From contig JBCBZJ010000014.1 in NCBI GenBank assembly GCA_039815375.1, forward strand, positions 1-64,000: a DNA stretch of 64,000 nt. Direction: 5' to 3'. This document shows positions 1 through 64,000 of the stretch, piece by piece (positions within the stretch are counted from its first letter, which is position 1; each line of letters begins with the position of its first letter). The notes below the pieces were generated by a model. That model was not told the origin of the DNA, searched no databases, and saw nothing but the letters and a program-made list of their open reading frames with translations. Source of the stretch: Verrucomicrobiota bacterium (GTDB lineage Bacteria > Verrucomicrobiota > Verrucomicrobiia > Opitutales > Coraliomargaritaceae). The position numbers were made by a program, and so were the translations under genes.

Positions 1-795
1 AAAATTGAGTTTTGGGCTTGGCCAAACATTCTGGCATTTGATGCGGCCCTGATCGCAGTTGGGTGGCAATGGGTGTTCGCCATTAGCAACAATGAAGGCC
101 CAAATCTTGCGAGTTCAGCCGTTTTGTGTCTATCCGTCTGGCTCACCTATATAGCCGACCGGCTATTTGATGTCGCTCGACGACCAAGCAGAGATCTGCT
201 CTCGCACCGCCACCGTTTTGCCAAACAGAACCAAGGTATTTTATGGACTGTCTGGATGGTCATCCTTGTGGCCAACCTTACAATCGCATTCCCTGGGCTC
301 AGTTCAAAACAGCTCTTTAACGGCTTCATCCTACTCTCCTTGTGCCTCACTTACACGGGGCTCAACCATGCCCTATCCAAGCACTTTTTCCCAAAAGAGC
401 TTCTTGTCGCAATAATCTTTGCCGGTGGAACCCAAGTCTTTCTCTCAAAGCCAGTGGGCAAACTCAGCATCTTTGCCTTTGGGCTCCTCTGTTTCATGAA
501 CTGCATCATCATCGCAAAAAAAGAAAAGGCAGTGGATGCAGGGCTAAATGTCCGTTCAATCTCCTCCGTTTTAGATACTCGGCTGCTTAATATACTGCTC
601 GCCGTAGGGATTCTGTGTGCACTCTTTTCCAGCGATCCCGTTGCACTCCTACCAACTGCTTTTTGCCTCACGCTTCTCCAATTATACAGGCGACATTTTG
701 CGACCGAGCGCTTTCGAGTCCTTTGCGACACTTCGCTACTCATCACCCCCGGACTCTATTTGCTTTTTGGCTCGGGCGGCGTGTTCGTTAGGTAG
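1..795 (+). CDS. UbiA-prenyltransferase-like integral membrane protein (5'-truncated by window edge)
   Basis: Frame is open from base 1 (KIEFWAWPNILAFDAALIAVGWQW...), so the true start lies upstream; multiple TM segments; YIADRLFD motif resembles the UbiA-family Asp motif. Confidence 0.55.
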   Translation, partial: KIEFWAWPNILAFDAALIAVGWQWVFAISNNEGPNLASSAVLCLSVWLTYIADRLFDVARRPSRDLLSHRHRFAKQNQGILWTVWMVILVANLTIAFPGLSSKQLFNGFILLSLCLTYTGLNHALSKHFFPKELLVAIIFAGGTQVFLSKPVGKLSIFAFGLLCFMNCIIIAKKEKAVDAGLNVRSISSVLDTRLLNILLAVGILCALFSSDPVALLPTAFCLTLLQLYRRHFATERFRVLCDTSLLITPGLYLLFGSGGVFVR

Positions 796-1451
796 TTCTG
801 ATGCTTGGCCAACTGCTGATCGAGTGAGCTTGCCAACATAATCGAAGTTGCGAAAAACATAATCACGGCATTCGTGACTGCGTCACTTGTAACCGATTTC
901 TTGATACGCCGTGAGAAATCCCGATTCAAACCTTCCAGAACATCGTAGAGTTCCTTTAGCTCCTTCAGCTCCCAGTCAGGCGCCTCTCCATTGAGCTGTT
1001 TGAAGTATTGTTTGATTAAATAAGAACCGACAGAGCGCTGTAACGTCTCCTCTGAGGTACAGAACGGGATATGAAAACTAGCCATCGCTCCCAACTTATT
1101 GAGCACCGGACAACCACTCGTCGCCATCATCAATCCAAGCAATGAGTTAATACCGACCTGAAGGTCACACCTATCAAAGTAGCTGCGTTCTACGGTCTTT
1201 ACTGTGACCTCAACCATCTCGGTTGATTCGCGGTCAGCAAAGGCCTCCATTACTTCATTCATACGCGTTGCAGTCGGGCAGTATTTGCAATTGCTTTCTT
1301 TGAGCGGACAACAGGAACATTGCTCAAAACTCAATTTGGCCCAATCGGGATGACTCTCGCCACGCTCCAGTTCTACTGGACCTGTAGCCACATCGAACAC
1401 CACCTGCTTATGGTTATCGAGTTTGAAGCTGTAGCGCACATCACCACTCAT
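756..1451 (-). CDS. Cys-rich hypothetical protein (DUF6901-like)
   Basis: Likely start MSGDVRY at 1451; motifs WAKLSFEQCSCCPL, CKYCP, GLMMATSGCP, FHIPF; overlaps the 3' end of the upstream convergent gene by 40 bp. Confidence 0.6.
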   Translation of the reverse strand: MSGDVRYSFKLDNHKQVVFDVATGPVELERGESHPDWAKLSFEQCSCCPLKESNCKYCPTATRMNEVMEAFADRESTEMVEVTVKTVERSYFDRCDLQVGINSLLGLMMATSGCPVLNKLGAMASFHIPFCTSEETLQRSVGSYLIKQYFKQLNGEAPDWELKELKELYDVLEGLNRDFSRRIKKSVTSDAVTNAVIMFFATSIMLASSLDQQLAKHQNYLTNTPPEPKSK

Positions 1452-1565
1452 AATAGGAACTATAAACAATTGTAACGACACGTCGATGCTACAGTTCAAA
1501 TTGTCCAGCTACGTGATATCCTTTAGTTGACGGAGGTAGTTCAGCAACTTAAGAATTTTGCTCCT

Positions 1566-2000
1566 ATGCTTAATGGTATCTCCCCCTTGCTTAGCCCGGA
1601 ACTCTTGAATGCTTTATATAGGATGGGCCATGGCGACGAAATCCTGCTTGCTGACGCCCACTACCCCGGCGATACCTTCGGCAAGCAAGTCATCCGTGCG
1701 GATGGCATAAACATCCCCGACTTGCTCACTGCGATCCTTCCGCTTTTCCCACTCGACACTTTTGTTGACGCACCACTCGCCATGATGTCCGCCGTCCCCG
1801 GAGACGAGCTTGATCCTGAAGTTGAAAAAGCCTATCGGGCGAGTATTGCAATAACCGGTATTGATTCAGGAATCGCGCTGGAGCGGGTCGAGCGTTTCAC
1901 ATTCTACGAACGCAGCAGGAACTGCTATGCTGTCGTGATGACCGGCGAGATGGCGAAATATGGCAATATCATACTAAAGAAGGGCCTGGCTAATATTTGA
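1566..2000 (+). CDS. fucU: L-fucose mutarotase / RbsD-FucU family
   Basis: MLNGISPLLSPELL..MGHGDEILLADAHYP and FYERSRNCYAVVMTGE..YGNIILKKG signature; ATG at 1566. Confidence 0.9.
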   Translation: MLNGISPLLSPELLNALYRMGHGDEILLADAHYPGDTFGKQVIRADGINIPDLLTAILPLFPLDTFVDAPLAMMSAVPGDELDPEVEKAYRASIAITGIDSGIALERVERFTFYERSRNCYAVVMTGEMAKYGNIILKKGLANI

Positions 2001-2138
2001 TCCAAAGGATTCCTCAGCCTTGATCATACTCCTATTCTACCAACCTTTTTTCATTCTAATCTGATTAACGTTACGATTTGGATTCAAGAAAACCCTTAAA
2101 ATCTCAACCTCTAAACCTCCCCCATACACACTAGAATT

Positions 2139-3764
2139 ATGCCTAAACAAAAGACCGTCCTTCTCGTCGCCAACGGCGACCTCCGCCTCTCGGCCAACCA
2201 GAACTGCTGGGCCAAGCAGGATGAGATGGAAAAAGAACTTGCAAGCGTCCTTGCTACTCTAGGTGGCAAGATCAAACGCGCACACGCCTACAAGCCCGAA
2301 GAGAAGCACGGCTTCATCTCCAGCCAGCGCGAAGGCATGGACGTGTTTGCCAAGATCGACCGCAAGGCACCGCTTATCGTGGCAGAGGCCGTCTGGCAAT
2401 ACTCACACCACCTCTTGCATGGCCTTATCTCTCACCAAGGTCCTATACTTACAGTAGCTAACTGGAGCGGCACATGGCCAGGTCTTGTCGGCATGCTCAA
2501 CCTTAACGGCTCCCTGACAAAGGCCGGCGTAGAATACTCCACCCTTTGGAGCGAGGACTTCAGCAACGACAAAGCTTTCCAAAAGAAACTTCAGACATGG
2601 CTCGAAACCGGCAAGGTGAAGCACCCCACAAGCCACGTCAAAAAATATACCGGCAGGCAAGCTCCTACGCGGGCGAAAAGCGTCGCTACCAAAATTGCCA
2701 AGGACCTCGACAAGAACAAAGCCATTATGGGCGTCTTCGACGAGTTCTGCATGGGTATGTATAATGCCGCAATTCCCGATGAGCTTCTCTTCCAGACTGG
2801 CGTCTACAAAGAACAGCTCAGCCAATCAGCGCTCTACGCGGAGATGCAAACCGTGACCAAAAAGGAGGCTGAAGAAGTCTTCAGCTGGATCGAAAAAAAG
2901 GGATTCAATTTCCACTTCGGCAAGAACGGCAAGACTGACCTCACCAAGGCTCAGGTCCTCGAGCAGTGTAAAATGTATATTGCAGCCTGCCGTATTGGCG
3001 ACACTTTCGGCTGCGATGCTCTCGGCATACAATACCAGCAGGGCCTCAAAGATCTCTGCCCTGCATCTGATCTCGTCGAAGGCATGCTCAACAGCTCCGA
3101 CCGTCCTCCAGTCAAGAACGCTAAGAACGAAGTCATCTTGAAGGGTGAAACTTACCCACACTTCAACGAAGTCGACGAGTGCTGCGGCCTCGATGCGCTC
3201 ATTACCAAGCGCCTTCACACCGCCCTCAAGCAGCCCACCGAGACCACTCTCCACGACCTTCGCTGGGGCGACTGGGACAAGTCCGGCACTACCGATGAAT
3301 ATGTCTGGGTCTTTCTCATCTCCGGCTCTGCACCGATTGAGCACCATATCGGCGGATGGAAGGGCAGCCACGGTTATCGCCAGCCTGCGATGTATTTCCC
3401 GCTCGGTGGTTCCACACTCCACGGCATCGCCAAAACCGGCGAAATCGTTTGGAGCCGCATCTTCATCGAAGATGGCAAACTCAAGATGGATCTCGGTCGA
3501 GCAAAGGTCATCAGCCTGCCAAAGGAAGAAACTCAGCGTCGCCTCGACGAGACCACACCCCAGTGGCCAATCATGCACGCCGTCACTTACGGTGTGAGCC
3601 GTGATCAAATGATGGCACGCCATAAGGCGAACCACATTAACGTCGCATATGCCAAAGGTGCCAAAGAGGCCGACAATTGTCTCTACGCCAAGGCTGAGCT
3701 CGCAAAGCAAATGGGAATGGAAGTCTTCCTCTGCGGCACCAAAGCTGACGGCAAGAAGTTCTAA
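2139..3764 (+). CDS. L-fucose isomerase-like sugar isomerase
   Basis: 541 aa; [33 protein letters not shown] motifs of the fucose/arabinose isomerase family; adjacent to fucU. Confidence 0.75.
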
Positions 3765-3846
3765 GGAGACTCGAACATTCAATGTTTAAGATCGTTCCGG
3801 GCAAAGCGACAAGATCGAGCGTGTAGCGAAACGAGCTATCTTCAAT

Positions 3847-3880
3847 GCCGGTCACTGCTCGTCAGTGCCCGGCCTTTTTT
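3847..3880 (+). terminator. Rho-independent terminator after the isomerase gene
   Basis: gccggtcactg-ctcgt-cagtgcccggc stem (one mismatch) followed by ctttttt. Confidence 0.75.
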
Positions 3881-4023
3881 AGGAAAGCGAGTTCATCCCG
3901 GATTATGCCATAGGATGAGCAAGGTCCCGACAACTGAAGGCCGGGGAGTGTAGAAGCATATGTGAATGTCGACCTTACCCAACAAAATGTTGGCAAAGTC
4001 CGTTTGCACCGTTCGAGTGCGTC

Positions 4024-4287
4024 TCAGGCCGTAGCCCCAACCCTCTCTATCAGACCAAAGATAATATTCTTACTGCTTCGGCTCTTTCCAATGCGCACGT
4101 AGCGCTTCTCAATTAAAGCAGAAAGAGCATTATCTACAATTCGAGGACTCAGGCCCGATACAGCTATTATTCTCTCACGGGTCCTCCACCGATACTTGTC
4201 ATGAGACAAAACGAGTAGAACCTTTTTCTCATCCTCCGAAAAAGAAGACAGGGCCGTCATCCAATCTAAGTTCTGTAAATACGCCAT
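4024..4287 (-). CDS. Small basic winged-helix-like protein
   Basis: 87 aa; KVLLVLSHDKYRWRTRERIIAVSGLSPRIVDNALSALIEKRYVRIGK has the helix-turn-helix plus wing pattern. Confidence 0.55.
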   Translation of the reverse strand: MAYLQNLDWMTALSSFSEDEKKVLLVLSHDKYRWRTRERIIAVSGLSPRIVDNALSALIEKRYVRIGKSRSSKNIIFGLIERVGATA

Positions 4288-4289
4288 AT

Positions 4290-4703
4290 CTACTTTTTCT
4301 CTAATTCTTTGAGTGCTTCCAGCGCATTAAGATAATCATCCGATGCAGCAGACTGCGTTACCGGAGAATCATCAACCAAATCGTCCTGCTCAACAAGACT
4401 TTCCTGCTTATTGGCAATGGCATTCAGGACATGCTGAACCAATTTGGGATCCTCCCAGGAATCAAACTTCTCCAGAAGGGCGAGCGGAATCAGGTCTGCA
4501 TTTTGCGCAATCAGAAGCTGTGGGTTCTTAAAGAACATCAGCACTAGAGCAGTTAGAATGAATAGCAACGCCACGGTGCAAAACAAAAGTATGTCCTGGC
4601 CTGAAACAGAATCAGCGAAACCTGCAATTACGCTCAAGACAGTCTGCGTGAAAGCCATGCAGGCACCTAAGAAAAAAAGCACTCCTTTACCTGAATCATT
4701 CAC
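4290..4703 (-). CDS. Hypothetical protein with two N-terminal TM helices and acidic tail
   Basis: 137 aa, GTG start, two hydrophobic segments then a D/E-rich C-terminus; AT-richer than flanking genes. Confidence 0.55.
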   Translation of the reverse strand: MNDSGKGVLFFLGACMAFTQTVLSVIAGFADSVSGQDILLFCTVALLFILTALVLMFFKNPQLLIAQNADLIPLALLEKFDSWEDPKLVQHVLNAIANKQESLVEQDDLVDDSPVTQSAASDDYLNALEALKELEKK

Positions 4704-4764
4704 CTTCTAATAAAAAACCAGATTCAATAACTTTGGCGAAATATAACGCTCCGATGAAAAGACT

Positions 4765-5991
4765 CTACCGTCCGCGACGGATATCGGAGCCTTTGAAAGT
4801 AATGCGCACTCGATAGACCCGCTTGATGCGGGTCTTGATCTTGAAGCTCTTGGGATTGATGGAGTCCGGTATCTCTTCACGGTTTATATCGATCAATGCA
4901 TGGTAGCCACGTTCGGAAAAGATATCTATGAGCATGGCGAGCGCATCGGAGTCCTGCAAAATAAGGCTTTCGGTGTTGATCACCGCAGCACCGGAAATCG
5001 CATGCCGCTCAATAATTGGCATGAACTCTTGCTTAATGAGCTCGACTACTTTCACGAACAGATCGGTCTGACGGTCGGCGTAGGTATCGAGCCGGTCCAC
5101 AAGCTCCTGTCGGGCGTGCTTCGAAAGTGTGATCGCAACTGGAATCTGGGAGACGTGATCATAGGTGACTTCGTCGAGTTCAAGGGAACCCTGGTAGCTA
5201 AGCTCCTCATCGATGCGTTGACGGACTTCTTCGATCGGGCCGTGCGCATTGATAAAGTGGTAAAAGAAGATTTCCCGGAGATCTTTTAGGGCACCGTAAG
5301 TCTTCTCTTTGAAAGTGCGGTAACGATTGAGAGCAGCCTTCGGATCGAGGTCTGTTGGCCGCAATTCAAAAGGCTCTCCAACGCCGGTCTCCATCACTTC
5401 GGAGTTATGAATCATGGCCTCGCGGCCCCGGTTGAGTTGACGCTTGACGCTCTCTTTTTCATCAACGAAGAGCACGACGATGTGGAAATGAGGCTTTTTG
5501 AAATGCTCGGAGTAGAGGGTTTCCTTGAACTTATTGCGCAAATCGATGAGCTTTTGGTAGAGCATCTTAACGCACTCCACCTGAACCTTGGTGCGCGGAA
5601 AGCCGTCAACCACGGCGCCGGACTTATAAACAGGCTCGAGAAGTTTGCGTAGCATAATCTCAATCACTTCCCGATCACCAACGAGCATACCCGCATCCTT
5701 CATCTTATGCGCTTCGGGGGTATTCAAAAGAGAGCTAACGACCAACGGTGGTGCCGTGAGATCACGGTATTGCATGATAAAATCGGTGTTGGTCCCCTTG
5801 CCTGCTCCTGGTGCACCATTGAGCCAGAAAATCTCCTTTGGAAAGCGCAGGTTCTCCTCGCCAAGCTCTTCTTCGAGGGCCGACCAAACCGAATTGAAAA
5901 TGATCTGGGCGTCTTTGACCTCAAGGTCTTGGACTTTTTCAGCCTCGGGAGTAGGTGCGGTGGCCTCTTGCTTTTCAGCCGTAGTAGTCAT
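4765..5991 (-). CDS. Long-form adenylate/nucleoside monophosphate kinase
   Basis: P-loop [15 protein letters not shown] and VDGFPRT motifs; likely start MTTTAEK at 5991; long C-terminal extension. Confidence 0.8.
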
Positions 5992-6079
5992 ATATATTGA
6001 ATCAGAAGGAAAACTACAGCTGTGAAGCAAAGTGTGGAGCGCTTCAAGCACCGATATCCCCGGCAAAAAGGAGCGTTGC

Positions 6080-7306
6080 TTACCAAGGGGCTCGAGTAAT
6101 CGAAGGCGTCTTTGTTTTCGGAAGGCAAATTCGTGCGGCCGCTTGCTCGAAGTCTTCTTCACCGGACAGAATGTCGATTTCTAGGCGAAGGTAATAAATC
6201 GGAATGGGTGCTTTGATATCTTCAAAAAGACGGACGGCGTCCTTCTCGGTCGTCACGATCATATCGAGATCGAGCTTCTCGGCCTTGTTGTAGAGACGCT
6301 CAATCTCGAAGCGACTGAAGCGATGGTGGTCAAGGAATCGCTGGTTGTAGCGAATCTCGGCACCAAACTCGCGAAGCATTTTCTCAAAACTCTCGGGCGA
6401 GGCAATTCCACTGAAGGCAGCAACGCGAGCGCCCTTCAGCGCGTCGAGTGAAAGTTGCTCGCCACTTTCGGGGGACCTTAAGAACTGCGGCTTGTGAGCA
6501 CACTCAATGATTTCGGCCGTAGGATTATTTTCACGTATGAGCTCAAGTAGTGTTTCGTCGCGATTCCCGTCTGATTTGGTCAGGAAAATATAGCTGGCAC
6601 GGCTGAGATGCTTGACTGGCTCACGAAGGATGCCCCGTGGTAGAAGATGCTGATTCCCAAAGGGATTGGTCTTATCAACGAGGAGCAAATTTAGCTTTCC
6701 CTGAAGCGGGAGGTATTGGAAACCATCGTCCAGGATAAGGGTGTCGCAACCAAATCTGCGGATCGCAAACGAGCCGGCCTTGACCCGATTCTTGTCACAG
6801 AGAACAACCACGCCGGGAAGATTACGAGCTAACATAAAGGGCTCATCACCTGCTATTTCCGAATCAAGCAAAACGTTTTCACCATCACTAACAATCTTGG
6901 GTGGATCTTCTTCACCGTGAGTCAGCTTTCGCCAGAGTTTCTTCGGCAACGGTTCCTTTTTGCTCTTATATCCTCGGCTCAGGATAGCAACCTTGCGACC
7001 ACGCTCGGTCAGAATACGGGCAAACTTTTCCACCACTGGCGTCTTACCGGTGCCACCGACAGTGAGATTACCGACCACCACGACAAGACAGCCGAGCGGC
7101 CTGTTTCGTAGGATTCGATGTTCGTAAAGATACCACCTCATTTGGACGATTCCACTGAAAAGAAAGGAAAGCCCATAAAGAACAGAAGCCATCACTTCAG
7201 CGGCGCGACCATGCCGGCGATCATAGATCACATCAGCTGTGAATTGGGCAAAATCGTCGGCCCAGCGCATGAGTTTATGGCGGTATCGGCGGAGCTTTGA
7301 CATCAA
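6080..7306 (-). CDS. lpxK: Tetraacyldisaccharide 4'-kinase
   Basis: [50 protein letters not shown] motifs. Confidence 0.95.
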
Positions 7307-7460
7307 GTTTATTGGCCCGGAAATGTGGCCTAGTCATTTTTGAAAAACCAGAAAGAGGATTGACGCCAGTATTATTCGCCGCTTTCTACGCAAAAATCAA
7401 AGAGCCTCCGTTACCTGCGGAGGCTTCGCCGCTTTTATCGACTGTCGCTGCTCAAACTGA

Positions 7461-10001
7461 ATGAAATACCTGATCATCGCTGAGAAACCTTCTGTTGCAA
7501 CTGACTTATCCCGTGCGCTGTCCAGCAGGCTCGGCAAGTTCGATAAGCAAGGAAAATCGCGGGACGCGCAGTATTTTGAAAACGAGAATGCTGCGATTAC
7601 ATCTGCGGTTGGACATCTCGTCGAACTGAAGATGCCAACCGGCCCAAACGGGAAAAACCTGCCTTGGAATTTCGACGTCCTCCCTGCAATACCGAAGACT
7701 TTTGAGCTGCAGCCGATTGAAAAGACGCAGACCCGCCTCAAGCATGTCCTCGGCTTGGCCAAGAAAAAGGAATTCGATGTCATCGTAAACGCATGCGACG
7801 CCGGCCGAGAGGGTGAACTGATTTTCCAATACATCATGGAAATCGGCAAAATCCAGAAGCCAGTGAAGCGCCTCTGGATGCAGTCCATGACGACCGCTGC
7901 CATCCAGGAGGCCTGGGACCAGCTCCGCGAAGGCATCGACATGTCCAACCTGTCCGATGCAGCGAAATGCCGCTCTGAGTCGGACTGGCTCGTCGGCCTG
8001 AATTCAACCCGCGCACTTACCTGCTTCCGCTCAAGGCATGGCGGTTTTAACATTACCGCAGCTGGTCGTGTGCAGACCCCGACACTCGCTATCCTCGCAA
8101 AGCGTGAGCGCGAGATTAAGGCTTTCGTCTCCGAGGACTACTGGGAGGTGCACGCCGACTTTGCAGTTTCGAAAGGCAACTACGAGGGCAAGTGGATTGA
8201 CCCGAGTTTCAAAAAAGATGAGGACCGGCCGCACGGCCGGGCTGAACGCATCTGGGACAAAGCCACCGCCGAGCTCCTGCAGGCCCGCTGCGAAGGCAAA
8301 ACCGGAATCGTCACAGAAGAGAAAAAGCCGACTAAACAAATCGCACCGCAGCTCTACGATCTGACGACTCTGCAACGCGAGGCCCCCTTCACCGCAAAGA
8401 ACACCCTCGGTCTGGCGCAGGCACTTTACGAAAGGCACAAGATGCTGACCTACCCGCGAACCGACTCCCGCTATCTGCCGGAGGACTACATCGCCAAGGT
8501 CAAGGAAACCACCCGTGAACTGGCCAACTCCGGCCACCCGGTAGCACAGTGGGCAGCCAACTCACTGGAGAACAACCGCATCCAGTTTAACAAGCGCATC
8601 TTTAATAATACCAAGGTCTCCGATCACTTTGCCATCATTCCGACGGGCCGTGTGGTCAAGCTCAACGAGCAGGAATCCAAGATCTATGACATGGTGGTAA
8701 AGCGCTTCATCGCGGTGTTCTTTCCTCATGCCGAATTCGAGGTGACCAAGCGTCTGACTACAATCAACCACATAGACGCGACCGACACCTTCTTGACCAA
8801 TGGCAAGACCTTGACTGAGCCGGGCTGGCTCGCCGTTTACGGACGCGTCGCTGGGGTCGCTGCCTCCAAAGACGAACTCGTTGCCGTCGACGAGGGTGAA
8901 ACTGCGCAGACCGAAGCAATCGAGATTCTCGACAAGGCGACGCAGCCCCCTGCACGCTACACCGAGTCCACCCTACTTTCTGCAATGGAAGGCGCCGGCA
9001 AACTCATTGACGACGACGAACTACGCGAAGCAATGGCTGAGCGGGGCCTCGGCACTCCAGCCACTCGTGCCGCCACTATTGAGGGTCTGCTCCGCCAGAA
9101 GTATATCGCCCGTGATGGGCGCGACCTGAATGTGACAGGAAAAGGCCTCCGCCTTATCGAACTCTGCGAAGAAATGCATATCGAGGCGCTCAGTTCACCC
9201 TCCATGACAGGCGACTGGGAAGCGAAGCTCAACAAGATGGAGCGCGGCGAAATCCAGCGAGAGAATTTCATGCAGGAGATTAACGGTTTCACCAAGGAAG
9301 TCGTCGAAAAGGCACGCACCCATATGCAAACCATGGTGAACCGCGTCTTTCCGGATCTTGAATGCCCCTGCCCCGCGTGTAGCACAACACGGCTCAAACA
9401 AACCGACGCCACCTACGAGTGCCGTGACATAGACTGTAACTTCCGCATTTCCAAACACATTGCCGGGCGCAAACTCTCCACTGAAGAGGCGACGGAGCTT
9501 ATTACCAACAAGCAGCTTCCTGAGCGCGAGGGTTTCGTCTCACGCTTCAACAAGCCCTTCAGCGCGGCTCTCAAGCTCGGTCAGACTGTTTCGAAGACGG
9601 GTAAGCTGGGCAAGTGGAAGACTGAGTTCGTCTTCGATGACGACGAGCCCGAAAATGCCGAAGAGCTTGAAGACGATCAAATCCTCAAGGAAATTAAGCT
9701 AAAGAACGGTGCCGAAGCAAAGCTCTATGCCACCGACAAGGCCTATTACGTGCCACAGCTTAAGACTAAGGATGCACCCGAAGGCTTCCGTTTGGGTAAG
9801 ACTATACTCCAAAAGGAACTGCAACCGGAGGAAGTCGAGAAACTCTTTACTCAGGGCAAAACCGCCCTGCTCGACGGCTTCATTTCCAAACGGACTAAAC
9901 GCGCATTCAAAGCCCACCTCACTCTGGACATCGAAACCGGTAAAATAGGTTTCGAATTTGCTCCGCGCCCTGCGAAGAAAGCTGCAAAGAAGAAGACTTA
10001 G
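7461..10001 (+). CDS. topB: DNA topoisomerase III (type IA)
   Basis: [35 protein letters not shown], catalytic [17 protein letters not shown]-terminal repeats ([14 protein letters not shown]). Confidence 0.93.
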
Positions 10002-10191
10002 AGACTTCGCTTCTGCGCCAGAACAATCGAGCCGCTCTAGTCGTTTAGGATAGAAGAATCTGCCTCGACTCGAAAATTCCTCTGTGATTAATGATCAAAT
10101 GCTTGAGTCGGCATCTCTGCTGATTTTACTTTAATTTTAATTTTATCAGCAAGCCTCTGAACAATCCTTTGAGGTTCGCGACTAAGGTTCT

Positions 10192-11184
10192 ATGAAGTTT
10201 TTGAGTAGATCCATTCTTGTTTTGCTAGTCAGCTTGAACAGGATCGAAGCGGTTGTCATCGATCTCGACGGCAACAGCTTCGCTTCCAATATTAATCAGG
10301 ACTTGAGAGTGGATAACGACCTCAGCGGTGCCAATTTTTTCAGGGGAGACTTCACCGGCGCAAACTTCAGTAATGTGATCTTTGACGGAGCAACCTTTCA
10401 GCAAGCCGAGCTCAGCGGCACGAATTTCTCCAATGCTAGCCTCGTCAGCGTGAATTTCTTCAGAGCCGACTTGGATGGGGCGATCATTGCCTCGGCAACG
10501 TTAACGAACGCAAATTTCCAGGAGGCAGATCTTGAGATGGCAAACCTGAGCGGTTCTGATCTTAGCGGAGCGAATCTCTTCAAGGCAGACCTTGAGGACG
10601 CAATCTTGACAGGGGCAGATCTATCTGGGGCATTTTTACAGCAGGCCAATTTCCAGGCCACTGACCTTAGTGGAGCCAATTTAAGTAATACCAATTCATT
10701 CCAAACAAACTTTCAGGATGCCAATCTCGATTCCGTCGACCTGAGTAATTCAAACCTTCAACAAGCTGACTTGGCAGGGGCCGACCTAAGTGAGGCCGAC
10801 CTCACTAATACGAATTCGTTCAATGCGAACTTCCAGAACACTGATCTCACATCAGCCGACCTGAGCAATTCGAACCTCCAACAGGCGGATCTTGCAGGGG
10901 CCAATCTCAGCGGAGCAAGTTTGACCGATACAAATTTATTCAATACTGATTTTTCGTCTGCGACTCTAGTGGGTGCTGACCTGTCATCTTCCAATAATAC
11001 GGATCGGGCAATTTTTGACGAAACTCTATTTGATGCCGAAACAGACTTCAGTGGAAGCAACACGCCCGATCCATTTGCTGAAGAAGGTCTGGTATTTGTC
11101 CCAGAACCATTGAGTTACCCGATATTGCTGAGCCTATCGGCACTCGGATTTACAGTCCTGCGACGACGTCAACGGAGAAAGTAG
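10192..11184 (+). CDS. Secreted pentapeptide-repeat protein with PEP-CTERM sorting signal
   Basis: N-terminal signal peptide, long run of A(D/N)Lxx-type pentapeptides, C-terminal VPEP + TM helix + RRRQRRK. Confidence 0.9.
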   Translation: MKFLSRSILVLLVSLNRIEAVVIDLDGNSFASNINQDLRVDNDLSGANFFRGDFTGANFSNVIFDGATFQQAELSGTNFSNASLVSVNFFRADLDGAIIASATLTNANFQEADLEMANLSGSDLSGANLFKADLEDAILTGADLSGAFLQQANFQATDLSGANLSNTNSFQTNFQDANLDSVDLSNSNLQQADLAGADLSEADLTNTNSFNANFQNTDLTSADLSNSNLQQADLAGANLSGASLTDTNLFNTDFSSATLVGADLSSSNNTDRAIFDETLFDAETDFSGSNTPDPFAEEGLVFVPEPLSYPILLSLSALGFTVLRRRQRRK

Positions 11185-11357
11185 TAAACCAGCCGTCAGC
11201 GCTGATTCAGATAAAAGGTCTAAAACTACAGGAATCATCGGATTCGATTGCACCATCGTCGCACAAGACGAAAGACCAATAGCACTTATCGAGTTCAATT
11301 ACGATTCGTCTCGCCAGAACACTCGGCTGGCTTGACGTCTCAGGAGCCTCATTCCAT

Positions 11358-12548
11358 TTGTCCTCAATGCACTATCGACGCTTTGGCCGCACAGAACTGG
11401 AGATGCCTGTCTTCTCATGCGGTGGCATGCGTTTTCAGCACGGCTGGGAAAAGCTGAAGCCTCAGCAGATTCCAGCATCGGTTCAGGAAAATCTTGAAGC
11501 GACGGTCCACCGCGCCCTTGAACTCGGCATCCGTCATATTGAAACTGCCGAAGGTTATGGGCCCTCCGAAATGCAGCTCGGGTTCGTACTGCCAAAGATC
11601 GACCGCGACAAGTTCTGGTTACAAACGAAAGCGGCGCCGCAGGAAGATGGTGCCAGCTTCGAAGCAGAACTGGAGGAGTCCTTTAAATTGCTCGGCCTCG
11701 AACAAGTCGATTTATTGAGCATACATGGCATCAACAACCACAAGCTGTTTGAAGACACCTTCCGTAAGGGTGGTCCAATGGATGTGATCCGAAGATGGCA
11801 AAAAGAAGGGCGCATTCGTTTCGTCGGATTTTCCACACACGGTCACTGTCATATCATTGAAAAAGCAATCAACACGGGCGAATTCGACTATGTGAATCTG
11901 CATTGGTATTTCATCAACCAAAGCAATTGGGCCGCAGTCGAAGCCGCCCAGAAGCAGGACATGGGTGTCTTTATTATTAGCCCAACCGACAAAGGTGGCC
12001 AGTTACATCTTCCTTCGGAAAAGCTGGTCCGGCTGTGCGAACCGCTCACACCGATGGCTTTTAACGATCTCTTCTGCCTGAAACGTCCCGAAGTCCACAC
12101 CCTAAGTATCGGCGCAAGCAAGCCCGGTGATTTCGACGCCCATATCAAAGCCCTCGAACATTACGACACCATCGAGATGGCAATACAACCCATCGAGGAA
12201 CGCATCCACGCGGCGATGATCGAAGCGCTGGGTGCCGACTGGTGGCCGCGCTATGCTGAAGGCCTTCCGAACTGGGACGCGGTCCCCGGCGAAATCAATC
12301 TCCAATACATACTCCGCATCTGGTCTCTTGCCACCGGCCTCGATATGACGGGCTACGGCAGATACCGCTATGGCATGATCGGCAACGGCGACCATTGGAT
12401 GGCTGGACAGAAAGCCACCAACTTCGACGACGAGACCATTATCGCAGCCCTCGACAAGCATCCGCAAAGGGAACGTATCCCTGATATCCTTCGAAAAGCC
12501 CACGAGCTCTTCAAAGGCAAAGAGCGCAAGCCATTGTCGCAGCACTAG
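11358..12548 (+). CDS. Aldo/keto reductase family oxidoreductase
   Basis: YRRFGRTELEMPVFSCGGMRF, HIETAEGYG, GFSTHG; the actual start may be the ATG of MHYRRFG (~11367). Confidence 0.85.
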   Translation: MSSMHYRRFGRTELEMPVFSCGGMRFQHGWEKLKPQQIPASVQENLEATVHRALELGIRHIETAEGYGPSEMQLGFVLPKIDRDKFWLQTKAAPQEDGASFEAELEESFKLLGLEQVDLLSIHGINNHKLFEDTFRKGGPMDVIRRWQKEGRIRFVGFSTHGHCHIIEKAINTGEFDYVNLHWYFINQSNWAAVEAAQKQDMGVFIISPTDKGGQLHLPSEKLVRLCEPLTPMAFNDLFCLKRPEVHTLSIGASKPGDFDAHIKALEHYDTIEMAIQPIEERIHAAMIEALGADWWPRYAEGLPNWDAVPGEINLQYILRIWSLATGLDMTGYGRYRYGMIGNGDHWMAGQKATNFDDETIIAALDKHPQRERIPDILRKAHELFKGKERKPLSQH

Positions 12549-12620
12549 GATTCGGATGAATCCGGCATTGACTAGGCGAGTCCAGCGTTCTGACTCCTAG
12601 CCTTCAAAATTTCTGCTACA

Positions 12621-14456
12621 ATGAAAGACATGTCCCCTCTTGAGGAGCTTCGCCATTCCTGTTCGCACGTGCTAGCCACCGCGGTTCTCCGGCTCTACCC
12701 AAAAACCCAACTCGACATCGGACCTCCGACGGACAACGGCTTCTATTACGACATCGATTTGGATAAAAGACTCGATGCGGCCGACCTTGAGGCAATCGAG
12801 GCCGAGATGAAGAAGGTCATCAAGGAGAACCAGAAGTTCGAGCGCATCGAGTGCTCCCGCGAGGAGGCGATTGAAAAGATCAAGTCTATCGGACAGGAGT
12901 GCTACAAGCTGGGCCGCCTCGAAGACATTCCGGAGGGTGAACAAGTCAGTTTTTACCAAAACGGCGAGTTCATCGACCTATGCGCGGGTCCGCACGTCAA
13001 CTACACCAAAAAGATCAAAGCCTTCAAGTTGCTCTCTATCGCAGGTGCCTATCACCGCGGCGACGAAAAGAACAAGCAGCTCCAGCGCATCTATGGCACC
13101 GCTTTCCCAAGCAAGGAAGAACTCGCCGAATACCTTGACCAGCTCGAGCAAGCCAAGGCACGCGACCACCGCAAGCTCGGTAAGGAACTTGGCCTCTTTA
13201 CGATCGACAATGACGTCGGCCAGGGACTCATCCTCTGGAAACCTGCCGGAGCCATCGTCCGCGAAGCACTCACCGACTTTATCACCGAGGAGCTTCGTAA
13301 TGCGGGCTACGGCATCGTCTACACCCCCCACATCGGTAAGCTCGACCTATTCCGCACATCCGGGCATTTTCCCTACTACAAAGAAAGTCAGTTTGCAGCG
13401 ATCCCAGAGCGGGATGAGTTCGATAAAGTTGTCGAAGGCGGCGTCACGACCGGTGAATACGCTGGACAACTCGAGAGCGGCGAAATGGACGGCTTCATGC
13501 TCCGCCCCATGAACTGCCCGATGCACATCAAGATTTTTGATTCTGAGCCTCACAGCTACCGGAACTTGCCGGTTCGCCTGGCTGAATTTGGCACAGTTTA
13601 CCGTTGGGAACAATCCGGTGAGCTCAACGGATTGACCCGGGTGCGCGGCTTTACTCAGGACGACGCCCACATCTTCTGTACTGAGGAACAGCTCGCAGAC
13701 GAAATTCGCGGCTGCCTCGATTTGGTTAAGACGGTGTTCCATACTCTTGATATGGCTGATTACCGTGTGCGCGTTTCCCTACGCGACCCGGATAGCAGCA
13801 AATACGTGGGCGAACCGGAATCCTGGGACAAAGCCGAGGAGGCGCTGCGCGAAATCGTCCGTGAACTTGGCGTAAGCTATACCGAAGAACCAGGTGAGGC
13901 TGCCTTTTACGGCCCAAAGATCGACTTCGTGGTAAAGGATGTCCTCAACCGTGAGTGGCAACTCGGCACCGTGCAGGTCGACTACAACCTGCCGGAACGT
14001 TTCAACCTCACTTACATTGGTGCAGACAACGAAAAGCACCGTCCGGTCATGATCCACCGCGCACCCTTCGGTTCACTGGAACGCTTCACCGGCGTGCTGA
14101 TTGAACACTTTGCCGGCAACTTCCCGATCTGGCTCGCACCGGAGCAAGTCCGCATCCTCCCGATGAACGACGACCTCGTGCCTCAGGCCCGCGAAATCGA
14201 GAAACTCTTCAAGGCTGCAAAAATTCGCGTCACCGTCGATGCGGTCGCGGATAAGCTCGGCGCGAAGATTCGTAAGTGCCACGTCGACAAGGTACCGAAC
14301 TTTTTGGTCCTCGGTCGCCAAGAGGCCGAGCAGGGAATGGTTAAGGTCAACTCCCGCGCCAACAAGGACCTCGAAGGATTGAAGAAGCCGGAAGAGTTTC
14401 TTACCGAGCTGCTTATCAACATCTCGAACAAAACACTTCCAGATCCTAAGGACTAA
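12621..14456 (+). CDS. thrS: Threonine--tRNA ligase (short form lacking the N-terminal TGS domain)
   Basis: RHSCSH, DLCAGPH, RDHRKLG, PMNCP, RVRGFTQDDAH, AFYGPKID, VMIHRA. Confidence 0.98.
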   Translation: MKDMSPLEELRHSCSHVLATAVLRLYPKTQLDIGPPTDNGFYYDIDLDKRLDAADLEAIEAEMKKVIKENQKFERIECSREEAIEKIKSIGQECYKLGRLEDIPEGEQVSFYQNGEFIDLCAGPHVNYTKKIKAFKLLSIAGAYHRGDEKNKQLQRIYGTAFPSKEELAEYLDQLEQAKARDHRKLGKELGLFTIDNDVGQGLILWKPAGAIVREALTDFITEELRNAGYGIVYTPHIGKLDLFRTSGHFPYYKESQFAAIPERDEFDKVVEGGVTTGEYAGQLESGEMDGFMLRPMNCPMHIKIFDSEPHSYRNLPVRLAEFGTVYRWEQSGELNGLTRVRGFTQDDAHIFCTEEQLADEIRGCLDLVKTVFHTLDMADYRVRVSLRDPDSSKYVGEPESWDKAEEALREIVRELGVSYTEEPGEAAFYGPKIDFVVKDVLNREWQLGTVQVDYNLPERFNLTYIGADNEKHRPVMIHRAPFGSLERFTGVLIEHFAGNFPIWLAPEQVRILPMNDDLVPQAREIEKLFKAAKIRVTVDAVADKLGAKIRKCHVDKVPNFLVLGRQEAEQGMVKVNSRANKDLEGLKKPEEFLTELLINISNKTLPDPKD

Positions 14457-14588
14457 AGGATAGTTTTGGTCGCGTGAGCAACTTAAACTATTTTTGGATG
14501 ACAATCGGCCTGAAAGATCCAGATAATCTTTTTGCCAAAAGCGAGGAGCAAGGCAGAGCCCATAAATTCAACTGAAGACCACTCGTAA

Positions 14589-15590
14589 CTAATTCGTGTC
14601 TAATGCGAACGCTTCAGCGGGATTACGAATCAGCAACTGGTCAATATCGTCCTGATCAAATCCACGCTCGCGCAGCGCAGGAACCAGACTTTCAAAGACT
14701 GGAGTATAGCCGTTGAATTTACCTCCGCCCGGCTCCCCAGGTCGATACCATCCCGCATCGTGCGAAATAAGGATGCGTCCAAGAAGACCTTTCTCTTTCA
14801 GTGCAGCAAGACTGTCTGCGTGTTTCTCGAAGTTTCTATCGCGCACATTATCGATCGAGACCCATGCACCTTTCTCAGCGCAAGCGACCCAGGTCTCCAT
14901 CGAGCCACGCTGCGCATGCGTCCAAATAAATGCATCTGCGGGCACGCCCATCGACGCAAGGATTTCAAGTTGCGCGAAGGCAGGCTCCGGAGGGCCGGTA
15001 TGCGACATAATCGTAAGGCCAGTTGCTTTATGAGTCAGACCCGCGGCACGGACCAGAGTCTGGTGAAAGAGGCTTAACTCCGCATCAGGGTTTACCCCGA
15101 TCTTAATGAAACCAGGACGAATGCCAGTACCTTCAATTCCATTTTCAAATTCAGCTATCCATCCTGCAGCAAGTTCTTCGGCAGTTTTGCCTTTGGCAGA
15201 TTCCGGGATAAAGAAATTGTCACGTGCACCATAGAGGCCTGTGTTCGTGAGCAGATGCATTCCCGTCGCTTCAGACAACTGCTTCAGCAAGAGCGGATCA
15301 CGACCTATATAAGCCGGTGTGCACTCCATGAGCGTCGTGCACCCAAGCGCTTGAATCTCTTCAAGGTAAGGTGAGACCTTCTCAACTACTTCGGCCCGAT
15401 CCCAGCGGTGAGAACCAGTCTCTGCAGCACCAATAAAATCAACCAAGACATGCTCATGCTGAAGCGTCGTCCCAAGCTCAGATACAGGAACCTTACCTCG
15501 AACCGTGAATACGTAGCTGTCGCCCTGGACTACTCCACTGCCAACAACTAGGGGAAGTAGGTATAAAATAGATCTTATTACTCTTCGCAT
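14589..15590 (-). CDS. Phosphotriesterase-family amidohydrolase with N-terminal signal-like segment
   Basis: GTTLQHEHVL, GIRPGFIKIG, ILISHDAG, NPAEAF motifs. Confidence 0.88.
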   Translation of the reverse strand: MRRVIRSILYLLPLVVGSGVVQGDSYVFTVRGKVPVSELGTTLQHEHVLVDFIGAAETGSHRWDRAEVVEKVSPYLEEIQALGCTTLMECTPAYIGRDPLLLKQLSEATGMHLLTNTGLYGARDNFFIPESAKGKTAEELAAGWIAEFENGIEGTGIRPGFIKIGVNPDAELSLFHQTLVRAAGLTHKATGLTIMSHTGPPEPAFAQLEILASMGVPADAFIWTHAQRGSMETWVACAEKGAWVSIDNVRDRNFEKHADSLAALKEKGLLGRILISHDAGWYRPGEPGGGKFNGYTPVFESLVPALRERGFDQDDIDQLLIRNPAEAFALDTN

Positions 15591-15809
15591 AGTGCTCTAC
15601 AGTTTAGAAGGCATTTGATATCTTCTTCGATGAACTGAGCTTTTGCAATAAGGGATACGATACGCTTTATTCCGCGTCGAGTTTGCAGAACTCAAGCTTA
15701 CTCCATGCCGCTTCATTGTGATCGAACCCACTAGGCGCACCACTTTGGAGCAAAGGCCCGACGGGATGCGGATTTTCTTAAAGTCACCTTATCCCAGTGT
15801 CATTCTATT

Positions 15810-16571
15810 CTAACCGCCGGTTTTTTCAGTAGGCATATCTGCCTCTCTCCAACCTTTAAACCCTACAGAAAGATGCTTGATATTTGTATAGCCTAGGGAC
15901 TTTGCATCGCGCGCTGCCCTTTTGTAGAGCTTACAAATCGGACTACTGCAATACGCCACAATCAGCATGTCTTTGTCTTCAGGTAGTGCAGCCCCAAGGT
16001 CCTCGGTCGTGTAGTAATCAATAGCGCCCGGGATATGCGCGCGTCGGTAGCGCTCAGAACCATTTGCATCCAAAAGAAAAACCGAGCCTTCGTCCATCGC
16101 CTCGCGCAATTCTCGAACCGTAATTTTTGGAAACTCGCCAAGCACTCTCATCTTCCGGGCTTCCTTAATATCCACTGACTCTGTAGACATACCCGCTTCA
16201 ATCCATCCATTCAGGCCGACTGCGAGATGTTTAACATTTGTGTAACCGAAAAAATCAGCTTCGTGGGCTGCGTTCAGGTATAATTTACAGGCCTCACTCA
16301 CACAGTAGACCACGATTAATGCGTCTTTATCCTTCGGCAACTCGGCTTCCAGGTCCGCCGTAGTATAATACTCAATCGCCCCGGGAATGTGATTCGCAAT
16401 ATAACGGTCGGTGCCATTCGCATCGATCATAAACACGCTGCCATCGCTCATCGCAGCCTTTAGTTCAGCAACCGAAATTGCTTCATACTCTGCGGCAATA
16501 ATTCTGGAAGCAGACAATAAAGCCATAAATAGGACGAGAGACTTTAGTGAGAATTCATAGAGAGTATTCAT
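15810..16571 (-). CDS. Secreted tandem rhodanese-domain protein
   Basis: Signal peptide; two similar domains each with HIPGAI, YCxxxxC and GxxGW. Confidence 0.85.
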   Translation of the reverse strand: MNTLYEFSLKSLVLFMALLSASRIIAAEYEAISVAELKAAMSDGSVFMIDANGTDRYIANHIPGAIEYYTTADLEAELPKDKDALIVVYCVSEACKLYLNAAHEADFFGYTNVKHLAVGLNGWIEAGMSTESVDIKEARKMRVLGEFPKITVRELREAMDEGSVFLLDANGSERYRRAHIPGAIDYYTTEDLGAALPEDKDMLIVAYCSSPICKLYKRAARDAKSLGYTNIKHLSVGFKGWREADMPTEKTGG

Positions 16572-16667
16572 GATCTGTCTAATTGTTTGGATTATACATA
16601 CTGAAATCTGTCCTACGGCGAAGCGGTCTAGGCAACGCCATCAAATAAGCCGCAAATCGAATATCGG

Positions 16668-17585
16668 TCACTTTCTCCGTAAGACTGTCGTGTAAGCGAA
16701 AGCAACCAGACTCAGCAAAAGCACCGAAGTAGCAGGCTCCGGAATCCCGACCAGAAAATCCTCCTCAGCCAGAGCTTCTCCGCTAAAGCGCAACTCGTCT
16801 ACATAACCATCATCTCCATTCGTCTTGGAGAAATTGTAACCATCCAGCCCGACGCCAACCTGGACAATGCGATCATCCGCATCCGCATCTGCGCCCCAGT
16901 AAAGCGACGATCCACTTGTTGTCAAAGCGCTACCAATCGGGGTCGAATCGAGGTATAGTATACCCTCACCCAGCGCCATGTCATACGAAAACGCGACGTG
17001 ACGCCAGTTGGCATTGCCATCCCCACGTGTCCCTGCGTTATCAAGTCCGATATTCGTGCTGATCGTATTCAATTGGATATTTCCAAAAGCATCGATCGTG
17101 TAGAATTCAACCGTGAGCGCATTCGGAGAATAGATCCGGTAGCCATCGCTGATCGAGTCCGCGACATTCGCTGTCGTGCTTCGAGAAACCAATACCCCGA
17201 ATTGCTCTTCGGTCCGCACCCACATCTCTACAGTCATCTCATCAACATCGAGCACAGCGCTGTAAGCAATTGTCGCGTCGATGTCCGGATTACCACTTGT
17301 TCCAAATCCATCAAGACTCGCCGTATTGGGTGCACCAGTGAACGGTACAAATGTGTTGGGAAGCGAACCCGGATTCGCAGAATCATCGATACGCGCAGTT
17401 AAAGAAATTAGATCCGGTTGCCCTGCAACTTCGCTCGGTGAAACCAGGCGAAAAGGATCCGCATCAAGATCTTCCTCAAAACGGTAATAGCTCAAGACGA
17501 CTGCTTGAGATAGAGCAGTAATTAACGTCAAACATACGCATACGATGTATATTAGCTTACGCAAAAGATGAATGGGGTTACCCAA
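16668..17585 (-). CDS. LamG-like jellyroll protein with PEP-CTERM sorting signal
   Basis: SYYRFEE, MTVEMWV, WRHVAFSYD, GYVDELRFS; C-terminal IPEP + TM + RRK; start uncertain (TTG). Confidence 0.8.
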   Translation of the reverse strand: MGNPIHLLRKLIYIVCVCLTLITALSQAVVLSYYRFEEDLDADPFRLVSPSEVAGQPDLISLTARIDDSANPGSLPNTFVPFTGAPNTASLDGFGTSGNPDIDATIAYSAVLDVDEMTVEMWVRTEEQFGVLVSRSTTANVADSISDGYRIYSPNALTVEFYTIDAFGNIQLNTISTNIGLDNAGTRGDGNANWRHVAFSYDMALGEGILYLDSTPIGSALTTSGSSLYWGADADADDRIVQVGVGLDGYNFSKTNGDDGYVDELRFSGEALAEEDFLVGIPEPATSVLLLSLVAFAYTTVLRRK

Positions 17586-18259
17586 ATTGGGTCAGAACTT
17601 TTGTTATTCTGTAAGAGCTAATAACATGTCCGATTTTCTATAAGAAGTCAACGCTGGGCTAGAGGAAGGGCGTAGCACACTGAAGATTCACAATGGGATT
17701 GGTGTCTCTTCTTCAATCTCCTTCCGGGTAAACTTCAAGAAGCGCAATGTGACTAAGATATAAGGTTGAGGGTTTATGTTGTTATACTTCTAGGGCCAGT
17801 TCTCTATAAGTATCAGTCCTTCGGATAAAGTCCATGCTTGCTCCCAGCTCAGGCTCTCTTCTCTAAATTGAGCATTGGAGCTTTCCTGCCAAAAGCGACA
17901 GAGGTTAGTATGAAAGGTCTTGATCTGGTTTGTGCCAACCCGATACACATGGACCGTGCTCAATGAACTCAGAGCTATTGTCTCGATGGACGTGCTCGGG
18001 AGTTCTACTTGCAATTTTACCGAAACTTTCGGGAGTCCGCTCCGATAGTTATTTTTGATGAAGCTACCTTCGAGCCACGCCCACAGCTTTTTAACTTCGT
18101 TGATTTTTGGCGCTGTCGCTACGAGTGGCCAGTGTCTTCACCTAGGAGCAATCTATGAAGTCAAAGGACCCGACATTCATTCGGACTACAAAGACACCGC
18201 TTACGGCACGGGCGCCATTCATGTCCTCTAATTACAGCTTTAATACTGATATCCGAACC

Positions 18260-19234
18260 ATGCGTCTACTCATTCCACAAGTCTTCCTTATTACATTAAT
18301 GGCCCTCTACGCTATCGACCTTGCAGCCCACACGGGTAGCCATACCGGGGGGGACGGAGAGAAACCGGCGGCAACTCCACGCGTTGAGATCACAATCGAA
18401 GGCAACATTCGCAAAATCACGGGCAATGGCATCGCAGACCATTCGACCGGACAGTTTCCCAACCGAAGGAATCCGCATTCGATTCGGACCCAGCGTGTTT
18501 CCTATCAGGTGCCAGCCGAGCCAATACTGGCTGAAGGGCTGACGCCACTAGGCCGCCAGCCCTTCGGTGTAGCCCTCAATGGTGTGGTCTTCGACCCCGG
18601 CACAGCTGAATCGTGGAACATGGAACGCAATTCCAAATGGCGCTACGAAGCGATCAAGGGTGCACTCGATTTAGGCGAAGACGTGCACCATGCCCACGTC
18701 CAACCCACCGGCACCTACCATTATCACGGCCTGCCGACAGGCCTGTTGCAAGAGCTCAATGGCGGCAGACCAGAGATGACATTGATCGGCTGGGCGGCTG
18801 ACGGATTTCCAATCTACGGTCCTTATGGCTACACCGGCGAAATCGGCACCGATGGCGAACCGATCACAAAGCTCATGCTACCGAGCTATGTCCTTAAAGA
18901 GGGCCAGCGCCCCGGCAGTCTCGAGCCGAAAGAAAAGCGCAACCATCGCCGCCCAAGTCCGGAGAGCGTGGAGCCCGGAGGAACCTACGACGGCACATTC
19001 ACGGCGGACTTCGAATACATCCAAGGTGCTGGAGATCTTGATCAGGCAAACGGCAAATTCGGCCCGACACCCGAGTTCCCTGAAGGCATCTACCACTATT
19101 ATGTGACCGAAGATTTCCCCTTCATACCTCGCTTTTTCCGGGGAAAACCTGATTCAAGTTTCGAGCGCCATCATGGAGGAAGGGACCGTCCTTCAGGGCG
19201 GCCGCCTGTGCAACCTCGACGCACATTTCCGTAA
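18260..19234 (+). CDS. YHYH-domain secreted protein
   Basis: GVALNGV, HAHVQPTGTYHYHG, GWAADGFPIYG, DLDQANG, YHYYVT; likely start MRLLIPQ at 18260. Confidence 0.88.
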   Translation: MRLLIPQVFLITLMALYAIDLAAHTGSHTGGDGEKPAATPRVEITIEGNIRKITGNGIADHSTGQFPNRRNPHSIRTQRVSYQVPAEPILAEGLTPLGRQPFGVALNGVVFDPGTAESWNMERNSKWRYEAIKGALDLGEDVHHAHVQPTGTYHYHGLPTGLLQELNGGRPEMTLIGWAADGFPIYGPYGYTGEIGTDGEPITKLMLPSYVLKEGQRPGSLEPKEKRNHRRPSPESVEPGGTYDGTFTADFEYIQGAGDLDQANGKFGPTPEFPEGIYHYYVTEDFPFIPRFFRGKPDSSFERHHGGRDRPSGRPPVQPRRTFP

Positions 19235-19270
19235 TGGACCTTTTTACCATAACTCGTGTAGCTTCATCGA

Positions 19271-19558
19271 ATGGAAGCAACACCTCTGAGCAGTGCAGAA
19301 AAAAAAGAACTACGTGGCATCGCACAACGCCTCAAGCCACATGTCTACATCGGCCGTCAGGGCTTGAGCGAATCGGTCTTCAGTGAAATCGAAATGGCAC
19401 TGAGCAAAAACGGCCTGATCAAACTACGTTTCGATGCAGACCGCGATTTCATTAAAGAAGCGACAAGGGCAATTCCGGAAAAACTCGGCTGCGAACACGT
19501 CGGTGGCGTTGGCAAAACCGCCGTTTTCTTCCGCGACATGTCCGAAGATGGTTCGTGA
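19271..19558 (+). CDS. yhbY: YhbY/CRS1 family RNA-binding protein
   Basis: KELRGIAQRLKPHVYIGRQGL, LIKLRF, VGKTAVFFR. Confidence 0.85.
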   Translation: MEATPLSSAEKKELRGIAQRLKPHVYIGRQGLSESVFSEIEMALSKNGLIKLRFDADRDFIKEATRAIPEKLGCEHVGGVGKTAVFFRDMSEDGS

Positions 19559-20607
19559 GAGCGAAACGCAGGATCATCCATATCGACATGGACTGCTTCT
19601 ATGCAGCCGTGGAAATCCGAGAACGGCCTGAGCTTACAAATCAGCCCGTCGCCGTGGGCGGCTCTTCGGGACGCGGTGTGCTGACAACCTGTAACTATCC
19701 CGCACGCAAGTTCGGTGTGCGTTCTGCCATGCCCGTCTTCAAAGCAAGGGAGCTTTGCCCCAACCTGGTCATTCTGCCCGTTCGGTTTGAACTCTATCGG
19801 GAAGTCTCAAAAGAAGTCCGCAGCATCTTCAAACGCTACACCGATCTGATCGAGCCGCTCTCACTCGACGAGGCATACCTCGACGTCAGTCACCTCAAAC
19901 GTCCGGGCCACGAAATCGCACAATCAATTCGGAACGATATTTTCCGCGAAACCGGTTTAACGGCATCTGCCGGCATTGCGCCGAACAAGCTCGTCGCTAA
20001 AATTGCCAGTGACTGGAATAAACCAAATGGTCAGCAAGTCGTGCCACCCTCCCAAGTCGAGGCCTTCATGCGCGAGCTCTCGGTCAGGAAGATCTGGGGT
20101 ATCGGCCCGAAAAGCTCCGCCCGCCTTGAAACGGAAGGCATCAGGAGCTGTGCAGATCTTCAGGCACTGGACCGGGCCGAGCTGGTTCACCGATTCGGCA
20201 GCTTCGGAATGGACCTGTATCAACTTTGTCGGGGGATTGATGAGCGACCCGTAGAATCGAACCGCATTCGAAAGAGCCTCAGCAACGAACGCACTTTCTC
20301 AAATGATCTCACGACTCTTGACGATTGTTTGGAGGAATTGGACAGGCAACACCGCGAATTAATCGAGGACCTCAAAGAATCCTCGCCGGAACGTTCCATC
20401 GCCAAAGTATTCGTGAAACTCAAATTTACCGATTTCAAACGGACGACCGCTGAAATGGGAGCCACTCAACCAGAGCTTCAACTCTTTAAGGAGCTCTTGA
20501 ATGAAGCCTGGGGACGCAGCGGAAAAGACGTTCGCCTGCTTGGGCTGGGTGTTCGATTTGCCGAACGAGGCCATGCTATCGAGCAACTGGAGCTCGCCCT
20601 GCGGTAA
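19555..20607 (+). CDS. dinB: DNA polymerase IV
   Basis: IIHIDMDCFYAAVE, YPARKFGVRSAMP, SLDEAYLD, AKIASDWNKPNG; GTGA overlap with the yhbY stop. Confidence 0.95.
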   Translation: MRAKRRIIHIDMDCFYAAVEIRERPELTNQPVAVGGSSGRGVLTTCNYPARKFGVRSAMPVFKARELCPNLVILPVRFELYREVSKEVRSIFKRYTDLIEPLSLDEAYLDVSHLKRPGHEIAQSIRNDIFRETGLTASAGIAPNKLVAKIASDWNKPNGQQVVPPSQVEAFMRELSVRKIWGIGPKSSARLETEGIRSCADLQALDRAELVHRFGSFGMDLYQLCRGIDERPVESNRIRKSLSNERTFSNDLTTLDDCLEELDRQHRELIEDLKESSPERSIAKVFVKLKFTDFKRTTAEMGATQPELQLFKELLNEAWGRSGKDVRLLGLGVRFAERGHAIEQLELALR

Positions 20608-20649
20608 GGAACCCCTTTACTTTTACCTTCACTCAAAACAACGTGCCTT

Positions 20650-21633
20650 ATGTCTGATTTTAAAACCGTTCAGGAACTGAAAAGTATCGAGCCGGACATT
20701 GCCGCGCCCTTCCGCGGGATTTACATCATGAAGCGGAAAGAGACGCGAACGACAAAGAACGGCGACCCGTTTCTGAGCATGGAATTCGGCGACAGCGGCG
20801 GAAGTTTCAATGCCAATGCATTCAGCGGCTCACCCGTTATGGAAGCCCTCGCATCTGCAGTTGAAGGTTGCATTGTCCGCCTCTCGGGAAAAAGCGAATA
20901 TTATCAGGAGCGTTTCTCACCCCGCCTGCAAGCCGCCGAAATGATCGAACCGGAAGAAGCCGAGGCAGAAGGCGTCCTTAGCCAGCTGGTTGAAGTGCCG
21001 CCGGAACCCGAAGATGAACTTTGGGCGCATCTTATTGAGGGAATTGCCTCGATTGAACATACCCAACTGCGAGACACCGTGCAGCGTGTGATCGACGAAA
21101 CCGAGAAACAGTTCCGCACCGCACCGGCCGCGATTAGTATGCACCACGCCTACCGCCACGGCCTACTCGAGCACACCGTCCATATGGTCCGAGCCGCAAG
21201 GGCATTGCTTCCACTTTATCCCGAAGTTGACGGCGATCTTGCTATCGCCGGCATCATTCTACACGACATCGGCAAGCTCGAAGAATACGAAGGCGATTTT
21301 GCCGCCAAGACCAGCCGCATCGGTACCCTGCAGGGCCATGTTGTCATCGGTTTCCGCATCGCCCGTAAGGCCGCCATTCAATCGAAGCTCAACGCAGACC
21401 TTACTGAACGATTGGAGCACATCATCCTCAGCCATCAGGGTGAGAAGGAATGGGGTGCCGCTGCGATGGCCGCGACAGCCGAAGCAGTCTTCGTTTCAAT
21501 GGTCGACAACCTCGACGCCAAAATGGGCATGGTGCAACGCGTCCTACGCAACGCCAACGAAGGCGACGAATTTTCCGAACGGCTGATGGGTCTACAGACC
21601 AGAGTGTTGCTTGCGCCTCCGGATAAGTCGTAA
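20650..21633 (+). CDS. YhaM/CBF1-like OB-fold + HD-domain 3'-5' exonuclease
   Basis: N-terminal OB fold (TTKNGDPFLSMEFGD), APAAISMHHAYRHGLLEHT, LHDIGK, HIILSHQG, DNLDAKM. Confidence 0.88.
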   Translation: MSDFKTVQELKSIEPDIAAPFRGIYIMKRKETRTTKNGDPFLSMEFGDSGGSFNANAFSGSPVMEALASAVEGCIVRLSGKSEYYQERFSPRLQAAEMIEPEEAEAEGVLSQLVEVPPEPEDELWAHLIEGIASIEHTQLRDTVQRVIDETEKQFRTAPAAISMHHAYRHGLLEHTVHMVRAARALLPLYPEVDGDLAIAGIILHDIGKLEEYEGDFAAKTSRIGTLQGHVVIGFRIARKAAIQSKLNADLTERLEHIILSHQGEKEWGAAAMAATAEAVFVSMVDNLDAKMGMVQRVLRNANEGDEFSERLMGLQTRVLLAPPDKS

Positions 21634-21786
21634 GTCTCTACCTGCCTACGGCAAATAGAGGGATCAAAAAAACTCGGTGTTCATACCGATTCTAAACATA
21701 GGCACCAAAGGTGACTCTACTACTGATGAAATCATATCTTTCATCGAATCACTAATGGGCTGAAAAGAATCAATCGCAGTCTTCCT

Positions 21787-23268
21787 CTAAGCCAGCGGCT
21801 TCAAGCTGGGAAAGAGGATCGTATCGCGGATGCTCTCGGCACCAGTCAGCAGGATAATGAGGCGGTCAATGCCGAGCCCCATACCACCAGCTGGGGGCAT
21901 TCCATGCTCGAGGGCAGTGATGAAATCAGTGTCCATATCCTGCACTTCCTCGCCGACCTGATCTTCGAACATCTTTCGCTGGATGATCGGGTCGTTCTGC
22001 TCGGAGTAAGCCGGAGCGATCTCTTGTCCGTTAATGCAAAGTTCGAAGACGTCGATCGTGGTCTCGTCGTCCTGGGTGATCTTCGCGAGCGGACAAAGTT
22101 CCTTCGGAATGTTGATAACAAAAGTCGGCTGAATCAGAGTCGGCTCGACGATCTTCTCAAAGACATTGTTGGTGATCTCATAGTCCTCAAGCTCTCCATC
22201 AACCTCAATTCCGAGCGCACGAGCCTTCTCAAGTTTGGTTTCACAATCGTAGCTGAACCAATCGGCGTCGCCCGTTGCTTCTACAATCAGGTCCTTGTAT
22301 TTCGCTTCACGCCATTCGCCGCCGAGATTGATAATCGTGCCATCGGGACGTTCGATTTGCAGGGAGCCGATCACATTTTCTGCGACATGTTGAATGAGTC
22401 CCTGCGTGAGCTCCATCATGCCACGAAAATCCGAGTAGGCCTGATAAAGTTCGAGCATAGTAAACTCAGGATTGTGGCGTCGAGAAAGACCTTCGTTACG
22501 AAAGACGCGGCCGATTTCAAAGACACGGTCCTCACCGCCGACAAGCATACGCTTGAGGTAGAGCTCCAGGGCAATGCGCATGTAGAAGTCGCAGTCAAGT
22601 GCATTGAAATGCGTGATGAAGGGACGCGCAGCCGCACCACCGGCGACACCTTGAAGGACAGGCGTTTCGACTTCGGTAAAGTCGCGCTCCCAGAGGTATT
22701 CACGCATGGCACGGATGACATTGGCGCGCTGCTTGAAACGGTTGCGCGACTCCTGATTCATGATCAGATCGAGGTAACGCTGCCGGTAGATTTTGTCGTC
22801 GTCTTTCAAGCCCGCCCACTTTTCGGGAAGTGGGCGTAAGGCCTTGGAAACGAGCGTATAACTCTGAGCACGAACCGTAATTTCACCGGTCTTCGTCTTA
22901 AAAAGGCGACCGGTCACACCAATTATGTCGCCGAGGTCCAGCTTCTTGAAATAGGTATTATATTCGCCTTCAGGCAATTCGTCGCGAGTGACGTAGCACT
23001 GAATCTGTCCGTCACGGTCCTGAATCTTGATAAAGCTGGCTTTGCCCATGACACGAAAGACTACGATTCGTCCGGCAACCGATACGACCGGCTGTTCCTC
23101 ATCGGCCGCATCCTCTTGATAAAGTTTGACCGCCTCGGCCGAGGTGTGGCTCTGCTCACAATTGGCCGCAAAAGGATTACGGCCTTCCTTGCAAAGATTC
23201 TCCAGCTTCTGCAAGCGCACGGCATACAGGTCATGGGTATTATCCGGCTGTGTGGTCTGGTCTGTCAT
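21787..23268 (-). CDS. lysS: Lysine--tRNA ligase (class II)
   Basis: YRQRYLDLI, GGAAARPF, FRNEG, HNPEFTMLELY, GMGLGIDRL; likely start MTDQTTQ at 23268. Confidence 0.98.
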   Translation of the reverse strand: MTDQTTQPDNTHDLYAVRLQKLENLCKEGRNPFAANCEQSHTSAEAVKLYQEDAADEEQPVVSVAGRIVVFRVMGKASFIKIQDRDGQIQCYVTRDELPEGEYNTYFKKLDLGDIIGVTGRLFKTKTGEITVRAQSYTLVSKALRPLPEKWAGLKDDDKIYRQRYLDLIMNQESRNRFKQRANVIRAMREYLWERDFTEVETPVLQGVAGGAAARPFITHFNALDCDFYMRIALELYLKRMLVGGEDRVFEIGRVFRNEGLSRRHNPEFTMLELYQAYSDFRGMMELTQGLIQHVAENVIGSLQIERPDGTIINLGGEWREAKYKDLIVEATGDADWFSYDCETKLEKARALGIEVDGELEDYEITNNVFEKIVEPTLIQPTFVINIPKELCPLAKITQDDETTIDVFELCINGQEIAPAYSEQNDPIIQRKMFEDQVGEEVQDMDTDFITALEHGMPPAGGMGLGIDRLIILLTGAESIRDTILFPSLKPLA

Positions 23269-23333
23269 AACAAAACGGGGGAAAATGGGCGGACCCAATA
23301 AAATGGCAAATGGAAACTTAGGGGCAAAAAAAC

Positions 23334-23363
23334 TTGCAGGATATGCTTATATGAGCATATTTT
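23334..23363 (+). promoter_or_regulatory. Putative TA promoter with palindromic operator
   Basis: TTGCAG (-35-like) at 23334 followed by ATATGCT-tatatg-AGCATAT inverted repeat (23341-23360), 12 nt before the antitoxin start. Confidence 0.6.
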
Positions 23364-23372
23364 TAGGATCAA

Positions 23373-23834
23373 GTGAAACAAAAACAACCAAAAGGTGTGC
23401 AACGAACGGAAGAACCTGCGGCAATATACGGCAAAAAGCCAGGTGCGCGACGGCAGCGTGCGATGAATCCACAGGAAACTGTGGAAACGATCCGCGCAGG
23501 GTTACCGATGGTTGAGTTTGAAGCCTTACAAAACCTACTCGGCCTGAGCGCAGAGGAATTGGCTGCACATCTTACGATTTCCAGAAGCACTCTGGTGCGC
23601 CGCCGAAAGAGCGGCCGCTTGGAAATGCAGGAGTCTGACCGTTTACTTCGTTACGCGAGGCTCTTTGCCCGCGCAGAAGCGACCATGGGAGATGCAAATA
23701 CAGCTAAAGATTGGTTAAAGCAACCTGCCCGGGCGCTCGGCTTTGAGACTCCTTTGACTTTTGCTGAAACGGAGGCTGGAACACGGGAAGTCGAAAACTT
23801 GCTGGGACGTATCGAGCACGGAGTTTACAGCTAA
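23373..23834 (+). CDS. Xre/MbcA/ParS-type antitoxin
   Basis: IRAGLP, HTH (LTISRSTLVRRRKSGRL), ESDRLLRYARL, WLKQPARALGFETPL..EVENLLGRIEHGVYS. Confidence 0.92.
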   Translation: MKQKQPKGVQRTEEPAAIYGKKPGARRQRAMNPQETVETIRAGLPMVEFEALQNLLGLSAEELAAHLTISRSTLVRRRKSGRLEMQESDRLLRYARLFARAEATMGDANTAKDWLKQPARALGFETPLTFAETEAGTREVENLLGRIEHGVYS

Positions 23835-24304
23835 TGCCGGTAGCCTGGCGGATCGTCCCAAAGCGGTGGGCACGAAGCGCCTTTGACGGCGAAGGTGCGC
23901 GGCTCTACGGCGGACGTTGGAACAGTCCAGGCAAGGCTGCAGTTTATATGGCTGAAAGCCGCGCACTTGCCGCGCTGGAAACTCTGGTTCACCATAGTTC
24001 CACACCTCAAAAAAGCTACCTGCGCTTCCCCGTCGAATTTGGATACGGACTGGTTGAGCCAATGTCGATGGATGAACTTGAAGGGGCACTCAATAGTCTC
24101 CTTGTCGTCCCCGAAACACAAGCAGCCGGAGACCGTTGGCTGCTCGCGTCAAAAAAACCGGTACTCGAAGTGCCCAGTGCCATCATTCCGGAAGAGCGTA
24201 ATTACATCCTGAATCCATATCATGAAAAGTTTCAGGAAGTATATATCGGAGCTCCTGAAGTCTTTGCTTTCGACCCGCGACTGGTTCAAGTCAGCAAATT
24301 ATAG
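23834..24304 (+). CDS. RES-domain toxin (NAD+ phosphorylase-type)
   Basis: AFDGEGARLYGGRWNSPG, YMAESRALAALE, VPSAIIPEERNYILNP; TAATG overlap with the antitoxin. Confidence 0.92.
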   Translation: MPVAWRIVPKRWARSAFDGEGARLYGGRWNSPGKAAVYMAESRALAALETLVHHSSTPQKSYLRFPVEFGYGLVEPMSMDELEGALNSLLVVPETQAAGDRWLLASKKPVLEVPSAIIPEERNYILNPYHEKFQEVYIGAPEVFAFDPRLVQVSKL

Positions 24305-24368
24305 TTTCTAAGACTTTTCCTTGGGCTTTTCTTTAAGGTGAATCCATGTTCATCTACTGAACTAAGCT

Positions 24369-26432
24369 ATGATTGGACTTATCGAGAACGCAGGAAGCCC
24401 GCCGGAAACCGGCTATCTACAGCGTCTGGTTCGATCCATATTTGAAGAAGGCGGTTATTTGCAAAAAGAGCTCGGGCTCGATCACCGTCCTGAGCAAGCC
24501 CAGATGGCACAATCGGTAGCGCGCTCCCTTGAGACGGACCATCCACTCCTTTTCGAAGCCGGCACAGGTGTCGGCAAGAGCCTCGCTTACCTGATCCCGG
24601 GCATCATCCATTCGGTCGATTCGGAACGGCCCTTTATCGTTTCCAGCCACACCATTAGTTTGCAGGAGCAAATCCGGAACAAAGACCTTAAGATCTGCGA
24701 GAAGCTCTTTAAAGCTGTTCCAGCACTCGGTCGCTATGACAGCTTCAGGACTGCACTGATGGTCGGCAAAGGAAACTATTGTTGTACTACGCGATTAAGC
24801 AATGCGCTGAAAGACGCAAAGAACGCGCAATCAGAACTCTTCGCTTCGGAAGAACGCAACGACCTTGCCCGCATAGCGGCCTGGTCGGCCACCAGCAAAA
24901 ATGGGCTCGTCCAGGAGCTCTCTCCCAGCCCTCTGCCCGAGGTCTGGGATGCAATTAACGCCGACAGCTCAACATGCTCGCGTAAAAACTGCGATCCTGG
25001 CATTTGCTTTTACCAACGTGCCCGCAAACAGCTGCACAGCGCGAACTGCATAATCGTCAACCATAGCCTGCTTTTCGCACTTATCAATGCCGGCATGCAA
25101 CCGGAGGGGGATGGCCGCGGAGTGCTGCTGGCAGATGATTTCGTAGTACTCGACGAAGGTCATCGCGTCCCAGCAATCGCAACCGATCACTTCGGTGTCC
25201 ATATCAGCTCCTATGCTGTCGACCGGGCATTAAAGCGCATCTACAATCCGCGCACGAATCGTGGTGCAATTAAGAAACTCGGGCAAAAGTGGGACCACGA
25301 TGCAGTGGACAATGCGCTCGGCGCAGCGCATGAGTTTTTTAGTTATCTTGGTGACACCTTCCTGACAAAGAAGCCGGTTCAGAGGATTCACAGCGAAGGC
25401 TTTTGTGAGAATATCCTATCCGGCCCACTAAAAGAAGTTACCGAACGGCTCGGTGAAATTATCCAGAAAATCGACGACGAACGTATGCAGGATGAGCTTC
25501 GCGACCACCGCAGGCGTATCATGGGCTACCGCAATGGCATCAACGGCTTTGTCGATTTTTCCGAAGAAGCCCACGTGCAGTGGCTCGAACGTTCCGGCAA
25601 GAAAAGCCAAATTGTAACCTTACGCAGCGCACCACTCGACGTGGCGCCGCACCTACGTGAAGCACTTTTCTCGAGAGGCACATCAGTCACGATGACCAGC
25701 GCGACACTTTCTGACGGGAAGCATCTCGATAGTTTCCAGGAAAAGGCCGGAGCACAACTCGCTGACACCGGTATTGTGCATTCGCCTTTCAATTACAAAG
25801 AGAACTGCCGTATTTATATCTCGACCGACGCACCGCAACCCGAACCGGGCAAGGGGCGCCTCGACTTGGACTACCTGGCAAATATGATCTGCTGGTGCGC
25901 ACGCAATGAGCCGGGTGGCAGTCTTGTTCTCTTCACCAGCCATTTTGATTTAAGAAAAGTTGCTGAACGCAGCGAAGCATTCTTTAGAAAGATCAACCGG
26001 CCGCTCTTTACTCAAGGAGCCGGACAAGCGCGCACGGAACTAACGCGTCAGTTCACCGACGCAGGTAACGGTATCCTCTTCGGGACAGATAGTTTCTGGA
26101 CCGGAGTCGACGTGCCGGGACCCGCTCTGTCGCAGGTCATTATTGCACGCCTTCCCTTTGAAAACCCGGGACATCCAGTAAGTGAAGCGCGCAGCGAATA
26201 CATTCGCGAACACGGAGGAAATCCCTTTGCGGAAATGATGGTGCCGGAGGCCTTGGTTAAGTTCAGGCAGGGAATCGGACGCCTGATTCGTCGTCACCAG
26301 GACAAAGGTCGCATTGTAATTCTAGATTCACGCATATTGAGTAAATCCTATGGGCCCCGGTTCATCGAATCCTTACCTGTCAATGAATATGCTCGCTTCG
26401 ACCGGGAGAACAGAAAGAGCGTTTTTGGTTGA
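24369..26432 (+). CDS. DinG/YoaA family ATP-dependent helicase
   Basis: EAGTGVGKSLAYL, Fe-S cysteines, VNHSLL, LDEGH, TSATL, SFWTGVDVPG, QGIGRLIR. Confidence 0.92.
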   Translation: MIGLIENAGSPPETGYLQRLVRSIFEEGGYLQKELGLDHRPEQAQMAQSVARSLETDHPLLFEAGTGVGKSLAYLIPGIIHSVDSERPFIVSSHTISLQEQIRNKDLKICEKLFKAVPALGRYDSFRTALMVGKGNYCCTTRLSNALKDAKNAQSELFASEERNDLARIAAWSATSKNGLVQELSPSPLPEVWDAINADSSTCSRKNCDPGICFYQRARKQLHSANCIIVNHSLLFALINAGMQPEGDGRGVLLADDFVVLDEGHRVPAIATDHFGVHISSYAVDRALKRIYNPRTNRGAIKKLGQKWDHDAVDNALGAAHEFFSYLGDTFLTKKPVQRIHSEGFCENILSGPLKEVTERLGEIIQKIDDERMQDELRDHRRRIMGYRNGINGFVDFSEEAHVQWLERSGKKSQIVTLRSAPLDVAPHLREALFSRGTSVTMTSATLSDGKHLDSFQEKAGAQLADTGIVHSPFNYKENCRIYISTDAPQPEPGKGRLDLDYLANMICWCARNEPGGSLVLFTSHFDLRKVAERSEAFFRKINRPLFTQGAGQARTELTRQFTDAGNGILFGTDSFWTGVDVPGPALSQVIIARLPFENPGHPVSEARSEYIREHGGNPFAEMMVPEALVKFRQGIGRLIRRHQDKGRIVILDSRILSKSYGPRFIESLPVNEYARFDRENRKSVFG

Positions 26433-26463
26433 ATGACCTGTTAGCCTTGTTGAGCTATTGATT

Positions 26464-27180
26464 ATGAAAGTTTGCTCATTCGGTATGACAGATCGAGGTC
26501 AGGTGCGAGAATTCAATGAAGACGCCTTCTTCATTGATGACGTGCATCAGGTCTATGCTGTTGCTGACGGACTGGGCGGCCTGCCAGGTGGCGCAGACGC
26601 GAGTAAACGAATCGTTGCCCTTCTGGGTCAGAGTATGGAGCACATCGACGCCAAGGAAGAACGTTTCGATCTTGCCGAGCTGATCATTGGCATCAACCAG
26701 ATCATTTCCAAGGAAGGCATGTCCGCCCATCCATTCACTGGTAGCGGGAGCACACTAACGCTTTGCCAAATCGTGGCGGATCAGCTGCTGATCGGACATG
26801 TAGGTGATTCTGCTATCTATTTGCTGCGTAAGAATCAACTGAAGAAGCTGACCATCGATCATACGATGGAGCAAAAACTGATCGACCAGCATGGAGAGGA
26901 AGCACGGGAGTTCATGCCACCCGAATACCCACATACCTTGACACGATGCGTAGGCCAAAAGGAAGATCTAAGAGTCGATCAAACTCGAATGTCGATTGAA
27001 CCTGGTGACCGTATCCTGCTCTGCACAGACGGTCTCAACAAAGTTGTTAGTGAAGACGAAATCAATACGGTGTTGTCCGAAGGTGACGACCTTGAGTCGA
27101 TCTCTGTTACACTCGCAAAAAAAGCAAACGCAAAGGACGGTCCGGATAACATCACGGTTATCACCCTCTTTATCAGCTAA
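26464..27180 (+). CDS. PP2C-type Ser/Thr protein phosphatase
   Basis: TDRGQVREFNED, VADGLGG, HVGDS, LCTDGL, DNITV. Confidence 0.92.
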   Translation: MKVCSFGMTDRGQVREFNEDAFFIDDVHQVYAVADGLGGLPGGADASKRIVALLGQSMEHIDAKEERFDLAELIIGINQIISKEGMSAHPFTGSGSTLTLCQIVADQLLIGHVGDSAIYLLRKNQLKKLTIDHTMEQKLIDQHGEEAREFMPPEYPHTLTRCVGQKEDLRVDQTRMSIEPGDRILLCTDGLNKVVSEDEINTVLSEGDDLESISVTLAKKANAKDGPDNITVITLFIS

Positions 27181-27184
27181 GTAT

Positions 27185-27496
27185 ATGACTAAAAAATCCG
27201 AGATCTTTCTACCCAAAGTCGAAGCGAAGCCTGATAATATGCTTTTCCGATTCAGTCTGGGGCAGGCTCTCTACGAAGAAGGAGACCTGTCCGCATCTAT
27301 CGAGCACCTCCAGCACTGCGCAGCATCACGCGATGACTGGATGTTGCCGCGCATTCTATTGGGTAAGGCGCTGCTGCAAAACAAGCGTTCTCTTGAGGCA
27401 AAGCCGATTCTAGAAGATGCGCTGAAACTTGCGATTGATCAGCATCATGAAGAACCTGCAGAAGAGCTCCAGATGCTGCTAAAGGATTTCGAATAA
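27185..27496 (+). CDS. Small TPR-like protein
   Basis: Likely start MTKKSEIF at 27185; FRFSLGQALY and ILLGKALL TPR-like helices. Confidence 0.7.
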   Translation: MTKKSEIFLPKVEAKPDNMLFRFSLGQALYEEGDLSASIEHLQHCAASRDDWMLPRILLGKALLQNKRSLEAKPILEDALKLAIDQHHEEPAEELQMLLKDFE

Positions 27497-27610
27497 TAGG
27501 TTATAAGGCTCCAAAATCTTCTAATATCCAAATCGAGAGTGTCATTTTTAGGTCGCACACTGTGAAAATTATCTCTTGATGAAGATTACACCTTATTCTT
27601 CATTAAGGAT

Positions 27611-28045
27611 ATGGCCCAAATTTTACCTAACGCTATTTGCTCAAAAGAATTCCTATCTGGTGCTCTTAATGGTAAAAATGTGTGCATTGTAGATGACGAC
27701 GAGCACTCAATTGAAATCCTCACCGCTTATTTGAGAGGCTTTTGCTTGAATATTAAGGCCTTTAACAACCCGATCGATGCTCTGGATTATTTGAACACAG
27801 AAAAGCCCGACGTGCTTTTACTCGATGTGATGATGCCTGAAATGGATGGATGGGAAGCTTTTACACGCATCCGAGGCATTCCTCGACTGGCTGCCCTTCC
27901 CGTATTGTTTGTAACCTGCCTATCAGATCCGATGTTCGAAGCAGAACTGAAAAAGGATGAGTTTTGCGCGTCGCTCGGAAAGCCGATTCCACGTATAACC
28001 CTACTCGAAAAGATCGCCAGCTTGCTTGAAGGCCAACCTGTTTGA
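27611..28045 (+). CDS. Single-domain response regulator (CheY-like)
   Basis: IVDDD, LLDVMMPEMDG, FVT, KP motifs. Confidence 0.9.
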   Translation: MAQILPNAICSKEFLSGALNGKNVCIVDDDEHSIEILTAYLRGFCLNIKAFNNPIDALDYLNTEKPDVLLLDVMMPEMDGWEAFTRIRGIPRLAALPVLFVTCLSDPMFEAELKKDEFCASLGKPIPRITLLEKIASLLEGQPV

Positions 28046-28046
28046 A

Positions 28047-29552
28047 TCAGGGAATTATCGGCAGGACTGCAGGAATCAGGCCGATGATAATGGTCGCAGC
28101 AACCAGAGAGCCAAATAGAAAGCGATCTGAAACAGTTGAATGCCCACGCATATCGTGGACAATTTCATTGGTCGGAACGCTGAAGTAACATTCTCGAATC
28201 CAACCAAAATAGTAGTAGATCGATATCGCTATACCAAGAACAGCGATGCCGAGGAGTTCGTAAAGCTGAGCCTGAAAGGCCGCAACAAATAGGAACAACT
28301 TTCCAATAAAACCGCCCAGCGGGGGAATACCAGCCAGAGAACCAAGGCCGACAGCAAGAACTCCACTCAAAAACGGGCGCTTGCGTGAATAGTTCGTATA
28401 GTGGTCCAGCTCCTGATTCGCATCATCCGAACCGGAAGAAAGCGACATTACTCCAAAAACTGCAAAGGAGGCCAAAAGGTAGGTTACCAAATAGAAGACC
28501 ACCGCATAAATCGCCCAGGGCACGGTGATGGAAGCGACAACGCCCATCAACATGTAGCCCGCATGAGCGACTCCGGATAGGCCCATTAAGCGCTTCACAT
28601 TTCGTTGCGTCACGGCAGCAATATTACCGAAAAGAATCGTCGCCGCCGCAATGTAGCAAAGCACCGGAACCAAGAGATCGTTCAGACCGGAGAACGGACC
28701 TTGAACCAACTGAAGCAGCACAATAAACCCGGCCGCCTTTGAAGCCACGGCAAGGTAGGCAGTCACGGGTGTTGGCGCACCCTGATACACATCCGGCACC
28801 CAAATCTGGAAGGGAATCGCTCCAATCTTGAAGCAGATTCCGGCAATGACCAAGAGAGCACCGACCCGGACAATTAGATTATCCGAGTTCATAGTGATAA
28901 AGTGCGTCAGCTCACTGTAGCTGAGAGAATCCTGAGAATATCCAGGCAACCCCGGATTGCCTGCCACACCGTAAAGTAAGACGATACCGAAAAGTAGAAT
29001 CGCAGAGCTTAGCGCACCAAGAATGAGATACTTCAGTCCGCCTTCCAGCGACAGCGAACTGTTGCGGCAATAAGCAACCAGCACGTAGAAAGCGACCGTA
29101 ACCGTCTCCAGAGCAACAAACAGCATGACGAAGTTAGAACTCTGAACAAGCAGCATCATCGCAGCCGAAATCAGGATGACCAAATGGTAGAACTCGGTCT
29201 TGGCCAGATACTGTTTCGAAAGATAGATCTGACCGAGATAGCAAACCAGCACAGAGCTCAGTATAAAAAAACCACGCATCATTTGCGTAACGTCACTTTG
29301 CTCAATCATGCCACTAAAGAAGCTGCCTTTGACCAGATAACATCCTCCAATGCAGCTGAATGCATAAACTCCGATCAAGACCTGACCCCAAATAGCCAGA
29401 CGTGGCATAATTTTCTGGCCACCCTTTGGGAGGAACATTTCTGCAACAAGTAATCCAAGAGCAAGAACAGCCATCAAAATTTCCGGTAGGATGGCAGACC
29501 AGTCGTTGGTCGCGGTATAGCCGCGAAGAAATTCTGCAAGAAGCTCATTCAT
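28047..29552 (-). CDS. nuoN: NADH-quinone oxidoreductase subunit N
   Basis: EGGLKY, FKIGAIPFQIWVPDVYQGAPTP, SLAGIPPLGGF; last gene of the nuo cluster. Confidence 0.95.
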   Translation of the reverse strand: MNELLAEFLRGYTATNDWSAILPEILMAVLALGLLVAEMFLPKGGQKIMPRLAIWGQVLIGVYAFSCIGGCYLVKGSFFSGMIEQSDVTQMMRGFFILSSVLVCYLGQIYLSKQYLAKTEFYHLVILISAAMMLLVQSSNFVMLFVALETVTVAFYVLVAYCRNSSLSLEGGLKYLILGALSSAILLFGIVLLYGVAGNPGLPGYSQDSLSYSELTHFITMNSDNLIVRVGALLVIAGICFKIGAIPFQIWVPDVYQGAPTPVTAYLAVASKAAGFIVLLQLVQGPFSGLNDLLVPVLCYIAAATILFGNIAAVTQRNVKRLMGLSGVAHAGYMLMGVVASITVPWAIYAVVFYLVTYLLASFAVFGVMSLSSGSDDANQELDHYTNYSRKRPFLSGVLAVGLGSLAGIPPLGGFIGKLFLFVAAFQAQLYELLGIAVLGIAISIYYYFGWIRECYFSVPTNEIVHDMRGHSTVSDRFLFGSLVAATIIIGLIPAVLPIIP

Positions 29553-31132
29553 TATTGGGAAACCTCCTCGTGGATCTTAACCTTAGGTGCTGCGGCTCTC
29601 GAATGGACCGGTAAATGACTCTCATCCTGAGGATAAAGTATTGCCAACTCCCGATCAGCAGCATCCGAAAAGACACGCGGGAAGATACCTGTCAAAAATA
29701 GGCCGGTCACTAGAATGCAAGCTGGGAGCTTTTCATAACTTTTCATGTCTTCGATCTGGTCAGACTCAAGGCGCTCGGCAAAACCCTCTCTTGGTTGACC
29801 GAAGAAGATGTTGGCAGCGGCACGCAGTCCATAAATCGCTGAAATGATGATCCCGACAGCAGCTGGTGCGACAAGCCAGCGAGTCACTTCAGTTTCGGCC
29901 AGAGCAACGAAAATAGTGAACTCTCCCCAGAAATTACCAAACCCGGGCAGGCCTATGCTTGCCATGGTTGCGGCAACAAAGAATGCGGCAAGCACCGGAG
30001 TCTTGACCGCAAGACTACCCATCGCCGACATGTCGAAGGTCTGGCTGCGATGGTAAATACAGGTCGACAACATGAAGAGAAGCGAAACGGAAAGTCCGTG
30101 GGCAATCATCATGAGAAGTGCACCACCCGCACCTGCGACTGAAAAACAGGCCAGTCCGAGGAAGGCGTAGCCCATGTGCATGACGGAACTGTAACCCAGC
30201 ATCATCTTCAGATCCTTCTGAGCCATGGTCACAAGACCAATAAAGATAATGTTCCCGAGCGCTAGCCAAACAATCCAGGGAAACCAGTGTTCCGCACCAG
30301 ATGGAAGCAGTGGCGCAGCAATTTGGAGAAGACCATAAAGCCCGAACTTCTTGAGCACACCGGCATGCAACATGGCTGCCCCAGTCGGGGCAACGGCATA
30401 GCCTTTGGGTGCCCAACTATGAAATGGAAAGAGAGAAACAAGGATGCCAAAACCAAACAGGAGCAAGGCATACACATTGCTCTGCAGTGTTTCGGAGAAA
30501 GGCTGTGAGGCGAGGTAGTTTCGCAACTCAGGGAGCGAAAAGGAGGTCGCCTCACTCTCCACGTAAAGTGCGATCAAACCAAGCAGTGAGAGCAGCGCAC
30601 CAATGGTCAGATAGATCGTCATCTCAATCGCTGCACCACGACGACCTGCTCCACCCCAGATACCGATCATGATGAAAGTGGGGATCAGTGCGAATTCGTG
30701 GAAGAAATAGAAAAAGAAAACGTCAACCGATGCGAAAGTGCCCATCAGGCCACCGAGCATAAAGAGCAACAAGGCAAGATAGAGATGCGGGGACTCAGCC
30801 TTCGAATGCATCGCGTACAAACCGGCCGCGAGACCAACGGTGCCGGCGAGGATGAAGAGCGGCATGGAAATACCGTTCAAGCCGAGATGCAGATAGATAC
30901 CGACACTCTCCAAACCGGTTGGTAGCTTAAGCTCAAAATTGTATCCACCCGCAAGGTCCGGCTCGAAAAGGCCGTAAAGCATAAGCCCGATAATCAGCGG
31001 CCAACCGAACCCGAACGCAGACACAGCTTGGCGAGTGGACTCGCTGAAGCGAGCCCCGAACACAAGGATCGAGCCAGCCAGAATCGGCGCCAAAATTGCC
31101 GCCAGAAGAAAGTATGAATTCGTTTCGTTCAT
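29552..31132 (-). CDS. nuoM: NADH-quinone oxidoreductase subunit M
   Basis: FPFHSWAP, GYSSVMHMG, SIGLPGFGNFWGE; position in cluster. Confidence 0.95.
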   Translation of the reverse strand: MNETNSYFLLAAILAPILAGSILVFGARFSESTRQAVSAFGFGWPLIIGLMLYGLFEPDLAGGYNFELKLPTGLESVGIYLHLGLNGISMPLFILAGTVGLAAGLYAMHSKAESPHLYLALLLFMLGGLMGTFASVDVFFFYFFHEFALIPTFIMIGIWGGAGRRGAAIEMTIYLTIGALLSLLGLIALYVESEATSFSLPELRNYLASQPFSETLQSNVYALLLFGFGILVSLFPFHSWAPKGYAVAPTGAAMLHAGVLKKFGLYGLLQIAAPLLPSGAEHWFPWIVWLALGNIIFIGLVTMAQKDLKMMLGYSSVMHMGYAFLGLACFSVAGAGGALLMMIAHGLSVSLLFMLSTCIYHRSQTFDMSAMGSLAVKTPVLAAFFVAATMASIGLPGFGNFWGEFTIFVALAETEVTRWLVAPAAVGIIISAIYGLRAAANIFFGQPREGFAERLESDQIEDMKSYEKLPACILVTGLFLTGIFPRVFSDAADRELAILYPQDESHLPVHSRAAAPKVKIHEEVSQ

Positions 31133-31147
31133 TCCGATAATCCCGCT

Positions 31148-33001
31148 TTAGCCAATGAGTCCAGCCGCTACAGCCCAAAGAATAATGAGCCCTGTAAGAA
31201 ACCAATAAACGTAACTATGAATATTGCCTACATGTAGTGCCTTGGAGCACATACCCACAAGCCCGACAAGACCCGCGCTACCACGAACCATTAAACCCTT
31301 GATGATGAAGACGTCGAAAAAACCGGTTAGATTGGCGAAGCGTTGTTGAACTTTCGTAACGTAGAAATTGTAAACCTCATCAAACCAAAGCCGATTCTGA
31401 AGAAAACCGTAGACCGGTGACGCCACCTTATTGAGTTTGTCCTCCTTCGCGCCGCGACCATAGAAAAAGAACGAACCAGTCAGACCAATGACCCAGGCAA
31501 GCGTCCCAAAAAGCACAATCCTATGGTGCATGTCATCATAGCCATCAAACTGCTTGAGTTGGTATTTGTCCGCCTTGATGGTCTCGCCCAACACTTCGGG
31601 CCAATAGCCGAGCCAGCCTCCTACAACCGAAAGCACTGCTAAAACAATCAGCGGCACAACCATGACGAGCGGACTCTCCTTGGCATGCGATGCAGCTTCC
31701 GAATTTGGTTTACCAAGAAACACGATCCAGAACAGCCGACCCATGTAACCGGCAGTAAGAAGCGCACCGAAAGTAAGTAGTATCGCAACCGCATTGTTCT
31801 CGAAACCAGCAGCGATCAGAATGGCATCTTTCGAATAGTAGCCGGAGAGTCCGTAGACGCCGCAGAGCGCCAGAATACCAATGAGAAAAGTGAAGGCCGT
31901 GATCGGCATCCTCTTCCAAAGGCCACCCATCTTGAAAATGTCCTGCTCATGGTGACAGCCGTGAATGACGGAACCGGCCCCAAGGAAGAGCAGTGCTTTG
32001 AAGAAGGCGTGAGTGATGAGGTGAAAGAGGGCAATACCAGGATAGCCCAACCCAAAAGCCGCACCGATGTAACCCAGCTGCGAAAGCGTGGAGTAAGCAA
32101 GGATTTGCTTAATATCGCGACGAGCGTAAGCACAGAATCCCGCATAAACCGCACCAAAGACACCGAGCCAGATAATGACAGAGAGCACCTCCGGCGGGAA
32201 AAGGTAAACGATCCGTATCAGGAAGTAACCTCCTGCTGCGACCATGGTTGCAGCGTGGATCAGGGCGGAAACCGGAGTCGGGCCAGCCATTGCATCCGGC
32301 AGCCAAACGTGAAGCGGAAACTGTGCGGACTTTCCGATGAAGCCACACATGAGGAGTGCCGCGATACCTGCATTGATGATCGAGGGGTTTGCACCAACGA
32401 TTTCGCCCATCACTTCAAGATCAGTCGTTCCAAAATACCAGTAAGCATAGGCAATACCGACGACGAAACCGAGGTCACCGATGCGGTTAACAATAAAGGC
32501 TTTTTTCTGCGCAGCGGCTGCGGCAGGCTTTGTCATGTAATGACCGATCAGCATGTAAGAGCTAAATCCAACCAGCTCCCAGAATACGAAAATCATGATC
32601 AAGTTGTCCGCTAGAACGATGCCAAGCATTGAGAACATGAAGATCGACAAGCCCCCGAAGTAGCGAGCGGGTGAAGCATCGTCAGACATGTAGCCAAGAC
32701 TGAATAGGTGAATCAGGAAACCGACAAAGGTCACCATCAGCAGCATGGTTGACGAAACGTCATCCAAAAAGACCCCCATTGAAACGTCAAATGCACCAAA
32801 ATGTAACCAGGACCATGACTTGTGAACTATCTCACCTCCTGCTGCGAACAATGCATTGACCGTAGCAACAAAGATCAGACCTGCCGTTCCGACGGAAACA
32901 TAAGAAGCGATCTTCCCATGACGGCGTAGAAATAAGGCGATAATCGCCGCTGAAAAGAGCGGCGCAAGCAGGACGATTAGAAGTGATTGTGTGGCGCTCA
33001 C
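31148..33001 (-). CDS. nuoL: NADH-quinone oxidoreductase subunit L
   Basis: [51 protein letters not shown]. Confidence 0.97.
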
Positions 33002-33303
33002 CGGCTTAATGCGTTTAGGTTATCGACCATCACCGACTGACGCTTGCGGAAGAGCGCAACGATAATGGCGAGACCGACGGCCACTTCAGCAGCGGCCACG
33101 GTGATGATGAAGAAAACGAAAAGGTTACCATCCATCGTGCCGTTGTAGCGTGAAAAGGCGACCAGTGCCAGGTTGACGGCGTTGAGCATGAGCTCAAGCG
33201 ACATATAGATCACCAAGGTGTTTTTGCGCAGCAGCACACCGAGCAGGCCAATCGCGAAGAGCATTCCTGCAACTAGAATGAAAGCATTCAGTCCGACTGT
33301 CAT
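32998..33303 (-). CDS. nuoK: NADH-quinone oxidoreductase subunit K
   Basis: [20 protein letters not shown]. Confidence 0.97.
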
Positions 33304-33310
33304 GTTGTTG

Positions 33311-33922
33311 TTAGGATTCGTTCGAAGCTTCGTTGTGCTTTTTACTCACCACGATCACGCCAATCATGGCGGCGAGGAGCAAAAACCCCGTTACCTGGAA
33401 CGGAAGCATGTATTTCGTAAATAAGCTGTAGCCAAAGGACTTGGCCGAAGTAGTAAAAGGGATCCCGGCACCGGTCGCGAATTCCGGAGCGCTAGAAGCA
33501 AATTCACCAAGGCTGCCGGAAAGGACCTGTTGCGCAGACATCTCAGGGTTTGCACTTACAGGGACCAAGGTCGGCTCGGGGAGGTTGCCACCTGAAAAGG
33601 CCGTCACGATAAGAATCGTGAGCAGCGAAAAGCCTGTGATGGAACCCGCTAAGGTCATTTTGTCTTTTAGGTAGCTCCTGCCATCCTTGTCTACATCCAG
33701 TAGCATGATGATAAATAGGAAGAGCACCATCACTGCGCCCGCGTATACGAGAATCTGGATGACGGCGAGAAAGTAGGCTTCAAGCAGAACAAAGATCGCA
33801 GCGGTGCCGACGAAAGAGACGATCATGCAGATCGCCCCGTTCACAGCATTCGGGCTCAGCACCATAAGAAGCGCGGAGATCAGCGTTACCGCTGCAAAAA
33901 CGTAGAAAAGGATATCGAGCAT
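33311..33922 (-). CDS. nuoJ: NADH-quinone oxidoreductase subunit J
   Basis: [20 protein letters not shown]. Confidence 0.96.
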
Positions 33923-33936
33923 GCCAAGTATCGCAA

Positions 33937-34488
33937 TTAGTGGTGGGCATTCCCCTTCACTTCGGCGAGCTTCTTCTTATCCCATTTGTAATGCTCATCA
34001 GGGAGCGTCCCGCCAAGCTCGTAGAGCTTTTGCTTATTATTGACCATCTCTTCACGGCTATAGCCTGAAAGGGTAAAGACATCCTGAAGATAGATCGCCT
34101 CTTCGGGGCAGACTTCCTGGCAAAGACCACAGTAAATGCAACGAAGCATGTTGATATCAAATTCTCTCGGTGCCTTCTCGACATGTGCCCGGTCCGGCTC
34201 TTCCCCGGCATCGATTTCGCCCGGCTGAATACGAATGGCCTTGGGTGGGCAGACAAATTCGCAGAGTTGGCAGGATACACATTTCTCGCGACCATTCGGG
34301 TCCTTAACAAGGGTGGGAACACCGCGGTAGTTGTCAGGTATGTTCGGGCGCTCGTCCGGATACTGAAGCGTAACAGGCTTTTCGAGCATCGTGCCGAAGG
34401 TCGTCTTCAGGCCGCCTAGAATCTGCGGAATGAAGGTTTTCTCCGCGAGGGTCAGAGGCTTACGTTCGATTACTTTCGTCTTGGCCAT
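33937..34488 (-). CDS. nuoI: NADH-quinone oxidoreductase subunit I
   Basis: Two ferredoxin motifs CVSCQLCEFVCP and CIYCGLCQEVCP. Confidence 0.96.
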   Translation of the reverse strand: MAKTKVIERKPLTLAEKTFIPQILGGLKTTFGTMLEKPVTLQYPDERPNIPDNYRGVPTLVKDPNGREKCVSCQLCEFVCPPKAIRIQPGEIDAGEEPDRAHVEKAPREFDINMLRCIYCGLCQEVCPEEAIYLQDVFTLSGYSREEMVNNKQKLYELGGTLPDEHYKWDKKKLAEVKGNAHH

Positions 34489-34491
34489 GGC

Positions 34492-35604
34492 TTAGCGGTT
34501 AAAGTGATCGTAGAGGGCGATGATCACGGTGTTAAAAACAAGGTTACCCACTGCGAGCGGAAGAAGAATCTTCCATCCGAGTGACATCACCTGATCGTAG
34601 CGAAAGCGCGGAAGCGTCCAACGAATCCAGATGAAAAAGAAAATCATGAAAAAGACCTTGGCCATAAACCAGCCGACCGAGAGCAGCGAGCCAATGATAC
34701 CGTCAGGCCAAGGATCAGCGAACCATGGAAGGAAGTTCCATCCGCCGAGGAAGAGGAGCGTAAAGACAGCAGAGCCGATAATAATGTGAGCATATTCCGC
34801 CACGAAGAAGATACCAAACTTGAAGCAGCCGTATTCCGTATGGAAACCACCAACAAGGTCGGTCTCCGACTCAGCCATATCAAAGGGCAGGCGATTTGTT
34901 TCCGCAAAAAGCGCGACGAGAAAGATCAATGCTGAGAGCGGCTGCCACATGGCAAGCCAGGCGGCCTCCTGAGACTTGACCACTCCAAAGAGGCTCATGC
35001 CGTATTCAGAGCCTGGAGCCGAAGCCCACATAAAGACTGGCAGCAGGGAAAGGCCCATCGCGAGCTCGTAGGAGATCATCTGTGCGGAGGCTCGAATCGC
35101 GCCAAGGAAAGGATATTTCGAATTTGATGCCCATCCTGCCAAAACGATGCCATAGACCCCAAGCGAAGATACCCCGAGAATGAAGAGCATACCCAGATCG
35201 ATGTTCGCCAGAACAAGTGGCTGAGTCACACCATCCGCATCGACATATTGACCGAAGGGCAGCACGACCATAGTTGTCAATGCGGGCGCCAACGCCACAA
35301 TCGGAGCAAGATAATAGTAGCCGACCTTTACGTGGCCGGGAGTGATCTCTTCCTTGAACAGAAATTTCAACCCATCCGCAGCAGGCTGGAAAAGACCAAA
35401 TCCGGTAAGCAGATTTCCGAGAATCGGGATATGGCCAACAATCGGAAGGCGCGTTCGATTTGGGCCAACGCGGCCCTGAATCCAACTCGAAACCTTGCGC
35501 TCTGCCAAAACAGAATAGGCGCAGAGCGACATGAAAACTGAAATCATGCCGAGCGCATAAGCGACTGGTAAAACGAAGGGCAACGATGCTTGGATAAATT
35601 CCAT
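34492..35604 (-). CDS. nuoH: NADH-quinone oxidoreductase subunit H
   Basis: ERKVSSWIQGRVGPNR, AQMISYE, AETNRLPFD, TLPRFRYDQ. Confidence 0.97.
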   Translation of the reverse strand: MEFIQASLPFVLPVAYALGMISVFMSLCAYSVLAERKVSSWIQGRVGPNRTRLPIVGHIPILGNLLTGFGLFQPAADGLKFLFKEEITPGHVKVGYYYLAPIVALAPALTTMVVLPFGQYVDADGVTQPLVLANIDLGMLFILGVSSLGVYGIVLAGWASNSKYPFLGAIRASAQMISYELAMGLSLLPVFMWASAPGSEYGMSLFGVVKSQEAAWLAMWQPLSALIFLVALFAETNRLPFDMAESETDLVGGFHTEYGCFKFGIFFVAEYAHIIIGSAVFTLLFLGGWNFLPWFADPWPDGIIGSLLSVGWFMAKVFFMIFFFIWIRWTLPRFRYDQVMSLGWKILLPLAVGNLVFNTVIIALYDHFNR

Positions 35605-35616
35605 ATTCTGCTTTGC

Positions 35617-37341
35617 CTAAGCACCCACAGGTGCAAGTTGTGCCTCCCTGAACGCAACCGGATCGTATTTTAGATTCTTTGTTTCAGCAAAAGGCAACTC
35701 GACCAAAGCACCAGGGTCGAGAGCGATGCCTTCGTCGGTGATGCCGCGCCAGGACAGGTCGGAATCCAAGGTATCGAGTTCAGATGCCATTCGCTGCCAG
35801 ACATAATCGAGTGTGGTAGCACTTGGTTTCCCGCCGGAAAGCAAGGCAGCAATCTTATCAAGGACGCGGTAATCAGGCTCGAGGCCCGATGAGCTCGGGA
35901 TCGCCATTTTAAATTTCTGAAGGCGGAAACTCTGATTGATAAAGGTGCCGTCTTTTTCGAACACCATCAGTGACGGGATCACGACGTCGGCAACTTTCGC
36001 CGTGTCATTTGTATGACTGCCTACATAGATGAGCTTAACTTTGCTGAGCAGTTCGGGCGCAACACCGAGAGCGGTGATGTCTTCATTGACGACCAGTATT
36101 GTCTTTACCGCACCAGAACTGATGTCGCGGGCGAGCGAACTCAACTCAGCCTCCGGAAGCTGATCAATCAGGCCGGTAACAAGTGCACCACGAAGGTTCG
36201 GCGTGCGATCCTCGGACTGAAGGAGTCCATCACCCTCACCACAGTGACTGACGAGAAAAACTTTCGCGCCGCTGCTTTCAGCAATGGTCTTATAGTAAAA
36301 TTGCTCTTCGACCGAGCTATGAGCTGAACCGACGATCGCAACATCTCCCGCCTTAAGACACTCTGCGGCAACGCGGGCGACTTCATCGGATGATTTGTAA
36401 ACACCACCCACGGTGTAGTGAGTGAGGCGGTCCTCGGATTCAACAGCCTTATAAAGCGCACGCCCGGAGTCGGTCATCCATGTGTCGTTGACCGCGTCGT
36501 TACGGCGCGGAGTGATACGGTAGATTTTACCTTCACGGCTCCAAATCTCGGTATTCGTGCCTACGCTACTTTCAGTGCAGATGCTGTTGGTCCGCTTGAG
36601 GAACCAGACACGCATTTTAAAACGGAAATCAGTACTGGTCAGCGCACCTACCGGACAGATGTCGACCGTATTCAGCGAGTAATTGTTCTCCAGCTCTTTG
36701 CCGGGGTAACACGTCAGGGTCGAATATGTGCCACGATCGACAAAACCAAGCACATCGTCATCAGCGATTTCCTTGCTGAATCGAATACAGCGCGAGCAAA
36801 GAATGCAGCGTTCGTCGTCAAGCGTCACTCTTGGTCCAAGGCGCGTGCGCTTTGGTTTGACATTCTTTTCCTCGATAAAGCGGCTGTAGCCACGGCCATG
36901 TTCAGCGGAGAATTCCTGCAAACGGCACTCCCCCGCCTGATCGCAGATCGGGCAATCAAGCGGATGATTGATCAGAAGAAACTCCGTCACCCCGTTGCGC
37001 GACTCCTGCACCATTGAAGACTTGGTTTTGATATGCATGCCCGGCGATGCATTGGTCGCACAACCAATTGTCGGCTTTGGAATCCAGCCAATCTTCTGCA
37101 CACCATTTTCGTCAAGAATGGGTTCACCCGTCGCGCGGTCACGCATCGGCATGCCCATTTCGACGAGACACATGCGACAGTTCCCCGCGATTGAAAGCTT
37201 AGGGTGATAGCAATAATGCGGCACTTCTTTGCCCTTGCCTACCATCTTGACGGCTTCAATGACGTTGATGCCTTTCGGAACCTGAACGTCGCTGCCGTCG
37301 ATGTTGATCGTAATCAGATCCATTGTGCCGTTTTCGCTCAT
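35617..37341 (-). CDS. nuoG: NADH-quinone oxidoreductase subunit G (short form)
   Basis: HYCYHPKLSIAGNCRMCLVE, NHPLDCPICDQAGECRLQ, RCILCSRCIRF, DICPVGALT. Confidence 0.93.
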   Translation of the reverse strand: MSENGTMDLITINIDGSDVQVPKGINVIEAVKMVGKGKEVPHYCYHPKLSIAGNCRMCLVEMGMPMRDRATGEPILDENGVQKIGWIPKPTIGCATNASPGMHIKTKSSMVQESRNGVTEFLLINHPLDCPICDQAGECRLQEFSAEHGRGYSRFIEEKNVKPKRTRLGPRVTLDDERCILCSRCIRFSKEIADDDVLGFVDRGTYSTLTCYPGKELENNYSLNTVDICPVGALTSTDFRFKMRVWFLKRTNSICTESSVGTNTEIWSREGKIYRITPRRNDAVNDTWMTDSGRALYKAVESEDRLTHYTVGGVYKSSDEVARVAAECLKAGDVAIVGSAHSSVEEQFYYKTIAESSGAKVFLVSHCGEGDGLLQSEDRTPNLRGALVTGLIDQLPEAELSSLARDISSGAVKTILVVNEDITALGVAPELLSKVKLIYVGSHTNDTAKVADVVIPSLMVFEKDGTFINQSFRLQKFKMAIPSSSGLEPDYRVLDKIAALLSGGKPSATTLDYVWQRMASELDTLDSDLSWRGITDEGIALDPGALVELPFAETKNLKYDPVAFREAQLAPVGA

Positions 37342-37343
37342 CT

Positions 37344-38708
37344 TTAAATCAGTGTCGTCTCCTTCGCAGGCTCAATGCCTTCCTTTCGTCGGGCAGCTTG
37401 ATCGCGCGCTTTTTCTACAAACTCGTCTTTGAATTTCGCAATGAAGCTTTGCACCGGCCATGCCGCCGCCTCACCAAAGGCGCAGATCGTGCGGCCTGCG
37501 ATCTGGTCGGCAATATCATTTAGCAGTTGTGCGTCTTCTTCCCGAGCATTGCCGTCGACCATGCGTTGGGTAATCTTACGCATCCAGGGAACACCCTCAC
37601 GACATGGGGTGCACTGACCGCAACTTTCGTGGGCGTAGAAATAATTAATGTTGGCGAGCGCCTCAACAATATCGGTGCTGTCGTCCATAATGATCACACC
37701 ACCAGAGCCTGACATCGAACCGACCGCAGCAAGGCTATCAAAATCCATAGGGATGTCTTCAATGCCCCAATCAAACTCGGTGCCATCCTTGAGCTTACCA
37801 GTGAAGCGCTCATCGGCCCGAAGGACCTTTGCGGAGGAGCCGCCAGGAATAACGGCCTTCAACTTACGACCGGGCTTGAGACCGCCACAGACGTCGTAGA
37901 TCAACTCGCCAAGCGTGATATCCGAACAGGCAAACTCATAATAACCGGGCTTCATCACGTGACCGGAAACACACCAGGTGCGAGTGCCAGTGTTTCCCTG
38001 CGTGCCAATGCCGGCGAATTCCTTACCACCCATCGCGACGATGTGTTTCACATCACAGAGGGTCTCAACATTATTTACAATGGTCGGGCACTGGTAGAGA
38101 CCGAGCGCCGCAGGAAAATACGGCGGCTTGATGCGAGGGTTCGCACGGTTACCTTCGAGGGACTCGATCAAACCGGTTTCTTCGCCACAAATGTAAGCGC
38201 CCGCACCACGGTGCACGATAATATCGCAGGAGTAATCGGAGCCGAGAATATTGTCGCCAAGAAAATTCTTCTCGCGTGCCTCCTCGATCGCTTTTTCGAG
38301 AATGCGGTATCCTTGGAAGAACTCACCACGGATATAGATGAAGGCCAGCTTCGCCTGAATCGCAAAGGCTGAGATCATCATGCCTTCAATAAGCTGGTGC
38401 GGGTCCTTATGTATGATCTGACGGTCTTTAAATGTTCCAGGCTCCGATTCGTCAGCATTGCAAACAAGGTAGATTGGTTTGCCGGATTTTCGATCAAGGA
38501 ACTTCCACTTCATGCCGGCAGGGAAACCGGCACCACCTCTTCCACGCACGCCAGACTCCATAACTTCGGCACAGATGTCCTCCGGCTTCATCGTCACGGC
38601 CTTCTTCAAATCCTCATAGCCACCATGCTTGATATAGCAGTCGATGTCGTTGGTGTAGCCCGGCTCATCCGCGTACTTCATGATGAGCCTTGTTTCTTCG
38701 TGTGTCAT
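37344..38708 (-). CDS. nuoF: NADH-quinone oxidoreductase subunit F
   Basis: GRGGAGFP, NADESEPGTFKDR, GAGAYICGEETGL, ESCGQCTPCREG; likely start MTHEETR at 38708. Confidence 0.97.
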   Translation of the reverse strand: MTHEETRLIMKYADEPGYTNDIDCYIKHGGYEDLKKAVTMKPEDICAEVMESGVRGRGGAGFPAGMKWKFLDRKSGKPIYLVCNADESEPGTFKDRQIIHKDPHQLIEGMMISAFAIQAKLAFIYIRGEFFQGYRILEKAIEEAREKNFLGDNILGSDYSCDIIVHRGAGAYICGEETGLIESLEGNRANPRIKPPYFPAALGLYQCPTIVNNVETLCDVKHIVAMGGKEFAGIGTQGNTGTRTWCVSGHVMKPGYYEFACSDITLGELIYDVCGGLKPGRKLKAVIPGGSSAKVLRADERFTGKLKDGTEFDWGIEDIPMDFDSLAAVGSMSGSGGVIIMDDSTDIVEALANINYFYAHESCGQCTPCREGVPWMRKITQRMVDGNAREEDAQLLNDIADQIAGRTICAFGEAAAWPVQSFIAKFKDEFVEKARDQAARRKEGIEPAKETTLI

Positions 38709-38733
38709 GGTGGTTAGATTCTTCTTCTGAAAA

Positions 38734-39234
38734 TTAAGCAGTCGGCAGGCCATCGGAGAGCTCACCAGTCTTCATCTTGGTCGCCATTTCAGCGGCTCGA
38801 TCCGGATCGATATCGGTGTATTCTTCTTCGCCTATCATCACAACCGGAGCGCGGCCACAATCGGCATGGCATTCAACATATTCGAGCGTAACAAGACCGT
38901 CCTCACTGGTATGGCCGACCTTTACATTAAGTTCTTCTTCGAGGCGCTGGCAGGTCTGGTAAGCACCGGCAAGCGCGCAGGGGAGCGTGCGGCAGACACG
39001 AACATGGTATTTCCCGGTCGGCTCAGTCCGCAGCATCGGGTAGAAAGTGACGATCTCTTTTATGTTGATCGGCGTGAGCTCCAGTCGCTCAGCAATCCAC
39101 TCCATCGCTTCGTTCGACAGATAGCCCTGATCCTCTTGCACAAGATGGCAGAGCGGCAGCGCAGCGCTCCGCATCGTCGGGTAGCGCGGCACGAGTTTGT
39201 CAATCTTTTCGATGGTGGCAGGTTTCAGATTCAT
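38734..39234 (-). CDS. nuoE: NADH-quinone oxidoreductase subunit E
   Basis: VTFYPM, CRTLPC, VECHADCGRAP. Confidence 0.95.
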   Translation of the reverse strand: MNLKPATIEKIDKLVPRYPTMRSAALPLCHLVQEDQGYLSNEAMEWIAERLELTPINIKEIVTFYPMLRTEPTGKYHVRVCRTLPCALAGAYQTCQRLEEELNVKVGHTSEDGLVTLEYVECHADCGRAPVVMIGEEEYTDIDPDRAAEMATKMKTGELSDGLPTA

Positions 39235-39243
39235 GCAGAGGTT

Positions 39244-40485
39244 CTAACGATCACACTCGCCCATCACGAAATCGAGCGAGCCGAGGATTACGGTAATATC
39301 GGTCAGATAATGTCCGGGAATTAGTTTATCTAAAATACTCAGATTACAGAAAGACGGGCCACGTATCTTCAGGCGATAAGGCACCCCACCACCCTTTGAA
39401 ACGATGAAGAATCCAAGTGCACCTTTGGGATTCTCCGCTTCGAAATAGACTTCGCCCGCCGGAATCTGAGGGCCTTCGGTAACAATCATGAAATTTTGGA
39501 TCAGCTCTTCCATACTGGAGAGAACTTTGGCTTTGGGTGGGGCAAAAATCTTCTTGGCCTCCTCCGCGTAGAAGGGTCCCTCTGGAAACTTTTCAATGAC
39601 CTGGCGGACGATGGAGACACTCTGGCGGATTTCCTCGGCGCGCATCAGGTATCGGTCGTAGCAGTCGCCCGTGGTGCCAACCGGAACTTCAAAATCGTAT
39701 TTCTCGTATCCGAGATAGGGCTTGTCCTTGCGCAAATCGAGATCAACACCGCAGGCACGCAGGTTCGGGCCGGTTAAACCGTAAGCCAGAGCATCTTCTT
39801 TAGAAATCACGCCGATGCCCTCGGTGCGATCCATGAAAATACGGTTTCGGGTCAGGAGCTTATCAACTTGGTCGATGACTGGTATCACGCCATTGCAGAA
39901 CTCAAGAACGCGTCCAAGCCAACCTTCCGGAATATCGCGGGCCACGCCACCAATACGAGTATAGCTCGTCGTAAAGCGAGCACCGGTCAGCTCCTCGAAG
40001 AGGGTGTAAAGTTTCTCACGCTCAGTGAAAGTATACATGAACACGGTCCAAGCTCCGGCATCCATACCATAGACACCGACTCCAAGCAGATGGGAAGAAA
40101 TCCGGGCGAGCTCACAGCAGAGCACACGAATTGACTCGCAGCGCTCAGGCACTTCGAGATTAGCGAGCTTCTCGACTGCCATCGCGTAAGCAACGTTGTT
40201 GGCAAGTGGAGCAAGGTAGTCCAACCGGTCCGTATAGGGCACGAACTGATTGTAAGTCATATTCTCAGCGATCTTCTCATCGCCACGGTGAAGATAACCA
40301 AGCACAGGCTCACACTTTTTGATAACGTCGCCGTCCAGCTCCATCATAAGGCGAAGCACACCGTGAGTCGTCGGGTGGGAAGGCCCGACGTTGATGGCCA
40401 TAGTTTCACCAGAAAGCTCACCCTCGATTTCAGGAGAGCGGCCACTGGTGTCCGCAATAGTAAATTCCTTGGTAGTCGTGGCCAT
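39244..40485 (-). CDS. nuoD: NADH-quinone oxidoreductase subunit D
   Basis: GPSHPTTHGVLR, GYLHRGDEK, DRLDY, ENPKG, GECDR. Confidence 0.97.
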   Translation of the reverse strand: MATTTKEFTIADTSGRSPEIEGELSGETMAINVGPSHPTTHGVLRLMMELDGDVIKKCEPVLGYLHRGDEKIAENMTYNQFVPYTDRLDYLAPLANNVAYAMAVEKLANLEVPERCESIRVLCCELARISSHLLGVGVYGMDAGAWTVFMYTFTEREKLYTLFEELTGARFTTSYTRIGGVARDIPEGWLGRVLEFCNGVIPVIDQVDKLLTRNRIFMDRTEGIGVISKEDALAYGLTGPNLRACGVDLDLRKDKPYLGYEKYDFEVPVGTTGDCYDRYLMRAEEIRQSVSIVRQVIEKFPEGPFYAEEAKKIFAPPKAKVLSSMEELIQNFMIVTEGPQIPAGEVYFEAENPKGALGFFIVSKGGGVPYRLKIRGPSFCNLSILDKLIPGHYLTDITVILGSLDFVMGECDR

Positions 40486-40489
40486 GAAA

Positions 40490-41104
40490 CTAGTCGGTTG
40501 GTTTCTCCTTGATTTCAGTCCAGCTCTCGTCTTGGGCGCGTGGCTCAGTCTGGCTCATCGGCCCATCCGCAGAAGAGACGAATGGTCCACCCATCATCGG
40601 AGCGGGTAGGACAGAAGCTTTGGTTTGTTCCGCTACGTCGGCTGCAGGCAATGGCGTCTCGATCCCGGCCAGTGGAAATTCCTTGCGCAACGGGTGATAT
40701 GGATATTCGTCCCACATCAGGATACGACGCAGGTCCGGATGTCCATCGTAACGAATGCCCATTAGGTCGTAAGTCTCCCGCTCGTGCCAGTTTGCCGCGG
40801 CGTAAAGATCGCAGAGTGAGGGGAGTATCGGGTGAATATCGTCCGCACAATCCGCAGCCACACGAAGATACTCGTGCGTGGATGAGGAAAGAAAATGGTA
40901 GACCCCGGTGAATCGGGGGCTTTGGGCATCCCAGTCAATGGCTGTGACATCAAGTAGCATGTCATACCCGAACTCGTCGCGCAGAGCCGTGCACAATTCA
41001 AATAGCCTATCCGCCGGGCAATTGACTGCAAGGTGGTCTGCTGACTCCCGTTCGATGAGAAAGTCGAAGCGCTCTTTCAACAGAGCAAATCTGCCCTCGC
41101 TCAT
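40490..41104 (-). CDS. nuoC: NADH-quinone oxidoreductase subunit C
   Basis: ANWHERETYDLMGIRYDGHPDLRRIL, HPLRKEFP. Confidence 0.96.
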   Translation of the reverse strand: MSEGRFALLKERFDFLIERESADHLAVNCPADRLFELCTALRDEFGYDMLLDVTAIDWDAQSPRFTGVYHFLSSSTHEYLRVAADCADDIHPILPSLCDLYAAANWHERETYDLMGIRYDGHPDLRRILMWDEYPYHPLRKEFPLAGIETPLPAADVAEQTKASVLPAPMMGGPFVSSADGPMSQTEPRAQDESWTEIKEKPTD

Positions 41105-41105
41105 C

Positions 41106-41651
41106 TTAGCTTGCCTTTCCAGCTCGGGCCATAAGTGGGGCTTCGGCCTTTCGGGCAGTCAAGTTCTTGACCGCGCTTTCGCGGCCGATCTTATCCTGCA
41201 ATTTCATCATAGCATCGAGAAGCGCTTCCGGGCGCGGTGGACAACCGCTTATATAAACATCAACAGGTATAATGCGATCCACCCCCTGCAAAGTGGCGTA
41301 GGAACGATACATACCTCCAGTGCTGGCGCAGGCACCCATGGCAACAACCCACTTTGGTTCTGCCATTTGCTCATAAATCCGCCGCACAACCTCAGCCATT
41401 TTGTAGGTCACCGTTCCGGCCACGATCATACAGTCCGCCTGTCTGGGCGAGAAACGCATCACCTCCATGCCGAAGCGGGAGATATCGAAACGTGAGCCGC
41501 CGGCTGCCATGAGCTCAATTGCGCAGCAGGCAAGCCCCATCGGCATCGGCCAAACCGAGTGTTTCCGAATCCAGTTGATGACAGCATCTGCCTGAGTGAC
41601 AATGACCTCACCCTCGACTTTGCTATCGTAAGCTATCGTCTGACCTTGCAT
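41106..41651 (-). CDS. nuoB: NADH-quinone oxidoreductase subunit B
   Basis: [30 protein letters not shown]. Confidence 0.97.
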
Positions 41652-41758
41652 TTTTTCGTCCTAATTAGGGTGATGAATCGCCCTAATCGGTCAGAACTTA
41701 ATCCGCACTTTTACCCATGCAAGCTACAAGTGGGAAAAATCACGAGGGCAGTGGGAAC

Positions 41759-41788
41759 AAAAAAGCGCCTGCAGAAATCTGCAGGCGC
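41759..41788 (-). terminator. Rho-independent terminator of the 41815-42324 gene
   Basis: Minus strand gcgcctgcag-attt-ctgcaggcgc-tttttt, perfect 10-bp stem. Confidence 0.85.
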
Positions 41789-41814
41789 CAGTTCAACAAC
41801 AACAATAAATTATT

Positions 41815-42324
41815 TTAATATTTTTTCTTCTTTTTCCAACCGGTTCCGGGGCCCTTTCGGTTGTCAGCAAAACGCAACTCACCATTTTCCTCACGATGTT
41901 CCACAATTAAGTCATGGGCTTCATCGGAAACATCTACATAAGCTCGGCCCTGAGGCAAAACATGGAACGTGCCACGTAAGCGATTTGTATCCGGACCACC
42001 TCTTTCACGATCCGGCACAGTGCCATATTTACGCATGAAACTGTCGACATCATCTTCGAGAACAGCAGCCAGGAGGGTGCCACCGCGAACTTTGTTGTCT
42101 TCGTCAACCGTATGAACGAGGAAAAAGACAACGCCATCGATCTTGGGACCGCCGTTGATACGTGAAACAAAAGTGCAGTCGACATCGATTTTTTCGCCAT
42201 CGAAGGCTTCGGGGTCACTACGATAATGACGAGCTGAGTCGTCTCCGGCCTCGCTACCGGCAAAAGCGGAAGCGGTTAGAATAGTGGATACTAGAGCAAG
42301 AATAATGTATTTCATTAATTTCAT
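41815..42324 (-). CDS. Hypothetical secreted protein with polybasic C-terminus
   Basis: Signal peptide MKLMKYIILALVSTILTASAFA; own terminator; ends GWKKKKKY. Confidence 0.7.
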   Translation of the reverse strand: MKLMKYIILALVSTILTASAFAGSEAGDDSARHYRSDPEAFDGEKIDVDCTFVSRINGGPKIDGVVFFLVHTVDEDNKVRGGTLLAAVLEDDVDSFMRKYGTVPDRERGGPDTNRLRGTFHVLPQGRAYVDVSDEAHDLIVEHREENGELRFADNRKGPGTGWKKKKKY

Positions 42325-42440
42325 ATTGTGCGGGGTTCGGTTAATGACTCGTTTGCGAATGCGAAAGGAGTATCGAAACGAAAAAATAAAAGTTTCAAAA
42401 AATATTCGAAAGGCCAGCCCAGTCGGATTCACTTAAGAAC

Positions 42441-42779
42441 ATGCCGACTTATCTTTATCAGGAAATTCTCCCGGACGGTGCCGAAGGCGATTGCTTTGAA
42501 GTCGTTCAGCGCATGTCTGATGCGCCACTAAAAACCCACCCACAGAACGGAAATCCGGTGCGCAAAGTCTTTGTCGCGCCAAACCTGCCGACCAAATATA
42601 CCGAAGCGGCGACCAAAAGTAAGCTAACCAACGAAAACGTGGAGAAGCACGGCTTCACCCGATACGAAAAAGACAAAATCACCGGTCAATATCACAAGAC
42701 CGCAGGCAAAGACAAACGAGCCCCGGACGTCGTCAACGCTGGTAAGCTCAAGGAGATGCAGCAAAAGGGCATCCTCTAG
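42441..42779 (+). CDS. FmdB-family zinc-ribbon-like protein (Cys-less variant)
   Basis: MPTYLY..FEVVQRMSDAPL..HP..G.PVRKV pattern of the FmdB family. Confidence 0.75.
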   Translation: MPTYLYQEILPDGAEGDCFEVVQRMSDAPLKTHPQNGNPVRKVFVAPNLPTKYTEAATKSKLTNENVEKHGFTRYEKDKITGQYHKTAGKDKRAPDVVNAGKLKEMQQKGIL

Positions 42780-42781
42780 AG

Positions 42782-43663
42782 ATGAATGAGGCCCTGAAAT
42801 CGGCTCTCTCTGTAGCCATTTCCAAAAAGAAGGGGCAAATTTTCAACATTTCGGATTATCGTAGTCAGGGAGGTGGCTGCATCAATGAAGCCTACCTTGT
42901 TGGCAACGGCACCACCCAATTTTTCGTAAAACTCAATGCAGCCTCCCTACTGCCCATGTTTGAAGCAGAGGAAGCGGCACTGAAAGAACTATCAGACGCT
43001 CACGCAATCCGCGTCCCTAATCCTATCTCTGAAGGCATCGCGTCCAACCGAAGCTATCTCATCCTTGAGGCCCTGCCCTTCGGAACCGCTCACTCTGGTA
43101 GTTGGGAAAAGATGGGGCGGCAACTCGCCCAGCTCCACCGAGTAACCGCAGACCGCTTCGGTTGGCATCGCAACAACGTCATCGGCAGCACGCACCAGCA
43201 CAACAACTGGACGAACGATTGGCCCACTTTCTTTCGCGAGCAGAGGCTGCGTCCGCAGTTTGAACTTGCCCGGCAAAACGGCTTCCATTTTCCGCAAGCC
43301 GAAGAGCTGCTGGGCGAAATCGAAAGCCTGCTGACTGGCCACTCACCTTCCCCATCCCTTCTCCACGGAGATCTCTGGTCGGGTAATGCCGGTTTTCTCA
43401 CGGATGGCACTCCAGTGGTTTTCGACCCTGCTGCCTATTATGGCGACCGCGAGACCGATCTGGCCTTTAGCGAGTTCTTCGGAGGGTTCCCCGCCGCGTT
43501 CTACACAGCCTACGAGAGGGAATGGCCCCTCACAACAGGCTACGAGAAACGCAAAGATCTCTACAATCTCTACCATGTCCTCAATCATGCCAATCTGTTC
43601 GGCGGAGGTTATGCCTCACAAACAAGTAGCATGATTTCAAACTTACTGGCCGGAAAACCTTGA
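42782..43663 (+). CDS. Fructosamine kinase family protein
   Basis: GGGCINEA, FFVKLN, LLHGDLWSGN, FDPAAYYGDRETDLA, YHVLNHANLFGGGY. Confidence 0.93.
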   Translation: MNEALKSALSVAISKKKGQIFNISDYRSQGGGCINEAYLVGNGTTQFFVKLNAASLLPMFEAEEAALKELSDAHAIRVPNPISEGIASNRSYLILEALPFGTAHSGSWEKMGRQLAQLHRVTADRFGWHRNNVIGSTHQHNNWTNDWPTFFREQRLRPQFELARQNGFHFPQAEELLGEIESLLTGHSPSPSLLHGDLWSGNAGFLTDGTPVVFDPAAYYGDRETDLAFSEFFGGFPAAFYTAYEREWPLTTGYEKRKDLYNLYHVLNHANLFGGGYASQTSSMISNLLAGKP

Positions 43664-43713
43664 ACTGGCGTGATTGATTTTCGGAGGACCCATTCGAAAT
43701 CAAAGTAAGTGTT

Positions 43714-46700
43714 CTAATCCACCGATATTGGAGGACTCTGTTCAAACACCTGAATCTGGAAGAAGCTTTGCCCGGCTGAGATTGGGGCCGTCCCGGTAAC
43801 GGACAATCTATCCGCCTCCTGGACTATTCGACTTGGGGCCATAGCAAAGGACGACTGTTCGAGATTATCCGATGCCAATAGCTCGAGACTGAAGCCACCG
43901 AGCCCCGGCTGCGACGGGAAACTAATCGATGGATAAGTATTTCCATCCTCGTCCTCAACCAAACTGAATTTAAAATCCTGAAGATCCGGAACCAGAGGCG
44001 AAGTGCCCGCGAGATACTCGAAGAAATTCACAATACCGTCTTTGTCAGGATCTGCACCGATACCGACGATCTCGAGATTCAACAAATCCGAGATATCAAA
44101 AGTCTCATTGACGAAGGCGTTGAAATCCGTCACCGGCTCGTGCACGGTTACCTGAATCTGATTCGTTAAATAAGTAACGGAAGCAGTATAGCCGGGAGCC
44201 CCGACTGTTCGTATACCATTGAAGGTGCCGGAAAGAAGATTGCATTCAACAATTGTAAAGGATTGGCCGTCACTGGGAAGAAACTCAGTATCAAAGACGA
44301 CTTCAAGGGTGCCATTTACAGAAAAATTTCCATTCACATCGAAAACGCTGGAGCCATTGCTAAAGACGCGCGCTCGGTGAACCGCGTTGGTCGTGTAGCC
44401 GATATCGCCATTTACCGTCAAGGTTCCCAAATCCGGAGGTGTCGAGATCTCCAGGGATTCAAATCGAAGACGCTGCCTACCGGACTCATCATGCGCTGAC
44501 CCGAGCAATGACCCCGTCACCGGCGAATCATCCTCAAGCTCTTCTTCACTCGCATCAATGTAGAAGGCATCGACGGTGCCGTTGATCTCAAGGTCTCCCG
44601 TTACTTCGCCATAGCCGCTGAAATCCGAATCAATTCCGTAGTCGTAGGTATAAAAACTCGTCGTCGTTGAATTAAGAAGGAGGGCTCTCGTCCCTGGATC
44701 CAAATTCACATAATCAATGTAGTAATCCGAGAAATCGTCTGAATCTGAACTACGTTGAAGGGTGTATTCACCTCCGGAGGTCAGGTCAAAGCCGGCACCA
44801 TTCACATCGAGATCCTGACATGTCATCGTCATGGAGCCGCCATTGACAGTAAGCTCCGCATTCCAAGTGAGCTCACCGACACTGATGGAAGTCGATTCGT
44901 CCGAGCTCTCCGGGTCCAGTTCGTAGGTATAGGTGCAACCGTTTTGGACTTCCATCGATCCATTGATTCCACCAATTGAAGCGCCCGGGGTCATGGTAAC
45001 GGTCGAGCCGCCGCTGCAGACAAATTTTGTGTCATTGCGCAAAGTAATTGCCCCATCCATCTGTAGGCTCCCGGAATTGAGAAGAAACGTGCTGTCCCCG
45101 GCCGAGATGCCCTGACCTTTAATAAGTAGAGACCCTTGATTATCAAAATCGACGACTTCATCGGTGATAGAATCAACCAAGATAACCTGGTCGACCGTCG
45201 CAGCCCCTTTGTTAACAATCTTACCCAGTGCCCCAATTAAAAAGCCCGTTTCGAGGGTCATTGAAGCACCCTCCTCGTTTGTTAGCCGGGATTGAAGACT
45301 TCCACCTTTTCCGATAAAGTTCCCCGTATTTTTGACCGGCGAACTGATCGAACCACCAGACATCAGGAACTTCGTCTCGTCCGTGCACTGGAGCTCGGCT
45401 TCGAAGTCATCCGGGGCTTCGATTTCTGCGCTTGAAACCAACTCGATCGTTCCCTTGCCGCTTGCCCGCAGCCTCCCGATATCGATTCTATCGGAACCCC
45501 CCGGATCGTTGGAAAGGACGACTTTAGCATCATTTTTTAATTCAAAGTTTGCGCCTCCTTCGATCTCAATCGGCGATGAGATCACCACATCAGCTCCCCC
45601 GTCTACATCAATGATCCCCTCGCGAAACGCGGCACCATCCAAGATTCGTAAGCGCGACCCATCTTCCAGCACGAGCTTACCCGTGCTGGCGAATTGCTCG
45701 TATGTATCGATCTGAGTAACATTCGTTACCGAAGTCGCGGAAGGCTTAATCGTCAAAGTCCCGTCATTCTCAACGCTCGTCCTTAAATCGCCGCCTTCCT
45801 GGACAGTAATTTCTCCCGAGGGAAAGTTAATCAGTGGACGATTTAAAAGTTCCTCAGAGCCGGTCGCCAGAATAGTGCGGCCCGACTGGAGATTGATCAT
45901 CCCGCGGTTCTCGAGTCGCCCATTGATCCCGATTTCAAGGTCGCGTATTTCAATCGTTCCCCGGTTGTCGACTTTGCTCGATTCGACAGGATCAACGCCG
46001 ATACTCGCCCGAGCGAAGAAAATATGCCCATCGTTGCGCAAGGATTCACTAAGGATTTTCGTTCTCGCCGAAGTACTAAGATCACCGATCTCAAGCGGGA
46101 GTGATTCAGGAAAGTTCACGGTTTGTGAGCCACCCGTAATGTCTGCTGCACCAACTAAAAAGCGTCCACTGTCTTGTCCTTCTTCGGTTAGATCGGTTAC
46201 CGTGAAGTTGGCTAGTTCTACTTCACCCTGCAGAATTTGAACTTCGCCGCCATTGCCTATTTCCAAAGTAGCTTGATCCGTGAAGGTCAACTTCTCGGGA
46301 TCCGTGGTCGAATTACCCGGCTGAAAGATAAAGAAAGGCTCATCTGAAGTGCCTTCTTCTGGTTTCACCTCAAGCACGCCGCTGATGGTTCCTGCACGGA
46401 ATAAACTCAAGATTCCATCGCGAACAGCCAACCGTCCAGAGCTCATAAAAGGCGCTTGCAAACCTGCGAACCCAGAGACTTTGGAGATAAAGGTTCCCTG
46501 GTTTACAAAGCTGCCAAGATTCTCACCTTCGCCAGGAGAGGTGACATTTAGCGAGCCATTCAAAATCGAAAACGTGCCCGTGGCACCGTTCGTAAGAACA
46601 GAATTCGGTGCAAGTCTTAGGCTGGGCGAGAAAGAATTAATCGTTCCCGAGTTCGTAAACTGGCCAAGAATCTCAGGTGGATCCAATGAGACCGAAGTTG

Positions 46701-47754
46701 AAGGTAGGGTAATTGTTCCCGCCGCTGCGTTTTCAAAATTCCTGAGTTTGCCCCCACGCCAGCTGAAGAACCCACTATTTGTTAGGCTTCCGGTTTCCGC
46801 CTGGGTCCCGCCAACTAAGGTAAACGGAGCACCTTCGGCGAATTGAAACGTGCCGCTGCCACCCAAACCTCCGCGGGATTCAACCGAAACGGCTGCGTCC
46901 TCGAACTCTGAATCAGGGTCGTTACTGGCCTGACTCGTAAAGGTCCCTGTCACTGTGAGTGAACCTTCGAAACCTAGATCGCCTCCGTCAACAAACGAAA
47001 CGCTAGCTGAGTTCGCTGTTGATGGTCCATTGAATTGGATTTCCGTGTCTGATTTGATTTCAAGCGCCTTGAACGTTGCCTGCCTGCTGAATGCAAAACC
47101 ACCGGACTCACTTACAATCGTTCCGGTCGACTCGAAAACGGAGCTCACCGGGCAAAGTCCGCTTCCGCTCTGATTCTTCAGTGTGCCTGAGATAGAAATG
47201 TTTGTTGTATCCGAACCTCCCATATTGGAAGCACCAACAATTGGATTCAGAGTCACATCAACTGCTGTCAAAGAGGCACTGTCGAAAAGAGAAACTCCAT
47301 TATCCGTCAGAGTTAAAGAACCCGAAGAATTGTAATTCACGCCACTCGTGCTCAGGGTGCCGATAGTCGCCTCACCATTTACTGTAAGAACACCCGACCC
47401 AGTGCCCGAACCTTTGCTCAGGTTGAGCGTCACACCAGAAGCGTTGATCTTGTTCGCAATCAGGACATTTCCATCGAACTGGATGCTGCTTGCGCTTACC
47501 CCGGAGAGTGAGAAATCCGTCAGCGCAATGAACTGGTCCAAAACCAAAAAAGCCGATGTTCCATTGATGATCGCATTGTCCCCGTTTCCAGGGAATTCAG
47601 GGTCACTCGGCCCATCCCAATTATCACCTTCCGTCCAGTCGTTCGAGGCACTTTCCCCCGTGTAAGTGTAGTCGTTCGCTCCGCAAAGAACGAAACCCGG
47701 TAGCATAGAAAGAAACGGAACAACCGCACGACGAATCGTGAGTAGGTGACTCAT
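43714..47754 (-). CDS. Large secreted beta-strand-rich (autotransporter-passenger-like) surface protein
   Basis: Signal-like N-terminus (likely start MSHLLTIRR), G/S/T/N-rich NxGT repeats, C-terminal ADPDKDGIVNFFEYLAGTSP motif; no obvious beta-barrel end. Confidence 0.7.
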   Translation of the reverse strand: MSHLLTIRRAVVPFLSMLPGFVLCGANDYTYTGESASNDWTEGDNWDGPSDPEFPGNGDNAIINGTSAFLVLDQFIALTDFSLSGVSASSIQFDGNVLIANKINASGVTLNLSKGSGTGSGVLTVNGEATIGTLSTSGVNYNSSGSLTLTDNGVSLFDSASLTAVDVTLNPIVGASNMGGSDTTNISISGTLKNQSGSGLCPVSSVFESTGTIVSESGGFAFSRQATFKALEIKSDTEIQFNGPSTANSASVSFVDGGDLGFEGSLTVTGTFTSQASNDPDSEFEDAAVSVESRGGLGGSGTFQFAEGAPFTLVGGTQAETGSLTNSGFFSWRGGKLRNFENAAAGTITLPSTSVSLDPPEILGQFTNSGTINSFSPSLRLAPNSVLTNGATGTFSILNGSLNVTSPGEGENLGSFVNQGTFISKVSGFAGLQAPFMSSGRLAVRDGILSLFRAGTISGVLEVKPEEGTSDEPFFIFQPGNSTTDPEKLTFTDQATLEIGNGGEVQILQGEVELANFTVTDLTEEGQDSGRFLVGAADITGGSQTVNFPESLPLEIGDLSTSARTKILSESLRNDGHIFFARASIGVDPVESSKVDNRGTIEIRDLEIGINGRLENRGMINLQSGRTILATGSEELLNRPLINFPSGEITVQEGGDLRTSVENDGTLTIKPSATSVTNVTQIDTYEQFASTGKLVLEDGSRLRILDGAAFREGIIDVDGGADVVISSPIEIEGGANFELKNDAKVVLSNDPGGSDRIDIGRLRASGKGTIELVSSAEIEAPDDFEAELQCTDETKFLMSGGSISSPVKNTGNFIGKGGSLQSRLTNEEGASMTLETGFLIGALGKIVNKGAATVDQVILVDSITDEVVDFDNQGSLLIKGQGISAGDSTFLLNSGSLQMDGAITLRNDTKFVCSGGSTVTMTPGASIGGINGSMEVQNGCTYTYELDPESSDESTSISVGELTWNAELTVNGGSMTMTCQDLDVNGAGFDLTSGGEYTLQRSSDSDDFSDYYIDYVNLDPGTRALLLNSTTTSFYTYDYGIDSDFSGYGEVTGDLEINGTVDAFYIDASEEELEDDSPVTGSLLGSAHDESGRQRLRFESLEISTPPDLGTLTVNGDIGYTTNAVHRARVFSNGSSVFDVNGNFSVNGTLEVVFDTEFLPSDGQSFTIVECNLLSGTFNGIRTVGAPGYTASVTYLTNQIQVTVHEPVTDFNAFVNETFDISDLLNLEIVGIGADPDKDGIVNFFEYLAGTSPLVPDLQDFKFSLVEDEDGNTYPSISFPSQPGLGGFSLELLASDNLEQSSFAMAPSRIVQEADRLSVTGTAPISAGQSFFQIQVFEQSPPISVD

Positions 47755-48172
47755 GACCTGAGACACTTGCGAAAAAACAGTAAAGCGCAAGAAATGATGA
47801 TTAATAAATCCAATAAACGATTTGGTCAAAAATCCAGAGATATCAGGCTGGATTCTGCTCGACTAAAAGATGAGGTAAGCGATTTATCAAACCTACCGTT
47901 AATCACATCAGAGATGTGCCAACTCAGGATTCCCTTCGATAAAAGCGTTACTTGAATTCTTACCTGTTATCAAAATCGAAGTCGGCGAAGTGGAGATCGA
48001 TTTCGTCTACTTTGCCCTGGAGAGTAACCATAATTAGATTTGTTTTATAATTCCCTAAGGTCATTGGCATTCCGCTAGTAATCCAGATGAAGTAAGCCTT
48101 GATACTGACGAACTAAAACGCCGATTTCCGGCTCAACGATAAAGAATATTTATTGAAACTGATCCGGCGCCT

Positions 48173-48202
48173 AAAAAAAGCGCGCCCTTCCGGACGCGCT
48201 TT
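48173..48202 (-). terminator. Rho-independent terminator after ahcY
   Basis: Minus strand aaagcgcgtcc-ggaa-gggcgcgc followed by a T-tract. Confidence 0.85.
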
Positions 48203-48223
48203 GGAAAAGCTCTTTAGTTATGA

Positions 48224-49669
48224 CTAATATCGATAGTGCTCGGACTTGTAAGGGCCCCCGGACTTCACACCAATGTAAGCGGCCTGTTCATCGCTCAGGG
48301 TGGTGAGCTTGCAACCGATCTTTTCGAGATGTAAGCGGGCTACTTCCTCATCGATATGCTTCGGCAGGATATAGACACCCGGAGTATATTTCTCAACCTG
48401 CTTCCAGAGCTCGATCTGGGCGAGTGCCTGGTTAGTGAAGCTGTTCGACATGACGAAGCTAGGATGGCCGGTCGCACAACCGAGATTCACGAGACGCCCC
48501 TTTGCGAGAAGGTAGATGCTATTGCCATCGGGGAAGGTGTATTTATCGACCGCACCTTCGTGATCGGGCTTGATCTCCTCGACGTCAACGCCCGGCATGT
48601 CGTTGAGTTTGTCGACTTCGATTTCGTTGTCGAAGTGGCCAATATTACAAACGATGGCCTGATCTTTCATCTTCGACATGGCGTCGGCTGTAATGATGCC
48701 GTAGTTGCCGGTGGTAGTGACGTAAATATCGCCCCAGCCCAGCGTGTCTTCGACGGTCAATACGCGAAAGCCTTCCATGGCCGCCTGCAGTGCGCAAATC
48801 GGATCGACCTCGGTCACAACAACCTGAGCACCCATACCCTTAAGCGCAAAGGCGCAGCCCTTGCCCACATCACCGTAGCCGCAGACTACACCGACCTTAC
48901 CCGCAACCATAACGTCGGTCGCGCGCTTGATGCCATCGAGCAGAGACTCGCGGCAGCCGTAAAGATTATCGAACTTTGACTTCGTAACTGAGTCGTTCAC
49001 GTTAATGGCAGGGACCAGAAGCTTGCCGGCATTGTGCATTTCGTAGAGACGGTGGACTCCAGTCGTGGTTTCCTCGGAAACGCCCTTCCACTCCTTCACG
49101 ACTTCGTGCCAGTGATTCGGTTTCTCGGCATTGATCTTCTTGAGCAGGTCCTTGATCACCTGCTCCTCAAGGCTGCCAGAATCGGTGTTAACCCAGTCGC
49201 TACCCTCTTCGAGCTCGTAACCCTTGTGAATGAGAAGTGTGGCATCACCGCCGTCATCGACGATGAGCTGTGGACCGGAACCGTCCGGCCAGGTCAGCGC
49301 CTGCTCGGTGCACCACCAGTATTCCTCAAGAGTCTCGCCCTTCCAGGCAAAGACGGGCACGTCGAGATTTTTGGCCACATAGGCAGCTGCATGATCCTGG
49401 GTGGAAAAAATGTTGCAGGAACACCAACGCACGTCGGCGCCAAGCTCCTTAAGCGTCTCGATGAGAACCGCAGTCTGCACCGTCATGTGAAGCGATCCCA
49501 TGATGCGGACGCCCTTGAGCGGCTGCTCATCGCGGTATTTCTCGCGAGTCGCCATCAGGCCTGGCATCTCATGCTGGGCGATCTCGATCTCCTTCTGCCC
49601 GAAGTCGGCAAGGTTGATATCTTTGACCTTAAAGTCAGTCTTGGTTTTGGTGAATGTATCTGTGCTCAT
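48224..49669 (-). CDS. ahcY: Adenosylhomocysteinase
   Basis: [66 protein letters not shown]. Confidence 0.98.
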
Positions 49670-49697
49670 GGTAATTTTAGTTTTGGAGTTTAAAGGT

Positions 49698-49732
49698 GCC
49701 CGCGAAGTGGCGCGAAGGTGTCACTAAGAATG
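49698..49732. repeat. Left arm of imperfect inverted repeat flanking the GxxExxY gene
   Basis: gcccgcgaagtggcgcgaaggtgtcactaagaatg: three CRCNAAG units; contains the GxxExxY stop codon. Confidence 0.75.
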
Positions 49733-50122
49733 CTCGGTGTTTACGATACGTTCCCATTCGAGACGTCCGTAAGACCCGAAATTGACGAGTAAACCAAGAG
49801 GGTATCCGGTTGCGGTTAAGTAATTGAGGACTTGAGAGCGGTGCTCGTTGGTCAGTTGCTTGACTGCTTTGATCTCCAACACCACTTGATCAAAAACGAA
49901 GAAATCAGGCTTGTAGTGCTGTTTGAGCTCGCGACCTCGATATTGAAGCTTCAACGATGCCTGAGCCATGAATTCCATTTGTTCCAACTCAAAATCAATC
50001 TCCAAGCACTCTTGGTAAACCGCCTCCAAGAAACCATTCCCCTTCTCAGTATGGACACGCATGCAAGACCCGATTATGGTGAAGCACTCGTCCTTTAAAA
50101 TAAGGCTCGTATCTTCACTCAT
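49724..50122 (-). CDS. GxxExxY protein (PD-(D/E)xK nuclease fold)
   Basis: GNGFLEAVYQECL (GxxExxY), PDFFVFDQVVLEIK, QVLNYL, GLLVNFG; likely start MSEDTSL at 50122. Confidence 0.93.
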   Translation of the reverse strand: MSEDTSLILKDECFTIIGSCMRVHTEKGNGFLEAVYQECLEIDFELEQMEFMAQASLKLQYRGRELKQHYKPDFFVFDQVVLEIKAVKQLTNEHRSQVLNYLTATGYPLGLLVNFGSYGRLEWERIVNTEHS

Positions 50123-50127
50123 ATCAT

Positions 50128-50161
50128 CATTCTTCGCGTTTCTTAGTGAAACTTGGCGGGC
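50128..50161. repeat. Right arm of imperfect inverted repeat flanking the GxxExxY gene
   Basis: Reverse complement gcccgccaagtttcactaagaaacgcgaagaatg aligns to the left arm at 24/35 positions (manual count), with identical gcccgc and aagaatg ends. Confidence 0.75.
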
Positions 50162-50168
50162 CAAAAAC

Positions 50169-51332
50169 TTAAAGAGCCGCCTTGAGTTCGTCCGCCTTGG
50201 CAGTGGATTCCCAGGGGAGGCCTTCCTTGGCATAGTGGCCGTAGTGCGTGGACTCTCGATAGATGGGGCGGAGCAAATCAAGCTGGCTGACTATGTCAGC
50301 TGGTTTAAAGCTGAAGACCTTCTGGGCAACTTCTGCGATCTTGTCGTCGCTCTCCTTGCCGGTGCCAAAGGTGTCCACATGGATGCTGGTCGGATATGGG
50401 TGACCGATGGCGTAGGCGACTTCGAGCTCACACTCGTCGGCAAGGCCGGCGGCAACGATGTTCTTCGCCACCCATCGGGTGAAGTAAGCAGCAGAACGGT
50501 CCACCTTTGAAGGATCCTTGCCGGAGAAAGCACCACCACCGTGGCGAGCCCAGCCGCCGTAGGTGTCCACGATGATCTTGCGTCCAGTGAGGCCTGCATC
50601 GCCCTGTGGTCCTCCAATGACGAAGTTTCCGGTCGGGTTGATCAGAAATTCGGTGTCATCCTTTAGGAGCTCAGACGGAAGCACTTTTCGGATTACTTCC
50701 TCGATACAAAATTCCTTGATCTCTGCGTGCTTCACATCGGCTGCGTGCTGGGTCGAGATGACCACATTCTTAATCGCAGCCGGTTTGCCATCAACATACT
50801 CAAGCGCGACCTGACTCTTCACATCAGGACGTAACCAAGGCACCTTGACTGTTTTGCGCTGATAGGCCATCTCGCGAAGGAGACGGTGCGCAAACATGAT
50901 CGGTGCAGGCATCAGCTCTGGAGTCTGGTTACAGGCATAGCCGAACATGATGCCCTGATCGCCTGCTCCTTGCTCTTCGGTATCCTTCCCTTCCGCGGCT
51001 GCGGCGTCCACACCCTGCGCGATATCAGCAGATTGAGCCGTCAGTATATTAGAAACGAAGACCTTGTCGGCGTGGAAGACGTCGTCGTCGTTGACGTAAC
51101 CAATATCACGGATCGCGTCACGGACGATATTCTCATAGTTCAACTTCGCACTGGTCGTGATCTCGCCCGCGAGCACCACGCAATTACTCTTAACCAGGGT
51201 TTCACAGGCCACGCGGCTCTTGGGATCTTGCTCAAGGCAAGCGTCAAGAACACTATCCGAAATGTAGTCGGATACTTTGTCGGGATGGCCTTCGCCAACA
51301 GACTCGGAAGAAAAAATGAAGTCTTTGCTCAT
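50169..51332 (-). CDS. metK: S-adenosylmethionine synthetase
   Basis: [54 protein letters not shown]. Confidence 0.98.
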
Positions 51333-51376
51333 GGTGGCTTCGATTTATTAGTATCGAAGTGACCATGGCAAGAATT

Positions 51377-51404
51377 ACATCAAAATATCAGGATATTTTG
51401 ATAT
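51377..51404. promoter_or_regulatory. Palindromic operator upstream of metK (SahR-like)
   Basis: Perfect 11-bp inverted repeat atcaaaatatc-ag-gatattttgat (51379-51402), overlapping ATATCA-N8-TGATAT (51385-51404). Confidence 0.6.
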
Positions 51405-51407
51405 GTA

Positions 51408-51740
51408 TTAAATTTCCGAACCGTGCCCACCCAAATCATAGCGCTTGGCAGCCCGGGGAACGACCACGTCCATGAGGTCCCCAATCGAACGGTGCGCCTC
51501 CAACGGGTGCCGTAGCCGACCCTCTGCGTGTATGAAATAGCGGTTTTGACGGCCTACCCGCTCTCTTTCAATATATCCTGCATCTTCGAGCTCTGCAACG
51601 ATGCGCTGCACCGCTCGCTCGGTAATGCCTACCGATAAAGCTACTTCACGAAGCGGCTGTTCCGGGTTGCGCGCCAAACAAATCAAAACATGAGCATGAT
51701 TCGTGAAGAAATTCCAGTGCGGGGTCTGTGTATCAGACAT
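51408..51740 (-). CDS. Small winged-helix transcriptional regulator (WxFxTNHAHVL family)
   Basis: [54 protein letters not shown]; divergent from sbtA. Confidence 0.85.
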
Positions 51741-51872
51741 GGTTGGGAAACTAGTCAGTTAGTCTGAAATGTAAACTACGAAATATCATTCGTGATAATT
51801 CCATCCAATAAGCTTGATTAAAGAATGTGCGTTGGTTTTTTCGTGATTTAAACAACGCAAAGTTTACTTACT

Positions 51873-52838
51873 ATGGATTCTCTGGCGCTATTAATATCCA
51901 ATCTCTTCTCCCCGCCTGTCGTAGCCTTCGGTGCGGGTATAGCGTCCGTCTGGTTAAAAGGCGACCTCAAGTTTCCCGACCAGGTCTATCAGGCGCTCAC
52001 CATATACCTACTTTTGGCAATTGGTTTCAAGGGAGGCACAGCAATGGCAACCTACGGCATCGGCCAACTCGCACTTCCTTTGCTAGCCACACTTGTTGCC
52101 GGGGCACTGATCCCCGTGGCCGTATTTTTTGCGACCCGCACCTTCCTCAAGATGAATGTTTCGAATGCGGCCGCGCTGGCAGCGCATTACGGTTCGGTAT
52201 CTGCCGTAACTTTTATGGCCAGCCTGGCATTCCTCGACAAACAGGGCGTACCCTATGAGGGCTTCATGCCGGCCATCATGGCCGCAATGGAGATACCGGC
52301 TATTTTCGTCGCCATGCTCATTGCACAGAAATTCAAAGGTGGATCGAAAATGTCGTTCTGGAGTTCGATCCACGAGGTCTTCTCAGGTAAAAGCTTTGTT
52401 CTCCTTGTCGCTGGACTCGTTGCTGGAGCTGTAGCCAGCGCCGAGGGCCGGGAACTGATCAAGCCCTTCTTGATCACTCCGTTTTACGGGGTTCTTATGC
52501 TTTTCCTGCTTGAGATGGGGCTGATCGCCGGCGAAAAGTTACGCGATGCCCGTCAAGCAGGCTGGAAGCTCGTGGCGTTTGCCCTCATCGCCCCTATTCT
52601 GCAGGGAGCATTCGGCATACTTCTGGCAAAAGCTATCGGCCTAAGTGCCGGAGGTGCCACCATCTTTGCCGTGATCTGCTCGAGCGCGTCCTATATCGCG
52701 GCACCCGCCGCAGTGCGTGCTTCTTTACCTGAGGCAAATCCGGGCTACTACGTAACGACTTCACTTGGAATCACGTTCCCTTTCAACCTCGTCCTCGGCA
52801 TTCCGCTCTATTACGCAATGACAGGCTGGATCTTTTAA
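51873..52838 (+). CDS. sbtA: Sodium-dependent bicarbonate transporter (SbtA family)
   Basis: YLLLAIGFKGG, AAHYGSVSAVTF, MEIPAI, FLLEMG, SASYIAAPAA, SLGITFPFN. Confidence 0.9.
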   Translation: MDSLALLISNLFSPPVVAFGAGIASVWLKGDLKFPDQVYQALTIYLLLAIGFKGGTAMATYGIGQLALPLLATLVAGALIPVAVFFATRTFLKMNVSNAAALAAHYGSVSAVTFMASLAFLDKQGVPYEGFMPAIMAAMEIPAIFVAMLIAQKFKGGSKMSFWSSIHEVFSGKSFVLLVAGLVAGAVASAEGRELIKPFLITPFYGVLMLFLLEMGLIAGEKLRDARQAGWKLVAFALIAPILQGAFGILLAKAIGLSAGGATIFAVICSSASYIAAPAAVRASLPEANPGYYVTTSLGITFPFNLVLGIPLYYAMTGWIF

Positions 52839-53662
52839 TTTCGGTCGAGGTAATTCCTCAGCTTGGCAATATCCTCCTCCATACGAACGAGAGTCTGTTT
52901 CAGATCGGCATGTTGCGCCTCCGGATCAGGCAATGTCGACAGTTCCTGCATGGTGGAGACGATAATCCCAATAAAAAGGTTCAGAATTGTGAAGGTCGCG
53001 ATGACAATGAACGGCACGAAAAAAGCCCAAGCCCAGGCAAACTCTTCCATCACTGGCCGGACAATACCCATGGACCAGCTTTCCAGTGTCATGATTTGAA
53101 AGAGCGAGAAGAGGCTTTCCCCAAGCGAACCGAACCACTGAGGAAAGGCCTCACCAAAAAGGTTCGTAGCCAAAACGCCCATCGTGTAGAAGAACACCAG
53201 CATCACCACAATCACGCCGGATAACCCGGGGATCGCGTGGATGAACGCCGCCACTACCTTCCTGAGCTGAGGCATTACCGTGAGAAGCCGCAGCACTCGA
53301 AGAATCCGCAGCGACCGAAGCACGGCCCAGGGACCAGCGTTCGGCACCAACGCAATAGTTACGACAAGGAAATCAAACCAGTTCCAGCCGTTACGCCAGA
53401 AATGCCAGCGGTAAGCCGCCAGTTTCAGGGCAATCTCTAATAGGAAGACAATCAGGCATAGCTTATCAAGGAAAACGAGGACGCCACCGAACCGCTCCAT
53501 GATCGTTGGGCTCGTTTCCAACCCAAGAATGAGCCCATTCAAAATAATAATCCCGATGATAAACTTCTGTATCGACGTCGACTCCACCCAACGCGCCAAT
53601 TTCACGCGCCATTGGGGCAAATCAGAACGCTCCAGAAGTCGAATCAGGTCTTGCTCGCTCAT
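52835..53662 (-). CDS. Bacterial voltage-gated sodium channel (BacNav family)
   Basis: S4 LRSLRILRVLRLL, selectivity filter FQIMTLESWSMGIVRP, S6 LNLFIGIIV, C-terminal coiled coil. Confidence 0.92.
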   Translation of the reverse strand: MSEQDLIRLLERSDLPQWRVKLARWVESTSIQKFIIGIIILNGLILGLETSPTIMERFGGVLVFLDKLCLIVFLLEIALKLAAYRWHFWRNGWNWFDFLVVTIALVPNAGPWAVLRSLRILRVLRLLTVMPQLRKVVAAFIHAIPGLSGVIVVMLVFFYTMGVLATNLFGEAFPQWFGSLGESLFSLFQIMTLESWSMGIVRPVMEEFAWAWAFFVPFIVIATFTILNLFIGIIVSTMQELSTLPDPEAQHADLKQTLVRMEEDIAKLRNYLDRN

Positions 53663-53901
53663 AACCTCTAAAAGGATGAGAAGATGGCGTTCAGCAATAA
53701 CGAATCTCGTAGCTCCAGAAAATGGGCCGACCTCGAAATTGATTCCGAGGCCGGCTTATCTTACTTACTACCTACCCTAGAGAGCAAATTTTGCCCTAAA
53801 GACATAATAAATCCTTAATAAAGCATTTATTTTATCACCCAAATAGACATTTATCTAATAGATGTTTTTAATGTATTCGTTCGATTTAAACTATAATTAA
53901 A

Positions 53902-54849
53902 ATGAAGCATCTGCCATGGTTAAATTACCATCATCTCCAATACTTTCGTGCTATCGTGCGCGAAGGCGGGGTCACTAAAGCTGCTCAGAAGCTGAACCTT
54001 TCCCAGTCAACTTTGAGCGCGCAGCTTAAAGACCTGGAAGAATCTTTAGGCTCAAAATTATTTGAGCGTGAAGGCCGCAGCTTAGTTCTGACCGAGGCAG
54101 GCCAAGTCGCGCTGGACTACGCCGAAGATATTTTCCAAACCGGTGACGAGCTACGGGCCTGGTTTGCCGAAGTTCACCCGGAAGGCCGGCGCAGCGTTCG
54201 AATCGGCGCCCTGAGCCCTCTTTCCAAGAACCTTCAATTCGAAATCATACGCCCGCTCGTCATGGCCGGTGAAACTCACGTCCAGGTTGTTGAGGGGGAG
54301 ATGCAGGACATGATGGAACGGCTGAAACACCATCAGATCGATCTGTTACTTTCCAACGTGCCACCAGGCGGTGCCGATGCCGAACATACCCATGCCCATG
54401 TACTTGGAGAAATGCCGGTCTATCTCGTCGGCAGGCCACCTTTCAAAATACCGAAGAAGCCATTCCCAAAATGGCTTGATGACATTCCATTGTTTCTCCC
54501 CTCAGGACGATCAGCGGCGCGGGTTGAATTCGATGCAATGCTCGTTCGAGCTGGAGTCGCACCAAAGGTGCAGGCTGAAGTCGACGACATGGCGCTGCTA
54601 CGCCTGCTTGCCTTGACCGGAGCAGGATTAGCGCTCGTTCCAGAGATCGGCGTAAAGTTCGAGTTGGAGGAAAAACGCCTGCTTCGGATTGAAAAGATCA
54701 AAAACCTCAAAGAGCGATTCTATGCAATCACCGCTCGCCGTTCACGCCTTCCTCAACAAATCGTGGATATCATCGAATCAGGTAAAGAAGTGCTCGCAGC
54801 AGCTATCGAGCAGAGCCGTAAAAACCGCGCGCGCACACGAGGTAAATAG
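53902..54849 (+). CDS. LysR-family regulator (NhaR-like)
   Basis: WLNYHHLQYF start typical of NhaR-like LysRs; HTH; AEVDDMALLRL. Confidence 0.88.
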   Translation: MKHLPWLNYHHLQYFRAIVREGGVTKAAQKLNLSQSTLSAQLKDLEESLGSKLFEREGRSLVLTEAGQVALDYAEDIFQTGDELRAWFAEVHPEGRRSVRIGALSPLSKNLQFEIIRPLVMAGETHVQVVEGEMQDMMERLKHHQIDLLLSNVPPGGADAEHTHAHVLGEMPVYLVGRPPFKIPKKPFPKWLDDIPLFLPSGRSAARVEFDAMLVRAGVAPKVQAEVDDMALLRLLALTGAGLALVPEIGVKFELEEKRLLRIEKIKNLKERFYAITARRSRLPQQIVDIIESGKEVLAAAIEQSRKNRARTRGK

Positions 54850-54917
54850 AATTATCCGAATAAGAGCAGCGTGCATTAACTTGTGCATGGCGCAGCAAAG
54901 TCACGAGATCTAGGCAG

Positions 54918-54949
54918 AAAAAGCCCGTTGGTGATCAAAACCAACGGGC
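54918..54949 (-). terminator. Terminator downstream of tRNA-Asp
   Basis: Minus strand gcccgttggt-tttgatc-accaacgggc-ttttt. Confidence 0.85.
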
Positions 54950-54953
54950 AAAA

Positions 54954-55030
54954 TGGCGGGATAGACGGGACTTGAACCCGCGGCCTCCTGCGTGACAGGC
55001 AGGCGCTCTAACCAACTGAGCTACTACCCC
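54954..55030 (-). tRNA. tRNA-Asp (GTC)
   Basis: ggggtagtagctcagttggttagagcgcctgcctGTCacgcaggaggccgcgggttcaagtcccgtctatcccgCCA, 77 nt, canonical D and T loops. Confidence 0.97.
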
Positions 55031-55050
55031 AAAAATTGGGAAAGACGCAG

Positions 55051-55078
55051 ACAGTAGGTTTGGGCTAATTCGTGTCAA
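55051..55078 (-). promoter_or_regulatory. Sigma70-type promoter of tRNA-Asp
   Basis: TTGACA-16 nt-TACTGT on the minus strand, 20 nt upstream of the tRNA. Confidence 0.55.
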
Positions 55079-55112
55079 GCGGTGTTTTCCTCATTTTTGG
55101 ACAAGGTTCAAA

Positions 55113-56297
55113 CTAGTCCTCTGAGTCTTCCAGCATCCTTACTCGACGGTGCGGTTGTGGAAATTGAAGCGTGATTGCCGTGCCGACCGATTCGCGCGAT
55201 TCAATTGTGATGTGACCACCGTGTTCACGCATAATTCGCTGAACAATCATCATGCCTAGGCCATGACCTGCCTTTTTCGTCGTGTAATAGGCCTGAAAAA
55301 CCTTTGAAAGTTCCTCCTCCGAAATACCTGAACCCGTATCAGCAAATTGGAGGTAGACAAAATCATCATCCTTGTGGGCCATTATGCTCAACTTGCCACC
55401 GGCTTGCATCGCCTCCATCGCGTTCTTGATCAGGTTAAAAAAAACCTGCTTGATTTGACCACGGTCGCCAAGCACAGCGGGGAACTCATCACTGACCTTG
55501 ACCTCGACATCGACCTCTAAGCGACGATCGCTGAGCTCTGCCTCCTGAACACGCAGAACCTCCTCCAGAAGCTCGACGAGTTGGAGTTCATTCAGCTCAG
55601 GCTTCTGAGGGCGTACAGCTTCAAGGAAATGGGTAATGATTCCGTCAAGTCGCTGGACCTCTCCCTGGCAAACTTCCAGTGATTCTGCAAGTGAGGCACC
55701 CTCTCTCTCAAGAGCCAGCTTCTTCAGCTTTCTCTCAATAAGCTGTAAATGGATCGTGAGCGAATTAAGCGGATTACCCAACTCGTGAGCAACCCCGGCA
55801 GCAAGCCGCACGATAGAAGAAGTGCGCTCGTTCTCCAGCTGCTCCTCCATCGAAACTTTTTCTTCCGTCAAATCCGAAATCACGATCACGTAGCCGCCGC
55901 TGCCATCATGCCCAACCTGCGCATCGATCGGCACCATATAGAGTCGAACAATGCGCCGTTCAGGGTAGTTCAACTCAAGCTCACGCGAGAGAACCGGAGC
56001 GGATTTTTTGCCCAAGGTAGCATCAGGATCGATCGACTTGGCCAGATCGGGCACCATCTTCCAAAGGCGCGTGACTCCAATATCGTTGGCCTTGAGGCCA
56101 ATCAAAAATAGGGCCGCATCATTGGCATATTGCACCACACCATCGGAATCGATCACCAGTATACCGTCCTGTATCGTATTAAAAACAGTCTCCTGCATCT
56201 TGCGCTCACGGGCGAGCCGCTGCACAAGAATGCCAAGATTGACCGAATCAAGATCTTCGATCCGCCCTAGAATCTTATCGAGACCGGTGTTCTTCAT
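55113..56297 (-). CDS. PAS-domain sensor histidine kinase (NtrB-like, cytoplasmic)
   Basis: [12 protein letters not shown]-box, [26 protein letters not shown]. Confidence 0.92.
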
Positions 56298-56944
56298 GCT
56301 TTGGCAGGTGCAATCCGGCTGATGAGCTCAATTGCAATCGCACTTTTGCTGGCGGGACCGATTTGTTTGAATGAGCCGTCGGCTCCGATCAGGAGCACCT
56401 CGTTTGTGTCGGCAGCAAATCCGGCCCCGGCTTGCCCAATCTCGTTGGCCACGATCCAATCGAGTCGCTTGCTTTCGAGTTTCTTTCGGGCGTAGGCTTC
56501 AACGTCGTTCGTCTCTGCGGCGAAGCCAACCACGGTCTGGTGCATTTTGCGCCCAGTAACCGTTTTCAGGATGTCGATGGTTCGCTCGAACTCGACCGTG
56601 AGATTCGCCTCGGTTTTCTTTTCTTTCCGAGGCAACTGCTGACTGGGACGAAAGTCGCTTACAGCAGCAGTCATTATCAGCACATCACAGGCATCGAAGA
56701 GCGCATCGACTTGATGATACATCTCCTCAGCAGTCACCACCGGATAAAGGATCGCCCCATCCGGCTCCTCCAGAGCAACCGGTCCCGCAATCAAATCGAC
56801 GGTCCAACCAGCATCGACTGCCGCTTCCGCCAAAGCAAAGCCCATCTTCCCCGTGGACGGATTACTGATAAAACGCACTGGATCGAGAAACTCGCGGGTC
56901 GGTCCAGCAGTGATAAGGCAGCGAATAGAGCTTGCATTCGACAT
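56294..56944 (-). CDS. coaB: Phosphopantothenate--cysteine ligase (stand-alone CoaB half of CoaBC)
   Basis: [42 protein letters not shown]; likely start 56944; no CoaC flavoprotein domain. Confidence 0.88.
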
Positions 56945-56969
56945 AAGCACTTGGACTTTAGGCGAACTC

Positions 56970-57734
56970 ATGTCTGAACAGCAACCCAGCAGCTCCAAAA
57001 AATCAGCCTCGCCGAAAAAGGAGAATACCTTTCTCAATTTGGGATTTAACATCCTCCTGCCCATCGTCATCCTGAATAAGGGAAAGCAATGGTTCGGCAG
57101 CTATCTGGAACCCTATTTCGAGAACGTCGCCATCGGCGTCCTATTGATCGCCATCGCCTTTCCAGTCAGCTACTTCATCTACGACTACCTTAAGCGCTCG
57201 AAATACAACATTTTTTCCATTTTAGGCCTAACCAGTGTCCTCCTAACTGGTGGTATCGGTATCCTCAACATCCCGACCGAGTGGTTCGCCGTTAAAGAAG
57301 CGGCCATACCTTTTCTGCTTGGAGTCGCTGTCGTCGTTTCTCTAAAAACACCCTACCCCTTGATTCGCACGCTCCTCTACAATCCGGAAATTATCGACGT
57401 TCCTCGCGTGCAGTCGGCTCTCGAAGAACACAAGGCTGAGAAGGACTTCGATAAACTGCTGGTGCAGTGCACCTGGTTACTCGCAGCTTCCTTTCTGGTC
57501 AGTGCCGTGCTCAACTACGTCCTTGCCAGACAAATCGTCGTCAGCCCAAGCGGGACCGACGCATTCAATGCCGAAGTCAGCAAAATGATGGCCTGGAGCT
57601 GGGCGGTTATTGCAATCCCCAGCATAGCACTCATGATGTTTACACTCTTCAAGCTCGTCAGCGGAATCAAGAGAATGACTGGTCTTGAACTCGAGCAAGT
57701 ACTGCAGGGCTCAGAGGAGAGTAAAAAATCTTAG
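56970..57734 (+). CDS. VC0807-like membrane protein
   Basis: [51 protein letters not shown]; likely start MSEQQPS at 56970. Confidence 0.7.
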
Positions 57735-57838
57735 TCATCCTCCCGGCCTTGATCCTGATTTCAGCACAGAACGGTGCCAAGAGCTGAGGGATTAAGGATT
57801 CAACTAAGAAAAAGAACCAAGTCGAGGGCTTCCGGCTC

Positions 57839-58984
57839 TCAACGAATCTCCCATCGATAGTGCATCGAAGAAAGTTTCTCATAGCCACCGTCTATCACGC
57901 GAACAACGTCCTCAATACGGCAACCGCCAATGCCGGGATAGTAGAGACCAGGCTCGACCGTGATAACATGACCCGCCTTTAATTTACCCGCAGTTCTCGA
58001 AACCCGCGGTGGCTCATGCACCTCAAGGCCGAGACCATGGCCTGTGGAATGGATAAACCCAACGAAACCCTTGTCCCGACGCTCGGTTTTATAGCCTCTG
58101 GTCTTAAAAAAATCCTCCGCCGCTCCATGCACATCACTGCCTTTGACTCCGGCACGAATCCCAGCCAGCGCAGCAACCTGTGCTTCTCGAACCGCACGAA
58201 CGAGTTGTCTTTGAGCAGGTGAAGCCCGCCCCTTGAGGAAGGTGCGCGTCATATCGCCATGGTAACCGGTCTTCTGCATGCGAGGGAAAACATCGATAAT
58301 GATGAGCTCATTCGGACGCAAGGGGCCGTGACCCGCTTCGTGAGGATCACAGGCCTGGCGACCACCTGCTACGATGGTGTGACTGGCCACCGCTCCTTTG
58401 GCCAAACAGACCTGATCGATAATCGTCCTTAGGCGCTCGGAGGTCAGCACGCGGCCATCGTACATCAAGCGATTCCCTTCAATAGTCGAACCTCGTAGAA
58501 CCGCCTCGGCCGCACGCAAACCTGCAGCTGATGCGGCATTTCCCTGTCTAATTGCACGTGCCTCAGCATCAGTTTTCCTGGCTCGCTTAGGAAAAAACAG
58601 GCCACTCCTTATCTTTAAATTATAGCCTGCCTCGTGCAGTATCGCGTAGTATGCCGCTGGAAAGTCCTCCGGCAACTCGATCTTTTTCACCGCGAAGCGC
58701 TGTGCGAAATAACACATCAGTTCCCCGGGGCCGACATCACCTTCTGCGATACCGAGGACCGCTGCCGCTTTGGACTGAATCGACTCCAGTAGCATCACTT
58801 CGTCGTAATTCGATTTTGCCTGCACCCTGCTGTATTCAAGGCGGCTGACCACCGCGTAGGTCTTCTTCTCGGTGATGATCGAGAGAAAGGCGTCAGGCAC
58901 AAAAACCCCGGCTAGATACAGTACATCGGCAGATCGCTCAGATGCGGCATAAAGAAAGCGGATGGTGGAGGATTTACTTTTCAT
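57839..58984 (-). CDS. Xaa-Pro aminopeptidase (M24 family)
   Basis: DPH, YHGDMTRT, FIHSTGHGLGLEVHE, TVEPGLYYPGIGGCRIED; likely start MKSKSSTI. Confidence 0.93.
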   Translation of the reverse strand: MKSKSSTIRFLYAASERSADVLYLAGVFVPDAFLSIITEKKTYAVVSRLEYSRVQAKSNYDEVMLLESIQSKAAAVLGIAEGDVGPGELMCYFAQRFAVKKIELPEDFPAAYYAILHEAGYNLKIRSGLFFPKRARKTDAEARAIRQGNAASAAGLRAAEAVLRGSTIEGNRLMYDGRVLTSERLRTIIDQVCLAKGAVASHTIVAGGRQACDPHEAGHGPLRPNELIIIDVFPRMQKTGYHGDMTRTFLKGRASPAQRQLVRAVREAQVAALAGIRAGVKGSDVHGAAEDFFKTRGYKTERRDKGFVGFIHSTGHGLGLEVHEPPRVSRTAGKLKAGHVITVEPGLYYPGIGGCRIEDVVRVIDGGYEKLSSMHYRWEIR

Positions 58985-59017
58985 CGCAATGCATTGGAGT
59001 ATGAATGTTACAAAAAC

Positions 59018-59572
59018 ATGTTTTTCTGTCACGCATCAAACCGCCTCGTCCACCAATCGAGGCTACCCTTAACATTCTTTTCGCTTTGCCTCGCGCTCAC
59101 TCTCCTTGGCTGCAAAGCCGATCAAAGTGAGCCAACTGAGCCATCGCCTGCTGAAACATATTTTCCGATCCAGATCGGGGATGTAACGCTGCAACTTCAA
59201 CTGGCTCTTACCCAGCCCGAGCAACAAAAGGGATTGATGTTTCGGGATGAGCTCGCCACCGGCCACGGCATGCTTTTTCTTTTCGAAAAACCCGAGAAAC
59301 GTGGCTTTTGGATGAAGAATACACGCATCCCGCTCGACATCGGCTATTTCGATTCGAGCGGGCAGCTCCTCGAAGTTTACCCCCTCTATCCCTACGATGA
59401 GACTTCGGTGCCTTCGCGCTCAGATCAGATATTGATCGCAGTGGAAACAAATCGTGGTTGGTATAAGGCAAATGGCGTCGCACCCGAGGCTTTCATCGAC
59501 ATGGATGCCGTCAAGAAAGCTGTAATCGAGCGCGGCTTTAAGGTAACAAGCTTCGCAATTGAAGAAAGATGA
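59018..59572 (+). CDS. DUF192 domain lipoprotein
   Basis: Lipobox LLGC; QKGLMFR, GMLFLF, FWMKNTRIPLDIGY; start uncertain. Confidence 0.88.
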   Translation: MFFCHASNRLVHQSRLPLTFFSLCLALTLLGCKADQSEPTEPSPAETYFPIQIGDVTLQLQLALTQPEQQKGLMFRDELATGHGMLFLFEKPEKRGFWMKNTRIPLDIGYFDSSGQLLEVYPLYPYDETSVPSRSDQILIAVETNRGWYKANGVAPEAFIDMDAVKKAVIERGFKVTSFAIEER

Positions 59573-61176
59573 GAGAATCCGGACACAAACAGCCCGAGAA
59601 GCATTCGCCACGCGTTGGCAATCTCATCATACCGCCGACGATGGAGTCGATGCCGGTAAAGAAACGCTCGAAGGCAAAGCCCTACAGGAAAACAGGAATC
59701 AAAGGCTATCTGACCATCATTTTGCTTGGAGTCTTGGCCTTCGCGCCGATCTTCATGTCCGAACTCCTGTGGACTGAATATGACTCTGTCGAAAGAAGTG
59801 TTTACCAATCGATGGAAGATTGGACCGACGCATGGACGCTCGAGAATATTCGATACGAGGACCCAATTACTATCAGCTCATTCTTTGCTGAGAACGTTTT
59901 GCCCATTCCCGCTGCTCAAGTTCATCGAGCAATCAATCTACTCTTGCACCTGACCGCCGCTTTCTTGCTCCTGAAAATACTGGAAGCCCTGGAACTGGCG
60001 GGTGCTCTCGCTGCAAGCCTGGTCTTCACACTACATCCTGTTGTTTTGCAGACACTCTTCTGGCCAGGCTATCGCAACGAACTGGTCGGCCTGATCCTGA
60101 TTTTTCTCAGCGTGTATTTTGGCATCAAGAACCGGAACGCCACAGATTTTGTCGCCATGTTACTCATCTCGGCACTCGCGGCAATGGTTCATAGTGCAGC
60201 ACTCACCATACCTCTGATTATTTTCTTCTGCATCCTGTATCGGAAAGACAACTTTCGCCTGGAGGACTACAACAGACTACTGCCGGTGTTTTGCCTGCTG
60301 GTTCTGATCGGGGTTTGGACCCACGCCGAGGTCAAAGCTGAAGAGCTAGAAGAAGGCGTCACTTTTCCAATTCTAGTGGGTGGAAATCTATATCATTACA
60401 TAAGGCAGTCTCTTGTTCCGCTCCAGCTCGCGCTCTTTCATCCGTTCAGAGGCGGCATCGGGTTCAGCGTCGGCGCGACCAACAGCCTTCTCCCGGTTTT
60501 ACTCTTCGTGCCTTTTTATATTCTAATCGCAGTGAACTACCGTCAGCGCTGGGCACGCGGACTACTCCTGGGACTCAGCTCTTTTCTTCTCCTCCTGATC
60601 TACGGACTAACGCAAACGGGTCGCTTCATCGACGGAACCATGGCAAAGGAAGACCATGCAGCGTATATCGCGTTGCCGGCAATTATCGCGTTAGTGATCT
60701 GCGGTCTATCTTCATTTTTCAAGCGCTTCGGATCCTCGGGCAAACGGATTGGGACAATCGCTATCAGCCTCTTTCTAATGATCCAGATAAGTGTCACCGC
60801 GGGATTCTCCTACGCGGTCAGCGATACCCAAACCCTCTGGAAGAACATCTCCGAACAGTGGCCGGATTCATGGGTTCCGAAAGTCGCTTTTCTCCAAACT
60901 GCACAGAGTAACGAGGATACAGGCCTTAATGAACGGAATCTCATTCGTTTGCTGGAGAGCATACTCGAGCAAAGCCCCGACCTTCATCGCGAACGCATTC
61001 TGTTAGCCCGGAGCTATCTCAAATTAGGTCAAAGCCGTAATGCACTCCGCGAGTATCGGCGTGTTTTGCGTGACACCGATCCGAGTAACGAATTCCTTGA
61101 AGAAGCGGCTCAGGTGCTCGATAACCAAGGACTGCAATGGGAAGCAACCAACGCTCGAGAACGCATCAAACTCTAA
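59569..61176 (+). CDS. Multi-TM membrane protein with C-terminal TPR (GT-C/TMTC-like)
   Basis: [15 protein letters not shown], many TM helices, TLWKN, TPR-like tail. Confidence 0.65.
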
Positions 61177-61213
61177 CTGTCGAATCCATAGAATTTTTAA
61201 ACTACACCCAGAT

Positions 61214-62524
61214 ATGAGCACAACAAAAACACCCGGCCTTGGGACCAAGGCGCTTCATGCAGGACAATCTCCTGACCCAGCCACCGGCTCTCGCGGAGTC
61301 CCCATTTACCAGACCACGAGCTACGTCTTCAATGACACAGCACATGCTGCACGCCTCTTCGGTCTCGAAGAACTGGGCAATATCTACACGCGCATCATGA
61401 ATCCCACCACAGATGTGCTCGAGCAACGCATCGCTGCCCTTGAAGGAGGTGTCGGTGGACTCGCCCACGCAAGCGGACAGGCGGCCATTACCAGCGCGAT
61501 TCTCAATATCGCGCGGGCCGGAGAGAATATCGTTTCTGCATCTCAACTCTACGGAGGCACCTATACGCTCTTTAAATACACCCTGCCAAAGCTGGGCATC
61601 GAGGTCCGTTTTGCTGACGCGGAAAATCCCGAGACCTTTGAGCCGCTCATCGACGACAAAACCCGCGCCGTCTATGGAGACACTGTGGGCAACCCGAAGA
61701 TGAACGTCTTCCCCTTCGAAGAAGTTTCCGCGGTCTGCAAGCAACATAAGCTACCCCTCATTATTGACAGCACAGTCGCCACCCCGGCCTGCTGCCGTCC
61801 GCTCGAGCACGGTGCCAATATCGTGATCCACAGCCTGACAAAGTTTCTCGGTGGCCACGGCACCAGTATCGGCGGCATCGTCGTCGACGGCGGCAATTTC
61901 GATTGGGGCAGCGGCCGCTTCGAAGAGTTCACAACTCCCGACCCTAGCTATCACGGCCTCGTGCACTGGGATGCCTTTCAGGCCTTTCCACCAGCTGGCG
62001 GTGCCAACATTGCCTATATCATGAAGATGCGCCTCCAGTGGCTGCGCGACGTGGGCAACTGTATTGCCCCATTTAACGCGCATCAAATCCTGCAGGGAGT
62101 AGAAACACTACACCTTCGTATGGAACGTCACTGCTCCAACGCGCTAAAGATCGCCGAGCATCTCTCGAATCACGAAGCCGTGAGCTGGGTCAACTATCCA
62201 GGCCTGGCAGACAATGCGCACCACGCCGCAGCGGAGAAATATTTCGACCCGGAGATGAAGGGTGCACTGGTTGGCTTCGGCCTCAAAGGCGGCCTTGAAG
62301 CAGGCAGTAAGTTCATCGACAACCTGCAACTCTTCAGCCATCTCGCCAATATCGGCGATGCGAAATCACTAGCCATCCATCCGGCCACCACAACTCACTC
62401 ACAGCTCGATGAAGCCGAACAGGCATCCACTGGTGTGACGCCTGACTTCGTCCGGCTTTCGGTCGGTATCGAAAACATCGAGGATCTGATCGCAGACCTC
62501 GATCAAGCTCTTGCGGTAAACTGA
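61214..62524 (+). CDS. metY: O-acetylhomoserine aminocarboxypropyltransferase (sulfhydrylase)
   Basis: [50 protein letters not shown]; likely start MSTTKTPG at 61214. Confidence 0.93.
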
Positions 62525-62568
62525 TCGCTCAAGTTAGGGCGCGCTTGCCAGGCTCGCCGACAAGATAA

Positions 62569-64000
62569 ATGCCCAACCGTCACTTCCTCACCAAACCGGA
62601 GCCGCTCACTCGACAAGTGGCCCGGTTCTTGGGTGAGGCAGCTGGAGCAGGACGTTTAAAGATTGAAGACACGCTCCTCATCACGCCAACCGCTGGTGCG
62701 GCTCGCAGCGTTGTCCAAGCACTCGTCGCTAAAGGCTTTAAGGCCCCGAAAAGCTGCCAGCCGATGCAGGCTCTTTTAACCGAAAAGCTAACGACTGCCA
62801 GTCCCATTGAACAGAGCCTCGCATGGTCCGAAGCGCTCGAGAGCCTTTCTGAACGAGAACGAAGCGCGCTTTTTTGGAAGCGTGAACCTCGGACTCTAGC
62901 TGAACGGATAAAAGCAGGAAGCAACTTTGCGAAACTTGCCAACCTGCTTGCCGAAGCTGGACTCTCTCCATCAACCGTCCAGCTACAGAACATCCTGGAA
63001 GGCGGTTTTGATGAAGGTCGCTGGTCCGCCATCTCCAGCCTGCATCGAAATTATCTCGATAAACTCAAAGCATGGCGATTGCACGATCCCAACGAAGTTC
63101 GAATCACCGAAAGTAGGTCGCCCAGTCAGAGAATCGGCCACGTCGTGATTGCCGGCGTTCCGGATGTGCCAAGGATCGTTGAAACCTACTGCACTCAACT
63201 TGAGGCCTCCGGCTGCAGGATCGATCTTTTGATTTGGAATCCGACACAGTCAGACGAATCGAGTTATGATCTATTTGGGCGGCCCATTCCAGAGCTCTGG
63301 AACAAGCGCACGATCGAGTTTTCCGACCGGCAACTCAATGTCGCCGCTTCAGCTCATGACGAAGCACGACTTGTCGTCGATCAGCTTCTCGACGTTTGCT
63401 CCGCAGGACTCGTCGTGGTTGACCCGAAACTTCAGTCCTTGCTCGCAGCGGAGATTCTATCAAAGCAACAAAAGCCCTACCTCCCGGAAGGCGAATCTTT
63501 GATCCGGAGCGAAGCGGCTAAGCTCGTGCTGAGCTGGGATGAATTTCAGATCGGGCAGGACCTCCGTCATCTGCGACGCCTTACCGAACTTCCCGCATTT
63601 TGCCGTGCTTTGGATAACAAAGACCCGATCTCTCAAACCGACGCACTGACTGCAATTGATCACCTTTTAGGCGAAAGCATCGCCAGTACTCTTGAGAGCG
63701 GATGGAGCGCATCACCCCCACTTCCTGAAGAGGCGCAGGTGCGCGATCGCACCACCCGGGCAATCGTTCGACGGTTGCTTGGTGCCGTCCGGGCCAAGCT
63801 TCATTGTTCCGGATTCGAGTTGTTAGAGTTCGCCTTTCCGGAAGACGAACGCCCCGAGTCTGTCCAACGCCTGCTCCAGCTCGGCAAAGAACTAAGTGAC
63901 TCTCCAGCACTCAAAGGAAGAAAAGGTATTCCGATTCAAATTCTAATCCGAGCCATGCTATCCGAGCAAATTCAGTCTCCTGCACCGCCCGAATCGATTA
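62569..64000 (+). CDS. AddB-like (inactive helicase + PD-(D/E)xK nuclease) protein, 3'-truncated by window edge
   Basis: Absent from the ORF track, presumably because it has no stop in the window; starts MPNRHFLTKPEP..LLITPTAGAARS, RWSAISSLHRNYLDKL..DP, typical of the AddB N-terminus. Confidence 0.6.
   Translation, partial: MPNRHFLTKPEPLTRQVARFLGEAAGAGRLKIEDTLLITPTAGAARSVVQALVAKGFKAPKSCQPMQALLTEKLTTASPIEQSLAWSEALESLSERERSALFWKREPRTLAERIKAGSNFAKLANLLAEAGLSPSTVQLQNILEGGFDEGRWSAISSLHRNYLDKLKAWRLHDPNEVRITESRSPSQRIGHVVIAGVPDVPRIVETYCTQLEASGCRIDLLIWNPTQSDESSYDLFGRPIPELWNKRTIEFSDRQLNVAASAHDEARLVVDQLLDVCSAGLVVVDPKLQSLLAAEILSKQQKPYLPEGESLIRSEAAKLVLSWDEFQIGQDLRHLRRLTELPAFCRALDNKDPISQTDALTAIDHLLGESIASTLESGWSASPPLPEEAQVRDRTTRAIVRRLLGAVRAKLHCSGFELLEFAFPEDERPESVQRLLQLGKELSDSPALKGRKGIPIQILIRAMLSEQIQSPAPPESI

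Follow-up and report, generated by a model that had tools for sequence, protein, structure and literature searches.

A 466-bp cassette with a predicted nuclease gene between metK and ahcY of a Verrucomicrobiota bacterium, a likely selfish homing element

Organization of the metK-ahcY locus

The window analysed here is a 64,000-nucleotide stretch of contig JBCBZJ010000014.1 (assembly GCA_039815375.1) from a Verrucomicrobiota bacterium of the family Coraliomargaritaceae. Profile searches and the sequence itself place a GxxExxY gene on its minus strand, co-oriented between the host genes metK (50169..51332, minus strand; TIGR01034, E 9.5e-167) upstream and ahcY (48224..49669, minus strand; TIGR00936, E 2.5e-188) downstream. 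This gene (49724..50122, minus strand; TIGR04256, E 1.2e-39) encodes a 132-aa protein of the GxxExxY/PDDEXK_3 family, predicted to be a minimal PD-(D/E)xK nuclease. Coordinates, gene context and profile matches agree with the initial annotation, which had reported a co-oriented GxxExxY ORF of this length between the two host genes.

The gene is bracketed by two imperfect inverted arms. The metK stop codon is followed by a short T-rich spacer, recognized from the sequence (50163..50168, minus strand), and, at a distance of about 7 nt, by the upstream arm (50132..50162, minus strand), which contains the heptads CGCCAAG, CACTAAG and CGCGAAG (50158-50152, 50148-50142 and 50138-50132, minus strand) with periods of 10 and 10. 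The downstream arm (49697..49728, plus strand) is inverted and contains CGCGAAG, CGCGAAG and CACTAAG (49701-49707, 49711-49717 and 49722-49728, plus strand) with periods of 10 and 11; the TAG stop codon of the ORF (49724-49726) falls inside its inner heptad. The three CRCNAAG heptads in each arm, the stop codon within the inner unit and the proximity to metK had all been described before and are borne out; what was then called the left arm is the downstream arm in gene orientation, with correct coordinates. From arm to arm the cassette measures 466 bp (49697..50162, minus strand), its ends being placed by a pair of ectopic copies (L338/L352) and by the comparison of filled with empty alleles. 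The A/T-rich ahcY leader of 27 nt (49670..49696, minus strand) resembles, by eye, the whole spacer of the empty alleles among 86 relatives.

By a generic local-alignment score, the similarity of the window's arms is marginal (p = 0.04, z 2.4). Against a profile of the arms of the family the upstream and downstream arms score 17.7 and 21.2 bits, respectively, values reached by 0 of 300 shuffles of each flank (best shuffled scores 5.2 and -2.0) and mildly circular because the window's element was among the 51 used to train the profile. Overall, the similarity exceeds chance.

Upstream of metK, a perfect 11-bp inverted repeat with a 2-nt gap (window 51379-51402) resembles a SahR-type motif and has the look of an operator for a regulator of the SAM cycle.

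The GxxExxY protein

The ORF passes the curated cut-off of TIGR04256 (135.2 bits vs 35) and also matches PF13366. Among 26 sequences, G30, E33, Y36, D73, K85 and Y101 are invariant, and E83 and Q97 are conserved in at least 90%; the putative active-site set consists of E33, D73, E83, K85, Q97 and Y101. No solved structure of the 132-aa protein was found by sequence match. A structure model (pLDDT 91.6) adopts the minimal PD-(D/E)xK fold, and its best Foldseek match is SSO0001 (4ic1; E 5.8e-5, TM 0.58), presumably a Cas4, followed by lambda-type exonucleases and Hjc. A second structure aligner gave Z scores of 7.5-8.0 to several restriction-type PD-(D/E)xK enzymes, none of which stands out. Conservation and structural matches together point to the core fold and the E...D...(D/E)xK pattern of the superfamily, and the protein is predicted to be a DNA-cutting nuclease.

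The window's gene is under purifying selection, with pN of 0.09-0.16 vs pS of 0.72-0.91 against seven relatives. A strict motif filter scored the catalytic residues as intact in 67 of 120 proteins, a figure that is not a pseudogene rate because the filter is too strict and the start calls are imperfect. Longer proteins (190-262 aa) with a duplicated or extended GxxExxY domain are encoded at L088, L089 and L098, in Verrucomicrobiota, Planctomycetota and Lentisphaeria genomes.

Proteins of the GxxExxY/PDDEXK_3 type are very common and have no assigned function: a protein search returned 6110 matches, among them a protein from Coraliomargarita parva with 82% identity, and about 27,000 metagenome stretches are estimated for the patterns of one clade. 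In its available portions, one survey gives PDDEXK_3 with the function 'Unknown' and multiple transfers (PMC3424549); GxxExxY is mentioned near a reverse transcriptase in those of another report (10.1101/2021.01.26.428298), and the term also occurs in a third (PMC12085832). The arms provide a candidate substrate for these enzymes, and the conversion patches described below a candidate role.

Inverted arms as a trait of GxxExxY loci

A set of 170 full-length GxxExxY matches yielded 164 unique loci, 158 of them with full flanks. Inverted flank similarity (p <= 0.01) was detected at 102 of the 158 and at 2 of 200 control ORFs, in line with the earlier expectation that phased inverted arms would surround other GxxExxY genes. 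By group, such flanks were found at 32/47 loci from Opitutales and others, 18/25 from Planctomycetota, 50/75 from metagenomes, 1/5 from a further group and 1/4 from plasmids, and at neither of the two viral relatives that passed the filters (0/2).

The arm consensus consists of a T/A-rich run, A/C-C and three CRCNRAD heptads. Strong arms are present on both sides at 81/158 loci and on at least one side at 120/158. When 241 elements were scanned with the profile, the nearest arm was correctly oriented upstream in 138 and downstream in 142 cases and wrongly oriented in 19 and 21; 64 of the 241 genes had a match on neither side, some of them carrying other arm types. The arm starts 1-33 nt past the upstream stop codon in 40 of 57 loci and, according to crude ORF calls, 85 of 97 loci have a co-oriented gene upstream of the cassette and 81 have one downstream.

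The first heptad period in 51 non-redundant elements is 9 (31 elements), 8 (12-13) or 10 (7). The spacing of 10-11 nt pointed out initially holds in the clade of the window; its equation with one helical turn is not general because most elements have a first period of 9 or 8, and the helical-phase argument is rejected, 9 being the commonest period. Within each of the 51 elements, the six heptads are of one kind (left/right identity 0.86 vs 0.54 permuted), and the two spacer lengths are equal between the arms in 0.92 and 0.86 of the elements vs 0.45 and 0.38 after permutation, whereas heptad position 4 and the second spacer vary almost freely. On the protein tree (FastTree), heptad period and position 7 require 9, 4 and 4 changes, as opposed to 31, 21 and 22 when shuffled. 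Because the six units are all of a single subtype, and because period and position 7 follow the protein tree, it is plausible, as we infer from these patterns, that the heptads are bound by the element's own protein; the tracking of the protein tree by period and subtype is also expected from linkage alone.

Matching spacer lengths bear on a further suggestion made for this locus, namely an RNA intervening sequence whose arms pair in the operon mRNA, with looping-out or removal of the gene. In the minimum-energy fold the two arms are indeed paired, and the prevailing co-orientation of the insertions (85/97) would suit such an arrangement. However, the fold has a z of only -1.25, with 13 of 100 shuffles folding equally well; identity is the same in register (0.86) as out of register (0.87); wobble-compatible mismatches number 27 vs 25 on the two strands and show no bias; the freedom of heptad position 4 and of the second spacer does not fit a conserved stem; no Rfam match came near threshold; and an intergenic insertion need not be removed. 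A loop-out of this kind is unsupported by these sequence comparisons, and we regard it as very improbable.

Other copies in this genome and beyond

The genome encodes three GxxExxY genes, all with inverted three-unit flanks and each with a different unit. The profile scan also revealed gene-less hairpins and single arms, with 13 matches of at least 20 bits vs 0 in one shuffle, and ORF-less copies, for which the initial annotation had proposed a search, are present. A loose regular-expression scan gave 193 matches vs 109 and 97 in shuffled sequence and was replaced by the profile because it was too noisy. Family-wide, 120 elements comprise 10 shared sites and 66 elements that group with no other, and the number of GxxExxY matches per genome in one family ranges from 0 to 13.

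The excess of gene-less copies over genes in this genome (13 profile matches, three genes) would be in keeping with arms that act as non-autonomous repeats and depend for their movement on a different enzyme, from the host or a mobile element, with GxxExxY as passive cargo or an accessory; so would the other short-period arrays found at the same junction in relatives and around a four-helix-bundle gene. This explanation appears distinctly unlikely in view of the purifying selection, the conserved catalytic residues, the correspondence of arm period and subtype with the protein tree, and the three genes of a single genome that each have an arm type of their own.

Apart from metK and ahcY, host gene names used here were assigned by recognition of the translations and are presumptive. 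A gyrB-gyrA cassette is followed by four right-arm copies; gene-less hairpins of the same arm type, nested with a second arm type, are clustered at G000:C12:18177-23107 and 32951-33578. At G000:C63:39805, a pheS-pheT-like junction has a right arm and a piece of the 3' end of a GxxExxY gene, representing a decayed fourth cassette. A multicopy repeat of 200-300 bp, sometimes in tandem, contains a CGCTAAT arm pair and is found next to variable genes resembling integron cassettes (G000:C4:24917, C11:421119, C12:144463 and 146089, C28:750, C38:14699 and 14880, C58:11709, and others). At L474 (G119:C14), three different cassettes occupy consecutive junctions within a single translation operon, pheS-pheT, gatC-gatA and gatA-gatB. 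About 13 tandem GTAG-type palindromic units are found at L578 (G092, rseP-ispG-like junction), where relatives hold a cassette, and at L344 (G078, gatA-gatB) an intact gatB comes after two tandem units, each made up of about 100 nt of the gatB start and a gene-less arm pair whose spacers have diverged.

No GxxExxY match was found among 50,697 annotated phage records. In viral contigs, one alignment detected no relatives and another 22 distant ones (26-40%). Fragments of the window's allele are present in a 2016 run from another study.

Turnover at the metK-ahcY junction in relatives

We collected 88 metK-ahcY loci from the family, 86 of which could be scored, into overlapping classes assigned by eye. 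Type A, the type of the window (CGCNAAG, period 10), occupies 8 of the 86 spacers and encodes proteins that are 72-83% identical; type B (CACGAAT, period 9) occupies six, with proteins 39-48% identical. Intact-length GxxExxY genes number 14 in the 86 spacers. Nine more spacers contain gene-less or deleted remnants, eight of type A (one of them weak) and one of type B, and 34 are no longer than 35 nt, which supplies the empty sites that the initial annotation had anticipated at this junction. Other 6-7-mer arrays occur in about 23 spacers and GTAG-type palindromes in three, two classes assigned presumptively. In four genomes a type B cassette is nested in type A arms, and L274 equals L275 minus the gene, cut between short matching bases. 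Type A and its remnants require 13 changes on a host tree of 76 genomes.

No target-site duplication is visible, but a close and pristine empty allele did not turn up either, the nearest 'empty' ones carrying remnants or other repeats. Remnant arms of other types at such alleles are compatible with repeated rounds of invasion, loss of the gene and renewed invasion. The view of the locus as a mobile unit is upheld by the empty alleles, the derivatives that lack the gene, the second cassette type at this junction and the family-wide arms; a gene universal at the site, a lack of comparable arms elsewhere and insignificant arms, the three outcomes named beforehand as speaking against it, were not found.

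The strong purifying selection on the gene could instead reflect a benefit to the host, for example from a repair or defence nuclease that sweeps between species by ordinary recombination and selection, with the arms serving as operators or translation signals of the gene itself. In many copies the inner heptad of the upstream arm coincides with the ribosome-binding position, and the near-identity patches described below could likewise stem from selection. A distribution of 0 to 13 matches per genome within one family, with 10 shared and many private sites, argues against this explanation, as do the frequent deletions, the frameshifts and the mutual replacement of cassettes; moreover, autoregulation needs neither a downstream arm nor gene-less hairpins. 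We assign it a low probability.

Lateral spread at the same site

In same-site pairs from one genus, the cassette gene is less diverged than both flanks in 13 of 20 and more diverged in 7; ten of the 13 are significant (Fisher p < 1e-3) and represent only five events in two genera. Across genera, the cassette gene is more diverged than both flanks in 52 of 70 pairs and less diverged in 6. Because this higher divergence is the vertical baseline, the low-divergence cassettes are taken as lateral copies. Third-position divergence of cassette vs flanks is 0.01 vs 0.55/0.46, 0.04 vs 0.45/0.40 and 0.00-0.03 vs about 0.2; type B cassettes at metK-ahcY differ by 0.15-0.20 vs 0.35-0.52 for the flanks.

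The shared patches in same-site pairs are sharp-edged. In three events, the sequence just before the upstream stop codon is identical over 27, 30 and 48 nt, each with a chance probability of 0.0006-0.002, and 0 of 115 control pairs have an identical run of at least 30 nt before the stop. In the three type B pairs at metK-ahcY the gene is little diverged, but the run ahead of the stop is no longer than 6-10 nt. Co-conversion of the upstream gene end is seen at two other junctions, in relatives, but not at metK-ahcY; the window's own allele yielded neither a co-converted metK end nor a recent donor. Recent transfer of the window's allele was not detected against seven type A relatives, from which third positions are saturated, and the cross-genus test for co-conversion at metK-ahcY is flat because of this saturation.

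In four genomes of one genus, two different cassettes occupy the same gatA-gatB slot; the grouping of gatA flips from host to cassette about 45 nt before the stop codon, and gatB groups by host again. In one cross-genus pair (cassette 0.98 vs 0.82), the shared patch takes in about 100 nt of gatA and about 70 nt of gatB. A Planctomycetota genus shows cassette identities of 0.90-0.96 vs 0.74-0.93 for the flanks and allele replacement as well, and in a second Verrucomicrobiota genus only one of seven same-site pairs (L446/L444) has a low-divergence cassette. To gauge the background, 347,952 nt were aligned in 20 pairwise comparisons, which contained six near-identical patches on cassettes, in windows chosen knowing that they showed patches, and three elsewhere; the latter are a 1.4-kb contig within pyruvate carboxylase and two patches in one accessory gene. 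Both genera with significant pairs also exchange long cassette-free tracts.

Transfer to unrelated junctions is seen as well. In the pairs L338/L352 and L335/L342 the flanks are unrelated and the genes are 87-93% identical in DNA; homology between L338 and L352 extends from about 10 nt outside the left arm to the right arm. One protein clade is found at both gatA-gatB and pheS-pheT. The main visible spread is nevertheless same-site gene conversion together with the upstream gene end, not transposition with a short target duplication, and here our reading departs from the initial one.

Proposed mechanism

With moderate confidence, we consider the 466-bp cassette a likely selfish homing element, driven by its nuclease and copied by repair together with bases of the neighbouring gene, because copies in relatives are common to species along with a few dozen neighbouring-gene bases. 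According to the available parts of two accounts, flank co-conversion and slot replacement are marks of homing by break repair (PMC2988022, PMC13565253), and it is these marks that favour a nuclease-driven process. Standing directly behind a stop codon and co-oriented in operons, cassettes would be expressed by read-through, with neither host gene harmed. Several copies of the protein may then bind the heptads on DNA, with subtype and period specific to the element. Where donor and recipient alleles meet, a cassette-free, gene-less or rival allele would be cut at or near the junction, while the donor would be spared; arms, rather than host sequence, probably set the place of the cut, and are the likely address because similar proteins are found at junctions without evident shared host sequence. 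Homologous repair would then copy the cassette and 27-48 nt of the upstream gene end between species and replace the earlier allele, the outcome seen in relatives. The gene is often deleted, leaving hairpins or single arms at sites later taken by another cassette type, and arm-bounded copies occasionally arrive at new junctions.

Part of the same evidence can be accommodated by excision and integration, in which both arms would be cut on their outer sides, a circle formed with the right joined to the left arm, and the circle integrated at resident arms or short flank homology, so that the homing-like patches are a by-product. Near the 241 elements there are 21 right-left arm junctions, nine of them 19-21 nt long, and direct repeats flank 21 elements on each side; where G080 has two right-left units surrounding the gene, G079 has a single one, L344 carries a duplication of about 100 bp of a gene start beside gene-less minis, and ectopic copies end at the arms. 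Direct repeats, however, also arise through unequal recombination, and no fixed short target duplication was seen. A cassette-skipping joint appeared in none of four DNA runs, a weak result that is no test of excision because only contigs were searched and contigs drop rare variants. Furthermore, a 132-aa PD-(D/E)xK fold is not known to have strand-transfer chemistry. On balance, excision-integration is unlikely.

More tentatively, and with less than even confidence, GxxExxY cassettes could be chromosomal homing elements of a new class, whose nuclease of about 130 aa is directed by the element's heptad arrays or by adjoining flank sequence and not by a host site that the protein reads. A single small enzyme family could then serve for homing at any junction within operons, work in trans on copies that lack the gene, and compete with rivals by altering heptad type and period. 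A gene-drive-like element that overwrites the final 10-15 codons of core genes, even between species, would then be widespread in bacterial chromosomes, and homing cassettes would account for one class of short repeats between genes. Its nuclease, 130 aa long and directed by short arrays, might also serve as a tool. If the enzyme reads host sequence as a Seg/Mob protein does, the cassette would be a variant of the homing endonucleases.

Relation to known elements

As portrayed in the available portions of PMC2988022 and PMC13565253, the free-standing homing endonucleases of phage T4 (seg/mob) resemble the cassette in having a lone, co-transcribed nuclease gene in an intergenic slot between conserved genes, in the co-conversion of flanking genes, in the exchange of rivals at a slot and in spread between related species. 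The cassette differs from them, as far as these texts go, by its chromosomal location, its PD-(D/E)xK rather than GIY-YIG or HNH enzyme, its terminal heptad arrays, its gene-less derivatives and its relatives at unrelated junctions; co-converted host DNA amounts to tens of bases, as against distances of hundreds to thousands of bases for the cut sites of Seg enzymes. A gene between conserved genes that is absent in relatives is what we observe (14 in 86 spacers), but one fixed slot set by host sequence is not, given the 87-93% identical genes with unrelated flanks, and identity with a classical free-standing homing endonuclease is rejected.

REP/REPIN-RAYT (TnpA-REP) systems, in the accessible text of PMC8266576 and PMC3733652, likewise combine a small nuclease gene, inverted-repeat flanks and scattered gene-less doublets, with repeats that vary together with the enzyme. 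By the same texts, RAYT is an HUH/Y1 enzyme and REP units are tagged palindromes in hundreds of copies, whereas the cassette enzyme matches only TIGR04256, its arms are non-palindromic without GTAG or CGTC tags, and copies number in the tens, with several different cassette types per genome. Lacking an HUH Y1 transposase and tagged palindromes, the cassette is not a REP/RAYT system. Insertion sequences and MITEs share with it terminal inverted arms around one gene and internally deleted, non-autonomous copies; the cassette, at 466 bp, mainly replaces alleles at the same site, and profile and fold searches found no known transposase (DDE, HUH or serine), which excludes an IS. The cassette works like a free-standing homing endonuclease and looks like REP/RAYT, but fails a defining test of each, as well as of IS and IVS.

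TAACTGA heptamer repeats of Beggiatoaceae, cyanobacteria and Bacteroidetes are, like the arms, short intergenic heptamer arrays in housekeeping operons, and a mobile origin is raised as a possibility in the available text (PMC4679880). They have a different motif, are direct tandem repeats without spacers and, to judge from the main text, where the word 'nuclease' is absent, are not linked to a nuclease (PMC4679880). No description of GxxExxY arms was found in open-access papers; subscription papers and supplements may hold one. The window's cassette is apparently one copy of a widespread, undescribed element family; the comparative evidence for homing-like spread is new, and the enzyme is a predicted one.

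The intervening sequence of 23S rRNA with its S23p ORF is, by the accessible parts of PMC4990558, also about 450 nt long, patchy and laterally acquired, with an ORF between inverted ends. Unlike it, the cassette lies in an mRNA operon, shows no sign of a selected RNA stem and carries a predicted nuclease; located between metK and ahcY and not in an rRNA gene, it is not such an IVS. A further likeness is that the genome's one related four-helix-bundle gene (TIGR02436; L241, G000:C11:295391-295711) has its own inverted 7-mer arrays. Together with similar single arrays in about 23 metK-ahcY spacers, this suggests a parallel element family in the same slots.
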